DNA of 64,000 bases from Vicinamibacteria bacterium. Its GTDB lineage: Bacteria; Acidobacteriota; Vicinamibacteria; Marinacidobacterales; Marinacidobacteraceae. The notes beneath the pieces were generated by a model. The model was not told where the DNA came from. It did no database searches and saw only the letters and a list, made by a program, of their open reading frames with translations. Positions 1-64,000 of this stretch are shown here, in pieces; positions within the stretch are counted from its first letter, which is position 1; each line of letters begins with the position of its first letter. A program made the translations under genes and the position numbers. The stretch lies in NCBI GenBank assembly GCA_963555995.3, contig OY821641.1:2016001-2080000 (forward strand), in the 5' to 3' direction.

Positions 1-25
1 CCCGAGGACTCTGAAGCAACCGGGA

Positions 26-214
26 TCAACTTGTGGGTAGATCAAGCATTTCCCGGAGAAAGTTGTCTCTTCGCTGTTTCGCCTCGCGGCAGTTCTCTTC
101 GGCCTCTAGAACGTCTCGTTTGGCCTTTAGAACTCTTCGTTCCGCATTCTGGACACTCCGGTCCAATCTCTTGAGTTCCAGTTCATCTTGCCGTTCATTG
201 ACATCGTCGTTCAC
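26..214 (-). CDS. small coiled-coil hypothetical protein (62 aa)
   Basis: GTG at 214 preceded by AAGGAGG (231-225); charged helical sequence ELELKRLDRSVQNAERRVLKAKRDVLEAEE; lower GC than the rest of the window. Confidence 0.5.
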   Translation of the reverse strand: MNDDVNERQDELELKRLDRSVQNAERRVLKAKRDVLEAEENCREAKQRRDNFLREMLDLPTS

Positions 215-369
215 TGACGCTGGTCCTCCTTGTGAGACGTGGTGTAGCAGGACGGCTTGGAACCATACGCGAGCCCACGCCTGCTCCGCAACATACGCGT
301 GCCGCCAGTGGCACGTTACCATGCGGATTCTTGGCCGGGCAGGTTACCGTCATTCCACACGTGGCTCGG

Positions 370-625
370 TCCTTGGTGGCGAACGTGTCCATCGCCGCGT
401 CCGCCTCCATCCGGCTCGCCTCCACCCGGATTGCGTGCAGGTCCTGCTGGGCGTTGTGCAGCCGGAAGACGGGCAATGCGCGCACCACGGTCGAGACATT
501 CTGGACCCAGAAGCGCCGGCGACGCGTCTTCGGGAGGGCCACACAGCGCTGCTCCGAAACCGAAAGCCCGTCCCCGACCGCCAACTCCGGGGAGACCTCG
601 AGGCCGCGCTCACGCAGGTCCAGCC
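370..625 (-). pseudogene. IS256-family transposase internal fragment (degenerate)
   Basis: Minus strand reads LDLRERGLEVSPELAVGDG...RRRFWVQNVSTVVRALP...AQQDLHAIRVEASRMEADAAMDTFA, resembling the IS256 segment LLDLKxRGL..P.LAVGDG...QRCWVHK...DLHxIW; no start or ends found. Confidence 0.65.
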
Positions 626-1303
626 AGCCAGCACATCGGCGGGAAGGCGCCGGTCCTGCTGGTGCTGGCGGGGACCCCGGACCTCGAGGACCGGATTGAC
701 CAGATGCGGGTGAGTTTCTGGGACCGGGCCGCGAAGCTGCGCATCGGGCGGCTCTCGGAGGAGGCGTCCGGGGAGGCGATCCGGGAACCGCTGAGCCGCG
801 ACGGAATCACCATCAGCGACGACGCGCTGGCAAAAGCCTACCGGGACCACGACGGCTATCCGTTCTTCGTCCAGCACTGGGGTCAGGAACTGTGGCGGCG
901 TGCGAAGGACCGCGCCGCGGTGACCGCGGAGGATGTGGCCGAAGCGCGGGACGCCGTGGACTCGGTGCGCAGAGCCTTCTACGAGAAGCGACGCCGGGAA
1001 ATGAAGAAGGCGGGGTTGCTCGGAGTCGCCCGGACAGTGGCCGAAGCGTTCCGGGCGCCGCCAGGAGCGGGGGACGTGGAGCGATTCCGGACCCGCGCCT
1101 CTGTCCCGGAAGGGGACGTGGACGCCGCGATACGGCGGGGGCTCGGCGCGGGGTGCACGGCGGAGCAGGCCGAGGAGGCGGAGGTGACGTTGCGCCACCT
1201 CGGATACATCTGGCCCTCCGGCCCCCTACCCTCTTGGGAGCCGGGAATCCCCAGCCTCATGGCCTACATGTGGAGCGTCGGCTCGCCGGAGCTTCGAGAG
1301 TGA
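623..1303 (+). pseudogene. C-terminal part of an AAA/ATP-binding protein, 5'-truncated
   Basis: ASQHIGGKAPVLLVLAGTP...GYPFFVQHWG...WEPGIPSL is typical of the post-Walker-B half of this ATPase family; Walker A/B region is absent and upstream DNA is the IS256 remnant. Confidence 0.6.
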
Positions 1304-1548
1304 ACCGGCGGCCGCGGTAGCGCTCCGCATCCATCGCCGACCGCGTACACGGACTCGGCCGTGGAGGTGACGTTTCGTAGTCTCCGACGGGGACCGTCAC
1401 AGGAGCGAGCAGCGATCGGAGGTTCGCTCTCCTGCGGAGAGCGGTGCCGGTGTGAACACCGGCGCTCCCGGGCCCGCGTTACGCCGCGAGACAGGCCCCG
1501 CGCATGTCGCAGCGAATCCGGCGGCCCCGTCGGGAGAGAAACCCATCG

Positions 1549-1755
1549 TCACCTCCCCGCGTGACGCGATCCCGGCCAGGCCCCGCGCCCGAAGACCTGG
1601 AACTCCCACGAGTCAGCGGCGGATCCCGAAGTTCCCGGTTCGGCGTCTTCCGCGTCGCGGTCGCCGCCGGGCGGGCGTTCCGGCTCGTCTTCCCCGGCGA
1701 CCGGACCCACCAGCAGGATGCCGACAACGACCGTCAGGATCGAGAGACGCAGCAT
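1549..1755 (-). pseudogene. truncated exported protein, probable relic paralog of the beta-barrel gene at 3770-4765
   Basis: Signal peptide MLRLSILTVVVGILLVGPVAG; ERPPGGDRDAE and FQVFGRGA resemble DRPAKTDRRDAE and AELFGRGA of the 3770-4765 protein; early stop. Confidence 0.35.
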
Positions 1756-1801
1756 CGTTTCCCTCCGGGGGGCTCCACCGGAACCCAACCGGAAAACCGG
1801 A

Positions 1802-2221
1802 CTATACGCGCGGCGTCTCGCGCCAGTCTTCGACCGTCAGGCCCGGGACGCGGCGGAACTCCCGGACGTTGCCGGTTACGAGCGTGGCGTCCAGCGCTCG
1901 CGCATGAGCTGCGATCCAGAGGTCGTTCTGCCCGATCGGCTGTCCGCTCCGCTCCAGGGCGGTCCGGATCTCGCCGTAGTGCCGGTCCACGGGTTCCGCC
2001 GGCGCCAGCACGTCCATCGCCGACAGGACCGCTTCGACCTGCCGGGTCAGCCGCTCCGATCCGCGTCGTTGGACGCCGTAACGAAGCTCCCCCGCGACCA
2101 CCACACTGATCGCCAGGCTGCCGGAAGGCAGGGCGCCCACGCGCCGCGCCAGGTCTCCGTCGGGACGACGGACCAGGGCGGAAACCACGTTGGTGTCCAG
2201 CATGTACCGGGGACGCGCCAC
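1802..2221 (-). CDS. vapC: VapC PIN-domain toxin
   Basis: YMLDTNVVS...ELRYG...IGQNDLWIAAHA...LVTGNVREF PIN motifs. Confidence 0.92.
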   Translation of the reverse strand: MARPRYMLDTNVVSALVRRPDGDLARRVGALPSGSLAISVVVAGELRYGVQRRGSERLTRQVEAVLSAMDVLAPAEPVDRHYGEIRTALERSGQPIGQNDLWIAAHARALDATLVTGNVREFRRVPGLTVEDWRETPRV

Positions 2222-2222
2222 G

Positions 2223-2489
2223 CTAGAAGATCTCTTCCGGTTCGGCGAGCGGGTCTTCGATGGACCCGAAGTCCACTTCCAGAGGGACCAGCCCGGCGAG
2301 GACTTCGGCGAGCGACGGGGACCGTTCGACAGGCTCGATCACCAGCCGGTTTTCCTCTCGGTAGATGGTGACGGAGTCCGCGGCGATCTCGAACTCCCGT
2401 GGAATGCGAACCGCCTGATTCCGGCCGTTGCGGAACAGACGCGCCCGTCGGCCGGGTCGCGATGGCTCGGGCGGGTCTATCGGGCGCAT
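2223..2489 (-). CDS. vapB: VapB antitoxin (AbrB/MazE/SpoVT type)
   Basis: RARLFRNGRNQAVRIPREF motif; directly upstream of vapC; ATG at 2489 chosen. Confidence 0.9.
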   Translation of the reverse strand: MRPIDPPEPSRPGRRARLFRNGRNQAVRIPREFEIAADSVTIYREENRLVIEPVERSPSLAEVLAGLVPLEVDFGSIEDPLAEPEEIF

Positions 2490-2525
2490 ATGCCCAGCAT
2501 AGGCCCATCGTCTTGACTCCGTCAA
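2486..2525 (-). promoter_or_regulatory. sigma70-like promoter of vapBC-1, probably leaderless
   Basis: Minus-strand TTGACG (2525-2520), 18 nt spacer, TATGCT (2501-2496), 6 nt, then ATG; palindrome GCATATGC overlaps the start. Confidence 0.55.
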
Positions 2526-2563
2526 ACACCACCGCGCACGATGCGCCGCTTCCGTCCACTCGT

Positions 2564-2604
2564 TTGATGTTTAGAGCATCAACTAGGAGCATCCGTTATG
2601 ATGC
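2564..2604 (+). promoter_or_regulatory. operator palindromes and -10 box of vapBC-2
   Basis: TTGATG-N7-CATCAA (2564-2582) and GCATC-N6-GATGC (2589-2604) overlapping TATGAT (2597-2602), just before the antitoxin ATG. Confidence 0.5.
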
Positions 2605-2608
2605 GATG

Positions 2609-2878
2609 ATGCGTACTACATTGACGATTGACGAAGACCTCGCGATCCAGATCGAGGAGCGCCGGAAGAGCGAGGGCCATTCCCTGAAGCAGGTGATCAA
2701 CACGCTGCTCCGGGAGGGACTGCGCGGCGATCCGCAGCCGACCGCACCGCGCCCATATCGCACGAGGACGTTCGCTCTCCGGCTCCGGAGCGGGGTGGAC
2801 CCGATGAAGTTCAACCAACTGGCGGACGAACTCGAAACCGAGGCGTACCGGGATCGGGAACGGACGCGACGTTCATGA
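2609..2878 (+). CDS. ribbon-helix-helix antitoxin (VapB-like)
   Basis: MRTTLTIDEDL...SLKQVINTLLREGL; stop overlaps the toxin start (ATGA); alternative start 2606. Confidence 0.85.
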   Translation: MRTTLTIDEDLAIQIEERRKSEGHSLKQVINTLLREGLRGDPQPTAPRPYRTRTFALRLRSGVDPMKFNQLADELETEAYRDRERTRRS

Positions 2879-3309
2879 TCCTGCCCGATGTCAATCTGCT
2901 GATCTACGCGGTGGACGAGACCAGCGCCCTCCACGGCGCCGGGCGGCGTTGGTGGGACGAAACCCTTTCGTCGCCGCTACCGGTCGGGCTCTGTTATCCG
3001 AGCGTGCTGGGATTCGTCCGAATCACCACCAGCCGGCAGATCCTGGAGTCGCCGCTTGACGTCGGCACCGCGGTCGCCCTGGTGGAGAGCTGGCTGGCGC
3101 AGCCCCAGACGACCCTCCTCGCGCCGACGAGCCGACACTGGGACATCGTTTCCGAGCTGCTTCGGGTGACGGGGGTGGGCGGCAACCTGACCTCCGACGC
3201 CGACATTGCCGCCTACGCGATCGAGCACGGCGGCACGCTGTATTCGAACGACGGCGATTTCGCCCGCTTCCCGGGGCTGCGCTGGAAAAACCCGCTGGCC
3301 GCCCGCTGA
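2875..3309 (+). CDS. vapC: VapC PIN-domain toxin (mycobacterial-like type)
   Basis: MILPDVNLLIYA...GNLTSDADIAAYAIEHG...SNDGDFARFPGL. Confidence 0.92.
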   Translation: MILPDVNLLIYAVDETSALHGAGRRWWDETLSSPLPVGLCYPSVLGFVRITTSRQILESPLDVGTAVALVESWLAQPQTTLLAPTSRHWDIVSELLRVTGVGGNLTSDADIAAYAIEHGGTLYSNDGDFARFPGLRWKNPLAAR

Positions 3310-3453
3310 ACCGCGACCCGACCCGCTCAGTTCCAGAGGCCGATGTCCGACGGGCCGAAAATGGTGGGAGTCAGGCTATTCGTGAAGGGTTCGGTGACGA
3401 TTCACGACGACACTCGTCGCCCCGGCGGCAGATCCCCCCGCCCGCGGACCCGG

Positions 3454-3696
3454 TCAGGCGGACCCGGTGAAACGGAGAGCGGCGAACAACAGTCCGGCCA
3501 ACGCCAGACCGTAGAGCATCAGGCGCTTCTCAAGCGCTGCGATCACCGCCTTGAACTCGGTCCTGAAATAGCTCTTCGTCACCAATTCCGTCTTTGATCT
3601 GGCGATGGCGACGGTGATCGCCACTGCGGCCGGTTGGTCCAACCCCGCCGCAGTCAACTCCCGGACCGTCGCGTGGGTATCCAGCGTGTAAGCCAT
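3454..3696 (-). CDS. DUF1640/CCDC90-like small membrane-anchored protein
   Basis: LDTHATVRELTAAG...LVTKSYF pattern plus C-terminal TM helix. Confidence 0.6.
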   Translation of the reverse strand: MAYTLDTHATVRELTAAGLDQPAAVAITVAIARSKTELVTKSYFRTEFKAVIAALEKRLMLYGLALAGLLFAALRFTGSA

Positions 3697-3769
3697 GTCT
3701 GGTCGCTGCTGCTGCGTCGTGGTTGAGTCTACCTGCCCGGCGCCCGCCGACGGTGGCGACCCGACCCCA

Positions 3770-4765
3770 TCAGTTCCCGAGGCCGATGTCCAACGAGATC
3801 AGGAAGATGGTGGGCTTGACGCTGGTCCCGTAGCGGACTTCGAAACTGCCGAGTTCCTCCAGCAGCGGACCCTCGAGGTCGGCGAAGCGAACGGTCAGGT
3901 CGGTCGTCAGCGCCGGCGAGACGATGATGTCCGCCCGGGGGCGGAGCAGGATGCGGCCGACCCGGAACGCGACGCCGAGCGAACCGGCGTACGCCACCGT
4001 GTTCCGGTCGGCCGTGAACTCCACCTCGGGGACGAACTCCGCGGGCAGGTCCGGGGGAAGGTCCTGCAGGAACTGGTCCCGCGCGTCCTGGACGGCAGTG
4101 CCCGAGAGGAGGCGGTCGGTGCTCGAATCGGTCACGCGCAACCACCCCGCGCCGAGGCCGACGAAGAGTTCGGCCCTGCCTCCCGACAGCCGGAAGTTGC
4201 GGACCACCTGTCCCACCATCACCCCCGCCCGGGAGCCGACAAAGGGCAGGTCGAGCAGACCGGGCCCGTCGCCGGATCCCGTGTCGTCGGCGATCAGCCA
4301 CGTCGGGGAGAGCGCGAGGCTCTCCAGGCGGGTGTACGTCCCTTCGACTCCCCAGTCGCCCGACATGACGCGGAAACCACCGCCCCAGCCCGCTTCCGAG
4401 ACGAGCCGGGAGGCGGTCAGGGTCTCCCCCTCCGTGTTCGGCCCGAGGGAGAGCGCGAACGAGTCCTCCGCGGAGACGCTCAGCAGGGAGAGGGCGCCGC
4501 GGCCGAACAGTTCGGCGCGCATTCCGGGCGAGGTGGAGAAGCCCTGGGCGGCGGCGGCCGCCGCCGACCGGACCGCACCGGTCGCCGGGCGCGGCGCAGG
4601 TTCGGTCTCTACCTGCGCCCGGGCGACGGGCTCCTCGCGCACGTGTTCCGCGTCCCGCCGGTCGGTCTTCGCCGGTCGGTCTTCGGCCTGTCCGGCCATC
4701 GCGGGAGCGCCGCCGAGGAGCAGGAGCGCCGCCACCAGGGCGGCTCGGGTTCTGCCGGTCGTCAT
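3770..4765 (-). CDS. exported outer-membrane beta-barrel-like protein
   Basis: Signal peptide MTTGRTRAALVAALLLLGGAPAMA; alternating amphipathic strands (LFVGLGAGW, YAGSLGVAF, FLISLDIG). Confidence 0.6.
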   Translation of the reverse strand: MTTGRTRAALVAALLLLGGAPAMAGQAEDRPAKTDRRDAEHVREEPVARAQVETEPAPRPATGAVRSAAAAAAQGFSTSPGMRAELFGRGALSLLSVSAEDSFALSLGPNTEGETLTASRLVSEAGWGGGFRVMSGDWGVEGTYTRLESLALSPTWLIADDTGSGDGPGLLDLPFVGSRAGVMVGQVVRNFRLSGGRAELFVGLGAGWLRVTDSSTDRLLSGTAVQDARDQFLQDLPPDLPAEFVPEVEFTADRNTVAYAGSLGVAFRVGRILLRPRADIIVSPALTTDLTVRFADLEGPLLEELGSFEVRYGTSVKPTIFLISLDIGLGN

Positions 4766-4872
4766 ACGCTCACTGTAACGCGCCGGCCCGCCCGGAAGAC
4801 CGGGCGGAAGCGCCCCGTTCGCCGGGTACACTCGAAACCCGGTCCGCCCGCCCGGCGGCCGAGGAGGTCCCC

Positions 4873-6315
4873 GTGATGCGATGTACCCGCGCGCTGTTCT
4901 TCGTCCTGCTGCCCGCGCTCTGGACGCCCGCGCCCGCCGCCGCCCAGGACGGGGACGCGGACGCTGTCATCACCCGGTTCCTGAACGCCCAGCGCACCGA
5001 CTTCGAGGAGGTCGCGCTCCGCATCTGGGACTGGGCGGAGGTCGGCTACCAGGAGGAGCAGAGTTCCGGGCTCCTCCAGGAACAGCTCACCGCCGGCGGC
5101 TTCTCGGTGGAGGCCGGGGTGGCCGGGATGCCGACCGGGTTCGTCGGCGAGTGGGGTTCGGAGGGACCGGTCATCGGCATCCTCGCCGAGTTCGACGCCC
5201 TGCCCGGGATCAGCCAGGCGGCGGTTCCGGAACCGCAGGAGCGGGAGGGCGTGGGCGCGGGGCACGCCTGCGGACACCACCTGTTCGGGACCGCTTCGGT
5301 GGCGGCCGGGCTGGCGGTCAGGGACTGGCTCGAACGGTCGGGGACGCCGGGGCGCATCCGGGTCTATGGGACTCCAGCCGAGGAGGGCGGCGCGGGGAAG
5401 GTGTACATGGTGCGGGAGGGTCTCTTCTCCGACGTGGACGCGATGCTGGCGTGGCATCCCGGCGACCGGAACGACGCCAGTCCGGGGGATTCGCTCGCCA
5501 ACCTCTCCGCCAAGTTCCGTTTCCGGGGGCTGTCGGCCCACGCCGCCGGCGCTCCGGAACAGGGACGCTCGGCGCTCGACGGGGTGGAGGCCATGAACTT
5601 CATGGTGAACCTGATGCGCGAGCACGTCCACGAGCGGAGCCGGATCCACTACGTGATCACCCGCGGCGGCGAGGCGCCGAACGTGGTCCCCAACTTCGCC
5701 GAGGTCTATTACTACAACCGGCATCCGTCGGTGGAGACGGCCCGCGCCAACTGGGAGCGCATCCTGAAGATCGCGGACGCCGCCGCGCTCGGGACCGGCA
5801 CCACCGTCGAGCACGAGATCATCCACGGGCTCTACAACCTGCTCCCGAACGAGCACATCGGCCGGCTGCTCTACGAGAACATGAAGGCGATCGGCGGCTT
5901 CGCCTACACCGAGGAGGAGCTCGCCTTCGCCGAGGAGATCCAGAAGCACCTGCTCAGTCCGCGTCCCATCGGCTCGCAGGAGGAGGTGATGGAGTGGCGG
6001 CGGACCCCGGCGGGGGGCTCCACCGACGTGGCCGACGTGAGCTGGGTGGTCCCGACCGCGCAGTTCCGGACCGCCACCTGGGTGCCCGGGACTCCGGCGC
6101 ACAGTTGGATGGCGGTGGCGTGCGGCGCCACGAGCATCGGCATGAAGGGCATGCACCTCGCGGCGCAGGTGCTGGCGCGCACGGGGGCCGATCTGTTCGA
6201 GGACCCGTCGCACCTGACCGCCGCGCTCGCCGAGCTCAACGCCGCGCGGGGGCCGGACTTCGTGTACCAGCCGCTGGTCGGGGACCGGCCGCCGCCGCTG
6301 GACTACCGGCGGTAA
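4873..6315 (+). CDS. M20 amidohydrolase, p-aminobenzoyl-glutamate hydrolase B (AbgB)-like, with signal peptide
   Basis: AEFDALPG, GHACGHH, GTPAEEGG, GGSTDVADVSW motifs; RBS GAGGAGG. Confidence 0.88.
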   Translation: MMRCTRALFFVLLPALWTPAPAAAQDGDADAVITRFLNAQRTDFEEVALRIWDWAEVGYQEEQSSGLLQEQLTAGGFSVEAGVAGMPTGFVGEWGSEGPVIGILAEFDALPGISQAAVPEPQEREGVGAGHACGHHLFGTASVAAGLAVRDWLERSGTPGRIRVYGTPAEEGGAGKVYMVREGLFSDVDAMLAWHPGDRNDASPGDSLANLSAKFRFRGLSAHAAGAPEQGRSALDGVEAMNFMVNLMREHVHERSRIHYVITRGGEAPNVVPNFAEVYYYNRHPSVETARANWERILKIADAAALGTGTTVEHEIIHGLYNLLPNEHIGRLLYENMKAIGGFAYTEEELAFAEEIQKHLLSPRPIGSQEEVMEWRRTPAGGSTDVADVSWVVPTAQFRTATWVPGTPAHSWMAVACGATSIGMKGMHLAAQVLARTGADLFEDPSHLTAALAELNAARGPDFVYQPLVGDRPPPLDYRR

Positions 6316-6446
6316 GTCACCGCCATCTGCGCGAGTCGCGCCGCGCGCTCCGCCCGCCTCCGGCGGGCTGTGCCGGTCTGAAGACCGGCGCTCCCGGCCG
6401 TGTCGGCGTTTCTGCCATACTCGCAGGTTCCGCGGAGGATCTGTCC

Positions 6447-7835
6447 ATGGCCAACCAGACAAGAAAGTCCCGATTTCTCCCCGCCCTCGTGGCCGGCGCC
6501 CTGACCGCCGGGCTCGCGGCGGAGACGGTCGCGCAGGACCGCCTCACCATGGCGCTGACGGGCGATTCGATCATCACCCGCAAACTGAGCGTGTACGAGG
6601 AGCCGGAGTTCCTGGCGATGATTGATCTGCTGCGGGGCGCCGACCTGGCGTTCACCAACGTGGAGATCCTCTTCCACGACTGGGAGTCCTATCCCATGAG
6701 TTCGAGCGGCGGGACCTACATGCGCGCCCAGCCGGAACTGGTGCAGGAGTTCGTGTGGGCCGGCATCGACATCGGGTCGCTGGCCAACAACCACTCCGGG
6801 GACTACGGGCCGCCCGCGATGCTCCTCACCGAGAAGTACATCCGGGAAGCGGGCATCGTCGCCGCGGGGATCGGCCGCAGCCTCGCCGAGGCCCGGGAGG
6901 CCAAGTTCATCGAGACGAAGGACGGCCGGGTCGCCGTGATCTCCCTCGCCTCGACCTATCCCGACCACTCGGTGGCCGGGAAGTCGCGCGACGACATCCC
7001 CGCGCGTCCGGGCCTGAATCCCCTCCGCTTCCGCACCACCTACGAGGTCACGAGGGACCAGCTCGAGGGCGTCCGCGCCACCATGCGCGACCTCAAGATG
7101 AACCCGCCGGCGTCCGGGGACAGCCTGAGCTTCCTCCGCAACCGGTTCGAGCTCGCCGACGCGCCCGGCGTCCGCACCGAGCCGCACCCCGAGGACATGG
7201 CGGAGATCGCCATGATCGTCAGCAACGCCCGCCGCCAGGCGGACCACGTGATGGTGACCATCCACGCCCACGAGGGCGCGCCGGGGCCCAACAGCCGCAT
7301 GGAGCCCGCCCAGTTCCTGGTCACCTTCGCGCGGGCGATGGTGGACGCCGGCGCCTCGGTGTTCGTGGGACACGGGCCGCACGCGCTCCGCGCCATCGAG
7401 ATCTACAAGGGCGCGCCGATCCTCTACAGCCTCGGCGACTTCATCTTCCAGAACGAGACGCTCCAGCGGTTGCCGTACGAGAACTACTACCGGCTCGGGC
7501 TCGACGAGAGCGACGGCCTCGCGGACTTCAACGAGGCCCGCTACAACAACGACACCACCGGGTTCCCCGCCATCCCCGAGATCTGGGAGGCGGTCATCGC
7601 GGTACCCGAGTGGAGCGGACAACAGCTCGTCGAGTTGACGCTCCACCCGATCACCCTCGGCTTCGGCCAGCCCCGCCACGTCCGCGGCCGGCCGATGTTC
7701 GCCGAGGGCGAGCTCGCCGACAAGATCCTGCAGGACCTGGTGCGGCTCTCGGAGCCCTACGGCACCCAGTTCGACATCGAGGGCGGCGTGGCGCGGGTGG
7801 TGCTGCCGACGGAAACGACGGACGCCCAGCAGTAA
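6447..7835 (+). CDS. CapA/PGA_cap family metallophosphatase-like protein
   Basis: ALTGD, FTNVE, SLANNHSGDYG, IHAHE, VGHGPH, YSLGDF motifs; signal peptide; RBS GGAGG. Confidence 0.85.
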   Translation: MANQTRKSRFLPALVAGALTAGLAAETVAQDRLTMALTGDSIITRKLSVYEEPEFLAMIDLLRGADLAFTNVEILFHDWESYPMSSSGGTYMRAQPELVQEFVWAGIDIGSLANNHSGDYGPPAMLLTEKYIREAGIVAAGIGRSLAEAREAKFIETKDGRVAVISLASTYPDHSVAGKSRDDIPARPGLNPLRFRTTYEVTRDQLEGVRATMRDLKMNPPASGDSLSFLRNRFELADAPGVRTEPHPEDMAEIAMIVSNARRQADHVMVTIHAHEGAPGPNSRMEPAQFLVTFARAMVDAGASVFVGHGPHALRAIEIYKGAPILYSLGDFIFQNETLQRLPYENYYRLGLDESDGLADFNEARYNNDTTGFPAIPEIWEAVIAVPEWSGQQLVELTLHPITLGFGQPRHVRGRPMFAEGELADKILQDLVRLSEPYGTQFDIEGGVARVVLPTETTDAQQ

Positions 7836-8945
7836 GTGAACGTTCCCGGCGTGCGGCGGGGACGCTGCCGGAGACGCCATCCGTTCCCGGCGGCGCTGGC
7901 GGCGCTCTGCATCGCCGCGCCGGTGCTCACCGTTGGTTCCGCCGCGGCGCAGGATGAGGACCCGCTCCGCATTGATCTCCACTCGCATCCGTCGCGCTTC
8001 CACCGGGCCAACGTGCCGCGGATCAGCGACGAGGAGATCGCCCGCTACCTCGACCGCGGGATGGACGCGGTGGTGGCCACCATCAGCACCGACACTCCCT
8101 ACCGCGGCGGCTACGTGCTGCGCGACGGCACCCGGATCGAGGGCGGGAATCGCCGCCCGGACCCGGCGGAACCGTGGGAATACACGCTCGACCGCTTCGA
8201 GCGGTTGACCCGCACCGTCGCCGAGGGCAACGCGGTCTTCGTGCGGACTCCGGCCGAGGCGCGGCAGGCCCGGGCCGATGGCAAGCTCGCGATCCTTCCC
8301 GCGGTCGAAGGCGCGGACTCGCTGGAGGGCCAGATCGAGCGGCTCCACGAACTGCACGAGATGGGCCTCGCCCTCGCGCAGCTCGTCCACTTCCGTCCGA
8401 ACGGGATCGGCCACATCCAGACGTGGCCCTACACCCCCGGCGGGCTGACCGAGTTCGGGCGCGAGGTGGTGCGCGAGTGCAACCGGCTGGGGATCGTCAT
8501 TGATCTCGCCCACGCCAATCCCGAGACCATCCGGGACACCCTCGAACTCTCGACCGCTCCGGTCATCTTCAGCCACACCGGGGCCTTCGCCCTCGGCGAG
8601 GCCGACCGGAACCTGCGCGATCCGGAGATCCTGGCGATCGCCGAGGACGGCGGCGTGATCGGGATCTGGCCGAACGGCCGTCAGGTTCCCACCGTCTCCG
8701 ACATGGCGCGTCACGTCCGCCACGTCACCGACCTCGGCGGGATGGGCGCCGCGGGGATCGGGAGCGATCTGAGGGGGATGTCGGCCTACAGCGAGGGGTT
8801 CGGCGACGAGGCGAACTTCGAGGCCATCGCGGAGGCCCTCGCCGAAGCCGGCTTCGACTCCGACGACGTCGAGGCGATCCTCGGCGGCAACTTCGAGCGG
8901 GTGTGGGAGGCGATCACCGCCCACCTCCCCGCCGAAACTCCATAG
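7836..8945 (+). CDS. membrane dipeptidase (peptidase M19)
   Basis: IDLHSH, VEGAD, GLTEFGREVV, IDLAH, FSHT, GIGSD motifs. Confidence 0.88.
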   Translation: MNVPGVRRGRCRRRHPFPAALAALCIAAPVLTVGSAAAQDEDPLRIDLHSHPSRFHRANVPRISDEEIARYLDRGMDAVVATISTDTPYRGGYVLRDGTRIEGGNRRPDPAEPWEYTLDRFERLTRTVAEGNAVFVRTPAEARQARADGKLAILPAVEGADSLEGQIERLHELHEMGLALAQLVHFRPNGIGHIQTWPYTPGGLTEFGREVVRECNRLGIVIDLAHANPETIRDTLELSTAPVIFSHTGAFALGEADRNLRDPEILAIAEDGGVIGIWPNGRQVPTVSDMARHVRHVTDLGGMGAAGIGSDLRGMSAYSEGFGDEANFEAIAEALAEAGFDSDDVEAILGGNFERVWEAITAHLPAETP

Positions 8946-8955
8946 GGGGGAAACC

Positions 8956-10071
8956 ATGAACCGCCTGGCTTTCACGAGCGTTGACCCGCGGCTGCCGGCC
9001 GCCCTCGCCGTCCTCGCGCTGTTCGGCGGGTGCGGCGGGTCCGAACCCGAACCGACCCTCGACGAGACCTTCGCCGCAATCGTGGCGGAGGCGCGCGACG
9101 CCGCCGGCAGTCCCGGCCTTTCCGCCGCCGTCGCCGTGAACGGGGCAATGGTCTGGAGCGGCGCTTCCGGTCTGGCCGACGTCGAGAACGGGGTCCCGGC
9201 GACCGCGGACAGCGTCTACCGGATCGCTTCCATCTCGAAGCCGGTGGCCGGGGTCGCGCTCATGCAGCTCGTCGAACAGGGCGCCATTGACCTCGACGCC
9301 GAGGTGCAGACCTACTTCCCCGCCTTCCCCGAGAAGGAGCACCCCGTCACCGTCCGCCACCTGATGACGCACACCTCGGGAATCCGGCACTACAACCCGG
9401 GCGAAATGGACATGAAGGACCACTTCGACACCATCGAAGCCGCCATCGAGATCTTCAAGGACGACCCGCTGCTGTTCGAGCCGAGCACGCAGTACAGCTA
9501 CTCCTCCTACGCTTGGAACATCGTGGCCGGGATCGTCGAGAACGTCTCCGGGCAGAGCTTCGACGACTACATGCACGAAAACGTCTGGGGGCCGGCGGGG
9601 ATGGACGCCACCTACCTCGAGCACCAGGGCGAGATCGTCCCGAACCGAGTCCGGCAATACGTGAAGCGGGAGGACGGCGCCGGGGTCCTGAACGCCCCGT
9701 TCGCGGACCTCTCGATCAAGTGGGCTGGCGGGGGGATGATCGCGAAGGCCCCGGATCTGGTCCGCTTCGCCCTCGCGCTCGACGCCGAAACGATCCTCTC
9801 GGCGGACACCCACGACCGGATGACGACGCCGTACCAGCTCGCTGACGGCACGATGAGCGAATACGCGCTCGGCTGGCGGATCGCGACCGACGAGGCGGGC
9901 ACCTGGGTGGCGCACTCCGGAGGCGCCACCGGCGGCTCCACGCGCCTCCTGCGCCTTCCCGAACGCGGCGTGGCGGTCGCCGTCTTCTCGAACGTCCAGA
10001 GCGCGCAGGGTCTCCCCGAGACCGCCCGCCGGCTCGCCGAGGCCGCCCTCGAGCACACCCCGGCACCCTGA
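8956..10071 (+). CDS. serine hydrolase, beta-lactamase class C-like lipoprotein
   Basis: RIASISK (SxxK), LMTHTSG, YSYSS, HSG; lipobox-like LFGGC. Confidence 0.88.
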   Translation: MNRLAFTSVDPRLPAALAVLALFGGCGGSEPEPTLDETFAAIVAEARDAAGSPGLSAAVAVNGAMVWSGASGLADVENGVPATADSVYRIASISKPVAGVALMQLVEQGAIDLDAEVQTYFPAFPEKEHPVTVRHLMTHTSGIRHYNPGEMDMKDHFDTIEAAIEIFKDDPLLFEPSTQYSYSSYAWNIVAGIVENVSGQSFDDYMHENVWGPAGMDATYLEHQGEIVPNRVRQYVKREDGAGVLNAPFADLSIKWAGGGMIAKAPDLVRFALALDAETILSADTHDRMTTPYQLADGTMSEYALGWRIATDEAGTWVAHSGGATGGSTRLLRLPERGVAVAVFSNVQSAQGLPETARRLAEAALEHTPAP

Positions 10072-10087
10072 AAACGGCGCACCGCCC

Positions 10088-10225
10088 TGGAACGCCGGTC
10101 TCCAGACCGGCACCGCGGCGCTCCGCGCCGCACACGACGAAACCCCACGTCGCCCCACGGCACGCCCGCCTTGGAACGCCGGTCTCCAGACCGGCACCGC
10201 GGCGCTCCGCGCCGCGCACGACGAG
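10088..10225 (-). repeat. two tandem REP-like units
   Basis: TGGAACGCCGGTCTCCAGACCGGCACCGCGGCGCTCCGCGCCGC occurs twice, at about 10088 and 10172. Confidence 0.8.
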
Positions 10226-10320
10226 ACCCCACACAGAAATGGCGGCCCCCGCCCCGGCGCGGAACTCAAGAGCGGACGTGGCGCCAACGGCTTACACGCC
10301 GGCCTCCGTCCAGCGCGCAG

Positions 10321-11037
10321 TCAGCCGAACAGACCGGGCGGAGAGCCGCCTCCCGGTCCCGGGTCCTCGCCTCCGGCCAGCGGCTCCACGCAGCGCGGGT
10401 CGTCGTTCGCCGGACTGTTCACGAGGGGACTGACCCGGAAGCCGGTCATCGCCTCCGGCGGATAGGGACCGAGCGGCACTTCCCCGCCGCCGAGCCAGTC
10501 GCCGAACGCCGCCGGGGGCACGATGACCGGCATCCGGTCGTGGATTCTGCCCACCACGCGGTTCGCCTCGGTGGTCAGGATGGTGAAAGTCTCAAGATGT
10601 TCGGAACCCGCGGCATCGAGGAACCCCGGCGGCGGCCGCCATCGCTCGAAGAGCCCCGCGAGCGCGAACGGTCCCCCTTCGCGCATGCGGAAGAGCCACG
10701 GCTGCCGGCGCCGCCCCAGACGCTCCCACTCGAAGAAACCGTCCACCGGGATGAGACACCGCCGGGCGCGGAACGCGTCGCGGAACGACGGCCGGACGCC
10801 GGCCGTCTCGGCGCGGGCGTTGATGAGGCGGTTCCCGATGGACGGGTCCGGGGCGCCGTTCGGGATCAGGCCCCAGCGGAGCATCCGCAGCTGGCGGACG
10901 TCTTCGTTCCGCACCACCGCCGCGAGTTGGGTCGGCGCGATGTTGTAGCGGGGCGGCAGGTCTTCCGGGATCTCCTCGAGGTCGAAGAGTTCGGCAGCCT
11001 CTTCCGAGGAACAGGACTGGATGAAGCGGCCGCACAT
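10321..11037 (-). CDS. SOS response-associated peptidase (SRAP, YedK/HMCES family)
   Basis: N-terminal MCGRF, RYNIAPTQ, INARAET, GFFEW, IHDRMPVI. Confidence 0.93.
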   Translation of the reverse strand: MCGRFIQSCSSEEAAELFDLEEIPEDLPPRYNIAPTQLAAVVRNEDVRQLRMLRWGLIPNGAPDPSIGNRLINARAETAGVRPSFRDAFRARRCLIPVDGFFEWERLGRRRQPWLFRMREGGPFALAGLFERWRPPPGFLDAAGSEHLETFTILTTEANRVVGRIHDRMPVIVPPAAFGDWLGGGEVPLGPYPPEAMTGFRVSPLVNSPANDDPRCVEPLAGGEDPGPGGGSPPGLFG

Positions 11038-11159
11038 GGGTCAGGTCAGGCGGGCTGGACTACCGAATCTGCGCGTCGCGAGAGCGGGTGGCATTACGAC
11101 GTGCGCGGCGCGGAGCGCCGCGCGTGCCGGCCTGGAGACCGGCGTTCCTATAGGTTTCA

Positions 11160-11340
11160 CAGCGCCCATACGGGCGATTTTTTACTGCTTCGCGCAGTGG
11201 CCAATCCGCCGGGAGCACCTTGGCGTTCCCAGTGCCAGTCAGCACCTTGCTTGGACTTGTGCCCCGACGGATGGCCGGGATGGAGGCCCCGTCAGAGAGT
11301 CAGCGCCACCGAGTGCCCAGTATAGGAGACGGCAACGTCG
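11160..11340 (+). ncRNA. predicted bridge RNA of the IS110 element
   Basis: Two internal-loop stems carry guides that match the target (GGCGTTC 11222-11228; GCTTGGA 11249-11255) and the circle junction (AGAGAGTC 11294-11301; TATAGGA 11321-11327); exact RNA ends inferred. Confidence 0.85.
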
Positions 11341-11391
11341 CGGCAGGCCAGCGAAGCCCCAGCAGAGCACGACGCTCGAAGGAACACGACG

Positions 11392-12654
11392 ATGAGTCAT
11401 CTCGTCTCCTGGTTCGCCGGCATCGATCTCGGTGATCGTAGGCATCACGTTCACCTGACCGACGCGGCCGGCGTGGATCTTGGTGAGGCCTCTTTCTCCC
11501 ACGGGGGGAGAGGCATCGCCCAACTTCTTTCCTGGCTCCTGGACAAGACCGGGGCGGATCCCGGTTCGATCGGGGTGGCGCTCGAGGTTCCCCACGGCGC
11601 GGTGGTGGACGGGTTGCTGGACCGTGGCTTCGCGACCTTCGCGGTCAACCCGAAGCAGGCGGACCGCGCGCGCGAGCTGCTGACCCTGTCGGGGGCGAAG
11701 GACGATCCGCGGGACGCCGAGGGTCTGGCGCTGGCGCTGCGCGTGGTCCCCCGGATCTTCCGGCACCTGCAGCCGAAGCACCCGGTGCTGGTGCTGCTCC
11801 GGGACCGCGCGCGGCTGCGCGCGGACCTGGTGAAGCAGCGGACCCGGCTGAGCCAAAAGATCCGGGCGCAACTGCTGCGCTACTTCCCGGCGATGTGGGC
11901 GCTGGCGGGAAGCCTGTCGGGGCTCTGGGGCGGCTTGTTCCTCACCCTGTGGGAGCGGGCCCCGACCCCGGAGCGGGCGCGGCGGCTGCACCGCGGCACG
12001 GTGGCGAAGGTGTTGGCGCGGTGCAAGATCCGCAAGCGCACCGCGGAGGAGGTGGTGGGTGTGCTGCGCCAGCCAGCCCCGGTGGTCGCCCCGGGAGTGA
12101 CCGATGGGGCGGTGGAGACCATCGGGATGCTGGTGGCCCAGTTGCGGCTGGTGCACGAACAGGTGAAGGCGTTGGACCGGGGGATCGCCGCGTTGCTCCA
12201 GCAACTGCCGGCGGCGCTCGGAGAAGCTGATGAAGAAGCAGACGGCGGGGACTCGCTGACCCGGCTGCTGTCGATGAAGGGCGCCGGGCCGGTGGTTGCC
12301 GCGGGCCTGTTCGGAGAGGCGGGCGATCTCTTGGTGGAAGGCAGCCTCGGGCAGACCCGCGCCTATCTCGGCGCCGCGCCGGTCACCAGGAAGTCCGGGG
12401 GGAAAGAGACGCATCACAAACGGCGGGCGGTGAACCGCCACGGGCAGAACGCGCTCTACCACTTCGCGATGGCCGCCATCGCCGCCGATCCCGGCTTCCA
12501 GCGACAAAAGGAGATCCTCAAGGCCCGTGGGCACAACCACGCCCGCATCCTCAGAACCCTGGGGGACCGGCTCCTGAGGATCTTCTTCGCCATGCAGCGC
12601 GACAAGACCCTCTACGACCCGGAGCGCACCCTCCAGAAGGCGGCCGCCGCGTGA
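11392..12654 (+). CDS. IS110-family recombinase/transposase (DEDD RuvC-like plus Tnp serine domain)
   Basis: AGIDLG, ALEVPHG, KDDPRDA (DEDD); C-terminal GAAPVTRKSGG serine motif; 420 aa, uninterrupted. Confidence 0.95.
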   Translation: MSHLVSWFAGIDLGDRRHHVHLTDAAGVDLGEASFSHGGRGIAQLLSWLLDKTGADPGSIGVALEVPHGAVVDGLLDRGFATFAVNPKQADRARELLTLSGAKDDPRDAEGLALALRVVPRIFRHLQPKHPVLVLLRDRARLRADLVKQRTRLSQKIRAQLLRYFPAMWALAGSLSGLWGGLFLTLWERAPTPERARRLHRGTVAKVLARCKIRKRTAEEVVGVLRQPAPVVAPGVTDGAVETIGMLVAQLRLVHEQVKALDRGIAALLQQLPAALGEADEEADGGDSLTRLLSMKGAGPVVAAGLFGEAGDLLVEGSLGQTRAYLGAAPVTRKSGGKETHHKRRAVNRHGQNALYHFAMAAIAADPGFQRQKEILKARGHNHARILRTLGDRLLRIFFAMQRDKTLYDPERTLQKAAAA

Positions 12655-13324
12655 CCTCCGCGGTGGACCTCATCCGGGGGACGACACCGAGCACCCGCGC
12701 GGGCGCCGGTCGAGCTGCCGGATGGCGCTGCCCTCCCGAAGGGGAGCGCCAACGCCACCCGGAGAAGGCGGACGGACGAGAGGGACACTGCACCTGGCCG
12801 GATCACTGCTCCCGGCCATCACAACCCCTCGCACAGTCCTTGCGGTCCGCCAGCGCACCCGAAGGGCCGGAGCGAAGCGGAGGAGGCGCGGAGCGCCTTG
12901 CCGCTGTGCGGATCGCAAGGACTACGCTGCCGGGTGATGGCCTCGGTCCGGCTCGCCCCGGCCCGAACCTCCCGCCTCCCCGGCTCGTAGACAAACACCT
13001 GTGGGAGGTGGGGGAAGCGGTTGCACCAGCCGGCTCCCCTCATCGCGACTGTGCCACCGCACCCCGCTTCCCCCGCCTCCCACAGCTCCACTTTCTTCCC
13101 AATCTCAACCCTTGCAAAAAGGTAGAGAGTCCAAGCCGTACGGGCATCCGGGTTCAGGGCGTTGCGCCCTTCCGCGGCGCGGAGCGTCGCGCGTGCCGGT
13201 CTGGGGACCGGCGGTCCAAGCCGTGCGGGACATCCGGGTTCAGGGCGAAACGCCCTTCCGCGGCGCGGAGCGCCGCGGGTGCCGGTCTGGAGACCGGCGT
13301 TCCAGGCCGGCTTGCCATCCGGAA

Positions 13325-15391
13325 TCAGGGGTTTTCGCCGTCGGTAGTGGTGCGCTTCTCGTTGCCCGCCTCGCCGGGGGCCGGCTCCCACTCGTATTCG
13401 ATTCCGCGGACATGGCGCTCGAACCAATCGAGCTCGACGTTGACCTTGAAGAGCTGGTGGCGGAGTTCCCGGAGGCCGTGCGGCTCCCGGGGCGCGATGT
13501 AGAGGTGGGTGTCCACGCCGTTCGTCCGGAGCGCCCGGTAGAGCTCGACGGACTGGGGCGCGGGCACGCGCACGTCGTTCTCGCCGACGATCACGATGGT
13601 GGGCGTCGTGACCCGGTAGATGTCCTTCAGCGGGGAGTTCCCCCAATAGACGTCGATCGGGGCGTCCTCCTGCCACGGCGTCCCGCCGAACCAGGGCGTT
13701 CGCGGGAACCGGACGTCGCTCTGCCCGTACATCGAGATCCAGTTCACCGCCCCGGCCCCCGAGGACGCCGCCTTGAAGCGGCCGGTGTGGGTGATGATCT
13801 TGTTGGTCATGTGGCCGCCCGCGCTCCAACCCATCTTGGCCATCCGGTCGCCATCGGCGATTCCCCGCTCGATCAGGGTGTCCACGCCCGCCATCACGTC
13901 GAGGTGGGCCTGGTGGAAGTAGTGGCCGACCATGTCCCGGAGGAACTCATCGCCGTAGCCGGTGCTGCCCCGGTAGTTGGGCTTGAACACCGCGTAGCCC
14001 CGGGCCGCCAGCACCTGGACGTAGTTGCTCCAGCGGCCGAAGGAGAACTTGTCGGAGGACTGCGGCCCCCCGTGGGTCTGCACCACCAGCGGGTATCGCT
14101 GTCCCTCCTGGTAGTCGAGGGGATAGAAGAGCAGGCCCTCGACCTCGACGCCGTCCTCGCCGTTCCAGCGGACGGCTTCCTGGACCGGCAGCGCGAAGGT
14201 CTCGTCGAGGTAGTCGAAGACGCTCGTGACCTTGACCGGATCGCCGCCAGCCGCCGGCAGCAGGTGGAGGTCGCCGTTGTTCTCGCGGTTGCTGATGCCG
14301 AAGACGTGCCATCCGGCCGCGGAGGCGAAGTTCCACCCGACGACGGTGTGGTCACCGGCCGTGAGCGGGGCGGGCTCGGGGTCATCCAAGGCCCCGTGGA
14401 AGATCTGGCTGCGGACGCCGGTGTTGCCGATGAAGTAGATCGAACCGTCCGGAGCCCAGGTCGCTCCGTTCGCCTCGTGGGGCCAGTCCTCCCAGAGCAA
14501 GCGATGCGGCCCGCCGGCGGCGGGCACGAGGAACGCGTTCCGGTTGTGGTACGTCTCGAACTCGGCGTTGGCCCCCGAAACGAAAAGGACCTGGGAACCG
14601 TCCGGGGAGAGTTGCGCACCGCTCTCCACCACCGTGTTGTCGGTCAACTGGAGGGCGTTCCCGCCGTCCGCGTCCATGATCCAGACCTCGCCCTCGTCGC
14701 GGTTGTCGAGGAGCGGGGTCGGGGCCCGGGAGTGGGCGATGCGCGCCCCGTCGTGCGAGAGCCGGAACTCCAGGATCGAGAAGTCCCCCCGGGTGATCCG
14801 TTCGGCGTCCCGCGGCCCCGCGCCGGCCGTCGCCACCCGGAAGAGGTGGCGCTGCTTGTAGTCCTCGTCGAAGGCGAAGAAGTCGTCCCGGAGATCGTCT
14901 TTCCGCTTCTCCTCCGCCGTCTTCGGATCGGGCGCGAGGAAGTAGATGTGTTCGCCGTCCGGGGAGAATGCGAACGACTGCACCGAGCTCTCGTGCTGCG
15001 TCAGTGCAGTCGCCTCCCCGCCCCGGTTCGACAGCCGATAAATCTGCTGGAAAGGACCCTGACCCCGGCGCGCCAGGAACGCCACCCAGTCACCGTCCGG
15101 TGACCAGCGCGGGCTGGACTCTCCATTTTCGCCGCCCGTCAGCCGGATGTCGCCGCTGCCATCCGTCCCGATCCGGTGGATGTGCGTCGTGCGGCCATTC
15201 TTCTCCCAGTCGGTGTCCGACCGGGTGTAGAGCAACTCGGTTCCGTCCGGGGAAAGGCGCGGACTGCCGATCTGCGGGACATCAATGAGTTCCACGATCG
15301 TCATCGGCCGCTTTTCCTGCGCCGACGCGGCGACAGCCAGCGCCAGCAGGGCGCCGGCCGCCACGGAATGGGTAATCACGGAATGGCGCAT
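13325..15391 (-). CDS. S9 family peptidase (beta-propeller plus alpha/beta hydrolase), copy 1
   Basis: Signal peptide MRHSVITH; SPDG repeats; HGGP, PNYRGS, GWSAGG, GENDVRV, EPHG. Confidence 0.92.
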   Translation of the reverse strand: MRHSVITHSVAAGALLALAVAASAQEKRPMTIVELIDVPQIGSPRLSPDGTELLYTRSDTDWEKNGRTTHIHRIGTDGSGDIRLTGGENGESSPRWSPDGDWVAFLARRGQGPFQQIYRLSNRGGEATALTQHESSVQSFAFSPDGEHIYFLAPDPKTAEEKRKDDLRDDFFAFDEDYKQRHLFRVATAGAGPRDAERITRGDFSILEFRLSHDGARIAHSRAPTPLLDNRDEGEVWIMDADGGNALQLTDNTVVESGAQLSPDGSQVLFVSGANAEFETYHNRNAFLVPAAGGPHRLLWEDWPHEANGATWAPDGSIYFIGNTGVRSQIFHGALDDPEPAPLTAGDHTVVGWNFASAAGWHVFGISNRENNGDLHLLPAAGGDPVKVTSVFDYLDETFALPVQEAVRWNGEDGVEVEGLLFYPLDYQEGQRYPLVVQTHGGPQSSDKFSFGRWSNYVQVLAARGYAVFKPNYRGSTGYGDEFLRDMVGHYFHQAHLDVMAGVDTLIERGIADGDRMAKMGWSAGGHMTNKIITHTGRFKAASSGAGAVNWISMYGQSDVRFPRTPWFGGTPWQEDAPIDVYWGNSPLKDIYRVTTPTIVIVGENDVRVPAPQSVELYRALRTNGVDTHLYIAPREPHGLRELRHQLFKVNVELDWFERHVRGIEYEWEPAPGEAGNEKRTTTDGENP

Positions 15392-15482
15392 GACGCACCT
15401 CCTGAGGAATCTGTTTGTGGACCAGGGATTGTCGCCGTTCGTGGCCGCGGTGCGGACCCCGGTCATGAAAGTGGCGGACACA

Positions 15483-15705
15483 GCTTGGAACGCCGGCTTC
15501 AGCCGGCACAGCGGGCCGAAGGCCCGCGGAGGTCGCGGCGCTGTTCGCGGTGATGGAACGAGAGCAGAGCACCACCGCGCCGCTCGCCGTGGTGCCGTGC
15601 GCTGCGCTGTCGCGCAGCGCGTGCCGGTCTGAAGACCGGCGCTCCCAGCCGGCGGCGCAACTGTCGCTGGTTGAGCTTTCGCCCAAACTGCATTTTCACA
15701 GCAAC
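15483..15705. repeat. REPIN-like element (inverted REP pair) plus flanking ACTGCATTTTCACAGCAAC motif
   Basis: GCTTGGAACGCCGGCTTCAGCCGGCAC ... GTGCCGGTCTGAAGACCGGCGCTCCC; related to copies at 31193-31420 and 44676-44900. Confidence 0.75.
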
Positions 15706-15791
15706 CGGCTGGCGGTCCAGGCGGGGCGCCGGCACGCGGCAGTCGTGCATCTGCTGCGGCCCCGCCGGCCGCGTGGCGGTTGCACGGGCCG

Positions 15792-17852
15792 CTAGGGGCT
15801 CTCTTCGTCGGTGGTGGCCTCCATGTCCTCGTCGTCGTCGCCGGGGGCGGTCTCCCACTCGTACTCGATCCCGCGCGCGTGGCGCTCGAACCAGTCAATC
15901 TCCACGTTCACCTTGAAGAGCTCGTGGCGGAGTTCCCGCCAGCCGTGGGGCTCCCGCGGCGCGATGTAGAGGTGGGTGTCCACCCCGTTCGACTTGAGCG
16001 CCCGGTAGAGCTCCACCGACTGCTCGGGCGGGACCCGGACGTCGTTCTCCCCGACGAGCACGATCGTCGGCGTGGTCACCTTGTAGATGTCCTTGAGCGG
16101 CGAGTGCCCCCAGTAGGTGTCAATGGGCGCATCCTCCTGCCACGGCGTCCCCCCGAACCACGGGGTCCGGTAGATCCGCACGTCGCTCGTTCCGTACATC
16201 GAGATCCAGTTCACCGCGCCGGCGCCCGACGCCGCCGCCTTGAAGCGGTCGGTGTGGGTGATGATCTTGTTGGTCATGTGGCCGCCGCCGCTCCAGCCCA
16301 TCTTGGCCATGCGGTCGCCGTCCACGATCCCGAGCTCGATCAGGTGGTCCACGCCGGTCATCACGTCGAGGTGGGACTGGCGGTAGTAGTGGCCCACCAT
16401 GTCCCGGAGGACCTCGTCGCCGTAGCCGGTGCTCCCCCGGTAGTTGGGCTTGAACACCGCCCAGCCGCGCGCGGTCAGCACCTGCACGTAGCTGCTCCAC
16501 CGTCCGAAACCGAACTTGTCGGAGGCCGCCGGCCCGCCGTGGGTCTGGACGACCAGCGGATAGCGCTGCCCCTCCTGGTAGTCGAGGGGGTAGTAGAGGA
16601 GCCCCTCCACCTCCGCGCCGTCGTCGCCCATCCAGCGGATCGCCTCCTGGACCGGCAGCTCGAAGGTCTCGGCGAGGTAGTCGAACACGCTCGTGACCTT
16701 CACCGGGTCGCCGCCGGCGGCGGGCAGCAGGTGCAGGTCGCCGTTGTTCTCGCGGTTGCTGATCCCGAAGACGTGCTTCCCGGCGGCCGCGGAGAAGTTC
16801 CAGCCGGTGAGCGAGTGGTCGCCGGCGGTGAGCGCCGTCGGCGCGTCGTCGTCCAGCGCGCCGTGGAAGAGCTCGGTGCGGACGCCGGTGTTCGCCGTGA
16901 AGTAGATCGAGCCGTCGGGCGCCCAGCGCGCGCTGTTCACCTCGTGCGGCATGTCCTCGTAGATCACCCGGTGCGCGCCGCCGGCGGCCGGCAGCACGAA
17001 GATGTTGTCGTTGAAGTAGGTCTCGAAGTCGGCGCTGGAGTCCGAGAGGAACATCACCTGGGTCCCGTCGGGAGAGAGCTGGGCGCCGAACTCGCTGACC
17101 GTGTTGTCCGTCAACTGGACGGCGTTGCCGCCGTCCGCGTCCATGAGCCAGACCTCGCCCTCGTCCCGGTTGTCCACCAGCGGGCTGACGGACCGGTGGT
17201 GCGCGATGCGCAGGCCGTCATCGGAGAGCCGGAACCCGATCACCGAGTAGTCGCCCCCGGTGAGGCGCTCGCCCTTCTGCGGCCCGTCGCCGTCCGCCGC
17301 CACCCGGAAGAGGTGGCGCTGCTTGTAGTCCTCGTCGAAGGCGAAGACATCGTCCTGGAGCCGGTCCTTCTTCTTCTCCTCCGCGCTCTTCGGATCGGGG
17401 GCGACGAAGAAGATGTGCTTGCCGTCGGGCGAGAACTGGAACGACCCCACCGAACTGTCGTGCTCGGTGAGCGGGGAGGCCTCCCCTCCCCGGTTCCGCA
17501 TCACGTAGATCTGGGTGTGCTCGTCCTCGCCGCGCTTCGCGAGAAAGGCGACGCGGGCGCCGTCCGGGGACCAGCGGGGGCTGGACTCGCCGTCCTCCCC
17601 GTTCGTGAGCTGGACCTCGCCGCTGCCGTCGGCATCAATCCGGTAGATGTGCGTCGTGCGGCCGTTCTTCTTCCAGTCCGTGTCGGTCCGGGTGAAGAGG
17701 ATCTGGCTGCCGTCGGGGGAGAGGCGCGGGCTCCCCAGCGAGGGCACGTCAATCAGCTCGACGATCGTCATGGGGCGTTTGTCCTGCCCCGACGCGAGCG
17801 CCGCGACCAGCAGTCCGCAGGACAGATAGAAGGGAAAACGAAGACGGAGCAT
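15792..17852 (-). CDS. S9 family peptidase, copy 2 (tandem paralog)
   Basis: Same architecture, GWSGGG nucleophile; long stretches identical to copy 1; alternative GTG start at 17855. Confidence 0.92.
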   Translation of the reverse strand: MLRLRFPFYLSCGLLVAALASGQDKRPMTIVELIDVPSLGSPRLSPDGSQILFTRTDTDWKKNGRTTHIYRIDADGSGEVQLTNGEDGESSPRWSPDGARVAFLAKRGEDEHTQIYVMRNRGGEASPLTEHDSSVGSFQFSPDGKHIFFVAPDPKSAEEKKKDRLQDDVFAFDEDYKQRHLFRVAADGDGPQKGERLTGGDYSVIGFRLSDDGLRIAHHRSVSPLVDNRDEGEVWLMDADGGNAVQLTDNTVSEFGAQLSPDGTQVMFLSDSSADFETYFNDNIFVLPAAGGAHRVIYEDMPHEVNSARWAPDGSIYFTANTGVRTELFHGALDDDAPTALTAGDHSLTGWNFSAAAGKHVFGISNRENNGDLHLLPAAGGDPVKVTSVFDYLAETFELPVQEAIRWMGDDGAEVEGLLYYPLDYQEGQRYPLVVQTHGGPAASDKFGFGRWSSYVQVLTARGWAVFKPNYRGSTGYGDEVLRDMVGHYYRQSHLDVMTGVDHLIELGIVDGDRMAKMGWSGGGHMTNKIITHTDRFKAAASGAGAVNWISMYGTSDVRIYRTPWFGGTPWQEDAPIDTYWGHSPLKDIYKVTTPTIVLVGENDVRVPPEQSVELYRALKSNGVDTHLYIAPREPHGWRELRHELFKVNVEIDWFERHARGIEYEWETAPGDDDEDMEATTDEESP

Positions 17853-17920
17853 CACGGAACCTCCCGGACACACCATTGTCCCACGGTCTCCGGGTAGCGA
17901 TTCAACCGTCGCCGGGGGGC

Positions 17921-18106
17921 TAGCAGCCGGTGGACAAAGTCACGCGGCATTCGAACGCCGATGCATCCCGCCTGAACCGCGCCTCTACGAGGCGCTCTGC
18001 GTTGCGTTTCGGTCGGAATACACCCGGTATTCCTCCCTCACGCGCCGTGTCAGCCGGGCGCCTCGCCGCTCTCGGCGCTCACGGGGGTTTCACCACAGGA
18101 TGCTGG
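17921..18106. repeat. structured MITE-like repeat family B, copy 1
   Basis: Imperfect terminal inverted repeats; core GAATACACCCGGTATTCCTCC shared with 21385-21556 and 33037-33217. Confidence 0.7.
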
Positions 18107-18133
18107 ACCGCAGGCTAGAATCGCCCCCGTCGG

Positions 18134-19060
18134 ATGCGCATTGGAATCACCGGAGCGACCGGCCTGATCGGCGGGGCTCTCGCCTCGGAACTGGCCGGCC
18201 GCGGCCACGAGGTCGTGGCGCTGACCCGGCGCGCCGGCGCGCCCAGCGGTTTGCCGCCGGGAGTCCGCGCGGCGCAGTGGAACCCCGGCGGTGACGGAAC
18301 CGACGCCGGCCTGGTGGGCGTGCTGGAGGAACTCGACGCCCTGGTCCACCTCGCCGGGGAACCGGTCGGGAAACGCTGGACGGCCGCCCGGAAACGCGCC
18401 ATTCGGGAGAGCCGGGTCGGAGGCACGAAGGCCCTGGCGGCAGCGCTCGCCGCTGCCCGGAAACGGCCGGCGCGCCTGCTCGCGGCTTCCGCCGTGGGGT
18501 TCTACGGACCGCGCGGCGACGAGGAACTCGGTGAGGACGCGCCTCCCGGGACCGACTTCCTCGCCGAGGTGTGCGCGGAGTGGGAGGACGCCAGCGCCGG
18601 CGCCCGTCAGGCGGAGGTCGAGACGGTCCTGATGCGGATCGGGGTCGTGCTCTCCCCGCGCGGCGGCGCGCTGGCCACCATGCTGCCCCCCTTCCGCATG
18701 GGGGTGGGCGGCCGGCTCGGGAGCGGGCGCCAGTGGATGCCCTGGATCCACCTCGACGACGTGACGGGCGCGATGGCGCACCTGCTGGAGGCGCCGGCCG
18801 GATCCCTCGAACCGGTCTACAACCTCACCGCCCCGAACCCGGTCACCAATGCAGAGTTCACCAAGGCCCTCGGCAAGGCGCTCCGGCGACCCACCATCTT
18901 TCCGGTACCCGGATTCGGCATGCGCCTCGCATTCGGCGAGATGGCCGGCGCGCTGCTGCTCTCCGGGCAACGGGTCGTTCCCCGGCGGCTGCTCGCCTCC
19001 GGCTTCGAGTTCCGCCACCCCGAGGTCGGGCCGGCGCTGATGGACCTGGTGGGGAACTGA
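18134..19060 (+). CDS. TIGR01777/YfcH family epimerase-like oxidoreductase
   Basis: ITGATGLIG, VHLAGEP, GSGRQWMPWIH, LLSGQRVVP. Confidence 0.9.
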   Translation: MRIGITGATGLIGGALASELAGRGHEVVALTRRAGAPSGLPPGVRAAQWNPGGDGTDAGLVGVLEELDALVHLAGEPVGKRWTAARKRAIRESRVGGTKALAAALAAARKRPARLLAASAVGFYGPRGDEELGEDAPPGTDFLAEVCAEWEDASAGARQAEVETVLMRIGVVLSPRGGALATMLPPFRMGVGGRLGSGRQWMPWIHLDDVTGAMAHLLEAPAGSLEPVYNLTAPNPVTNAEFTKALGKALRRPTIFPVPGFGMRLAFGEMAGALLLSGQRVVPRRLLASGFEFRHPEVGPALMDLVGN

Positions 19061-21385
19061 GTGCCCGGTTCCCGAAGGACGCCGGGCCGGGCGGCGGCGG
19101 GCCGCCGGTTCGCCCGGATCCTGATCGTCGTCTTCCTGTTCGGGGCGACCGCGGTCGCCGGCGCCATGCTGGGGCTGCTCGCCGCCTACCAGAGCGACAT
19201 CCCGCTGATCGAGGAACTCGAAGCCTACGAGGGCACGGCGACGACCATCGTGTACGACCGCGACGGCGCCGAGATCGGACAGTTCGCGGTCGAGCGCCGG
19301 ATCGAGGTGGAGTACGAGGAACTGCCGCAGCACGTCCGCGACGCCTTCGTGGCGTTCGAGGACCAGCGTTTCTGGCGGCACTTCGGCTTCGACCCCCTGG
19401 GAATCGCGCGGGCGATCTGGGACAACTTCCGGGCGGGCCGCATCGTCTCCGGCGCCAGCACGATCACCCAGCAGGTCGCCCGTCAACTGTTCCTGAACCG
19501 CGAGGAGACGCTGGAGCGGAAGATCAAGGAGGCCATCACCGCCTTCCGCATCGAGCGCGCCTACCGCAAGGAAGAGATCCTCACCTTCCACGCGAACCAG
19601 GTCTTCCTGGGGTACAACAACTTCGGCATCGAGGCGGCGGCGCAGTTCTATCTGGACAAGGGGGCGTCCGAGCTGTCGGTGGGGGAGGCGGCGATGCTGA
19701 CCGGCCTCGCTCCCAACCCCGGCCGGTTCAACCCGTACCGCAACCGCGAGGTGGCGGAACGCCGGCGGGACATGGTGATCGAGCGGATGGTCGCCGAGGG
19801 GTATCTCGACACAGATGCCGCGGCGGCGGCCCGAGCGGAGCCGATCCGGCTGCGGCCGCGGGGCGCCGACCCGTTCGCTCCGCACTTCATGGAGATGGTG
19901 CGCGCCTACCTGCGCGACCACTACGGAGACTCGAGGACCTACCGCGGCGGTCTCCGGGTGTACACGACGCTCGACAGCCGGATGCAGCGGACCGCCACCG
20001 AGGCGGTGGAGATGGCGCTCCGCGCCCACGACAAGCGGATGGGATTCCGGGGGTTCGCGAAGAACGTCCTCGACGAGGGGCTCGAACCGGTGGAGTACGA
20101 GGACGATTCGTGGAGCGCTCCCCTCGCCCTCGGCTCGGTGGTGCGCGGGGTGGTCACCGCCGCGGGGCCGGAGCCGGAGATTCGGATCGCGGACTACCGG
20201 GGCGGGGTGGACCGGGAGGCGCTCGCCTGGACCTTCCGGAGCGCCGACGAGCTCTTCCGGGTCGGAGACGTGGGGTGGTTCCGCATTCTGGCCAACGATC
20301 CGGAACCGGGGGACGAAACGGGAGACTCCGAAGCGGGGCGGCTCGATCTGGAACGGCCCCTCTTCGTGCGGCTCGAGCAGGAACCGCTGGCCGAGGGCGC
20401 CTTCCTGGCGCTCGACATCGCCACCGGGGCCATCCAGGCCGTGGTCGGGGGGTTCGACTTCGAGCGCAGCGAGTTCAACCGGGCCCTCCAGGCGCGCCGG
20501 CAGCCGGGGTCGTCGTTCAAGCCCTTCGCCTACGGGGCCGCGCTCGCGACCGGGCGGCTGGCGCCGACCTCGCTGCTGCTGGACGAGCCGTTCACCTGGA
20601 TTGATCCGGTCAGCGACGAGCCCTACGAACCCCAGAACTACGACGGGGAACACCTCGGCTGGATCACCATGCGGAGGGCGTTCGAGGGTTCGCGCAACGT
20701 GCCGGCGGTGCGGATGGTCCACGACGTCGGCCCGGAGAACGTCGTGGCGCTGGCGCGCCGCCTGGGCATCCGGGGAGAGATGCTCCCGGTGCTCTCGATC
20801 ACGCTCGGCTCGAGCGGCGTGACCCTGCTGGAGATGATCTCCGCCTACAGCGCGTTCCCCAACCAGGGCGTCCGGATGGAGCCGTTCTTCGTCTCCCGGA
20901 TCACGGACCGCGACGGCCGGGAGCTGGAGCGGTTCTATCCCGAGACCGCCTCGGTGATCCCGGCGGACCTCGCCTACGTCATCACCCACCTGCTGGAGGG
21001 GGTGGTGGCGCGCGGCACGGCGGTGCGGGCGCGCCAGGTCGGCCGTCCGGTGGCGGGCAAGACCGGCACCACCAACGAGTTCACCGACGCCTGGTTCATC
21101 GGCTTCGACCCCGAGATCGCCGCCGGCGTCTGGGTCGGCAACGACGGCAACGAGACGCTCGGAGAGCGGGAGAGCGGGGCCCGGGTGGCGCTGCCGGCGT
21201 GGGTGCACTTCATGCAGAACGGACGCGCCGACCCGCCCCGGCAGGGTTTCCCGGCGCCGCCCACCGTGGCGCTCGTCCAGGTGGACCTCGAGAGCGGACA
21301 GCCATCCGGCGGCGGGCCCAACAGCATTCTCGAAGCCTTCCTTCCCGGCACCGAACCGGTCACGGGTTACGACCACGATCGCTAG
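19061..21385 (+). CDS. penicillin-binding protein 1A (bifunctional transglycosylase/transpeptidase)
   Basis: EDQRF, GASTITQQ, RKIKE, RQPGSSFK, SRN, KTG motifs; N-terminal TM helix. Confidence 0.93.
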   Translation: MPGSRRTPGRAAAGRRFARILIVVFLFGATAVAGAMLGLLAAYQSDIPLIEELEAYEGTATTIVYDRDGAEIGQFAVERRIEVEYEELPQHVRDAFVAFEDQRFWRHFGFDPLGIARAIWDNFRAGRIVSGASTITQQVARQLFLNREETLERKIKEAITAFRIERAYRKEEILTFHANQVFLGYNNFGIEAAAQFYLDKGASELSVGEAAMLTGLAPNPGRFNPYRNREVAERRRDMVIERMVAEGYLDTDAAAAARAEPIRLRPRGADPFAPHFMEMVRAYLRDHYGDSRTYRGGLRVYTTLDSRMQRTATEAVEMALRAHDKRMGFRGFAKNVLDEGLEPVEYEDDSWSAPLALGSVVRGVVTAAGPEPEIRIADYRGGVDREALAWTFRSADELFRVGDVGWFRILANDPEPGDETGDSEAGRLDLERPLFVRLEQEPLAEGAFLALDIATGAIQAVVGGFDFERSEFNRALQARRQPGSSFKPFAYGAALATGRLAPTSLLLDEPFTWIDPVSDEPYEPQNYDGEHLGWITMRRAFEGSRNVPAVRMVHDVGPENVVALARRLGIRGEMLPVLSITLGSSGVTLLEMISAYSAFPNQGVRMEPFFVSRITDRDGRELERFYPETASVIPADLAYVITHLLEGVVARGTAVRARQVGRPVAGKTGTTNEFTDAWFIGFDPEIAAGVWVGNDGNETLGERESGARVALPAWVHFMQNGRADPPRQGFPAPPTVALVQVDLESGQPSGGGPNSILEAFLPGTEPVTGYDHDR

Positions 21386-21556
21386 TGCGGTGTCCCACAA
21401 GTCCTGCGGTATTCGAGCGGCGATGCATCCCGCCTGACCGCTTCGCTCGGCGTTCCGAATCCATCGGAATACACTCGGTATTCCTCCGGATTCGCGCCTT
21501 GTCAGGCGGGCGCCTCCCCGCTCTCGATAACTCACAGGATTTGCGGGACACCACAC
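21385..21556. repeat. structured MITE-like repeat family B, copy 2
   Basis: GTGCGGTGTCCCACAAGTCCTG ... CAGGATTTGCGGGACACCACAC inverted ends; GAATACACTCGGTATTC core; begins at the PBP1A stop codon. Confidence 0.7.
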
Positions 21557-21610
21557 AAGGCGCGCGTCCCGCCTCGCCGCGGGCCAAGCGCCCCTGAGCC
21601 CACTCACTCC

Positions 21611-22228
21611 ATGAACAAGAAACTCCTCCTTCTCGGCTGCGGGCTCGCGCTCGGCGCGCTCCTCCTGGTGGCCGTCATCCTGTTCTTCTACGTCTCTTCG
21701 GCCTACAACGGCCTGGTGTCGCTGGACGAAGCGGTGGCGGCCGGCTGGTCCCAGGTCGAAAACGTCTACCAGCGCCGCGCCGACCTGGTGCCGAACCTGG
21801 TGGCGACGGTCCAGGGCGCCGCCGACTTCGAACGGGAGACCCTCGAAGCCGTGATCTCGGCGCGGTCCCGCGCGACCGGCGTCCAGCTCTCCGCGGGCGA
21901 CCTGCAGAACCCGCAGGCGCTGGCGCAGTTCGAAGCGGCCCAGGGAGCGCTGTCGAGCGCGCTCTCCCGCCTCATGGTGGTCGTCGAGCGCTACCCCGAC
22001 ATCAAGGCCAACCAGAACTTCCTCAGCCTCCAGGACGAACTGGCCGGGACCGAGAACCGGATCGCGGTCGAACGCCGGCGCTTCAACGAGGCCGCCCAGG
22101 CCTACAACACCCGGCGGCGCGGATTCCCCACCCGCGTCGTGGCCGGCTTCTTCGACTTCGGCGAGGCGGCCTACTTCGAGGCCGAGGAGGGCGCCGAAAC
22201 GGCGCCCGAGGTGGACTTCAGCCGTTGA
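21611..22228 (+). CDS. lemA: LemA family protein
   Basis: YQRRADLVPNLV, VERYPDIKANQNF, LAGTENRIAVERRRFN. Confidence 0.93.
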   Translation: MNKKLLLLGCGLALGALLLVAVILFFYVSSAYNGLVSLDEAVAAGWSQVENVYQRRADLVPNLVATVQGAADFERETLEAVISARSRATGVQLSAGDLQNPQALAQFEAAQGALSSALSRLMVVVERYPDIKANQNFLSLQDELAGTENRIAVERRRFNEAAQAYNTRRRGFPTRVVAGFFDFGEAAYFEAEEGAETAPEVDFSR

Positions 22229-23148
22229 ACGTCCGGTCTCCGCGGCGCGCGCTGGGCGCCGCCGTCCTCTGCCTCGCCATTCCGGGCGCGGGCTTCGCCC
22301 AGGAGACGCCGCTGCCGGAACTGACCGGCCGGGTGGTGGACCAGGCGGACCTGCTGTCTCCGGACGAAGCAAACCGGTTGGAGGGCTTTCTCGCCCGCCT
22401 CGAAGCCGAGACCTCGGTGCAGCTCGTCGTGGTCAGCGTTCCGCGGATCGAGGGCGCCATCGAGGACTTCAGCCTGCGGCTCGCGGAGGAATGGCGGATC
22501 GGTCAGTCCGAGACGGACAACGGCGCGCTCGTGGTGGTCTCGCGGGATGACCGCCGGGCGCGGATCGAGGTCGGCTACGGCCTGGAGGCGGTGATCCCCG
22601 ACGGCCTGGCCGGACGGATCATCCGCGACGAACTGGCGCCGCGGTTCGCCGCCGGAGACTTCGCGGACGGCTTCGGCGCCACCGCGGTGGCCATCGCGCA
22701 GGCGGCGCGGGGCGAATACCAGGGCGCCGGGAGCGGAACAAACCCGGCCGCGGGACGCCGCTCCGCCCGCCGCGGGGTCTCGACCCTGGTGCTGGTGGGC
22801 GCCCTGCTGCTGCTCCAGTTGCTGGGCTACATCGGCAACGCCTTCCATCCGGCCGGAGCCGCGGCGGCCGGGGGCGGCATCGCGGCGCTGCTCGGCTTCC
22901 TGATGATCGGGGTCGGCTCCCTCTTCTGGCTGGTGCCGCTCGGTCTCCTTTCCGGCTTCGGGGCCACGGCCTTCACCCGAGCGACCGCCGGCAGCCGCAG
23001 CGGCTGGGGCTACGCGGGGATTCCCGGCGGCGGCGGCATGCTCTGGGGATCCCCGGGGTTCCGCGGGGGTGGCTTCGGGGGTGGGCTCGGAGGCTTCGTC
23101 GGCGGGGGCGGCGGCTTCGGCGGCGGCGGCGCGAGCGGGAGCTGGTGA
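22225..23148 (+). CDS. TPM domain protein (YgcG-like) with Gly-rich tail
   Basis: RVVDQADLL, RIEVGYGLE, GGGGGFGGGGASGSW. Confidence 0.9.
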   Translation: MNVRSPRRALGAAVLCLAIPGAGFAQETPLPELTGRVVDQADLLSPDEANRLEGFLARLEAETSVQLVVVSVPRIEGAIEDFSLRLAEEWRIGQSETDNGALVVVSRDDRRARIEVGYGLEAVIPDGLAGRIIRDELAPRFAAGDFADGFGATAVAIAQAARGEYQGAGSGTNPAAGRRSARRGVSTLVLVGALLLLQLLGYIGNAFHPAGAAAAGGGIAALLGFLMIGVGSLFWLVPLGLLSGFGATAFTRATAGSRSGWGYAGIPGGGGMLWGSPGFRGGGFGGGLGGFVGGGGGFGGGGASGSW

Positions 23149-23176
23149 TGGGGAAAGGACTCCCTTCGGCCTGACC

Positions 23177-23629
23177 ATGCGCGTTCCGAAGCCGCTCCGC
23201 TCCCACCTGTCCGAGGAGGACCTCGACCGCATCGCGAGCGCGATTTCCGAAGCCGAGCGGGAGACCTCGGGGGAACTGCGGGTCCACGTGGTGGCGCGGC
23301 TCCTCCCGCTCGAAAACGCCCGCAAACGGGCGGTGCGCGAGTTCTTCCGGTTGGGCGTGGACCGGACGAAGGACGGCTCGGGCGTCCTGCTGTTCCTGGC
23401 GGTCCGGTCCCACCGGTTCGAGATCGTGGCCGACCAGGCGATCAACGAGAAGGTGGGCGAGGAAGCCTGGAACGAGATCGCGCTTGAAATCACGAGCCAC
23501 ATCCGCGAAAACGGCATCGGGGACGGCCTCGAGCACGGCGTTCGCCGCATCGGAGGCTTCCTTTCCGAGCACTTCCCGATCCAGCCCGACGACGTGAACG
23601 AGCTTCCGGACGAGGTCACGTTTGGCTGA
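23177..23629 (+). CDS. TPM domain protein (short)
   Basis: AERETSGELRVH, GVLLFLAV, DVNELPD; typical third gene of the lemA cluster. Confidence 0.88.
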   Translation: MRVPKPLRSHLSEEDLDRIASAISEAERETSGELRVHVVARLLPLENARKRAVREFFRLGVDRTKDGSGVLLFLAVRSHRFEIVADQAINEKVGEEAWNEIALEITSHIRENGIGDGLEHGVRRIGGFLSEHFPIQPDDVNELPDEVTFG

Positions 23630-23843
23630 CCCGAATATAACAAGAACCGACTAATATCCTCGTGTCTCGCTCGTCCCAACGAATGATCGTATTGTCAACG
23701 ACTTATGGTGAAGTTGACAACGTATCACGCAATAAACGGCCCCGTGTGCTAGGCTCATGGCGCGTTCCGGCGTCCGCCGGAACGTACTCTCCGTCTTCCG
23801 GCTCCCGCCGGATACCGAACGCATTCGAGGGAGAAACGCTCCG

Positions 23844-26315
<2,472 letters not shown>

Positions 26316-26500
26316 CGTCGCGCGAACGAAGCGTCCCGCTTCGCTACCACGGCAATGAGCACCCGAAGCTCCCACGACTCTTCGGATGCGGGACGCTTCG
26401 CCCACGCGACGGTGGCGCGAATCGCTACGCGATCCGCACCATTTTTCGCGGGGAGGGGAGACCCCTCCCCGCACCCCACCCCGGCGGCGCTTCGCGCCGC
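26316..26500. repeat. structured repeat family C, copy 1
   Basis: Four-hairpin element directly after the lon TAG; 3' half nearly identical to 61224-61310. Confidence 0.7.
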
Positions 26501-26585
26501 CCGGCTGCGACCACGATTCGCCATCGGTTGCTGATTCCTTCGTACCCGTGACTCTCGACACGGCTCGTTGGGCGCGCGCAGACTG

Positions 26586-27500
26586 TTGAAATACCGCGAC
26601 TACTACGCCGTCCTGGGAATCGGGAAACAGGCCGACGCGCCGGCGATCAAGCAGGCGTACCGGCGCCTCGCGCGAAAGCACCATCCCGACCTGAATCCGG
26701 GCGACCGCCAGGCCGCGGAGCGCTTCAAGGAGATCGGGGAGGCCTACGAGGTGCTCTCCGACCCGGACCGGCGCCGCCGGTACGATCAACTCGGGCCCGA
26801 TTGGGCCCGGCACGTCCGCAGCGCCCGCCCGGGGACGGCCGGGGCGGCGGGCGGCCCGCCGCCCGACCCGCGCGCCTTCGGCGACTTCTCCAGTTTCTTC
26901 CTCCACCTGTTCGGGCCGGACTCGCCATTCGGTCCCCTCGAGGGAAGGACGCGGCGGGCGCCGGGATGGCCGCCTTCCGCCCGTTACCGGCCGCCGGGGC
27001 CGGCGGCGGATGCGGCCGCGCGGACCGGCGTCGTGGAGATCAGCCTCGAGGAGGCGTACCGCGGCGTGATCCGGCAACTCCACACCAGCCCGACCGGCTC
27101 CTGCCGGGTCCGGATTCCTCCGGGGGTCCGGGACGGCGCCCGGCTGAAGGTCCGGACGCCGGACGGCGACGCCATGCTCGCCGTGCGCATCGCCAGCCAC
27201 CCGCGGTTCCGGCGCGAGGGAGACAACCTCGAGATCGCCGTCCCGGTCCGCTTCGCGGAAGCGGCGCTCGGCGGGGAGATCGAGGTCCCCACGCTCGGGG
27301 ACCCCGTCCGCATCCGCATTCCGGCGGGAATCTCCGGGGGCGCCGCGCTCCGGGTCCCCGGACGGGGGATGCCCCGTCCCGGCGGGGGTCACGGCGACCT
27401 GGTGGTCCGGGTGCGGATCGCGGTTCCCCGGGACCTCACCCCGGAACAGAAGGACTTCGTCCGGCGTTTCGAAGCCAGCGAGACTTCCTCAGGGGAGTAG
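26586..27500 (+). CDS. DnaJ class II / CbpA-like co-chaperone
   Basis: KYRDYYAVLG, HPD motif, no Zn finger, C-terminal DnaJ_C domain; TTG start assumed. Confidence 0.9.
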   Translation: MKYRDYYAVLGIGKQADAPAIKQAYRRLARKHHPDLNPGDRQAAERFKEIGEAYEVLSDPDRRRRYDQLGPDWARHVRSARPGTAGAAGGPPPDPRAFGDFSSFFLHLFGPDSPFGPLEGRTRRAPGWPPSARYRPPGPAADAAARTGVVEISLEEAYRGVIRQLHTSPTGSCRVRIPPGVRDGARLKVRTPDGDAMLAVRIASHPRFRREGDNLEIAVPVRFAEAALGGEIEVPTLGDPVRIRIPAGISGGAALRVPGRGMPRPGGGHGDLVVRVRIAVPRDLTPEQKDFVRRFEASETSSGE

Positions 27501-27513
27501 GGAAGAATCAGGG

Positions 27514-27712
27514 CGCGTGGCGGTGCGCCGTGCGCGGTGCGGAGCACCGCGCGTGCCGGTCTGGAGACCGGCGTTCCAGGCCGGGGGCGCCGCCTTCGCT
27601 CTTGAGCTCCGCGTCGAGGTGGGACCTGCCCTTTCCGCGTGGCGGTGCGCCGTGCGCGGTGCGGAGCACCGCGCGTGCCGGTCTGGAGACCGGCGTTCCA
27701 GGCCGGGGGCGT
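27514..27712 (+). repeat. tandem pair of about 77-bp REP-containing units (period 122 bp)
   Basis: CGCGTGGCGGTGCGCCGTGCGCGGTGCGGAGCACCGCGCGTGCCGGTCTGGAGACCGGCGTTCCAGGCCGGGGGCG at 27514 and 27636. Confidence 0.85.
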
Positions 27713-27714
27713 CA

Positions 27715-28329
27715 TCACGGCGACTCCAGCGTTCCGCGCAGGACTTGCGGGGACTTGCCGGTCATGTCCACGATGGCGGAAGGTTCGCCGCCCGGCGTCC
27801 GGCCTCCGTCGAGGATGCGGAGGTTTTCGGCGCCGCGGCCGGCGAAGGCGGCGCGCACCTCGGCGGCGGTGGTGAGCGGGGGAGCGCCAGTCGGATTGGC
27901 GCTGGTCGAGATCACCGGATGGCCGAGCGCCGCGGCGAGCGCCCGGGCGAGCGGATGGGAACTCACCCGCACCGCCACGGTGTCCCCGCCCGGGGCGCGG
28001 AGGGGCAGCACCAGGGTGACCGGACCCGGCCAGCACCGGTCCGCGAGGGCGGCCGCCGGTTCGAGGAGGACGCAGACCGCCTCCACCTGCGCCCGGCTGG
28101 CGGCGATCCAGGGGAGCCGGCGGTCGCCCGGGCGACCCTTGAGCCGGAATACCTCGGCCACCCCCGCGGGCGAGCGCGGGTCCGCGCCGAGGGCGTAGAA
28201 GGTCTCGGTGGGGAAGGCCACCACGGCTCCCGCCCGCAACTCCGCGGCCATCCGGCGTAGTTCGCCCGTCTGCTCTTCGGGCAGGGAGTCGGGCACGAGC
28301 GAGCGCCCGCTGCGGTCGGGAAGACCCAT
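27715..28329 (-). CDS. tsaC: L-threonylcarbamoyladenylate synthase (TsaC/Sua5/YrdC)
   Basis: VAFPTETFYALG, LKGRP, WPGPVT, STSAN; start uncertain. Confidence 0.88.
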   Translation of the reverse strand: MGLPDRSGRSLVPDSLPEEQTGELRRMAAELRAGAVVAFPTETFYALGADPRSPAGVAEVFRLKGRPGDRRLPWIAASRAQVEAVCVLLEPAAALADRCWPGPVTLVLPLRAPGGDTVAVRVSSHPLARALAAALGHPVISTSANPTGAPPLTTAAEVRAAFAGRGAENLRILDGGRTPGGEPSAIVDMTGKSPQVLRGTLESP

Positions 28330-28337
28330 CCCGCGGC

Positions 28338-29291
28338 TCAGGAACCGCCCCGCCGGGCGCGCGGATGGTGCTGGTCGTACACCCGGCGCAGCCGCTCCTC
28401 GGTGACGTGGGTGTAGATCTGGGTGGTCGAGATCGAGGCGTGGCCGAGCATCTGCTGCAAGCTCCGGAGGTCCGCCCCGCGCTCGAGCAGGTGCGTCGCG
28501 AACGAGTGCCGCAACACGTGGGGCGAGAAACGGCGCGGGATGCCCGCCTGTTCGCCGCGGGTCCTGACGATCTGCCAGAACCGCTGCCGGGTCATGGCGC
28601 CGCCGCGGGCGGTGACGAACAGCGACGACGAACCGCCCTTCGGGGTGCCCGCTCCCAGGACCCGCGGGCGGCCCTCCGCCATCCACACGTCCAGGGTTGC
28701 CGCCGCGACGTCGCCGTAGGGGACGATGCGCGCCTTGTCTCCCTTGCCGATCACGGTGACGTAGCCCGGCCGCTCGTCGCGGGCCGCGACCACGTCGGTG
28801 GTCCGGAGACCCACCAGTTCGGACACCCGGAGGCCGGTGGCGTAGAGCATCTCGAGCATCGCCCGGTCGCGGAGTCCCAGCGGCGAGTCGTCGGGCGCGG
28901 CGAGCAGCCGCTCGACCTCGTCCGGCGACAGGTAGCGGGGGAGCCCCGGGAGCGCCCGCGCCACCGTGATTCCCTCGGTGGGGTCCCGCTCGATGAGCCC
29001 CTCGGCCTGCCAGAAGGCGTAGGCGCCGCGGACCGCGGAGGTGATCCGCTGGATCGAGCGGAACGCGAGGCCGCGGCGGTGGAGATGCGTCAGGAAACGC
29101 TGGAGGTCCCCGGTGTCGAGTGCGGCGAGCGGCCGCTTGCCGCTGAACTCGTCCAGCTTGCCGAGGTCGCGGCGGTAGGCATCGAGCGTGTTCGCCGAGA
29201 GACGGCGCTCGACGCGGAGGTGGTTCAGGAACTCCTCCACGTGCGGGTCCGGGCGGCGCGTCCCGCCGGGGTTCCCGCCGGCGCCGCTCAT
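28338..29291 (-). CDS. xerD: site-specific tyrosine recombinase XerD
   Basis: LSANTLDAYRRDL, LYATGLRVSEL, GKGDKARIVP, PHVLRHSFATHLL, LGHASISTTQIYTHV. Confidence 0.9.
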   Translation of the reverse strand: MSGAGGNPGGTRRPDPHVEEFLNHLRVERRLSANTLDAYRRDLGKLDEFSGKRPLAALDTGDLQRFLTHLHRRGLAFRSIQRITSAVRGAYAFWQAEGLIERDPTEGITVARALPGLPRYLSPDEVERLLAAPDDSPLGLRDRAMLEMLYATGLRVSELVGLRTTDVVAARDERPGYVTVIGKGDKARIVPYGDVAAATLDVWMAEGRPRVLGAGTPKGGSSSLFVTARGGAMTRQRFWQIVRTRGEQAGIPRRFSPHVLRHSFATHLLERGADLRSLQQMLGHASISTTQIYTHVTEERLRRVYDQHHPRARRGGS

Positions 29292-31009
29292 CGGCCCGGT
29301 CCTCCACGCCGCCCGCCGCCGAGGCCGAACCGCTCTCCCAGCGCGGCGAGCGCGTCCCGGAGCGGCTCCCATTCGCGCGGCGCCAACAGCCGCGCCGCGA
29401 ACCCGAAGGCCAGTCCTCCGGCGGCGGTCGCCAGCAGGGTGATCGCCGCCGTCGCCCAGGCGCCCGGCCCGAGACGCTCACCGGCGACCTGCACGAGCAG
29501 CCACGCCACGCCGCCAGTGGCCGCCGCCACCGGCAGGGCGCGGAGGCCGGCTCCGGCAACCTCCCCGAACAGGACGCGCGCCCGCGACCGTCCGGATGCG
29601 TCCGCACCCAGCCTGCCGGCCAGCAGCGCCGAGAGGAGCGCCGCGGAGAACCAGGCCACGCAGACGGTCGCGAGCGGCAGTCCCAGATGGCCGTACCCCG
29701 CGACGACGACGAAACTCCGGGTCGCGATCCAGGTCACCACCGTCCCGATCGCCGCGACCAGGAGCGGCGGGCGGGTGCTGCCGAGCGCGAAGAAGGCGTC
29801 GGAGAGGAGCTTGGTCGCCCCGAAGGCGGGAAGGCCCAACGCGAAGATGGAGAGCACCAGGGACACCTGCCGGGCGTCTTCCGGGCTGAACGCGCCCCGC
29901 TGGTAGATGAGCGCCACGAACGGCGCGGCGATCCCGATGAGGCCGGCCGCGGCGGCGAGCGTCAGCAGCAGCATGAGCCGGCCGGACTGTCCGAGCACCC
30001 GCCCGAATCCCTCCCGGTCGTCCCGGCCGGCGGCCCGCGTGAGCGCCGGCAGCGTGGCGCTCGACAGCGCGACTCCGATCAGCCCCGCGGGAAGCTGCAC
30101 CAGGCGGTAGGCCATCGTGAACCAGGCGAGCCACGAGGTCCCCGCGGACGCGAAGTGCCGCGAGATGATGACGTTGATCTGGAGCGTTCCGGCGGCCGCC
30201 GCCGCCGGGGCGAAGAGGCGGCACACCCGCCGAAAGGCCGGATCGGCAACCGTCTCGCGCATCCCGCCGGTGGGGACCGGGCGGTAGCCGTCCCGGCGGA
30301 ACCAGCGCCACTGCATCAGCAGTTGGACGAGTCCTCCGAGCGGCACCCCGAGCGCGAGTCCCGCCATCGGGTGGATCCCCAACCGGGGAGCGGCGAGGAA
30401 TCCCAGCACCGCGAAGACGATGGTGGTGACGTTGAAGAACGACGACGCCACCGCCGGCAGGAAGAAGGAGTTCCGGGCCTGCAGGCCGCCCATGAAGAGC
30501 GACGCGAGCGACGCGCAGGCGATGAACGGGAACATGATCCGGGTCAGCCCGACGGCCAGCTCCCGCGGCGTCTCGACGCCGAACCGTAGGGACTCGGGGA
30601 GCGGCGTGTCGAAGGCCCCCCGCGAGAACACGAGGTCCACCAGTTGCGGCGCGAACACCACGCCGGCCACGGTGACCAGGAGGCTCACCGGGAGCAGGAC
30701 CCGGAGGACCCGCCCCAGGAGCCGGTGCGCGGCCTCCCTGCCGTCCCCCTGGTCCACGGCCGCGAAGGTGGCGACGAACGCCTTGGAGAGCGCGCCCTCG
30801 GCGAGCATCTCCCGGAGGGTGTTGGGGAACGTATAGGCCGCGTAGAAGGCGTCGAGCAGCGGCGTCGAGAACAGGAAAGCGAGCGTCTGCTCGCGCACCA
30901 GACCGGTGAGACGCGAGAAGACCACGCCGAGGCTCACGGAGCCCGCGCGGCGCGCCAGGTACCGCTCGTCGCCGGAGCCGGACGGAGGCGGGTTGCCGTC
31001 TCTTGGCAC
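29288..31009 (-). CDS. murJ: lipid II flippase MurJ
   Basis: SRLTGLVRE, PNTLREMLAEGALS, RLVQLP, multiple TM helices. Confidence 0.9.
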   Translation of the reverse strand: MPRDGNPPPSGSGDERYLARRAGSVSLGVVFSRLTGLVREQTLAFLFSTPLLDAFYAAYTFPNTLREMLAEGALSKAFVATFAAVDQGDGREAAHRLLGRVLRVLLPVSLLVTVAGVVFAPQLVDLVFSRGAFDTPLPESLRFGVETPRELAVGLTRIMFPFIACASLASLFMGGLQARNSFFLPAVASSFFNVTTIVFAVLGFLAAPRLGIHPMAGLALGVPLGGLVQLLMQWRWFRRDGYRPVPTGGMRETVADPAFRRVCRLFAPAAAAAGTLQINVIISRHFASAGTSWLAWFTMAYRLVQLPAGLIGVALSSATLPALTRAAGRDDREGFGRVLGQSGRLMLLLTLAAAAGLIGIAAPFVALIYQRGAFSPEDARQVSLVLSIFALGLPAFGATKLLSDAFFALGSTRPPLLVAAIGTVVTWIATRSFVVVAGYGHLGLPLATVCVAWFSAALLSALLAGRLGADASGRSRARVLFGEVAGAGLRALPVAAATGGVAWLLVQVAGERLGPGAWATAAITLLATAAGGLAFGFAARLLAPREWEPLRDALAALGERFGLGGGRRGGPGR

Positions 31010-31192
31010 GGGGACAGGGTAGCGGAGGGGGGGAGCGCCGGTCTTCGCACAGCCCGCCGAACCGGCACAGCCCGCCGAAGGCGGGCGGCGCGACGGAGCT
31101 GGTTCGCCCGGATGGCTCGGCTGCGCCCGTCAATGCGCCCGGAGTAGCGACGAACCGCCCACGGGGCCGCTATGCCGGCTGAGCCGGCCCGG

Positions 31193-31420
31193 TTGCTGTG
31201 AAAATGCAGTCTCGCCGAGACGTCCGTTAGCGGAAGTTGCGCCACCGGCTGGGAGCGCCGGTCTTCAGACCGGCATCGCGGGCCGAAGGCCCGCGGATGT
31301 CGTGTCACCGTTCGCGTTGATGAATCGAAAACAGAACGCCACCGCGCAGGTCGGCGTCGTGCGTTGCGCTGCGCTCTGGCGCAGCGCGTGCCGGTCTGAA
31401 GACCGGCGCTCCCAGCCGGC
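31193..31420. repeat. REPIN-like element with flanking GTTGCTGTGAAAATGCAGT motif
   Basis: Inverted REPs at 31246-31275 and 31388-31419 around a spacer nearly identical to that of 44676-44847. Confidence 0.8.
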
Positions 31421-31493
31421 ACGCCATCCCGACCACCGGACCGAACGCAGCTCCACTGCCGTACCGCTCGCGTGGAGTAGCATTTCCCGCGAT

Positions 31494-32197
31494 TTGAACG
31501 CGCCGGCAGACCTTCCCCCGCCGGTCGCGAGGACCGGCCGGCTCGCGGCGCTGCTCCTCGGCTGCCCAGGACCACAAGTTCCGGCTCGCGGCGACCCCGG
31601 CGGGCTGCCCAGGACCACAAGTTCCGGCTGTTCGCCGGGGCCGGGCTCCAGTTCTTCGCGCGCCCCGAGTTGAGTCCCGGGCGCGGCGCGGGGCTCGGCG
31701 GCACCGCGTCCTTTCGCGCCACCGAGAACATCTCCATCGCCACCGGGGTCTTCTTCGGGCGCTCCAACCGGCGCTACACGGCCGCCAACGAGCCGGTGGA
31801 AGACGTGATCGCGGAACCGGCGTACCAGTTCCGGACGAACCGCTACCACCTCGACGGATCGCTCGTGTACCACCTCGGACGCCGCCAGCCCTTCCAGATG
31901 TACTTCGTCGCCGGGGGCGGGATCGTGAGGCGGGATGAACTGCGCGAGGACTTCATCTACGAGACGACCGATCCCGGGGAAGACGACCAGTCGGGGTCCT
32001 TCCGGATCCGGGTCCCCGTCGGGAACCAGGTCACGCTCGAACACACGGCCTACGCGCCGACCGCCCACCTCGCGGTTGGCTTCGAGGTCTATGTCTTTTC
32101 CTACCTGTCCGCGCGCGCGGAATACCGCATCTGGTCCTCGAAGGACTTCTCGTTCCGCACCCAGCAGGCGATGATCGGGGTCAACTACTACAAGTAG
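31494..32197 (+). pseudogene. outer-membrane beta-barrel protein, frameshifted in the signal-peptide region
   Basis: Mature frame AAQDHKFRLFAGAG...ARAEYR...IGVNYYK has no in-frame upstream start; signal peptide ARTGRLAALLLG lies in another frame; 27-bp duplication at 31560 and 31603. Confidence 0.55.
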
Positions 32198-32235
32198 CCG
32201 CGCTCGAATATCGGACACCTCACTTGGCCGCCGGA

Positions 32236-32781
32236 ATGTCGGATCAGCGCCGGCCGGCCCCTTCGGTGGGAGTCCTTCCGGTGGCCGTGGCGGCCGGCCT
32301 GCTGTTCGGGTTCTGGATCGCCCTGTCGGGGAAACTCGACGCCTTCCACCTCGCGCTCGGCCTGATCACCGCCGCCGCGGTCGCGCTCGCGACCCGCAGG
32401 CTCTACCGGGCGCCGCCGCAGCCGATGCCGGCGGACGAGTTCGGACGCGCCCTCCTCCGGTGGCCCCGCTTCCTCGCCTATTCGGTGTGGCTGCTCTGGC
32501 AGATCTTCCGGTCGGCGGTTCAGGTCGCGAAGCTGATCCTGCACCCCCGGCTCCCCATAGCGCCGCGGATGGTGCGGATTGCGGACGACCTGCCCCATCC
32601 CGTCGCCCGGCTGACCCTCGCCCACTCCATCACGCTGACCCCCGGCACGGTGACGGTTGACTGCGACGACGAGGGGATGCTGGTCCACGCCATTGACCCG
32701 GAGGCCGCCGCGAGCCTCGGCAGCGACGGCGGACCGATGGCCGACCGGGTGCGGGCGGTCTTCGGCGCCCCGGCACGCTGA
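32236..32781 (+). CDS. mrpE: Mrp Na+/H+ antiporter subunit E
   Basis: LAHSITLTPGTVTV...LVHA motif. Confidence 0.88.
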   Translation: MSDQRRPAPSVGVLPVAVAAGLLFGFWIALSGKLDAFHLALGLITAAAVALATRRLYRAPPQPMPADEFGRALLRWPRFLAYSVWLLWQIFRSAVQVAKLILHPRLPIAPRMVRIADDLPHPVARLTLAHSITLTPGTVTVDCDDEGMLVHAIDPEAAASLGSDGGPMADRVRAVFGAPAR

Positions 32782-33047
32782 TGTCCCTGCTGCTGACCGC
32801 GTTCGCGGGGGTCATCCTCCTCGCGATCGGCGGTTCGCTCTTCCGCGTGGTTCGCGGCCCGACGCTCTGGGACCGGCTCTCCGGGGTCGCGCTGATCGGG
32901 ACGAAGAGCCTGATCCTCCTGGTCGTCGCCGGCGAGCTCTCGGGGCAGCCCGGGATGTTCACCGACATCGCGCTCGCCTACGCCGCCATCGGGTTCCTGG
33001 GCGCCCTCGTCATCGCCAAGTACTTCGAGGGAACCAGCAGCCCGTGA
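32781..33047 (+). CDS. mrpF: Mrp antiporter subunit F
   Basis: RVVRGPTLWDR...DIALAYAAIGFLG. Confidence 0.88.
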   Translation: MSLLLTAFAGVILLAIGGSLFRVVRGPTLWDRLSGVALIGTKSLILLVVAGELSGQPGMFTDIALAYAAIGFLGALVIAKYFEGTSSP

Positions 33048-33217
33048 ATGAAATGACGCGGCGTTCGAGCGGCGATCCATCCCGGCTGAATCGCGCCGCT
33101 TTGCGTCGCTCATCGTTGCGCTTCGGTCGCAATACACTCGGTATTCCTCCCTCGCGCGCCTCGTCAGCCGGGCGTCTCACCGCTCTCGGCGCTCGCGCCA
33201 CTTCATCCACGGACTGC
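33037..33217. mobile_element. MITE-like repeat family B, copy 3, inserted in the last codons of mrpF
   Basis: Inverted ends GCAGCCCGTGAATGAA / TTCATCCACGGACTGC; removing it restores an in-frame TAG overlapping the mrpG GTG. Confidence 0.72.
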
Positions 33218-33225
33218 ACGTCGTA

Positions 33226-33564
33226 GTGGGCGCCTTCACCCTGACCGAGGGGTTCGCGGTCCTCCTGCTCGCCGCGGGACTCTTCTTCATCCTGGCCGCC
33301 GTGATCGGCATCCTCCGCCTGCCGGACTTCTTCACCCGTCTCCACGCCATGGGGAAGTGCGACACCGCCGGGCTGTCGCTGAGTCTGCTCGGGCTCGCGC
33401 TGCTGGCGGGCGATCCGGCGGTGACGGTCAAGCTGGTGCTGGTGCTGGTCCTGGTCGCCCTCGCCAACCCGACGGCGACGCATGCCCTGGCCCGGGCCGC
33501 GTCGAGGGCCGGGATGAAGGTCTGGCGGCCCGACGAACCGGCCGAACCGGCGGGAGAACGATGA
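33226..33564 (+). CDS. mrpG: Mrp antiporter subunit G
   Basis: GILRLPDFFTRLHA...NPTATHALARA. Confidence 0.9.
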   Translation: MGAFTLTEGFAVLLLAAGLFFILAAVIGILRLPDFFTRLHAMGKCDTAGLSLSLLGLALLAGDPAVTVKLVLVLVLVALANPTATHALARAASRAGMKVWRPDEPAEPAGER

Positions 33565-33812
33565 TGGCCGAGGGCCATCTGGTCAGCGTCGGCCTGCTCG
33601 CCGCGATGGTGGTCTCGGCGGCGTGCGCGCTCGCCGTGAAGGACCTGCTGACCGCCGCGGCGCTCTTCGGCGCGTTCAGTTTCCTGACGGCCACCTGGTT
33701 CGCCCTGCTGGGGGCCGTGGATGTCGCCTTCACCGAAGCGTGCGTCGGCGGCGCGCTGACCACGATCCTCTTCGTCTCCACCGCCTTCCGAACCAGCCGG
33801 AGATTCGACTGA
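33561..33812 (+). CDS. Mrp subunit B N-terminal part (DUF4040)
   Basis: GAVDVAFTEACVG motif; ATGA overlap with mrpG. Confidence 0.8.
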   Translation: MMAEGHLVSVGLLAAMVVSAACALAVKDLLTAAALFGAFSFLTATWFALLGAVDVAFTEACVGGALTTILFVSTAFRTSRRFD

Positions 33813-34636
33813 TGGGCGCATCGGCCCCACCGGGGCGCCGGGACATCCGCGTGCGGCGGCTGCTGGGGGCCGCCGCATTCCCCGCCCTCTTCCTCGGGCT
33901 GGTGCTGGGCATGTCCGAGCTCCCGGAGTTCGGCGACCCGGCGTCCCCGGCGTCCACCCACGTCTCCCCGCGCTTCATCGAGGACGCCGCCGCCGAGACC
34001 GGCGCCGCCAACATGGTGACCGCGGTGCTGGCGGACTACCGCGGTTACGACACGCTGGGCGAGACGGCGGTGATCTTCGCAGCGGGACTCGGCTGCCTGG
34101 TCATCCTCGCCGGCGCGGGGGCCCGGCCCGGACTGCCGGCCGCCGGCATGTCCCACCCGTTCGGCAGCGTCATCCTCGACGCCGCGACCCGCATCCTGGT
34201 CCCGGTGGTGCTGCTGTTCGCGGTGTACGTCCTGATTCACGGACACGTCAGCCCGGGAGGAGGCTTCCAGGGCGGCGTGCTGTTCGGTTCCGGCCTCATC
34301 ATGATGCGCCTGGTCTGGGGGCCGGGCGGCGAGGATCGGGCGGTTCCCGCGTTCGGCCCGAGCCTGCGCGGTTCCCTGGTCATGGCCTGCGCCGGCATCC
34401 TCGGATACGTCGGCATCGGCCTGGCGGCCATGGCGTTCGGCGGCGCGTTCCTCGATTACGGATTCCTCCCGCTCGGGGACGATCCCGCCCACGTCCGGGA
34501 ACTCGCCACCCTCGGGATCGAAGCCGCCGTCTTCTTCACGGTCGCCGGCACGGTCGGCGTCCTGTTCGACACCATCAGCATCGGGATGCGGGAGAGTGGC
34601 GTCCCGCTCCCACCGGGCGACGGCGACCCCACGTGA
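33812..34636 (+). CDS. mrpB: Mrp antiporter subunit B
   Basis: NMVTAVLADYRGYDTLGE, GHVSPGGGFQGG. Confidence 0.88.
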   Translation: MGASAPPGRRDIRVRRLLGAAAFPALFLGLVLGMSELPEFGDPASPASTHVSPRFIEDAAAETGAANMVTAVLADYRGYDTLGETAVIFAAGLGCLVILAGAGARPGLPAAGMSHPFGSVILDAATRILVPVVLLFAVYVLIHGHVSPGGGFQGGVLFGSGLIMMRLVWGPGGEDRAVPAFGPSLRGSLVMACAGILGYVGIGLAAMAFGGAFLDYGFLPLGDDPAHVRELATLGIEAAVFFTVAGTVGVLFDTISIGMRESGVPLPPGDGDPT

Positions 34637-34977
34637 CCACCTACGCCTTCGCCGCCGCGCTCTTCACCCTCGGGGTCGCCGGCATGGCGCTGCTCCCGAA
34701 CCTCCTGCGCAAGCTGCTCGCGATGAACGTGATGCAGGTCGCGGTCATCGTCTTCTTCGTGTCGCTCGCCTTCAAGGAGGGAGCCACCGTGCCGATCCTG
34801 GGTCAGGGCGGCGCGCCGCAGGCGGCGGAGTTCATGAACCCGCTGCCGCACACGCTGATGCTGACCGCCATCGTGGTCTCGGTCTCGACGACCGGCCTCG
34901 CGCTCGCGCTGCTGGTCCGCATCCGGAGCCGCTTCGAAACGCTCAACGAGCAGCGCCTGCTCGACAAGCTCCGGTAG
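34633..34977 (+). CDS. mrpC: Mrp antiporter subunit C
   Basis: NPLPHTLMLTAIVV. Confidence 0.9.
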   Translation: MTTYAFAAALFTLGVAGMALLPNLLRKLLAMNVMQVAVIVFFVSLAFKEGATVPILGQGGAPQAAEFMNPLPHTLMLTAIVVSVSTTGLALALLVRIRSRFETLNEQRLLDKLR

Positions 34978-34995
34978 CCGCCAGCCAGCAGACCA

Positions 34996-36546
34996 GTGCG
35001 AGACGTTCTGCCGGGCCTGCTGATCGCGGTCCCGCTGCTGGGGGCGGCGCTCGTGCCCCTGCTGGCCACCCTGTCCCGCCGCACCACCCGCGTCCCCGCT
35101 CTCGCGCTCCACGCCGCGATCTTCGCGGCGGCGCTCGGCCTCTTCGGGTCGGCGGCGACCGCCGGACCGATCCGCTACGCGGTGGGAGGCTGGCCCGGGC
35201 CCTGGGGCATCGAACTGTGGTTCGACGGGCTGAGCACGCTCGTCGCGGTGCTGGTGGCGGGGATGGCCTGCTTCGCCTCGTTCGCGCAGACCTTCGGCCC
35301 GGAGCGGGACGGGACGGCGACGGCGTCCCCGCTCCGGGAAGGACTGCTCCGGGGCGCCCTGCTGCTCCTGGTCGGGGGACTCCTCGGCATCGTCGCCACC
35401 CGGGACGTCTTCAACCTCTTCGTCTTCCTCGAGATCTCGTCGCTCGCCGCCTACACCCTGGTCGCCTCGGGAGGGGGCCGGGCGACGGTGGCCGCCTTCC
35501 GCTATCTGCTGGCCGGCACCGCCGCCGGCTCGCTCTACCTCTTCGGCGTCGGTTTCCTCTACGCGCTCACCGGCACGCTGAACATGGACGACCTCGCCGC
35601 CCGGCTGCCGACCATCGAAGCGGACGCGGCGCTCACCGTGGCGGTGGTCCTGATCGCGGTGGGGCTGTCCATCAAGGCGGCGCTCTTCCCCCTGCACGGC
35701 TGGCTGCCCGACACCTACGTCTATACGCCGACCCCGGCGGCAGGCTTCATCGCCGCCGTCATGGCCAAGGTCAGCGCCTACGCGCTCCTCCGGCTGCTCG
35801 GCGAGGTGCTGGCCGGGACCGCGGCGGGGGCGGTGGTCCTCGACGTCACCCTCTGGCTCGGGGTGGCGGGGGTCGTGGTGGGCGGGGTCCTGGCGGTCGC
35901 CCAGCGGGCGGTCACCCGCATGCTGGCCTGGTCCAGCATCTCCGCGATGGGGATGATCCTGATCGGAGTGGGGATGGGGTCCGCCCTCGCCATCACCGGC
36001 GCCCTCTTCCACATGGCGGCGCACGCCCTGGCCAAGGGGTGCCTCTTCTTCGGCGCCGGCGGCATCCGCGCCTCCGGGGACGGTGACGAGGTGGAACGCT
36101 GGGCCGGTCTGGGCGCCCGCGCGCCCTGGACCCTGGCGGCCCTCACGGTCGCCGCGCTCTCCATGATCGGCATTCCGCCGACCGCCGGGTTCTTCTCGAA
36201 GTACTACCTGCTCTCCGCCTCGATCACCGCCGGCGGGCCGGCGGGGATCGCCGCCTTCGCCGCGATCCTCCTTTCCAGCCTGCTGGCCACCGTCTATTTC
36301 CTGCGCGTCCTCGAGGCCGTCTGGTTCCGGACGCCGGGCGGCGCACCGGACGCCGCCGCCTCCGGGGAACCGCCGGCTGCGCGGGACCGGCAGCCCCGCT
36401 CCGTCCTCCCGCGGCCCCTCGCCGCGCCGGTCGTCGGGCTCGCCGTCCTGATCCTGCTGACCGGGATCTTCGCGGCCCCGTTCGAGCGCCACGTGCTCCC
36501 GGACTGGGAGTCCGGGACCGCCCGCATTGCGGCAGCAGCCCCGTGA
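34996..36546 (+). CDS. mrpD: Mrp subunit D (NuoN/M-like)
   Basis: DVFNLFVFLEI, KAALFPLHGWLPD, GIPPTAGFFSK. Confidence 0.85.
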   Translation: MRDVLPGLLIAVPLLGAALVPLLATLSRRTTRVPALALHAAIFAAALGLFGSAATAGPIRYAVGGWPGPWGIELWFDGLSTLVAVLVAGMACFASFAQTFGPERDGTATASPLREGLLRGALLLLVGGLLGIVATRDVFNLFVFLEISSLAAYTLVASGGGRATVAAFRYLLAGTAAGSLYLFGVGFLYALTGTLNMDDLAARLPTIEADAALTVAVVLIAVGLSIKAALFPLHGWLPDTYVYTPTPAAGFIAAVMAKVSAYALLRLLGEVLAGTAAGAVVLDVTLWLGVAGVVVGGVLAVAQRAVTRMLAWSSISAMGMILIGVGMGSALAITGALFHMAAHALAKGCLFFGAGGIRASGDGDEVERWAGLGARAPWTLAALTVAALSMIGIPPTAGFFSKYYLLSASITAGGPAGIAAFAAILLSSLLATVYFLRVLEAVWFRTPGGAPDAAASGEPPAARDRQPRSVLPRPLAAPVVGLAVLILLTGIFAAPFERHVLPDWESGTARIAAAAP

Positions 36547-38051
36547 CCGAGATCGTCTCCCTCCGCCCGCTGCTCGCCGTCGGGGCGGGACTGGCGGCGG
36601 TGTTGCCGATCCTCCTCAGCGGCCGGCGGCCCGCCCTCCGCGAGGGCTGGACCTTCGCGGCGGGCGCCGTGCAGCTCGGCGCGGCGATCTCCATGCTGCC
36701 CGCCGCCTTCGCGGGCGCCGCCCACCTGAGCCCGGCCCTGCCGCTGCTGCCGGGAATGCCGCTCCAGTTCCGGGCCGACCCGCTGGGTCTCCTCTTCCTG
36801 ACGCTCTCCTCGATCCTCTGGCTCGCCACCTCGAGCTATTCCGTCGGGTACCTCCGCAGCCTGGGGCTCAAGCACCAGACGGGCTACTTCGCGGCGTTCG
36901 CCGCCGCGGTGGCCGCCGCCGCGGGCGTCGCGCTCGCCGCCAACCTGGTGACCTTCCTCATTTGCTACGAGGTGCTCACGCTCGCGACCTGGCCGCTGGT
37001 CGTCCACAAGCGGACTTCGGGAGTGCTCGGTTCCGGACGGGCCTACCTCGCCTACACGCTGATCGCGGGTCAACTGCTGCTCGGCGCCGTCGTCTGGGCG
37101 GGAACGCTGGCCCCCGGCGCGCCGTTCACGCCGGGCGGCTTTCTCGCGGGCACCGCGTCCGACGGCGTGCTGCGGGTCCTCTTCGTGCTCCTCCTCGTCG
37201 GGGTGGGTTCCAAGGCCGCGGTGTTCCCGCTCCACGGCTGGCTGCCCGCCGCCATGGTGGCGCCCACGCCGGTGAGCGCCCTGCTGCATGCGGTCGCCGT
37301 GGTGAAGGCGGGGGCGTTCGGGGTACTGCGGCTGACCGGCTGGGTCTTCGGTCCCGACCTGATGCACGACCTGGGACTCGGCCTCCCGCTCGCCCTGCTG
37401 GCCGCGGGCACCGTCCTGATGGCCTCGCTGCGCGCGCTGGGCGAGGACCACTTCAAGCGCCGGCTCGCCTACTCGACCATCGGCCAGCTCAGCTACATCG
37501 TGCTCGGGGGCGCCATCGGCACCCCGCTGGCGCTCGCGGGCGCGGCGTTCCACATCGTCGCCCACGGGTTCCTGAAGATCACCCTCTTCTTCTGCGCCGG
37601 CTCGGTATACGCGGCCACCGGGAGGGAACACATCTCGCAGCTCGGGGGACTGGGCCGCGCGATGCCGTTCACCTTCGCCGCCTTCGCGGTCGGGGCGGTC
37701 GGCATGGCGGGCGTTCCCCTGCTCCCCGGATTCATCAGCAAGTGGAACCTGGCGCTCGGCGCGCTCGACGACCACCAGGTCTGGGTGGTGGCGCTGCTCG
37801 TGGTCAGCGGGCTGCTGAACCTGGCCTACTACCTGCCGATCCTCCGGATCGCGGTCTTCGAACCGGGCGACGGCCGCCGTGTCCGGGAGCCGTCGGCGTG
37901 GCTGGTGGCGCCGCCGGTCTTCGCCGCACTGGCGGCCATCATGCTCGGGGTGGCTCCCGACGCAGGCGCCCGCTTCTGGTTCCTCGCGGAGTCGGCGGCG
38001 GTGAGCGTCGCGGCGCACGCTCCCCAGTTCCTCACCGGGGGTCCGCCGTGA
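36543..38051 (+). CDS. Mrp subunit D-like protein 2
   Basis: PLHGWLPAAMVAPTPVSALLHAVAVVKAG, LAYSTIGQLSY. Confidence 0.85.
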   Translation: MTEIVSLRPLLAVGAGLAAVLPILLSGRRPALREGWTFAAGAVQLGAAISMLPAAFAGAAHLSPALPLLPGMPLQFRADPLGLLFLTLSSILWLATSSYSVGYLRSLGLKHQTGYFAAFAAAVAAAAGVALAANLVTFLICYEVLTLATWPLVVHKRTSGVLGSGRAYLAYTLIAGQLLLGAVVWAGTLAPGAPFTPGGFLAGTASDGVLRVLFVLLLVGVGSKAAVFPLHGWLPAAMVAPTPVSALLHAVAVVKAGAFGVLRLTGWVFGPDLMHDLGLGLPLALLAAGTVLMASLRALGEDHFKRRLAYSTIGQLSYIVLGGAIGTPLALAGAAFHIVAHGFLKITLFFCAGSVYAATGREHISQLGGLGRAMPFTFAAFAVGAVGMAGVPLLPGFISKWNLALGALDDHQVWVVALLVVSGLLNLAYYLPILRIAVFEPGDGRRVREPSAWLVAPPVFAALAAIMLGVAPDAGARFWFLAESAAVSVAAHAPQFLTGGPP

Positions 38052-38284
38052 GCAGGCGGACGGCGGCGGGACTGGGCATCGCCGTCGCGGCCCTCGCCGC
38101 GTTGGACGTGCTCGGATTCCGGTCGGGCGCCGAACACCACGGAGGAATCTGGAACAGCGTTCCCCTCGGGGACCTCGCCCTGGGGGCACTCGGGGCGGGA
38201 GTGCTCGTGTGGTTCTCGAAACGGATCCTGAAGCGGCTGCTCTCGCGTCCCGAGAACTACTACCTCGGAGGCGGCGATCCATGA
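38048..38284 (+). CDS. small membrane accessory protein of the Mrp operon
   Basis: GTGA and ATGA overlaps on both sides; two TM helices; C-terminal LSRPENYY. Confidence 0.7.
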   Translation: MSRRTAAGLGIAVAALAALDVLGFRSGAEHHGGIWNSVPLGDLALGALGAGVLVWFSKRILKRLLSRPENYYLGGGDP

Positions 38285-39996
38285 TCGAGTTGCTGCTTCA
38301 TCCCACCACCTGGCTCCTCTTCGGGCTTCCCTGGGTGTTTTTCAACCGGCGGATCATTCTGCGGTTCCCGGTGGGCGCCCTCGTCGCCGTGGGGGCGCTG
38401 CTGGCCCTCTTTCACGGCATCGAGGGCTCGCTGACGACGACCATCGCGGGATTCCGGCTCACCTGGTTCTACGCGGACCGACTGAGCCTCCTCTTCGCGC
38501 TGGTGTTCGCGATCGTGGCCACGCTCGGATTCCTGTACGGGTCCCACCGGATGCGCGCTGGCGAAACGGCGGCGGCGCTGCTCTACGCCGGTTCCGCCAT
38601 CGCCACCGTGCTCGCCGGGGACTGGATCACCTTCTTCGTCTTCTGGGAGGCGATGGCGTTCTCGTCCCTGGCGCTGATCTGGCAGGGAGGCACCGCCGGC
38701 GCCCGCCGGGCCGGGATGCGGTATCTGCTCGTCCACGCCACCGGCGGGGCGCTGCTGTTCGCCGGCATCGCCCTCCACCTGGCCGGCGGCGGCGACACCT
38801 CGCTGGGCGCGCTGGCTTCGGGCTCGCCCCCGTTCTGGTTGATCCTGGGCGCGGTGGCGATCAACGCCGCCATCCCGCCGCTCCACGCCTGGCTGACCGA
38901 CGCCTATCCGGAAGCCTCGACCTCGGGTTCCGTCTTCCTGTCGGCCTTCACCACCAAGACCGCGGTCTACGCCCTCCTGCGGCTCTTCCCCGGAACCGAG
39001 ATCCTGGTGCCGCTCGGCGCCGCGATGGCGCTCTACGGCGTCGTCTTCGCGGTCATCGAGAACGACATCCGCCGGCTGCTCGGGTACCACATCGTGAGCC
39101 AGGTCGGCTACATGGTGGCGGCGGTGGGCATCGGCACCCCGCTGGCGCTGAACGGCGCCGCGTCGCACGCGTTCTCCCACATCCTCTACAAGGCGCTCCT
39201 GTTCATGGGTGCGGGAGCGGCCATCGAGGCCACCGGGCTCCGGCGCCTCTCCGACCTGGGCGGGATCTCCCGGCAGATGCGCTTCGCGGTCGCGATGTAC
39301 GCCGTCGGGGCCCTCTCGATCTCCGGCGCCCCGCTCTTCAACGGCTTCATCAGCAAGTCCATGATCGTCAGCGCCGCCGCCGAGGAACACCTCCTCTGGA
39401 CCGAACTGCTGCTGGTGCTCGCGGCCGTCGGGACGTTCCTGTCCGTGGGCCTGAAGCTGCCGTGGTTCGCGTTCTTCGGGGAACCGCGCGGGGTCGCGGT
39501 CCGGCCGCTGCCGACGAACCTGCTCGCGGCCATGGGCATCGGCGGCGCCCTCTGCCTCCTTTACGGGCTCTTCCCGCACCTCCTCTACAGCCGGCTGCCG
39601 TACCTCGCGACCTACGCGCCGTACACCCTCGACCACGTCGTTTCGTCCGCCCAGTTGCTCCTCGCCACCGGGTTCGTCTTCTACCTGGCCCGCAGGAAGC
39701 TCACGCCGTCACCGGGCCAAGCCCTCGACACCGACTGGCTCTACCGGATCCCCTTCGCGCGGCTGGTCGCCGCCGCCACCCGGGCGCTCGGGGCCGCCGG
39801 CCCCGTCGCCCGCGCCCTGCGCGGCGAGACGGTGACCCGGCTGGACGCCGCGGCGCGCCGGCTGGCGGCGCCGGGCGCCCCGCCGCGGCGGCGCGAGAGC
39901 TTCGCCTTCCGGGCTTCCATCGGCTGGACGGTGCTGTTCGCGGCGGTGGCGGTCGTGGTCGCCTGGATCGTGGTGTGGCTGCGGAACCCCGGATAG
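38281..39996 (+). CDS. Mrp subunit D/A-like protein 3
   Basis: PPLHAWLTDAYPEA, SAFTTKTAVY, YHIVSQVGYM, GFISKSMI. Confidence 0.85.
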   Translation: MIELLLHPTTWLLFGLPWVFFNRRIILRFPVGALVAVGALLALFHGIEGSLTTTIAGFRLTWFYADRLSLLFALVFAIVATLGFLYGSHRMRAGETAAALLYAGSAIATVLAGDWITFFVFWEAMAFSSLALIWQGGTAGARRAGMRYLLVHATGGALLFAGIALHLAGGGDTSLGALASGSPPFWLILGAVAINAAIPPLHAWLTDAYPEASTSGSVFLSAFTTKTAVYALLRLFPGTEILVPLGAAMALYGVVFAVIENDIRRLLGYHIVSQVGYMVAAVGIGTPLALNGAASHAFSHILYKALLFMGAGAAIEATGLRRLSDLGGISRQMRFAVAMYAVGALSISGAPLFNGFISKSMIVSAAAEEHLLWTELLLVLAAVGTFLSVGLKLPWFAFFGEPRGVAVRPLPTNLLAAMGIGGALCLLYGLFPHLLYSRLPYLATYAPYTLDHVVSSAQLLLATGFVFYLARRKLTPSPGQALDTDWLYRIPFARLVAAATRALGAAGPVARALRGETVTRLDAAARRLAAPGAPPRRRESFAFRASIGWTVLFAAVAVVVAWIVVWLRNPG

Positions 39997-40097
39997 GGGG
40001 CGGACGTAAACACCAGCCAGTGTTCCGACGACCCTCGCGCCGAGGGTTTCCCGCCCGCCGGCCCGCCCGCTAGCAGGGGTTAGTCTTCCGGGGCGTC

Positions 40098-40541
40098 ATG
40101 CGGCCGGCACGGTGGCTCTGGCCAGCCCTCCTCGGGATCGCGGTCGTCCTGCTGATCCTGCGGCCGTGGGCCGGGGAGGCGCCCGCTCCCCCGGAGGCGG
40201 CCGATCCGCTCACCGAGGCCGAAGCACTCTACGAAGAGGCGATCGGCGACCTGGAATCGGCGCTCCGTTCCGCGGACCCCGAGGGGTTCGGGGACCTGCA
40301 CGCGGCGATGGAGCAGGAGCGGCAGGCGCTCGACGCCGCGATCGCGGACAGCCGGCGGCGCGCCGCTGCCGCCCCCGACGACGAGGAAGCCCAGGAGACC
40401 CTGTTTGAAAGCCTGCGCCGGAAGCTCGACCTGTTCCACAACACCCTGATGCTCATGCGGGACATGGAACGCGGCGACAGCGAAACGGCCCAGGATCGGA
40501 TTGACGCCATCTCGGGGCGAGGACGCCCCGACACCGGTTGA
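40098..40541 (+). CDS. hypothetical membrane-anchored helical protein (anti-sigma C-terminal-like)
   Basis: N-terminal TM helix; LDAAIADSRRRAAAAPDD...RRKLDL pattern; precedes a DUF4097 gene. Confidence 0.55.
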   Translation: MRPARWLWPALLGIAVVLLILRPWAGEAPAPPEAADPLTEAEALYEEAIGDLESALRSADPEGFGDLHAAMEQERQALDAAIADSRRRAAAAPDDEEAQETLFESLRRKLDLFHNTLMLMRDMERGDSETAQDRIDAISGRGRPDTG

Positions 40542-40620
40542 GGATGGGGAGCATGGACGATCGGACCCCCGCGGGGCCTGGCGCCGTCGAGGCGGCGAGC
40601 CCGTCAAGGAGTGAACTGTG

Positions 40621-41601
40621 ATGATGGATACCCCGAACGCGGCGCCACGCCGTCCGGCCGGGCGCGAACTCTGGGGACGCGCCGCGCCGGCAACCGCGGT
40701 GCTCCTCGCCGGTTCCCAACTGGCGCTGGCGCAGCCCCTGACGGAGCGGGTGGAACACGCGGTGGAGATCCCGCGCGATGCCCGGATCTCGATCATGAAC
40801 TTCGCGGGACACGTGGAAGTGCACGGCACCGACCCCGGCGAGGACTCGACGCTCCGCGTGATCGGCGTGAAGCGGCTCGAAGCCGAACTTCCGGCCGAGG
40901 AGGCCGAACGCATCTTCGAACGGGTGAACCTGAACCTGAGGCGGCGCGGACGGCGCATCCGCATCGGGCCCAATCGCCCGCGCGGCGACCGGAACCGGCC
41001 CGCCGGACGGCCTTCCGGGGAGCGGAGCGGACCCCCGCCCGTAACCGAGGTCCGGCCACCGAGGCGCATCCCCCCCGTGTCGGTGGACCTCGAAGTCTGG
41101 CTCCCCGACGGCGCTTCCCTGGAGGTGCGGACGTTCACCGCGCCGATCACGATCGCCGGGATCGGCGGTCCGGACGGCGACTTCCTGCTCCGCAGCGTCA
41201 GCGGGCCCATCGAGATCCGGGACCTGGAGGCGGACGATCTGCGGGTGGAGACCGTCAGCGGGAACCTGACCCTCGCGGATGTCCGGGCCCATCGCGGCAG
41301 CTTCCTGACGTTGACGGCGCCCATCCGGGTCACCGGCGCCCTGCAGCTCGACGGCTGGTACGAGTTCCAGACCCACTCGGGGACGGTCCTGCTGGGACTC
41401 GGGTCCCTCCCCGGCTTCACGGTCGCAGCCACCACCTACTCGGGGGAGATCCGGAGCGAACTGGAGTTCGAGACCGAGCGCGACGGCCGGAGCCTGGAGG
41501 GCCGCTACGGCTCGGACGGCCCGCAGATCAGCGTCAGCACCTTCGGCGGCTCCATCCACCTGGCCCCGGAGGCCGGCGCCATCCGCGATGTGGAGCGCTA
41601 G
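40621..41601 (+). CDS. DUF4097 beta-strand repeat (adhesin-like) protein
   Basis: Repeated xSG.I motifs (SVSGPI, TVSGNL, THSGTV, TYSGEI, TFGGSI). Confidence 0.75.
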   Translation: MMDTPNAAPRRPAGRELWGRAAPATAVLLAGSQLALAQPLTERVEHAVEIPRDARISIMNFAGHVEVHGTDPGEDSTLRVIGVKRLEAELPAEEAERIFERVNLNLRRRGRRIRIGPNRPRGDRNRPAGRPSGERSGPPPVTEVRPPRRIPPVSVDLEVWLPDGASLEVRTFTAPITIAGIGGPDGDFLLRSVSGPIEIRDLEADDLRVETVSGNLTLADVRAHRGSFLTLTAPIRVTGALQLDGWYEFQTHSGTVLLGLGSLPGFTVAATTYSGEIRSELEFETERDGRSLEGRYGSDGPQISVSTFGGSIHLAPEAGAIRDVER

Positions 41602-42945
41602 TTACTCGAGGACGAAGAGCAGGACGAAGAGCCCCGCCAGGGCGTAGGTCACCGGGGAGACCTCCCTGCCCTTCCCGGCGAGCAGGTGGAGGGCCGACCA
41701 GGCGATGAAGCCGGCGCCGATCCCGTTGGTGATGCTGGTGGTAAGCGGCATGCCGACGACCACGAAGAAGGCGGGGATGGCGGCGACCGGCCGGTCCCAG
41801 GGCACCTTCGCGATCTCCGGCATCATGAAGATGCCGACCAGGATCAGGATGGGTGCCGCGACCGGATAGAGGGTGACGCCCTCGCCGAACGGCACCCCGC
41901 CGATCACCGAGAGCAGCGGATGGAAGAACATCGAGCCGAGCAGGAGGACGGCGGTGGTCAGCGCGGTGAGTCCGGTCCTGCCCCCCGCGGCGATGCCCGC
42001 GGCGCTCTCGATGTAGGTGGTGATGGTGGAGGTGCCGAGGAGGCTGCCGACCATGGTGCCGCCGGCGTCCGAGGCGAACGCCGCCTCCGCCCGCGGGAGC
42101 CGGCCATCCTTCATCAGCCCGGCGCGGCTCGTGACCCCGAGCAGGGTGCCGATGGTGTCGAACATGTCCACGACCAGCAGCACGACCACCGCGAAGATCC
42201 ACGTCGGCGCCGCGAAGAGGCCCCCGAAGTCCACCGCGAAAAGCGTCGGAAGGATCGAGGGAGGCGCCGCAACCACCCCGGTGAACTCGGTGAGGCCGAA
42301 CGCCAGGCTGAGGACTCCGGAGGCGCCGGCGCCGAGGAGCAGGGCTCCCGGCGCCCGCCGGATGACCAGGATGGCGGTGACCGCCAGACCCACGAGCGCG
42401 ACCTGGACGGGGCGGGCCCCGATGTCGCCCGGTCCGATGTAGATGCTCGGCGCGGCGGCGAGCAGGCCGGCCCAGCGCAGCCCGATCACCGCGATCATCA
42501 GCCCGATCCCGGCCACGATCCCGTGCCGGAGCGGCTCGGGAACCATGTCCATGAGCTTCGAGCGAACCTTGAACAGCGCGCTCGCCAGGAAGAGGACGCC
42601 GGCGATGAAGGTGGCGGCGAGCGCCTGCTGCCACGTCAGCCCGAACCCCCCGGCCGCCGCGGCCCCGCAGAGGGTGAAGGCGAAGAAGAAGTTGAGGCCC
42701 ATCCCCGGCGCGAGCGCGACCGGCAGCCGCGCGAAGATCCCCGCGGACGCGGTGGCGAGCGCCGCCCCGACGCAGGTGGCGACCATCACCGCGCCGGTGT
42801 CCATCCCCGCGGCCCCGAGCACGATGGGGTTGACCAGCACGATGTAGGCGAGGGTGAGCCAGGTGGTGGCTCCCGCCAGCACCTCGCGCCGGGGCGTGCT
42901 GCCCCGCGCCTCGATCCCGAAGAAACGATCCAGCCAGCTATACAC
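41602..42945 (-). CDS. NCS2/AzgA-PbuG family purine permease
   Basis: LAYIVLVNP, LAPGMGLNFFF, DMFDTIGT, YIESAAGIAAGGRTGLT. Confidence 0.9.
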   Translation of the reverse strand: MYSWLDRFFGIEARGSTPRREVLAGATTWLTLAYIVLVNPIVLGAAGMDTGAVMVATCVGAALATASAGIFARLPVALAPGMGLNFFFAFTLCGAAAAGGFGLTWQQALAATFIAGVLFLASALFKVRSKLMDMVPEPLRHGIVAGIGLMIAVIGLRWAGLLAAAPSIYIGPGDIGARPVQVALVGLAVTAILVIRRAPGALLLGAGASGVLSLAFGLTEFTGVVAAPPSILPTLFAVDFGGLFAAPTWIFAVVVLLVVDMFDTIGTLLGVTSRAGLMKDGRLPRAEAAFASDAGGTMVGSLLGTSTITTYIESAAGIAAGGRTGLTALTTAVLLLGSMFFHPLLSVIGGVPFGEGVTLYPVAAPILILVGIFMMPEIAKVPWDRPVAAIPAFFVVVGMPLTTSITNGIGAGFIAWSALHLLAGKGREVSPVTYALAGLFVLLFVLE

Positions 42946-43101
42946 CGCGCGCCCTCCTTCCGTCCCGGCCCCGACCGGGCGCGCGATGGTACAATGCCCG
43001 TTCCCACCGCGAGTTACGCAATCGGAGCGGCGGTCTTCAGACCGGCACCGCGGCCGCAGGCCGCGAAATCACTCACTCGACTATTCAGGTTCGGAGAACC
43101 C

Positions 43102-43359
43102 ATGGCCCACAGCAAATCCGCGAAGAAGCGCGTCCGCCAGAACGAGGAGCAGCGTCTTCGCAACCGGCATCACCGGAGCCGTCTCCGCAGCGCGATCAAG
43201 AAGCTCCGCGCCGCCGTCGCCGCCGGCGACCAGGACGCGAGCCGGGAACAGCTCCCGCGCACCATCGCCCTCCTGGACCGGATGGCGGGCCGCCGGGTCA
43301 TCCACCGGAACGCCGCCGCCCGCACCAAGTCCCGCCTCTCCCACCTCGTAGCCAAGTAG
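43102..43359 (+). CDS. rpsT: 30S ribosomal protein S20
   Basis: MAHSKSAKKRVRQ...VIHRNAAARTKSRL; extended -10 TGGTACAAT at 42987-42995. Confidence 0.96.
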   Translation: MAHSKSAKKRVRQNEEQRLRNRHHRSRLRSAIKKLRAAVAAGDQDASREQLPRTIALLDRMAGRRVIHRNAAARTKSRLSHLVAK

Positions 43360-43376
43360 ACATCCCCGACCTCCAG

Positions 43377-43510
43377 GGGAGCGCCGGTCTTCCGACCGGC
43401 ACGCGGCCCGCAGGGCCGCGAAGCGAGTAGGGCCGACCAGCGACCAGCGCCCGTACGGCTTGGAACGCCGGTCTCCAGACCGGCACGCGCGGTGCTCCGC
43501 ACCGCGCACG
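43377..43510 (-). repeat. REP cluster including an intact copy of the IS110 target
   Basis: GGGAGCGCCGGTCTTCCGACCGGCAC and GCCCGTACGGCTTGGAACGCCGGTCTCCAGACCGGCAC. Confidence 0.8.
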
Positions 43511-43572
43511 TCGTAACTCCACCCAGCCGCACGGCACCATCACCCTTGCCCCACCCGCATACGATTCCCACG

Positions 43573-44613
43573 ATGCGCGTAATCCTCCACATCGGCGGCG
43601 CCGCCCTCCTGCTCGTCGGATTCGCGCTGGCAGGCTGCGCCTCGGGTGACCGCGACGAGACCCGTGAAGAGCCGGCGACCGCGGAAACGGAAACGGCGCT
43701 CCCCTTCCCGGCGACACCCCCCGACGGGCCGATGCCCGAGATCGGGCCGGCGCCCGCGGACTACGTGCCGACGGCCGCCGGGGCGCCCGCCACCGACATC
43801 TGGCTGGGCGCCCTCGTACGCGAAGGCGGCGCGCTCTCGATTTCCACTCTGGAGCAGGCGACCGACCGCGACGGCTACGACAACCAGCCCAGCTTCCTCC
43901 TCGACGGCTCGGCCATCCTCTTTACGGCGGCACTGGACCGGCGCCAGACGGAAACCACGCGCCTCGGGGTGACCTCCGGGGCCGAATCCGGCGCCGGCCC
44001 CCGGGTCCAGTTGACGCGCACGGAAGCGAGCGAGTTCTCGCCGCTCCCGATCCCCGGGCAGGAGGCCTTCTCCGCGATCCACGAACTCCGCGGCAAGCAA
44101 TACCTGTGGCGCTACGACCTCTCCGGCGAACCGCTCGGGCCGATCTTCGCCACCGCCGAGCCGGTGGGATACCACGCGTGGGCCAACGAACAGGTCGTCG
44201 CGATGTTCGTCCTCGGCGATCCGGCCACCCTCCAGGTCGGGGACGTCCTGAGCGGGGAGATCCGGATCGTCGCCGAGAACCCGGGCCGGTCCATCCACCG
44301 GATTCCGGGGACGGAGGAGATCTCCTTCGTGCGCAAGGTCTCGGACGAGGAGTGGTGGCTCGAACGCCTCGACCCCGCCACGGGAACCACGGTTCGGATC
44401 ACCCGGACGCTCCCGGGCCGCGAGGACACCGCGTGGACGCCCGGGGGCGAGATCCTGATGGGCGACGGCTCACGCCTGTTCTCGTGGTCGGAGGACTCAG
44501 AGTGGACCGAGATCGCCGACCTCTCGGACCGCGGCGTCGAGGGCATCACCCGTCTCGCCGTCAGCCCCGACGGCGCCCGCATCGCAATCGTCGCCAACCA
44601 CCCGGGCGCCTGA
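43573..44613 (+). CDS. TolB-like/PD40 beta-propeller lipoprotein
   Basis: Lipobox LAGC; GYDNQPSF, EPVGYHAW, ITRLAVSPDG. Confidence 0.75.
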   Translation: MRVILHIGGAALLLVGFALAGCASGDRDETREEPATAETETALPFPATPPDGPMPEIGPAPADYVPTAAGAPATDIWLGALVREGGALSISTLEQATDRDGYDNQPSFLLDGSAILFTAALDRRQTETTRLGVTSGAESGAGPRVQLTRTEASEFSPLPIPGQEAFSAIHELRGKQYLWRYDLSGEPLGPIFATAEPVGYHAWANEQVVAMFVLGDPATLQVGDVLSGEIRIVAENPGRSIHRIPGTEEISFVRKVSDEEWWLERLDPATGTTVRITRTLPGREDTAWTPGGEILMGDGSRLFSWSEDSEWTEIADLSDRGVEGITRLAVSPDGARIAIVANHPGA

Positions 44614-44675
44614 GTTGCCAGGGCAGGAGCGTCCAAGGAGTGAGCGCGTAGGACTGTTCCGCCTCGCGGCGCAAC

Positions 44676-44900
44676 GGCTGGGAGCGCCGGTCTTCAGACC
44701 GGCACCGCGGGCCGAAGGCCCGCCGATGTCATGTAACCGTTCGCGTTGATGAATCGAAAGCACAACGCCACCACGCAGGTCAGCGTCGTGCGGTGCGCTG
44801 CGCTCTGGCGCAGCGCGTGCCGGTCTGAAGACCGGCGCTCCCAGCCGGCGGCGCAACGTGCGCTAACGGACGTCTCGGCGAGACTGCATTTCACAGCAAC
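44676..44900. repeat. REPIN-like element with flanking motif
   Basis: Inverted REPs at 44676-44706 and 44817-44847; AGACTGCATTTCACAGCAAC at the right. Confidence 0.8.
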
Positions 44901-44990
44901 TGGCGCACCGCGCACGTCGTAACTCCACTCGCCTTCAGGGCACCCCTGCTCTGGACCCCCGACCTTCCCCTCCCCCATACGATTCCCACC

Positions 44991-46775
44991 ATGCGCGGAA
45001 CCCTCCACGTCGCCTCCGCCGTCCTGCCGCTCCTCGCCGCCTGCGGCCCGGACCGTCCGGAGCAGGGCACCCTGCCTCCGCTCCACTACCTCGCCACCGC
45101 CGACCAGGCCGGCCCCGTCGCCTACCGCGACCCGGTGGGGGCAATCTCTCCCGACGGGAACTGGCTCGCGACGCTGGAACGCGGCCAGGTCCGCTTCGCC
45201 CCCGCGCAGGGCGGCGCCGTCCAACGGATCGGCCCGGGCACCGCATCCATCCGCTACCTCACCTGGCTCCCGGACAGCCGCCGGGTGCTGGTGCACGAGA
45301 ACGTGTTCGACCGCAGCCGCCAGGAATGGTGGATCTACGACCGCGCCGACGGCAGCCGGAGTCCGCTCTGGCCCGACCGCCCGGCGGACGCCGCGCCCCC
45401 CACCGGCGCGCTGGCCCAGCTGAGCTGGTCCGCGGACGGGTCGGCCATCGCCGGCGTGACCCGGGCGGACGGCGCTTCGACCCTCTGGGTCATGGATGCC
45501 GCGGGCGTGAACGCCGCGCCGCAGGCCAGCGCAGATCGCTTGTCCTTTCCCGCCTGGTCTCCCGACGGGCGGATCGCCTGCCTCGTCCGCACCGGGGATC
45601 ATCAGCAGCTACACCTGCCCTGCTCGGCGCCCGAGCCGCTCTTCGACGATCAGGAAGCCTACGGACGCATCGCCTTCTCTCCCGACGGCGAGTGGGTGAT
45701 CTACGGGGTTCCCGGCGAGGGCGGCTTCCTCGACCTCTGGATGCGGAGGGTGAGCGGCGGCCGGCGCACCCGGCTGACGCGCTTCGCCCGCGACGCCTAC
45801 TCGCCCTCGGTGGGCGCGGGCGGCGAGGTGGTCTTCAAGAGCCAGGACTACCGCGTCTTCCTCGCAACGGCCCCGGCAGACGGGGGACCTTCCGAACCGC
45901 TGACCGCCTTCCAGTCGGAGACGCCCACCTGGAGCCCGGACGGCAGCGAGATCGCCTTCACCTTCGGGAGCTGGCGGCACGTCACCGACGACATCCACTA
46001 TCCGGACATCGCCCAACACCTCGGGACCGTCACCGCCAGCGTCGAGACCCCGCACCGCGAGCCGCAGCGCGTCGTGCGCCAGTCCTACTCGGAGGACCAG
46101 GGCATGCAGTGGTCCCCGAACGGGCGCTGGATCGTCTTCCACACCCACGAGGAATCCGACGACATCTGGCTGATGGCGGCGGACGGCAGCGGCGCCCACC
46201 AGATCAGCGAGGACGGGCACGAGACCGGTTGGGCCCGCTGGTCGCCCGACAGCCGCTTCGTGGTCTTCACCAGCTACCGGCGCGACGCGACCGGCGCCCG
46301 GCACGGCGGGCTCTACGTCATCGGCGTGGACCAGGAGACGGGCGAGATCACCATGCCCCAGCAGCAGGTGCCCCTCGAAGGCTTCACGGAGGACGTGATC
46401 CAGGCGGAGTGGGCCGATGCGGGCGAGACGCTCCTGTTCGAGTCCGCCGCGGCGGTGGGCCGGAAGAGCCTCTGGACGGTGCCGCGCACCGGCGGAACGC
46501 CCACCCGGTTCCACGAGTTCGGCTCCGACCAGATCCACTCCGGGATCGGCGTTTCCCCGGACGGCGCGTGGGCCGCCTATATTGATCGCGCGGCCGACGG
46601 ATTCTTCCAAGTCTTCCGGGTGCCGCTCGGCGGGGGAGACGCGGAGCAGGTCACCTCCGACCCCACCCACAAGACCCAGCCCGCCTGGTCACCGCTCGGC
46701 GACCGGATCGCGTTCACCGTCTTCAGCTACCGCGCCCACTTCTGGCGGATCCACCCCTTCTCGCTCGCGCGCTGA
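44991..46775 (+). CDS. TolB-like PD40-repeat lipoprotein
   Basis: Lipobox LAAC; many WSPDG repeats. Confidence 0.78.
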   Translation: MRGTLHVASAVLPLLAACGPDRPEQGTLPPLHYLATADQAGPVAYRDPVGAISPDGNWLATLERGQVRFAPAQGGAVQRIGPGTASIRYLTWLPDSRRVLVHENVFDRSRQEWWIYDRADGSRSPLWPDRPADAAPPTGALAQLSWSADGSAIAGVTRADGASTLWVMDAAGVNAAPQASADRLSFPAWSPDGRIACLVRTGDHQQLHLPCSAPEPLFDDQEAYGRIAFSPDGEWVIYGVPGEGGFLDLWMRRVSGGRRTRLTRFARDAYSPSVGAGGEVVFKSQDYRVFLATAPADGGPSEPLTAFQSETPTWSPDGSEIAFTFGSWRHVTDDIHYPDIAQHLGTVTASVETPHREPQRVVRQSYSEDQGMQWSPNGRWIVFHTHEESDDIWLMAADGSGAHQISEDGHETGWARWSPDSRFVVFTSYRRDATGARHGGLYVIGVDQETGEITMPQQQVPLEGFTEDVIQAEWADAGETLLFESAAAVGRKSLWTVPRTGGTPTRFHEFGSDQIHSGIGVSPDGAWAAYIDRAADGFFQVFRVPLGGGDAEQVTSDPTHKTQPAWSPLGDRIAFTVFSYRAHFWRIHPFSLAR

Positions 46776-46823
46776 CCGCCCGCTCAACCCCGGAAGATCA
46801 GCCAGTCGAGGGTCGCCATGGGG

Positions 46824-46883
46824 TCAGCCGGTCATCCGGGAACGACGTTTGCCCCAGGCGACGACGGCTGGCGCCGGGATCAA
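46824..46883 (-). pseudogene. remnant of an AbiEii-type nucleotidyltransferase toxin
   Basis: TTG start overlapping the abiEi stop encodes MIPAPAVVAW, resembling the MIPxxxIxxW start of this toxin family; stops after 19 codons. Confidence 0.45.
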
Positions 46884-47707
46884 TCGTCGACCTCCGGGAT
46901 GCGCCGCACGATGACGCGCCACCGGGAATCGCGTACCGGCGGCCCACGTTGGAAGTCCGGCGTTCCCATCTCCTGCCGCTCGAGCTCGGTCCACCGCAAT
47001 GGTCCGCGCGCCCCCAATACCTCCAGCATCGCGCCCGTCACCGTGCCATGGCCGAGTTGCTGCAGCAGATGGCCCAGACGCTGCACAACCGGGCGTTCGA
47101 TCCGCGTCGACAGCGCGGCCAGTTGCACGGGATCAATCCTCGGACCGAGGTCGGAGAGGACCGTGGCGAGATTGTCGATGCCGCCGGACGCCTGCGGGTA
47201 GCGCAGCAGATCGAGCGACGTCAACGCGGGCGACGAGACCCTCATCGTGCCCGTATCGGTCTTGCGTTCCTCGATCCCTGCGAGCACCGCTTCCATATCC
47301 CTCCGGAAGTAGAAAACGATCAGGCTGCGACCGGCCCGAATCCTCGGAAACCGTTTGGCCGCGACGACCTGAAACTCCATGACCGCCTGATGCGTCGCCC
47401 CGTGCAACTCCGCGGCCTTGAGGAGCCCGAGGTAGTAGGTCTGGCCCTCGTAGCGCATGAGGGCATCGATGTACGAGGCCGGCGGCGGCGACCCCCAGGC
47501 CACATACTGCGGTGGGACGACTACGTAGAAGCCCTGCCGGGGGTGCAGCAACGCCCCACGGCGCTGCTGCCGCTCGGCGGCGTCCAGGAAGGCGCCGTGC
47601 GAGACGCCCATCGCGCGCTCGGCTTCATCGGCGGTGAATACGGTCCGGCCTGCCGAAAGCAGGCCGCTGACGTACTTCGAAAAGGCCGACCGTTGGTGGT
47701 GAATCAT
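46880..47707 (-). CDS. type IV TA antitoxin AbiEi family
   Basis: RQGFYVVVPP, YYLGLLKAAELHGATHQA, VSSPALTSLDL, QRLGHLL. Confidence 0.85.
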   Translation of the reverse strand: MIHHQRSAFSKYVSGLLSAGRTVFTADEAERAMGVSHGAFLDAAERQQRRGALLHPRQGFYVVVPPQYVAWGSPPPASYIDALMRYEGQTYYLGLLKAAELHGATHQAVMEFQVVAAKRFPRIRAGRSLIVFYFRRDMEAVLAGIEERKTDTGTMRVSSPALTSLDLLRYPQASGGIDNLATVLSDLGPRIDPVQLAALSTRIERPVVQRLGHLLQQLGHGTVTGAMLEVLGARGPLRWTELERQEMGTPDFQRGPPVRDSRWRVIVRRIPEVDD

Positions 47708-47970
47708 GTCTGAATATCCGCTTTAGGTGCGGATTCTAATACATGATTTGTCAGATCGCATGCGCCGCAAGAGCGATTCGCGCTGCGCCGTGCGCGGCGC
47801 GGAGCGCCGCGCGTGCCGGTCTGAAGACCGGCGGTCCCGGCCGTACTAGTACGAGCCTAGGGCTCGGGCGGGATCCACTCTCGCCGCTTCGCGTACCGGG
47901 ATCCAGCACGCGAGGACCGCCACGGCCAGGATTCCGGCCGCAGCCAGACCGAGCCTCAAGGCATCGGCAG

Positions 47971-48390
47971 CTACCAGCGGACGAAGATCCCGGCCCTCAT
48001 GAGGGTGAAGTCCGGCGCGCGGTCCACCGAGACGGCGACCCCGTAGCGCCCGCCGAGACGGCCCCCTACGCCAACCAGCGGATTGGCGCCCGGCTCGACG
48101 GCCGGACCGCTCAGGACGATCTCGGTCCCGACCCGGAGGGACAGCCGGCCCCGCGCGCCGCGCCAGACGGGGACGGCCACGCCGGCCACGATGGCCCAGA
48201 CATCGGCGTCCTCGCTGAGGTAGCCGAAGGGTTCGACCCGCCAGATGTCCGCCTGCGCGCCGCCGAACCAGCCCCGGAACGCGACCTCCTCGTTGGAGAA
48301 CCGCATCGGGCCGGCGAGGACGATGCGGTCCTGCGCCGCCGCCGGAACCGCGGCGGCGAGCAGACCGGCGAGCACGAGAGTTCGGGTCAT
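47971..48390 (-). CDS. exported hypothetical protein (beta-strand rich)
   Basis: Signal peptide ending AAA-Q; aromatic C-terminus AGIFVRW. Confidence 0.6.
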   Translation of the reverse strand: MTRTLVLAGLLAAAVPAAAQDRIVLAGPMRFSNEEVAFRGWFGGAQADIWRVEPFGYLSEDADVWAIVAGVAVPVWRGARGRLSLRVGTEIVLSGPAVEPGANPLVGVGGRLGGRYGVAVSVDRAPDFTLMRAGIFVRW

Positions 48391-48451
48391 GGGAGCAGTG
48401 CGGGGCGACGCTTCTTCCCGGTTCGATGGGTCATCGGGGATCGGATCGCCG

Positions 48452-49990
48452 TCAGCCCGGGCGTGGGAGGCGCGGCACCGTGTACGGACTCACTTCTTCC
48501 ACATGGCCCCAAACCCGGCGGCCGACGGCGTCGGCCTCCCGGAGCAGGGCGTCCTCGTCCATGGTGAGGACCGTGCGGTCGCGCATGACGAACTGGCCGT
48601 CCACCATCACCGACTCGATGTCGCCCGGGTGCCCGCTGTGGACCAGCGCGGAGATGAAACGTCCCGCCGGCACCAGATGGGCCCGCAGCGTGTTCACGAC
48701 CAGGAGGTCGGCCTTCTTCCCGACTTCCAGCGTGCCAAGATCGTCGGCCTGGTTGACGGCCTGCGCGCCGCCCTGGGTCGCGTCCGCCAGCACGTCTTCC
48801 GGCTGGGGCGCGAGGCCAGGGACCTCGTCGCCGTCGCGGTTGCGCCGGATCCGCTCCATCAGCATGGCGGTGCGCATCACCTGGAAGACGTCGTTCGTGT
48901 TGTTGTCGGTCCCGAGCGCAATGGGACAGCCGGCTGTCCGCAGCTCCGGGATCGGGGGGCTGATGCCGCGGTTCGACGCCATCCCCGCCTGGTGGGCGAT
49001 GATGGTGCGGGACCTGCCGAGCAGCGCGACCTCCTCGTGGTTCACGTAGCGCGCGTGCGCCGCGAACAGCCGGGGGCCGAGGAAGCCGTGCCGGTCCAGA
49101 TACTCGGTCGGCCGGAGCCCGTGGTGCAGGACCATGAACTCGTACTCGGCGCGGCTCTGGTTCAGGTGGATCGTGTAGCCGAGATCGTGCCTATCGGCGA
49201 ACTCGCGCACCGCCCGCAGCAGCTCGGGTGACGAGGTCTCGGCGAGCCCGGCCGCCGGGAACACCGAGATGCGGCCGTTCCGCGCCCCGTGCCAGGTGCT
49301 GAACAGGTCGCTGATGCGTTCCATGCCCTCGTCCCGCAGCCGGTCCGAGAAGCGTGGCGTTTCGCTGACCGACTCCGCCATCGCCCGCGTGGACATGGGT
49401 CCGGGCACGTTCTCGGCGTCGCGGATCCCCTCCGCGAAGACGCAGCGGAGCCCGGAGTCGGCGAGCACCCCCGCCTGGCGCTGGACGTTCCCGGTGTACT
49501 CGACGATGGTGGTGGTCCCGGTGCGGATGGCCTCGAGCGCCGCGACCTGCACCATGAGGTTGCCTTCCTCTCCCTCGAGCAGGCTGGCGGGCGAGACCGA
49601 CAGGTTCGCGGTGTTCGGGAAGCCGAAGTCCTCGTTGAATCCCCGCGCGATCACCGCCCGCATGTGGGCGTGGGTGTTGACGAGGCCCGGAACCAGAGCC
49701 CGGTGGCGGCCGTCGTACCGCTCGGCGCCGGGATAGTCGGCGAGGACGGTGTCGGTGGGGCCGATCGCCGCGATCCGGCCGTCCTGGACCGCGAGCGCCA
49801 CGTCGTCCTGCACGGCGTCCGGGTTCGCGACGGTGGTGTTCGTGAAGACGACGGTCCCGTCCTGCGGCGCCGCCGCCTGAAGGCGGCCCGGCTCCAGGAG
49901 CATGGCTGCCGTGCCAGCGCCAGCGCCGGTGAGCACTTGACGGCGGGTAACGCCGGAACTGGGGGAACTCGGATCGGTTGTCTTGGACAT
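48452..49990 (-). CDS. metal-dependent amidohydrolase (MtaD/TrzA-like), Tat-exported
   Basis: TRRQVL Tat motif; PGLVNTHAH, IHLNQS, ALGTD, GKKADL. Confidence 0.85.
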   Translation of the reverse strand: MSKTTDPSSPSSGVTRRQVLTGAGAGTAAMLLEPGRLQAAAPQDGTVVFTNTTVANPDAVQDDVALAVQDGRIAAIGPTDTVLADYPGAERYDGRHRALVPGLVNTHAHMRAVIARGFNEDFGFPNTANLSVSPASLLEGEEGNLMVQVAALEAIRTGTTTIVEYTGNVQRQAGVLADSGLRCVFAEGIRDAENVPGPMSTRAMAESVSETPRFSDRLRDEGMERISDLFSTWHGARNGRISVFPAAGLAETSSPELLRAVREFADRHDLGYTIHLNQSRAEYEFMVLHHGLRPTEYLDRHGFLGPRLFAAHARYVNHEEVALLGRSRTIIAHQAGMASNRGISPPIPELRTAGCPIALGTDNNTNDVFQVMRTAMLMERIRRNRDGDEVPGLAPQPEDVLADATQGGAQAVNQADDLGTLEVGKKADLLVVNTLRAHLVPAGRFISALVHSGHPGDIESVMVDGQFVMRDRTVLTMDEDALLREADAVGRRVWGHVEEVSPYTVPRLPRPG

Positions 49991-50079
49991 GGTGCTGAGC
50001 CTTCCTGGAACGGAGAGTACCGCCTGACTCCGGCCGACGCCGGCAAGGGCGACGACCGGACCTCCGTAGAATCGAACCC

Positions 50080-51084
50080 ATGAGTACCAACTCCCCCGCC
50101 CGCTCCCGGCGTGTTCGTCCCGCCGCCATCCTGCTGTGCGTGTTGTTCAGCGCGCCTTCCGTGATCGCGCAGGAAGGCCGGACCCACACCTTCATCCCGG
50201 AACGCGGCTACCAGAGCTTCGCGGTCCGGGAGCCGGTGCTGCGGGTCGCGCCCGGGGACACGCTGGTCAGCGAGACCATGGGCGCGGCCTTCATGCCCGA
50301 GGAGGACCGGCACCTCGCGGGCGAGGTCGGGCCGATCTATATCGAGGGAAGCGAGCGCGGGGACACGCTCGCGATCCGGGTGGTGCGGCTGGAACTCAAC
50401 CAGGACCGGGCGTTCTCGGGAACCTCGACCGGATTCGCGGCGCTCACCATGACGCCCCAGACCGCGATGCTCCACGAGCCGGTGCCCGCGCGTAGCTTCG
50501 AGTGGGTGCTGGACCTCGAGGCCAACACCGGCACGCTTGAGTTGCCGGCGAGCGGCAAGGACCCGGTCACCGTCGAGCTCGAGCCGATGCTCGGGCGGAT
50601 GGCGGTCGCGCCGGACCGGGGCGAGGTCATCTGGAACGCCGCGCCGGGGAACTTCGGCGGCAACATGGACACCCCGGAGATCCGCGAGGGGGTGACCGTG
50701 TACCTACCGGTCTTCGAGCCCGGCGCCTACTTCTACTTCGGGGATGTCCACGCCCTCCAGGGCGAGGGCGAGATCACCGGCACCGGGCTCGAGACCACCG
50801 CCGAGGTGACCTTCGAGTTCGACCTGATCAAGGGCAAGGCCATCGCCTGGCCCCGGATCGAGAACGACGAATACCTGATGGTCGCGGGCTCGGTGCGGCC
50901 GCTGATGGACGCCTTCCGCATCGCCCATACCGAGATCATCTTCTGGCTCGAGGACGACTACGGCCTCGACCGCTGGGAGGCGCTGCAGCTTCTGTCGCAG
51001 GTCGGCAAGGCGCGCATCGGGAACGTGGTGGACCCGCACTACACGGTGGTGGCGATGTACCCGAAGAAGTACCTGCCGCGTTAA
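50080..51084 (+). CDS. acetamidase/formamidase family protein
   Basis: GPIYIEG, GGNMD, GDVHALQGEGE; signal peptide. Confidence 0.88.
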   Translation: MSTNSPARSRRVRPAAILLCVLFSAPSVIAQEGRTHTFIPERGYQSFAVREPVLRVAPGDTLVSETMGAAFMPEEDRHLAGEVGPIYIEGSERGDTLAIRVVRLELNQDRAFSGTSTGFAALTMTPQTAMLHEPVPARSFEWVLDLEANTGTLELPASGKDPVTVELEPMLGRMAVAPDRGEVIWNAAPGNFGGNMDTPEIREGVTVYLPVFEPGAYFYFGDVHALQGEGEITGTGLETTAEVTFEFDLIKGKAIAWPRIENDEYLMVAGSVRPLMDAFRIAHTEIIFWLEDDYGLDRWEALQLLSQVGKARIGNVVDPHYTVVAMYPKKYLPR

Positions 51085-51294
51085 CGGCGGACGGCACCAT
51101 CCGTACCGGCCGAGGCTACGACGAGAGGAGTCACGACTCCTCCGTGCCTCGCGACCAGCCGACCGGCGAGAGCGCCTGAGTTCGGCCAATTCAGCCTCGA
51201 CTTCCTCACGGGAACGCGGCGGGATCCTGGCGACGAGTTCCTTGAAAGTCCACACCCTTTCCGGGCGCTCGTCCTCGCTGAGGTCGTCGGCGTC

Positions 51295-51495
51295 AGAGGT
51301 GGACCCCATTGTTTGGACAGTTTTTCCGTTCCGGATAACGACAATTCGGGGCGGTAGGACCCCTCGAAGGAGGCCGACATGTCCAGACGACTCCGGCGGA
51401 ACCATTCGCCGGCATTCAAGGCGAAGGTAGCGATGGCGGCGCTGCGGCACGAAGGGACGGTTGCGGAGCTGGCGCAGCGGTTCGACGTTCACCCG
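51295..51495 (+). mobile_element. IS3-family left end plus truncated orfA
   Basis: AGAGGTGGACCCCATTGTTTGGACA end-like sequence; RBS AGGAGG; [18 protein letters not shown]...[13 protein letters not shown] from 51379, then truncated. Confidence 0.8.
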
Positions 51496-52352
51496 GCGCC
51501 AACCCCCGACTCATCCTTCCCCTTCGTCCGCGCCCGATACGGCGCGCACGCCTGGGGCCGGAACCCCCAGTGCTTCGCGAACGCCGCAAACCGATCGTGG
51601 AACACCACCTCCCGCGTCGCCGCGTCGTGCTGCTTCACCAACGCCCTGGGGTTGTCCACCAACACCGTCTCCGGGACCCCGCCGAACTCCAGGAAGGTGC
51701 TCTCCAGGCCCTCGAACCAGTGCGCCTGCCGCTCACCCGGAAACACCCGCACGTGCAGCCGCCGGGAACACCCCAGGGTGGCCACGAACAAGAACACCTT
51801 CCTCTTCTCCCCGCCGATCCAGACCTGGCGCTGGCCGAAGTCAATCTGGAGCTGATACCCCGGCGGCGTCTCGAAGCGCGTCGTCGCAACCACCGCCGCT
51901 CGCAGCTCCCGGCGAAACGGCGCCACCTCCCGCTCGACCGTCCGAAGGCTCACCCGGACCCCCTGCGCCGCCAGCTCCTGGCGAACCACGTCCGCGTTCC
52001 CCTCATGCTGCAACAGACGCTCCCGGAGCCATGCCTCCCGGCCCGCCAGCAGCCGACGCCGGCGACGCCTCGTCGCCTTCCGCCAACGCCCGCGACGCAA
52101 CCACATCTGAACCGTCGTCCGGGAACAGCCCAACTGCGCCGCGATACGACGCGTCCCCCAGCCCAGACGGCGCAACCGCCGCATCTCCAACACTTCGTCC
52201 GGAGTCCGCATCTCTTCCCCCTCGACGCCGCTCTCCGGCGTCGAAACGGAAACACACCTTTCCGAACTCATCCTCCAACTCCGACTGTCACCCTCGGGGG
52301 TGGCCCAGTTTTAGATGTCGCCAAGCGGCCCAGTTTTATCTGTCGCTTGACA
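51496..52352 (-). mobile_element. istA: IS21-family left end plus truncated istA (start 52211)
   Basis: End TGTCAAGCGACAGATAAAACTGGGCC with repeated AAAACTGGGCC; [32 protein letters not shown]; C-terminus and istB missing. Confidence 0.88.
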
Positions 52353-52366
52353 GCTCTGGTGGCGGC

Positions 52367-53749
52367 TCACCAGGACTCGGGATAGCGGAATGGCAAGACC
52401 GTAGTCGGACCGGTGGATTCGAAGTGAATCAGCACGTCAAATTCCGCGGTGAGCGGAGTCTCATACCAATACCACTGCGGAGTCTCGGGGTCATAGCAGG
52501 CGCCGATGCTGCGAAGGAACTGGGTCTCGGCGAGCCACGCACCTCCCGGGTCGTCGGGGTCGACGTCGCGCAAGTCGAGTACGAAGCGGGGCGCGGTGGC
52601 GCGCGCCAGAAGGCGCTCGTAGGAACCGGAGACCGGATCATCGAGGTCGAAAACGGTCCGTTCTCCGCAGAACCGTTCGAGTTCCCGTCTCGCTGTCAGC
52701 CGGCCGCGTTCGTGGCTGAAGGCGACGATAACCATGTCGTCACCGAAGGTTTCGCGGAGGAACGAGCCCTGCCAGCCAGGGCTGTCGGCGACGTGGCCGT
52801 TGTGAGCCCACAGCACCATCCTGCCATCGGGCCCGATCCGCCGGCTGAGCCACTCGGTGTTTTCGGCCATGGATTCGTCGCGACCCTGTTCACCGACCAC
52901 CACGAGGTGGTACTGGAAGGCAACGCGCAGACTCTGGAGGGCCACCTCGAACGCATCCTCTCCTCCCACCTTCACGAACTCGTCCCGGTGAGCGAGGAGA
53001 CGCTCCCTGACGTCTTCCAGCGACACCGCGCATTCCGCCCGGTGTGAGTCGGACTGATCCCGGTACGACGGGCGTGGAGACCGACCGCGAGGGTTGTTGG
53101 CGAAGTTGTCGAGGCATTCGAGTTGTGCCGAGATGTCCTCCAGAGATTCCGGGTCCACATCGCCCACGTACTCGCGCACGTTGTGGAGCGCCATCCCCGG
53201 GAACTGCATGTCGAAGCCGTGGAAACCTACGTCGCCGCCGGCGTCGTTGTGGTCCCGCATCCATTCGATCATCTCGAGCACGGATTCGGTGTTCCAGGTC
53301 CAGAAATACAGTCCCGACAAGAGGACTTCCGGATCTCCCTCCCCGGTGCGGACGTAGCGGTCGATACGGCGCGATTCCGGCCAACTGGCCTCGATCGCGA
53401 ACGTGTTGAACCCCATTTCCTCGACGAGGAAGCGGAGGATCCGAGCTTTCATCTCGAAGAAGTCACGAGTGCCGTGGGTCCCCTCGCCGAGGGCCACGAT
53501 GCGTGCGTCTCCCACGATGTCGCGCAAGAAACCGAGGTCCGTATGCGGGAGCGCCAGGTCGGTCCCGTCGAACGGGTGGACGTTCGCGTCGAGCCAGGAT
53601 GGGACCGGGTCCGCGGGGAGGGGCCGCAGCGCGGGCTGCGGCACGGTCCCGACCGGAGCGTCTTCCTGACATCCCAGGGCCAGCACCAGGGCGGCCGCGA
53701 GGCAGAGCGAACGAATCAGAACCGCGGAGTTTGTCGGAAGTGGGGGCAT
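52367..53749 (-). CDS. erythromycin esterase family lipoprotein, copy 1
   Basis: Lipobox LALGC; VALGEGTHG, FAIEA, GFDMQ, LWAHNGH. Confidence 0.85.
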   Translation of the reverse strand: MPPLPTNSAVLIRSLCLAAALVLALGCQEDAPVGTVPQPALRPLPADPVPSWLDANVHPFDGTDLALPHTDLGFLRDIVGDARIVALGEGTHGTRDFFEMKARILRFLVEEMGFNTFAIEASWPESRRIDRYVRTGEGDPEVLLSGLYFWTWNTESVLEMIEWMRDHNDAGGDVGFHGFDMQFPGMALHNVREYVGDVDPESLEDISAQLECLDNFANNPRGRSPRPSYRDQSDSHRAECAVSLEDVRERLLAHRDEFVKVGGEDAFEVALQSLRVAFQYHLVVVGEQGRDESMAENTEWLSRRIGPDGRMVLWAHNGHVADSPGWQGSFLRETFGDDMVIVAFSHERGRLTARRELERFCGERTVFDLDDPVSGSYERLLARATAPRFVLDLRDVDPDDPGGAWLAETQFLRSIGACYDPETPQWYWYETPLTAEFDVLIHFESTGPTTVLPFRYPESW

Positions 53750-53769
53750 ACCTCGACCCCGGTGGCGTA

Positions 53770-55149
53770 TCACCAGGAGTCCGGATAGCGCGGCGTCAGG
53801 ATCGTCGTGGGGCCCGTGGACTTGAAATGGATGATGACGTCGTACCACTCGGCCAGCGAGACGGTCACCCAAGTCGGCCAGGCCGGGTTCAGACAGCAGC
53901 CGATCGATCGAAATGCGCGGCGTTCGGCGAGCCAGGTGGCTCCCGGCTCACTCGTGTCCCGGTTCCGCAGATCGAGTACGAACCGGGGAAGATCTGATCT
54001 CTCGAATATCGATTCGTAGGATCCGGGGCGAACGGGATCGAGGTCGAGTGCGGGAAGCCCGCGCTCACCTCCGGGACGGAGGTCCACGCCGGTGAACTGT
54101 CCGGTTTCGTGGCTGAAACCGACGACGACCATCGCGTCCCCGAATACCTCCCGCAGATAGGAACCCTGGAGCCGCGGTCGGGTCGAAACATGGGAGTTGT
54201 GCGCCCAGAGCACGATCCGCCCCTCGGGCCCGATCCTCCGCAGGATCCACTCGGTGTTTTCAGCCATGGATTCGTCGCGCGACTGTTGACCGATGGCCTG
54301 GAGGTGGTACTGAAACGCGACGCGGAGACTCTGGAGAGCCACTTGGAAGGCGTCCTCGCCTCCCAGCGACTCATATTCCTCCCTGCTCGACAGGAGGGCT
54401 TTCCGCACTTCATCGAGCGATGCGCCGCACTGCGTCCGATAAGCGTGGGGCTGGTCCCCGTAGTCCGGGTTGGGGAACCATCCCCGGTGATCGTTCGCGT
54501 AGCGCGTGAGGCAGGACAGCTTCTCGGTGACCGCCTCGGCGCGTTCCGGATCAACGTCCCGCACGTACTCCCGCACGTTGTGGAGCGCCATCCCCGGGAA
54601 CTGCATGTCGAACCCGTGGAACCCCACATCGCCACCGGCTTCGTTGTGCTCCCGCATCCACTCGATCATCTCGAGCACCGATTCGGTCCTCCACGTCCAG
54701 AAAAGAAGCCCGGTCAGCAACTCGTGCGGGTCGCCTTCTCCGGTGCGCACGTAGTGGCCTAGACGCCGGGATTCCGGCCAGGTCGCCTCGATGGCGAAGG
54801 CGTCAAAGTCCATCTCCTCGACCAGAAAGCGGAGAATCCGCGCCTTCATCTCGAAGAAGTCCCGGGTACCGTGGGTGTGCTCGCCGAGGGAGACGATGCG
54901 GGCGTCGCCGACGATGTCACGCAGGAATTCGATGTCGTTGTGCGGAAGCGACAGGTGGGTCCCTTCAAAGGGATGCGCGTTCGCGGCGAGCCAGGCGGGC
55001 ACCGGATCTGGCGGCAGGGTGGGCAGCGGAAGCGTCGGCGCGGTTCCGACGTCCGGGTCCTGGGCACACCCCGGGGCAAGCAGCAGCATGGCCGACAACA
55101 GCGGCGCGAAAACCATCCCGCGCCGTTCGCGAATCAGGAATCGGGGCAT
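53770..55149 (-). CDS. erythromycin esterase family lipoprotein, copy 2
   Basis: Lipobox-like LAPGC; SLGEHTHG, GFDMQ, LWAHNSH; tandem paralog of copy 1. Confidence 0.85.
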   Translation of the reverse strand: MPRFLIRERRGMVFAPLLSAMLLLAPGCAQDPDVGTAPTLPLPTLPPDPVPAWLAANAHPFEGTHLSLPHNDIEFLRDIVGDARIVSLGEHTHGTRDFFEMKARILRFLVEEMDFDAFAIEATWPESRRLGHYVRTGEGDPHELLTGLLFWTWRTESVLEMIEWMREHNEAGGDVGFHGFDMQFPGMALHNVREYVRDVDPERAEAVTEKLSCLTRYANDHRGWFPNPDYGDQPHAYRTQCGASLDEVRKALLSSREEYESLGGEDAFQVALQSLRVAFQYHLQAIGQQSRDESMAENTEWILRRIGPEGRIVLWAHNSHVSTRPRLQGSYLREVFGDAMVVVGFSHETGQFTGVDLRPGGERGLPALDLDPVRPGSYESIFERSDLPRFVLDLRNRDTSEPGATWLAERRAFRSIGCCLNPAWPTWVTVSLAEWYDVIIHFKSTGPTTILTPRYPDSW

Positions 55150-55297
55150 CGGCAACCTCCCTTCCTCGAAAGAGCCATCCGCAGGGCAAGCAAGCGGTTT
55201 GCCAGGTACGGATGTGACACCGTGAGAGGGAGGCGCGATCAGCGGACTACCCCATACGGCGGATCAGCGCCGCGCGCCCTGCGGGCCTGCGGCCCGC

Positions 55298-55490
55298 GTG
55301 CCGGCTGAAGCCGGCGTTCCAAGCCGTTCGCGCTGCCCTGCGCGAGTTACGTGACGCCGTGCGCGGCGCGGAGCGCCGCGCGTGCCGGTCTGAAGACCGG
55401 CGGTCCCAGCCGGTAGCGCCTTCTCGGACTTGCGGCGGTCTGCGGTTTCGCGACCTGCGGTCGCGATGCCGGCTGGAAGCCGGCGCTCCG
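55298..55490 (+). repeat. cluster of three REP variants
   Basis: GCCGGCTGAAGCCGGC, GCCGGTCTGAAGACCGGC and GCCGGCTGGAAGCCGGC palindromes. Confidence 0.75.
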
Positions 55491-55507
55491 AGACGCGCCG
55501 CTATGCG

Positions 55508-57166
55508 CTAGCGCTTCGTGGGCTTGGGGTACTCGTGGTCGGGGTCGTCCTCCAGGAAGAGGGGGATCGGTGGGGGTGGGAGGCCCTGCTCGGCGCGGGC
55601 GGCGCGGACCGTCTCGCGGACGTCGGAGAGCAGTTTGCGGGTGTCGTAGAGGATGCCGTCCTTCATCAGGTACTTGATGGAGCCGATGCGCTCGGTCCGG
55701 GCGGTGGCGTGGTTCAGGCGGACCGTGCCGGTACCGTAGAGCACCTTCAGGTTGTGGAGCGGGTTCTCCTCGAGGATCACGAAGTCGGCGATCTTCTCCT
55801 CCTCGATGCTCCCGAGCTGCTCGCCGAGCCCGAGGTACTCGGCTCCGTCGAGCGTGGCTGCCTTGATCACTTCGAGCGGGTGGAACCCGGCCTCCTGGAA
55901 CAGCTCCAGCTCCTGCACGAAGCCGAAGCCATAGAGGTTGAAGGTGTAGCCGGAATCGCTCCCCACCACGACGCGGCCCCCCCGGTTCTTGAACTCGTTC
56001 ACGAAGGCCATCCAGAGCCGGTAGTTCTCCTTCCAGTTCAGCTCCACCTGGGTGGTCCAGTCGAAGAAGTAGGAGGCGTGGTTGATGGCGCTCGGGCGGT
56101 AGAACTCCCAGAGGTTCGGGTGGGTATAGACCGAATGCCACTCGTTCCGCTGCTGGCGCATGAGGTCCCGGGTGGCGATGTAGGCGACCCAGGTCGGGTG
56201 GATCGTGAAGTCGAGCTCCAGCAGCTCGTTCATGACCTCGTTCCACTTCTCGGAGAAGGGCGGCGCGGCCTGCGCCCACAGCCGGCCCGCCTGGGTGAAC
56301 CGGTGATATTCGTTGTTGTAGTTGTAGTCGAACGGATAGTGCTGGATCGTCTTGTCCGCGAACATGGCCTCCGGTAGGCCGTACCAGTGGGTCATCGAGG
56401 TGAGCCCGGCGCGCGCGGTGTCGAGCGCGTTCATGCCCACCACGTCGAGCTGGGCGTGGTGCGTGGTGGAGAGGAGGCCCTGCTTCCCCGCCTCGTCGAG
56501 GGCGGCCCGGAAGATGCGCGGCGCGGCGCCGAAGAACTTGATCCCGTCGGCGCCCTGCTCCTTGACCCAGCGGACCCAGCGGCGCGCCGCGTCCGGATTG
56601 GTGACCGGCTCCTCGCCGTCGCGTCCGAAGACCACGAACGTCTCGATCCGGGGCGAGGTGATCTCGTTGTCCCAGGAACGCCGCGCGTGGTGGAGGAGCC
56701 AGCGGGTGTTGAAGTTGCCGACGTCGGCGCCGGTGGCGATCCCGTGCGCCATCCAGAGCTTGTGGACGTACTCGGTGGGGACGCGCTGCCCCTCTCCCTC
56801 GTAGTGCTGGTGGAGGTGCATGTCGAGGAACCCGGGCAGGATGTAATGCCCGTGGAGGTCGATCTCCTCGTCGCCCGGCTGCGCTACCGGCCGGTCCTCC
56901 TCGTGGATCGGGGTGACGCCGGTGCCCACGTTGTGGATCGAGCGGATGATGTTCCCCTCCACGATGATGTCCACCGGGCCGTACGGAGGCGCTCCGGTGC
57001 CGTCGATCACGATGGGACCGCGCAGGATCACCCGGTCCCAGGGACCCTCGCCGTCGGTACGGTCGGGGACGGGATAGGGAATCTCGTCCTGCGCCGCCAG
57101 CGGTACGGCGACCGCGCAGGCGGCGAGAAGCGCGAACAGCAGGGTGAACAGACGGTTTCGGGACAT
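55508..57166 (-). CDS. exported amidohydrolase family protein
   Basis: Signal peptide; PGFLDMHLH, VGSDSG, KIADF. Confidence 0.85.
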   Translation of the reverse strand: MSRNRLFTLLFALLAACAVAVPLAAQDEIPYPVPDRTDGEGPWDRVILRGPIVIDGTGAPPYGPVDIIVEGNIIRSIHNVGTGVTPIHEEDRPVAQPGDEEIDLHGHYILPGFLDMHLHQHYEGEGQRVPTEYVHKLWMAHGIATGADVGNFNTRWLLHHARRSWDNEITSPRIETFVVFGRDGEEPVTNPDAARRWVRWVKEQGADGIKFFGAAPRIFRAALDEAGKQGLLSTTHHAQLDVVGMNALDTARAGLTSMTHWYGLPEAMFADKTIQHYPFDYNYNNEYHRFTQAGRLWAQAAPPFSEKWNEVMNELLELDFTIHPTWVAYIATRDLMRQQRNEWHSVYTHPNLWEFYRPSAINHASYFFDWTTQVELNWKENYRLWMAFVNEFKNRGGRVVVGSDSGYTFNLYGFGFVQELELFQEAGFHPLEVIKAATLDGAEYLGLGEQLGSIEEEKIADFVILEENPLHNLKVLYGTGTVRLNHATARTERIGSIKYLMKDGILYDTRKLLSDVRETVRAARAEQGLPPPPIPLFLEDDPDHEYPKPTKR

Positions 57167-57228
57167 GCGGAAGGCTCCTCCGGAAGCCGGGCAGTATCCC
57201 ATACCGGCCGGGGTTGCCCGGGGGTTCT

Positions 57229-58017
57229 TCAGGCGGCCAGCCGGTCGAGACGCAGCCGGTGCCGGTCGTCGAAGAGCCGCCGGGACACCACCCGCACGAC
57301 CGCCAGCACCCCGAAACCGGTCCCCGCCGCGATCAGGAGCAGGATCAGGATCTGGTAGCGGACGGCCTGGTCCACCGAGGCGCCGGCGAGGATCTGCCCG
57401 GTCATCATTCCGGGCAGGCTCACCACCCCGGCGGCAGCCATCGCGTTGAAGATGGGGATCAGCCCGGCGCGAACGCTCTCGCGGGCGATGTCGGACACCG
57501 CCTCTTCCCGCGTCTCGCCGAGCGCCAGCCGCTGCTCGATCACCTCGCGGCTGCGGACCACCGCCTCGGTCAGCCGCTCGGTGGAGAGCGACACCCCGTT
57601 CATCGTGTTCCCGAGCAGCATGCCGAGCAGCGGGATGGAGAACCGGGGCGCCCACCAGGGCTCGGGCCCCAGCACCACCGCGAGCGCGAAGGCGGTGAAC
57701 AGGAACGACGAAAGGAACATCGCCAGCGCGCCGGCGAGATAGCCCCAGCGACCGGCGAGCGGACGCGCCTGGCGGGTCTTCACCTCGCGGGCCGCCACCC
57801 CGAGCATGAAGAGCGCCATGAGCGCCACGATCGCGGGTTCCGTCGTTCCGATGACGAACCGCAGCACCAGCCCCAGCAGCAGCAGTTGCGCCGACCCGCG
57901 GAACGCCAGCCAGAGAAGTTGACGGGAGACGCCCAGTCCGGCGAGTCGGTTTGCGAGCGCGAGGGCGACGACCGCGCCGGCGGCGGCGACCAGATCCCAA
58001 TAGCCGAGTTCGATCAC
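57229..58017 (-). CDS. UPF0014/FetB-like ABC transporter permease
   Basis: GMLLGNTMNG, GVVSLPGMMTGQILAG, AVRYQI. Confidence 0.88.
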   Translation of the reverse strand: MIELGYWDLVAAAGAVVALALANRLAGLGVSRQLLWLAFRGSAQLLLLGLVLRFVIGTTEPAIVALMALFMLGVAAREVKTRQARPLAGRWGYLAGALAMFLSSFLFTAFALAVVLGPEPWWAPRFSIPLLGMLLGNTMNGVSLSTERLTEAVVRSREVIEQRLALGETREEAVSDIARESVRAGLIPIFNAMAAAGVVSLPGMMTGQILAGASVDQAVRYQILILLLIAAGTGFGVLAVVRVVSRRLFDDRHRLRLDRLAA

Positions 58018-58622
58018 CGGGAGACCCCCGCCGCCGCCCGGATGGTCCCCTCGGGCAACACGAGCACTTGATCGGCCATGGCAAGGACTTCCGGCAGGTG
58101 CGATACCCACAGCACCGGCGCCCCCCGTGCGAGCCGAAACCGGTGAATCCGGCGGATTACCAGCGACCTGCTGTCCTCGTCGAGATGCGCGGTCGGTTCA
58201 TCGAGGAGCAGGACGTCGGGCGAGTGCAGGAGCAGCCTCAGCAGCGCCAGCCTGGACTTCTCGCCGCTGGACAGCAGCGCCGGATCGGTTTCCCGGACTA
58301 CCGGGGCGAGGCCCAGCGCGGCGAGTTCTTCGTCCAGTGCGTCCGCTACACCGGGGAAGTGCTCCGCCACGGTGACGTGCCAGAACCGCGGTTCGGCGGG
58401 AAGAAGACCGACCCAACGCCGCCATCGGGGCGCCGGGACCGCCCCGTGCGGGGTCCCCCGCCAGGAACACTCCCCGCCGTGCGGATCGAGATCCGCCAGG
58501 GCGCGCAGCAGCCGGGTCTTGCCGGAACCCGAGGCGCCGGACACGGCGAGCATCCCTCCCGCCGCGACCTCGAAGGAGAGCGGCGGCAGACCGGGAACCT
58601 CCAGGTCACGGACGGCGAACAC
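58014..58622 (-). CDS. FetA-like ABC transporter ATP-binding protein
   Basis: GASGSGKT, LSSGEKSR, LLLDEPT. Confidence 0.85.
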   Translation of the reverse strand: MFAVRDLEVPGLPPLSFEVAAGGMLAVSGASGSGKTRLLRALADLDPHGGECSWRGTPHGAVPAPRWRRWVGLLPAEPRFWHVTVAEHFPGVADALDEELAALGLAPVVRETDPALLSSGEKSRLALLRLLLHSPDVLLLDEPTAHLDEDSRSLVIRRIHRFRLARGAPVLWVSHLPEVLAMADQVLVLPEGTIRAAAGVSR

Positions 58623-58669
58623 CCACCTATTGTGGCGCGGCTCGCCCGGGCGCGTCCTACACTGACCCG

Positions 58670-59590
58670 GTGTCGGAGCCGCAGAGCGCACCGGGTCCCG
58701 GGACGGCGAGCCTCGGGCGCTGCGCGGTGGCGGGAGTCCTGGCCGGGCTCGCCAGCCTCGTCCCGGGGGTGAGCGGCGGGACGATGGTCCTCGCCGCCGG
58801 GGTGTACCCGGAACTGGTGGAGGCGGTCGCCGAACTCACCGCGGGACGCGTGCGGCGCGCCTCCGCGGCCCGCCTCGCGGTAACGGTCGGGGCGGCCCTC
58901 GTCGCCGTCTTCGGGGTCGCCGGGGCGGCCCGCGACGCCTTCATCGCCTGGCCGGTCCCCTGCTTCGCGCTCTTTCTCGGCCTCACCCTCGGAGGAGCCC
59001 CCCTCCTTTGGCGCCTGGCGTCCTCCCCGGGCCGGACGTTTGCTGCGGGAGCGGCGGCGGGAGCGCTCGCCGTGGTGCTCCCGATCCTGCTGGCGGGCGG
59101 AGCAGGCCCGGAAACGTCCGGACTCGCGGCGTCCGGGCCGGCCCTCTTCGGGGCCGGGGCGGTGGCGGCGTTCGCCATGGTGCTGCCCGGAATCAGCGGC
59201 AGCACGCTGCTGCTCCTGATGGGGATGTACCTGCCGTTCCTGAACGCGGCGGACCGGCTGGCCGACACCCTGCGGGCGCAGCCCTGGGACCCGGCGGCGG
59301 CGTTCGCCGCCGCCCTCGGCGTCCTTCCCTTCTTCCTCGGCATGGCGCTGGGCATCGCCGCCGCCGCCAGGCTCGTGCGATACTTCCTCGGCGCTCATCG
59401 GCGGGCGACCCTCGGCGTCCTCTTCGGGCTCCTGCTGGGCGCGACGGCGGGGCTCTGGCCCTTCCAGACCATGAACGGCGTCCCTTTCGCGCCGACCGGC
59501 GTCCAGATCGTCACCGCCGGGCTGGCCGTCGCCATCGGGTTCCTGTTCACGAATTTCCTCGGCAGCGGCCGCCGGCGAAACGACCGCTGA
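58670..59590 (+). CDS. DUF368 membrane protein
   Basis: VPGVSGGT and LPGISGS motifs. Confidence 0.85.
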
Positions 59591-59624
59591 ACCCCGCTCA
59601 CGCTTCCCAAAGGATCCGGACCCC

Positions 59625-61124
<1,500 letters not shown>

Positions 61125-61310
61125 CCCGTGGGAATAGTGCCCCGCGTTCGACCCACGCCAGCGAACGCCCGCCACACCACGGAACCTCTCAAACGCGGGG
61201 CACTCTCCCCACGGGTTGGCGGTGCGAATCGCTACGCGATTCACTCCGCCGTTTTTCGTGGGGAGGGGAAACCCCTCCCCACACCCCACCCCTGCGGCGC
61301 TACGCGCCGC
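61125..61310. repeat. structured repeat family C, copy 2
   Basis: Same four-hairpin layout as 26316-26500, directly after the ahcY TAG. Confidence 0.7.
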
Positions 61311-61344
61311 AAATGACTGCTCAAAGCTTCACGATCAGCTATTG

Positions 61345-62493
61345 ATGGACGACGGCACAGGACACGCGGAAGAGCGGCGAGGACCCCGTTCCGGGGACCC
61401 GCGGACGGCCGCCCTGGTCGTCCTCTCCGCGGCAGTCCTCCTCGGCGCCGCCTGCGGCGTCGTCTGGCTCCTCTACCGGTTCGTCGCCGCGTTCTCCCAC
61501 GTACTGCTCCCCCTCGCGGTGGGGGGGCTCGCGGCGCTGGTCTTCAAGCCTTGGTTCCACGCCTTCCGGTCGCGCTGCCGGCTGCCCGCCTGGGCGGCGC
61601 TCATCGCCGTCTACCTGTCCGTGGCGGTCGTCCTCACCGGTTTCGCGCTGGTCTTCGGACGCCTGCTCGCGACCCAGCTCGGCGACCTCGCCCAGCGGGC
61701 CCCGACGTTCCTGGAGAACGCCTACGCCTGGGTGGTCGCCGAGACCCCGGCCTTTGTGGACTTCTTCGAGAACCACCCGATGGGACAGCAGATCCGGGAC
61801 TTCGTCCTGAGCCAGCAGGCCACCCTCCTCCAGGGGCTCGCCCGGGTCGGGGAACAGGCGGTGGCGGCGAGCGCGGGCATCCTGCGCGGCGTCGGGACGC
61901 TGCTCTCGTGGGCGGTCCTGCCCCTCTACTTCGGGTTCTTCCTGCTCTGGGAGCCCCCGCCCACCGACCCCGCCCGGATGCTGCCGTTCCTGAAGCCGCG
62001 GACCCGCGACACGGTGGTCCGGCTCACCGGCGACTTCGTTTCGATCCTGATCGTCTTCTTCCGGGCCCAGCTCGTGGTGGCGTTCCTCCAGGGCCTGCTC
62101 GTCGCGATCGGGTTCACGGCGATCGGGCTCGACTACGGCTTCGTGATCGGCTTGGGACTGGGCATCCTGACCATCATCCCCTACCTGGGGACCGCCGTCG
62201 GGTTCGCCGTCGCGGTGCCGCTCGCCTGGGTCCAGCCGGACGGGGGCCTCACGCTCGCCGCGCTGGCCGCCGGGGTGCTCGTCGCGGTGCAGTTGATCGA
62301 GGGCTGGATCCTCACTCCCCGGATCATGGGCGACCAGACGGGGCTCCACTGGATGGCGATCATCGTCGCGCTCCTGTTCTGGGGAAGCGCGCTGGGCGGC
62401 CTCACCGGCACGCTGCTGGCGATCCCGCTGACCGCGTTCGCGGTATCGGCCTGGCGGCTCGTCCGGGAGCGCTACGTCGTCGAAGTCGTCTGA
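61345..62493 (+). CDS. AI-2E family transporter
   Basis: IIPYLG, QLIEGWILTPRIMG, LLAIPLTA. Confidence 0.88.
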   Translation: MDDGTGHAEERRGPRSGDPRTAALVVLSAAVLLGAACGVVWLLYRFVAAFSHVLLPLAVGGLAALVFKPWFHAFRSRCRLPAWAALIAVYLSVAVVLTGFALVFGRLLATQLGDLAQRAPTFLENAYAWVVAETPAFVDFFENHPMGQQIRDFVLSQQATLLQGLARVGEQAVAASAGILRGVGTLLSWAVLPLYFGFFLLWEPPPTDPARMLPFLKPRTRDTVVRLTGDFVSILIVFFRAQLVVAFLQGLLVAIGFTAIGLDYGFVIGLGLGILTIIPYLGTAVGFAVAVPLAWVQPDGGLTLAALAAGVLVAVQLIEGWILTPRIMGDQTGLHWMAIIVALLFWGSALGGLTGTLLAIPLTAFAVSAWRLVRERYVVEVV

Positions 62494-62520
62494 CGCCGGC
62501 CACCCGCCAACGGCCGAACG

Positions 62521-62684
62521 GCTTGGAACGCCGGCTTCAGCCGGCACAGCCCGCCGCAGGCGGGCGGCGGGACGGACCTCATCGTGGAGATGGGCTACCG
62601 CCCGGAACATCCGGCAACACGGCGATTCGCCGTTCCGCTGCGCTCCGCGCAGCGGGTGCCGGCTGAAGCCGGCGTTCCAAGCCG
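62521..62684. repeat. REPIN-like inverted REP pair
   Basis: GCTTGGAACGCCGGCTTCAGCCGGCAC ... GTGCCGGCTGAAGCCGGCGTTCCAAGC. Confidence 0.8.
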
Positions 62685-62689
62685 GTGCG

Positions 62690-64000
62690 CTACCCGAGCA
62701 CCTCTTCGAGGGCGCCGGCGACCGCGTCGGCGATCTGGGCGAGGTCGGCGGACGTCGAGCACACCGGGGGCGCGCAGACGAACACGTCGCCGCGGAGCCG
62801 GCTGAAGACCCCGCGCTCGTCGATCGCCTTCAGGAGGCGCGGCCCCACCTTCTCGGACGCCGGGAAGAGTTCTCGCGTCCCGCGGTCGGCCACCACCTCG
62901 ACGGCGGCCATCAGCCCCTTGCCGCGCACCTCGCCGACGTTCGGGTGGCCGCCGCAGGCCTGTTCGAGGTTGCGGATCAGCTCGGCCCCCTTCTCGCCTG
63001 CCATCTCGACAAGCCCCTCCTCGCGGATGATGCGGAGGTTCTCCAGCGCGACGGCGCAGGAGACCGGGTGGGCGCTGTAGGTGTAGGCGTGCATCCAGAT
63101 GGGATCGCCCTCGTCGAGGGTCGCCGCCACCCGGTCGGAAAGACCGATCCCGCCGAGCGGGATGTGCCCCGAGGTGATGGCCTTCGCGAACTGCATGATG
63201 TCGGGCTCGATCCCCCAGTGGTTGAGCCCGAACATCGTGCCCGTGCGGCCGAATCCGGTGATGACCTCATCCGACACGAGCAGGACGTCGTAGCGGTCGC
63301 AGATCTCGCGGATCCGGGGGAAGTAGTCGTCGGTGGGGACGATCACCCCGCCCGCGCCCTGGACCGGCTCGGCGATGAACATCGCGACGGTGTCGGGCCC
63401 CTCTTCGAGGATCGCCGTCTCCAGCTCGTCGGCGGCGGCCTCGCCCCGGGTCTTCCCCGGCGGCGGGTCGTAGAAGTAGGGGTACGGGGAGCTGATGTGC
63501 CGGAAACCCGGCATCCGGGGCTCGAACATGGGCCAGTAGACGCTCATTCCGGTGGCGCACATGGCCGCGAGGGTCACGCCGTGGTAGCCCCAGATGCGGG
63601 AGATGACCTTGGTCTTCTCCGGCTTGCCGCGGACCTTCCAGAAGTAGCGGGCGGTCTTGATGCTCGAGTCGGTGGACTCGCCCCCGCCCGAGGTCAGGAA
63701 GAACCGGTTGATGCTCGGGTAGGCCATCTCCGCCAGCGTCTCGGCGAGCTCGATGGCCTGCGCGTTGGAGCTCCCCGCGTATCCGGAGGCGTACGCGAGC
63801 TGCCGCATCTGGCGGGCCGCCGCCTCGGCAAGCTCCGTCCGTCCGTGCCCGATGAAGACGTTCCAGAGGCCGGAGAGGGCGTCCACGTAGTCACGGCCGT
63901 CGGCGTCGAAGAGCCGGGCGCCCTCACCGCGCACCCAGACGTGGCCGGCGGCGGTCGCCGCGCCCGAGTGGACCGGATGGATCAGGTGTTCGGCATCCCG
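62690..64000 (-). CDS. class III aminotransferase (5' end beyond window)
   Basis: SGLW, GYHG, EPVQGAGG, DEVITGFGRTG, AKAITSG. Confidence 0.9.
   Translation of the reverse strand, partial: RDAEHLIHPVHSGAATAAGHVWVRGEGARLFDADGRDYVDALSGLWNVFIGHGRTELAEAAARQMRQLAYASGYAGSSNAQAIELAETLAEMAYPSINRFFLTSGGGESTDSSIKTARYFWKVRGKPEKTKVISRIWGYHGVTLAAMCATGMSVYWPMFEPRMPGFRHISSPYPYFYDPPPGKTRGEAAADELETAILEEGPDTVAMFIAEPVQGAGGVIVPTDDYFPRIREICDRYDVLLVSDEVITGFGRTGTMFGLNHWGIEPDIMQFAKAITSGHIPLGGIGLSDRVAATLDEGDPIWMHAYTYSAHPVSCAVALENLRIIREEGLVEMAGEKGAELIRNLEQACGGHPNVGEVRGKGLMAAVEVVADRGTRELFPASEKVGPRLLKAIDERGVFSRLRGDVFVCAPPVCSTSADLAQIADAVAGALEEVLG

Follow-up and report, generated by a model that had tools for sequence, protein, structure and literature searches.

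A stretch of 64,000 nucleotides from a Vicinamibacteria bacterium (hereafter the window) holds an IS110-group insertion sequence that interrupts a host repeat, which raises the question whether the left end of this element encodes an RNA that directs its recombinase to that repeat, and which core dinucleotide would be exchanged. The reading favored here, with a probability of roughly 80%, is that of an intact element residing in a REP repeat, whose left-end RNA is predicted from the sequence to act as a bridge RNA that pairs both with the REP target and with the joined element ends. All positions below are those of the window, and all features described lie on its forward strand.

The element and its insertion site

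The interrupted host sequence reads GGCGTT-CC-AAGC and is part of a REP-type repeat. The left half of this repeat extends from 11100 to 11146 and terminates in GGCGTT (11141-11146), the left target (LT) matched by the LTG guide described below, and the right half (13133-13160) begins with the right target (RT) AAGC (13133-13136). REP copies elsewhere in the genome match window positions 11100-11148/11150 at 92-98%. With up to two mismatches allowed, the window contains 19 occurrences of the motif GGAGACCGGCGTTCC (0.77 expected), and CCGGCGTTCC is found 642 times in the 3.8-Mb genome, directly followed by AAGC in 287 of these cases. The uninterrupted target, i.e. the exact 12-mer GGCGTTCCAAGC, is present in 311 genomic copies. 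It thus exists in hundreds of copies. Comparison with it delimits the insert to 11149-13132, which corresponds to 1984 bp including one core copy, the right one. At the left junction, GGCGTTCC is followed by TATAGG (11141-11154; within the context GGAGACCGGCGTTCC/TATAGGTTTCAC at 11134-11160), and at the right junction AGAGAGTCC is followed by AAGCCG (13124-13137; AAAAAGGTAGAGAGTCC/AAGCCGTACGG at 13116-13143). The left donor (LD) AGAGAGT occupies 13124-13130; its positions 6-7, directly before the right core copy, read GT, and so do those at every one of the 46 distinct right junctions from relatives. The ends of the relatives L014 and L015 are the same as those of the window element.

The recombinase

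The only long open reading frame between the element ends is the recombinase gene (11392-12654), which encodes 420 amino acids with the domains PF01548 (5.7e-28) and PF02371 (2.2e-13), i.e. a RuvC-like DEDD domain and a Tnp domain with a catalytic serine. The protein also scores 166.3 bits against NF033542, "IS110 family RNA-guided transposase" (cut-off 140). A search of the PDB with the single sequence gave no match at E 1e-3, and a profile of nine relatives retrieved IS621 (8wt6, 2.9e-21) and ISCro4 (9t56, 2.7e-20). In the profile alignment to both, the GID, E, KxDxxDA and SG motifs line up. The DEDD residues are D12, E65, D105 and D108 and the serine is S335, all of them invariant across the nine aligned sequences. 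As a protein, the clade is not new, as proteins with the motif GAKDD[RP]RDA are already included in the 2024 tree table. The original prediction had spoken of a known mechanism class and a possibly new ortholog; the class is indeed published, NF033542 names the protein, and the tree table includes its clade.

Architecture of the predicted bridge RNA

The predicted bridge RNA scaffold lies at 11194-11359, between the left element end and the recombinase gene, and consists of a target-binding loop (TBL) followed by a donor-binding loop (DBL). It is recognized by the covariance model R1 introduced below with 139.8 bits (E 1.1e-30), and this is the single match of the model in the whole genome of the organism. 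The TBL (11199-11276) is closed by a stem that had been noticed before and that the comparative alignment places at 11199-11217 with 11260-11276. It encloses, in this order, the LTG, a GTGC/GCAC hairpin (11232-35/11242-45) and the RTG. The LTG GGCGUUCC (DNA GGCGTTCC; 11222-11229) has the sense of LT plus core and would pair with the bottom strand, and the RTG (11249-11256) is composed of GCUU, the core-pairing GG and the handshake nucleotides AC, and is the reverse complement of GTCCAAGC at the right junction; the string GCTTGGA occupies 11249-11255. The DBL (11277-11341) comprises an outer stem (11277-11282/11336-11341), an inner stem CCGTC/GACGG (11289-93/11328-32) and a hairpin (11303-06/11313-16). 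Its LDG AGAGAGUC (DNA AGAGAGTC; 11294-11301) has the sense of the right element end plus the first core base, and its RDG (11321-11329) combines UAUA, the core-pairing GG and the handshake nucleotides AG, and is antisense to TT/CC/TATA at the left junction; TATAGGA is found at 11321-11327. The outer DBL stem contains one G.G mismatch in the window element and in its two closest relatives.

Taken together, the target is matched by GGCGUUCC and GCUUGGAC in the TBL, and the donor ends by AGAGAGUC and UAUAGGAG in the DBL. These matches extend over 8, 7-8, 8 and 7-8 nt and are free of mismatches, with correct order and polarity. Their likelihood by chance was estimated with 5000 first-order Markov simulations of the 237-nt left-end interior, in which neither order nor loop placement was demanded. 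Lengths of 8, 7, 8 and 7 nt were reached singly in 357, 405, 141 and 53 simulations, at least two of the four matches were obtained in 65, and all four in none. The guide, hairpin and stem strings of the original prediction were each confirmed by position. Its central claims are likewise supported at the level of sequence: the IS110-group recombinase is intact, and the left end encodes a predicted bispecific bridge RNA, the LTG and RTG of which match the host REP repeat and the LDG and RDG the joined element ends. One caveat raised at the time, that CCTATAGG is palindromic and the strand of the RDG therefore ambiguous, is resolved by relatives with the non-palindromic left end CCTGTAC, the RNA of which contains GUACAGG, i.e. 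the antisense RDG.

Upstream of the scaffold, a 5' stem-loop CGCCC-ATAC-GGGCG (11163-11176) is kept in L014 and L015. In the window copy alone it is followed by a T-run (11178-11183; absent from L014 and L015), which gives it a terminator-like look. Folding of the single sequence did not stand out against shuffled sequences (z -0.60 for 11150-11391 and +0.15 for 11194-11359), and the structure of minimum free energy is not the one derived by comparison. A search of 10900-13400 against Rfam 15 at E values up to 1 returned no bridge-RNA family. The sub-threshold matches from this search, miRNA-like hairpins in the right-end module and Rubella_3 in the REP, were dismissed as chance matches. A fold of this region and a covariance model from homologous left ends had been proposed as a check on the original prediction; the fold turned out to be unremarkable (z -0.60, 11150-11391), whereas the covariance model supports the structure.

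Comparative evidence for the RNA

Since the genome of the organism holds only one complete copy of the element and a partial copy without left end, relatives were needed to judge the RNA. A protein search of 61 related genomes gave matches in 10, the organism's own genome counted, and a pattern scan with one genome per species added at least 80 more loci at approximately 40-45% identity from Alphaproteobacteria, Rhodothermales, Bryobacterales, Acidobacteriota and others. Of the relatives, the two closest (87% and 82% identity) are inserted at the same REP position and have the same four guides, and differ from each other in the loop of the small TBL hairpin.

The model R1 was built from 15 aligned left ends. 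Its structure was taken from RNAalifold, which on its own missed the DBL stems, and the outer DBL stem was placed manually before being tested. The inner DBL stem was left out, as its register varies across families. R1 found 95 matches in 98 sources, always just 5' of the recombinase open reading frame. In the resulting alignment of 63 distinct rows, 95.1% of the cells pair, compared to 81.9% after shuffling and 32-51% after shifting the partners by one to three columns. Changes on both sides occur in 23 of 26 pairs, helix 5 of the DBL shows compensatory change in six of six pairs, and the observed values were reached by none of 500 shuffles. The shuffle counts overstate the case and the figures lean towards structure, since the sequences share ancestry and their alignment was itself fitted to the model. 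Still, the shifted controls together with the variety of pair types (a single pair can be UA, CG or GC, for example) would be hard to explain otherwise. A conserved, covarying RNA located 5' of the gene, with guide loops that follow the insertion sites (see the following section), thus points to a bridge RNA of the IS621 kind.

Guides and insertion sites

If the loops are guides, they should change with the site at which an element resides, and the original prediction had proposed this as a test. The families identified here bear it out. Family A, at 43% identity and from the same genus, carries ACCGGAGG and ACGCCGGAC in its TBL for the target CCGGAGG-TC-GGCGT, which is another place in the same kind of REP and represents the majority REP sequence. 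Families B and C combine GAGCCCC and CGGUGGAC for GAGCCC-CC-ACCG, and a Bradyrhizobium-type family with six copies combines UUGCCCAC and CGUAGG for TTGCCCAC-CC-TACG. The latter sequence, the predicted empty site, accounts for 40 of 61 pattern matches in that Bradyrhizobium-type genome.

For a broader comparison, element ends were located by means of the donor guides, which succeeded in 75 of the 95 matches on the left and in 78 on the right and yielded 66 and 68 distinct guide-flank pairs, respectively. The LTG shares a string of at least 8 nt with its own flank in 16 of 66 pairs (37 of 4148 in cross-family comparisons), the RTG in 49 of 68 (343 of 4390). The weaker LTG signal and the inflated controls result from the many families that target C-runs. 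The matches to the own flank thus lie far above the cross-family level, and guide changes do covary with insertion sites.

These observations also bear on an explanation without guides, in which the left-end structure is a leader of the recombinase mRNA or a binding site of the protein, the protein alone selects the REP, and the guide matches are by-products of repeats. In its favor, the element termini formally recur in the left-end structure, as an inverted repeat in the case of the RDG match and as a direct repeat in that of the LDG match. The LTG and RTG, however, match host DNA outside the element and vary with the insertion site while the scaffold is fixed. Moreover, the architecture and the guide polarity are those shown experimentally for IS621, as described in PMC11208160, and the recombinase is homologous to those of IS621 and ISCro4. 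A mere leader or protein-binding site is therefore highly improbable.

The core dinucleotide

TCC is common to both junctions, so that the window alone permits either TC or CC as core. In either register the core is not CT; an IS621-like CT is absent from the junctions, which share TCC. The original prediction had opted for TC. In the register derived from relatives, the core copies are CC at 11147-11148 (left) and 13131-13132 (right), as opposed to TC at 11146-11147 and 13130-13131, in which case RT and RD would be the 5-nt sequences CAAGC and CTATA.

In the alignment columns, the RTG is made up of the nucleotides pairing with RT, GG and two handshake nucleotides, and the RDG analogously of those pairing with RD, GG and two handshake nucleotides. 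GG fills the core-pairing columns of either loop in 62 of the 63 distinct RNAs. Among distinct junctions, CC forms the core at 59 of 60 on the left and at 45 of 46 on the right. Family A falls outside this junction count because of its short RD match. It has TC at the left and CC at the right junction. The first core base is thus not the same in its target as in its donor, which IS621 tolerates according to PMC11208158. In the empty site of the Bradyrhizobium-type family, CC is preceded by C and not by T.

The handshake nucleotides add a further line of evidence, based on a family table transcribed by hand from the column listing. The nucleotide 3' of the core pair in the RDG (the DBL handshake) is complementary to target position 7 in 26 of 28 families, among them five of the seven in which this position is not C; examples are A/T in the window element and in L083, C/G in family A, and U/A in L077 and L059. 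Correspondingly, the handshake A of the TBL, 3' of the core pair in the RTG, pairs with donor T7 in 24 of 24 cases. The covariation with target position 7 exists in the CC register only. With CC as core, the T before the core becomes position 7 and hence a handshake base.

For the element itself, TC has points in its favor. The LDG ends after TC, which makes TC the only dinucleotide covered by all four guides; in the CC register, the LDG covers the first core base only. The published handshake rule (PMC11208158) is also better suited to TC: the "CU" of the TBL would pair with donor AG and not with target GT, and the "GA" of the DBL would have no pairing to the cognate donor. Under the CC reading, target and donor alike carry T at position 7 and each loop offers A as its handshake nucleotide, and therefore the handshake could also pair with the cognate DNA before exchange. 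In IS621, such cognate pairing blocked recombination in vitro and trapped the complex, as reported in PMC11208158. This possibility could mean low activity, or it could favor the TC register for this particular element. In addition, the junctions of the relative L056 share exactly TC, which counts if identical cores are required. Across the relatives, however, the register homologous to TC would place T in the donor against C in the target at the first position, leaving the cores unequal in most families, and the C before CC in the empty site TTGCCCAC-CC-TACG, the handshake covariation in 26 of 28 families and the invariant core-pairing GG all argue against it. The same bridge-RNA system with a TC core is thus rather unlikely, and the comparative sequence data make CC the most likely core. 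The TC core of the original prediction is accordingly disfavored by the GG found throughout the clade, the junction CC, the empty sites and the handshake covariation. With CC as core, its 7-nt right guides would be composed of four nucleotides for RT or RD, two for the core and one for the handshake.

Joined ends and the right-end module

By analogy with IS621, the element would be excised as a circle, and its joined ends may then build a promoter. A -10-like hexamer TAGGTT lies at 11151-11156 and a -35-like hexamer TTGCAA at 13112-13117; in the circle, they would be separated by 17 nt and form a split promoter that acts only in this form. Both window hexamers are weak. A sigma-70 scan of the integrated element gave zero sites. 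Among relatives, 30 of 39 distinct left ends have TAnnnT at positions 3-8, and 23 of 41 distinct right ends have a TTGACA-like hexamer (at least five of six positions) 14-16 nt before the right core end. Since the hexamer positions are conserved at both ends, joining would yield the 17-nt spacer, and we infer from these sequences that the split -35/-10 arrangement across the joined ends is conserved. It mirrors the junction promoters described for IS621 and ISPpu10 (PMC11208158; 10.64898/2026.03.19.712850).

Transcription from TTGCAA, the 17-nt spacer and TAGGTT would start near 11163, at the 5' stem-loop, and the RNA from approximately 11163 onward would load recombinase dimers on each loop. 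The TBL would then pair with the REP target and the DBL with the joined element ends, cleavage and exchange of the top strands would take place 3' of the core, and resolution of the Holliday junction would follow on the bottom strands. In the CC reading, T at position 7 and A in both loops would serve as handshake partners.

Between the recombinase gene and the right end, the element harbors an extra non-coding module of about 420 bp (12655-13075) with long hairpins at approximately 12838-12920 and 12998-13086. The module is absent from L014 and present in L015, and about 100 nt of it are 80-81% like a left-end module of L024 and L025. It accounts for the length of the right end, 478 bp in the window compared to about 50 bp in the closest relative L014; a short right end is typical of the group, not essential. 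For the bridge-RNA reading, the module is not needed.

Copies and activity

The assembly contains one complete copy of the element as against 311 exact targets. A second copy (C1:2408203-2409516) shows 100% identity over 1189 bp; having no left end and being embedded in scrambled sequence, it was of no use for comparison. In Logan contigs from three runs of one study, the depth of the element interior is 349-712, compared to 60-119 for unique flanks (5.4-6.2-fold), and the interior contigs of these runs have five common differences from the window. Contig depth is a rough measure and the three runs are not independent; within these bounds, the interior depth hints that the population carries more copies than the assembly shows. 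The joints listed for Logan contigs from four runs fall in REP copies and include neither a circle joint (13132 to 11149) nor an empty site (11148 to 13133), in contigs that miss rare forms. One contig from an RNA library, about 94% identical over 11139-11754, is a weak hint and may be DNA carry-over.

Conceivably, the element is as described and the window copy is a resting or weakly active one that no longer moves in its host. This would fit the presence of just one complete and one scrambled partial copy despite 311 exact targets, the terminator-like hairpin with T-run just past the predicted transcription start, which is peculiar to this copy, the possible cognate handshake pairing at position 7, and the G.G mismatch in the DBL stem. 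On the other hand, the reading frame is open with intact catalytic residues, the four guides match DNA without mismatch, and the interior contig depth of 5.4-6.2 times that of the flanks belongs to a variant with five differences. On this evidence, a resting copy is quite unlikely, and an intact element with a predicted guide RNA is retained as the preferred reading.

Comparison with known systems

With its left-end structured RNA, two guide loops, guide covariation, handshake and common core dinucleotide, the element exhibits the features of the bridge-RNA systems IS621 of E. coli and IS622/ISCro4, in which a recombinase with DEDD motif and serine is likewise combined with a left-end RNA upstream of the gene, as described by Durrant 2024 (PMC11208160) and Hiraizumi 2024 (PMC11208158). 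The likeness to IS621 as presented there extends to the order of the RNA (5' stem-loop, TBL with LTG 5' and RTG 3', DBL with LDG 5' and RDG 3') and the polarity of the guides, to the handshake nucleotides 3' of RTG and RDG (a concept from PMC11208158), to the insertion into REP repeats and to the split junction promoter predicted in the present case. In contrast, the IS621 chain has 328 amino acids compared to 420 here, the two being linked only by the profile search, and the IS621 core is CT instead of CC (or TC). Its second base is an almost invariant T, read by the main chain of G63 according to PMC11208158, and is C here. Further differences are the LD positions 6-7, fixed as GT across the clade of the window element, and the extra right-end module of about 420 bp.

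ISPpu10 from Pseudomonas putida, as described in its preprint (10.64898/2026.03.19.712850), likewise belongs to the IS110 elements with a bridge RNA; its insertions lie in REP stem-loops, mainly those of intergenic DNA, and the core falls within its junction promoter. "Dual-match" is the term used in the preprint for a reading of the REP stem-loop itself. ISPpu10 differs in its CT core and in that excision and integration have been shown experimentally, whereas the window element is known from sequence alone. The IS1111/seekRNA systems belong to the same IS110 family and employ the same kind of RNA-guided donor and target pairing. According to PMC11208160, however, their RNA resides in a long right end and they have subterminal inverted repeats, while the RNA model of the window element is confined to the left end; upon reading the ends by eye, no long subterminal inverted repeat of the IS1111 type (7-17 bp) was evident. 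ISPpu9 of P. putida is another REP-targeting member of the IS110 family, some copies of which are followed by a downstream Ssr9 small-RNA module (PMC12288879), to which the module at 12655-13075 can be likened by description alone.

By analogy, the element appears to work like IS621 in architecture, polarity, handshake, REP targeting and predicted promoter. What goes beyond the ordinary is the core only. The characterized IS621, IS622 and ISPpu10 use CT, while the window element and about 60 distinct relatives have CC (or TC). A full-text literature search returned neither "TC core" nor "CC core" in connection with bridge RNAs; figures and preprint supplements were outside its scope and may record such a core. 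In the portions available of the IS622 preprint, the ISPpu10 preprint and the Durrant supplements, only CT or the engineered AT, GT and TT cores appear. The groups named for the CC-core reading are Acidobacteriota, Alphaproteobacteria, Rhodothermales, Bryobacterales and others. On balance, we lean slightly towards a large, phylum-spanning clade of bridge recombinases with a fixed CC core, GT at donor positions 6-7 and GG in both right guides. With these features fixed across the clade, its enzymes would read the core otherwise than IS621 with its T at the second base. If true, CC-containing sites would become open to bridge editing, and the clade would constitute a natural test of core recognition. 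An active ortholog from this clade would widen the range of addressable sites and offer a comparison for the structural basis of core reading.

As judged from its sequence, the element illustrates clearly how, in a phylum that has received little study, a natural mobile element would insert itself into a host repeat under RNA guidance; all four guides and the handshake bases are readable. Three differences set it apart from IS621: it belongs to a distant clade of 420-amino acid recombinases, its core is not CT, and its right end carries an extra module.

Organization of the element ends

An extra non-coding module of ~420 bp (12655-13075) follows the stop codon of the recombinase gene and leaves the final ~55 bp of the right end beyond it; two long hairpins are found in this region, at about 12838-12920 and 12998-13086. 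Comparison of the relatives showed that the module is present in L015, one of the two closest relatives, while the closest one, L014, is devoid of it. Moreover, a part of ~100 nt (12806-12902) is 80-81% like a module that is inserted in the left end, instead of the right end, of L024 and L025, two copies of the more distant family A. Because of this resemblance and the uneven distribution among the closest relatives, the right-end module looks like a movable passenger, as judged from sequence comparison. At the opposite end, the predicted RNA has a 5' stem-loop, behind which TTTTTT stands in the window copy only; L014 and L015 have kept the hairpin and lack the T-run. Together, stem-loop and T-run (11163-11183) form a terminator-like site just past the predicted transcription start that is unique to the window copy.

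Possible additional copies

In Logan contigs from three sequencing runs of one study (X1-X3), the element interior was covered at 5.4-6.2x the depth of the unique flanks (window 11124-13136), and these interior contigs have five differences from the window copy in common (11549, 11856, 12514, 12645 and 12982). The element seems to be carried by more copies or strains than the assembly shows. A second, partial copy resides outside the window in the same genome (G000:C1:2407945-2409516), with 100% identity over 1189 bp; it has neither left end nor bridge RNA. The sequence around it looks scrambled: segments of the element and of a neighbouring gene recur there as short duplicates. Either a misassembly or a relic altered by rearrangement may account for this copy.

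Target repeats and guide loops

The REP copies at 6380-55406, many of which form tandem or convergent arrays, fall into at least two subfamilies with a common GGCGTTCC end, GCCGGTCTGGAGACCGGCG and GCCGGCTGAAGCCGGCG, both of which contain the 12-nt target of the element. In the related genomes G013 and G004, rare variants of the form CCGGAGGTC[C/T]GGCGTTCC occur (e. g. G013:C4:223408-223425) that have one base more than the majority form CCGGAGGTCGGCGTTCC, placed exactly at the family A crossover. They may be footprints left by excision, or else serve as alternative targets.

A contig from the RNA-library run X23 tracks the window up to 11292 and then switches to the donor-binding loop found in families B and C (GGAAAGTTGGCGCC...CAGTAT), which indicates that a relative with a similar target-binding loop and a different donor-binding loop exists. 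Finally, seven copies of one alphaproteobacterial family (L104, L106-L109, L111 and L112) have the right flank CC-TCACCC in common, which matches the right target guide, while their left flanks are unlike one another apart from a final C-run. This pattern recalls the 'half-match' insertions that a 2026 preprint mentions in its title.
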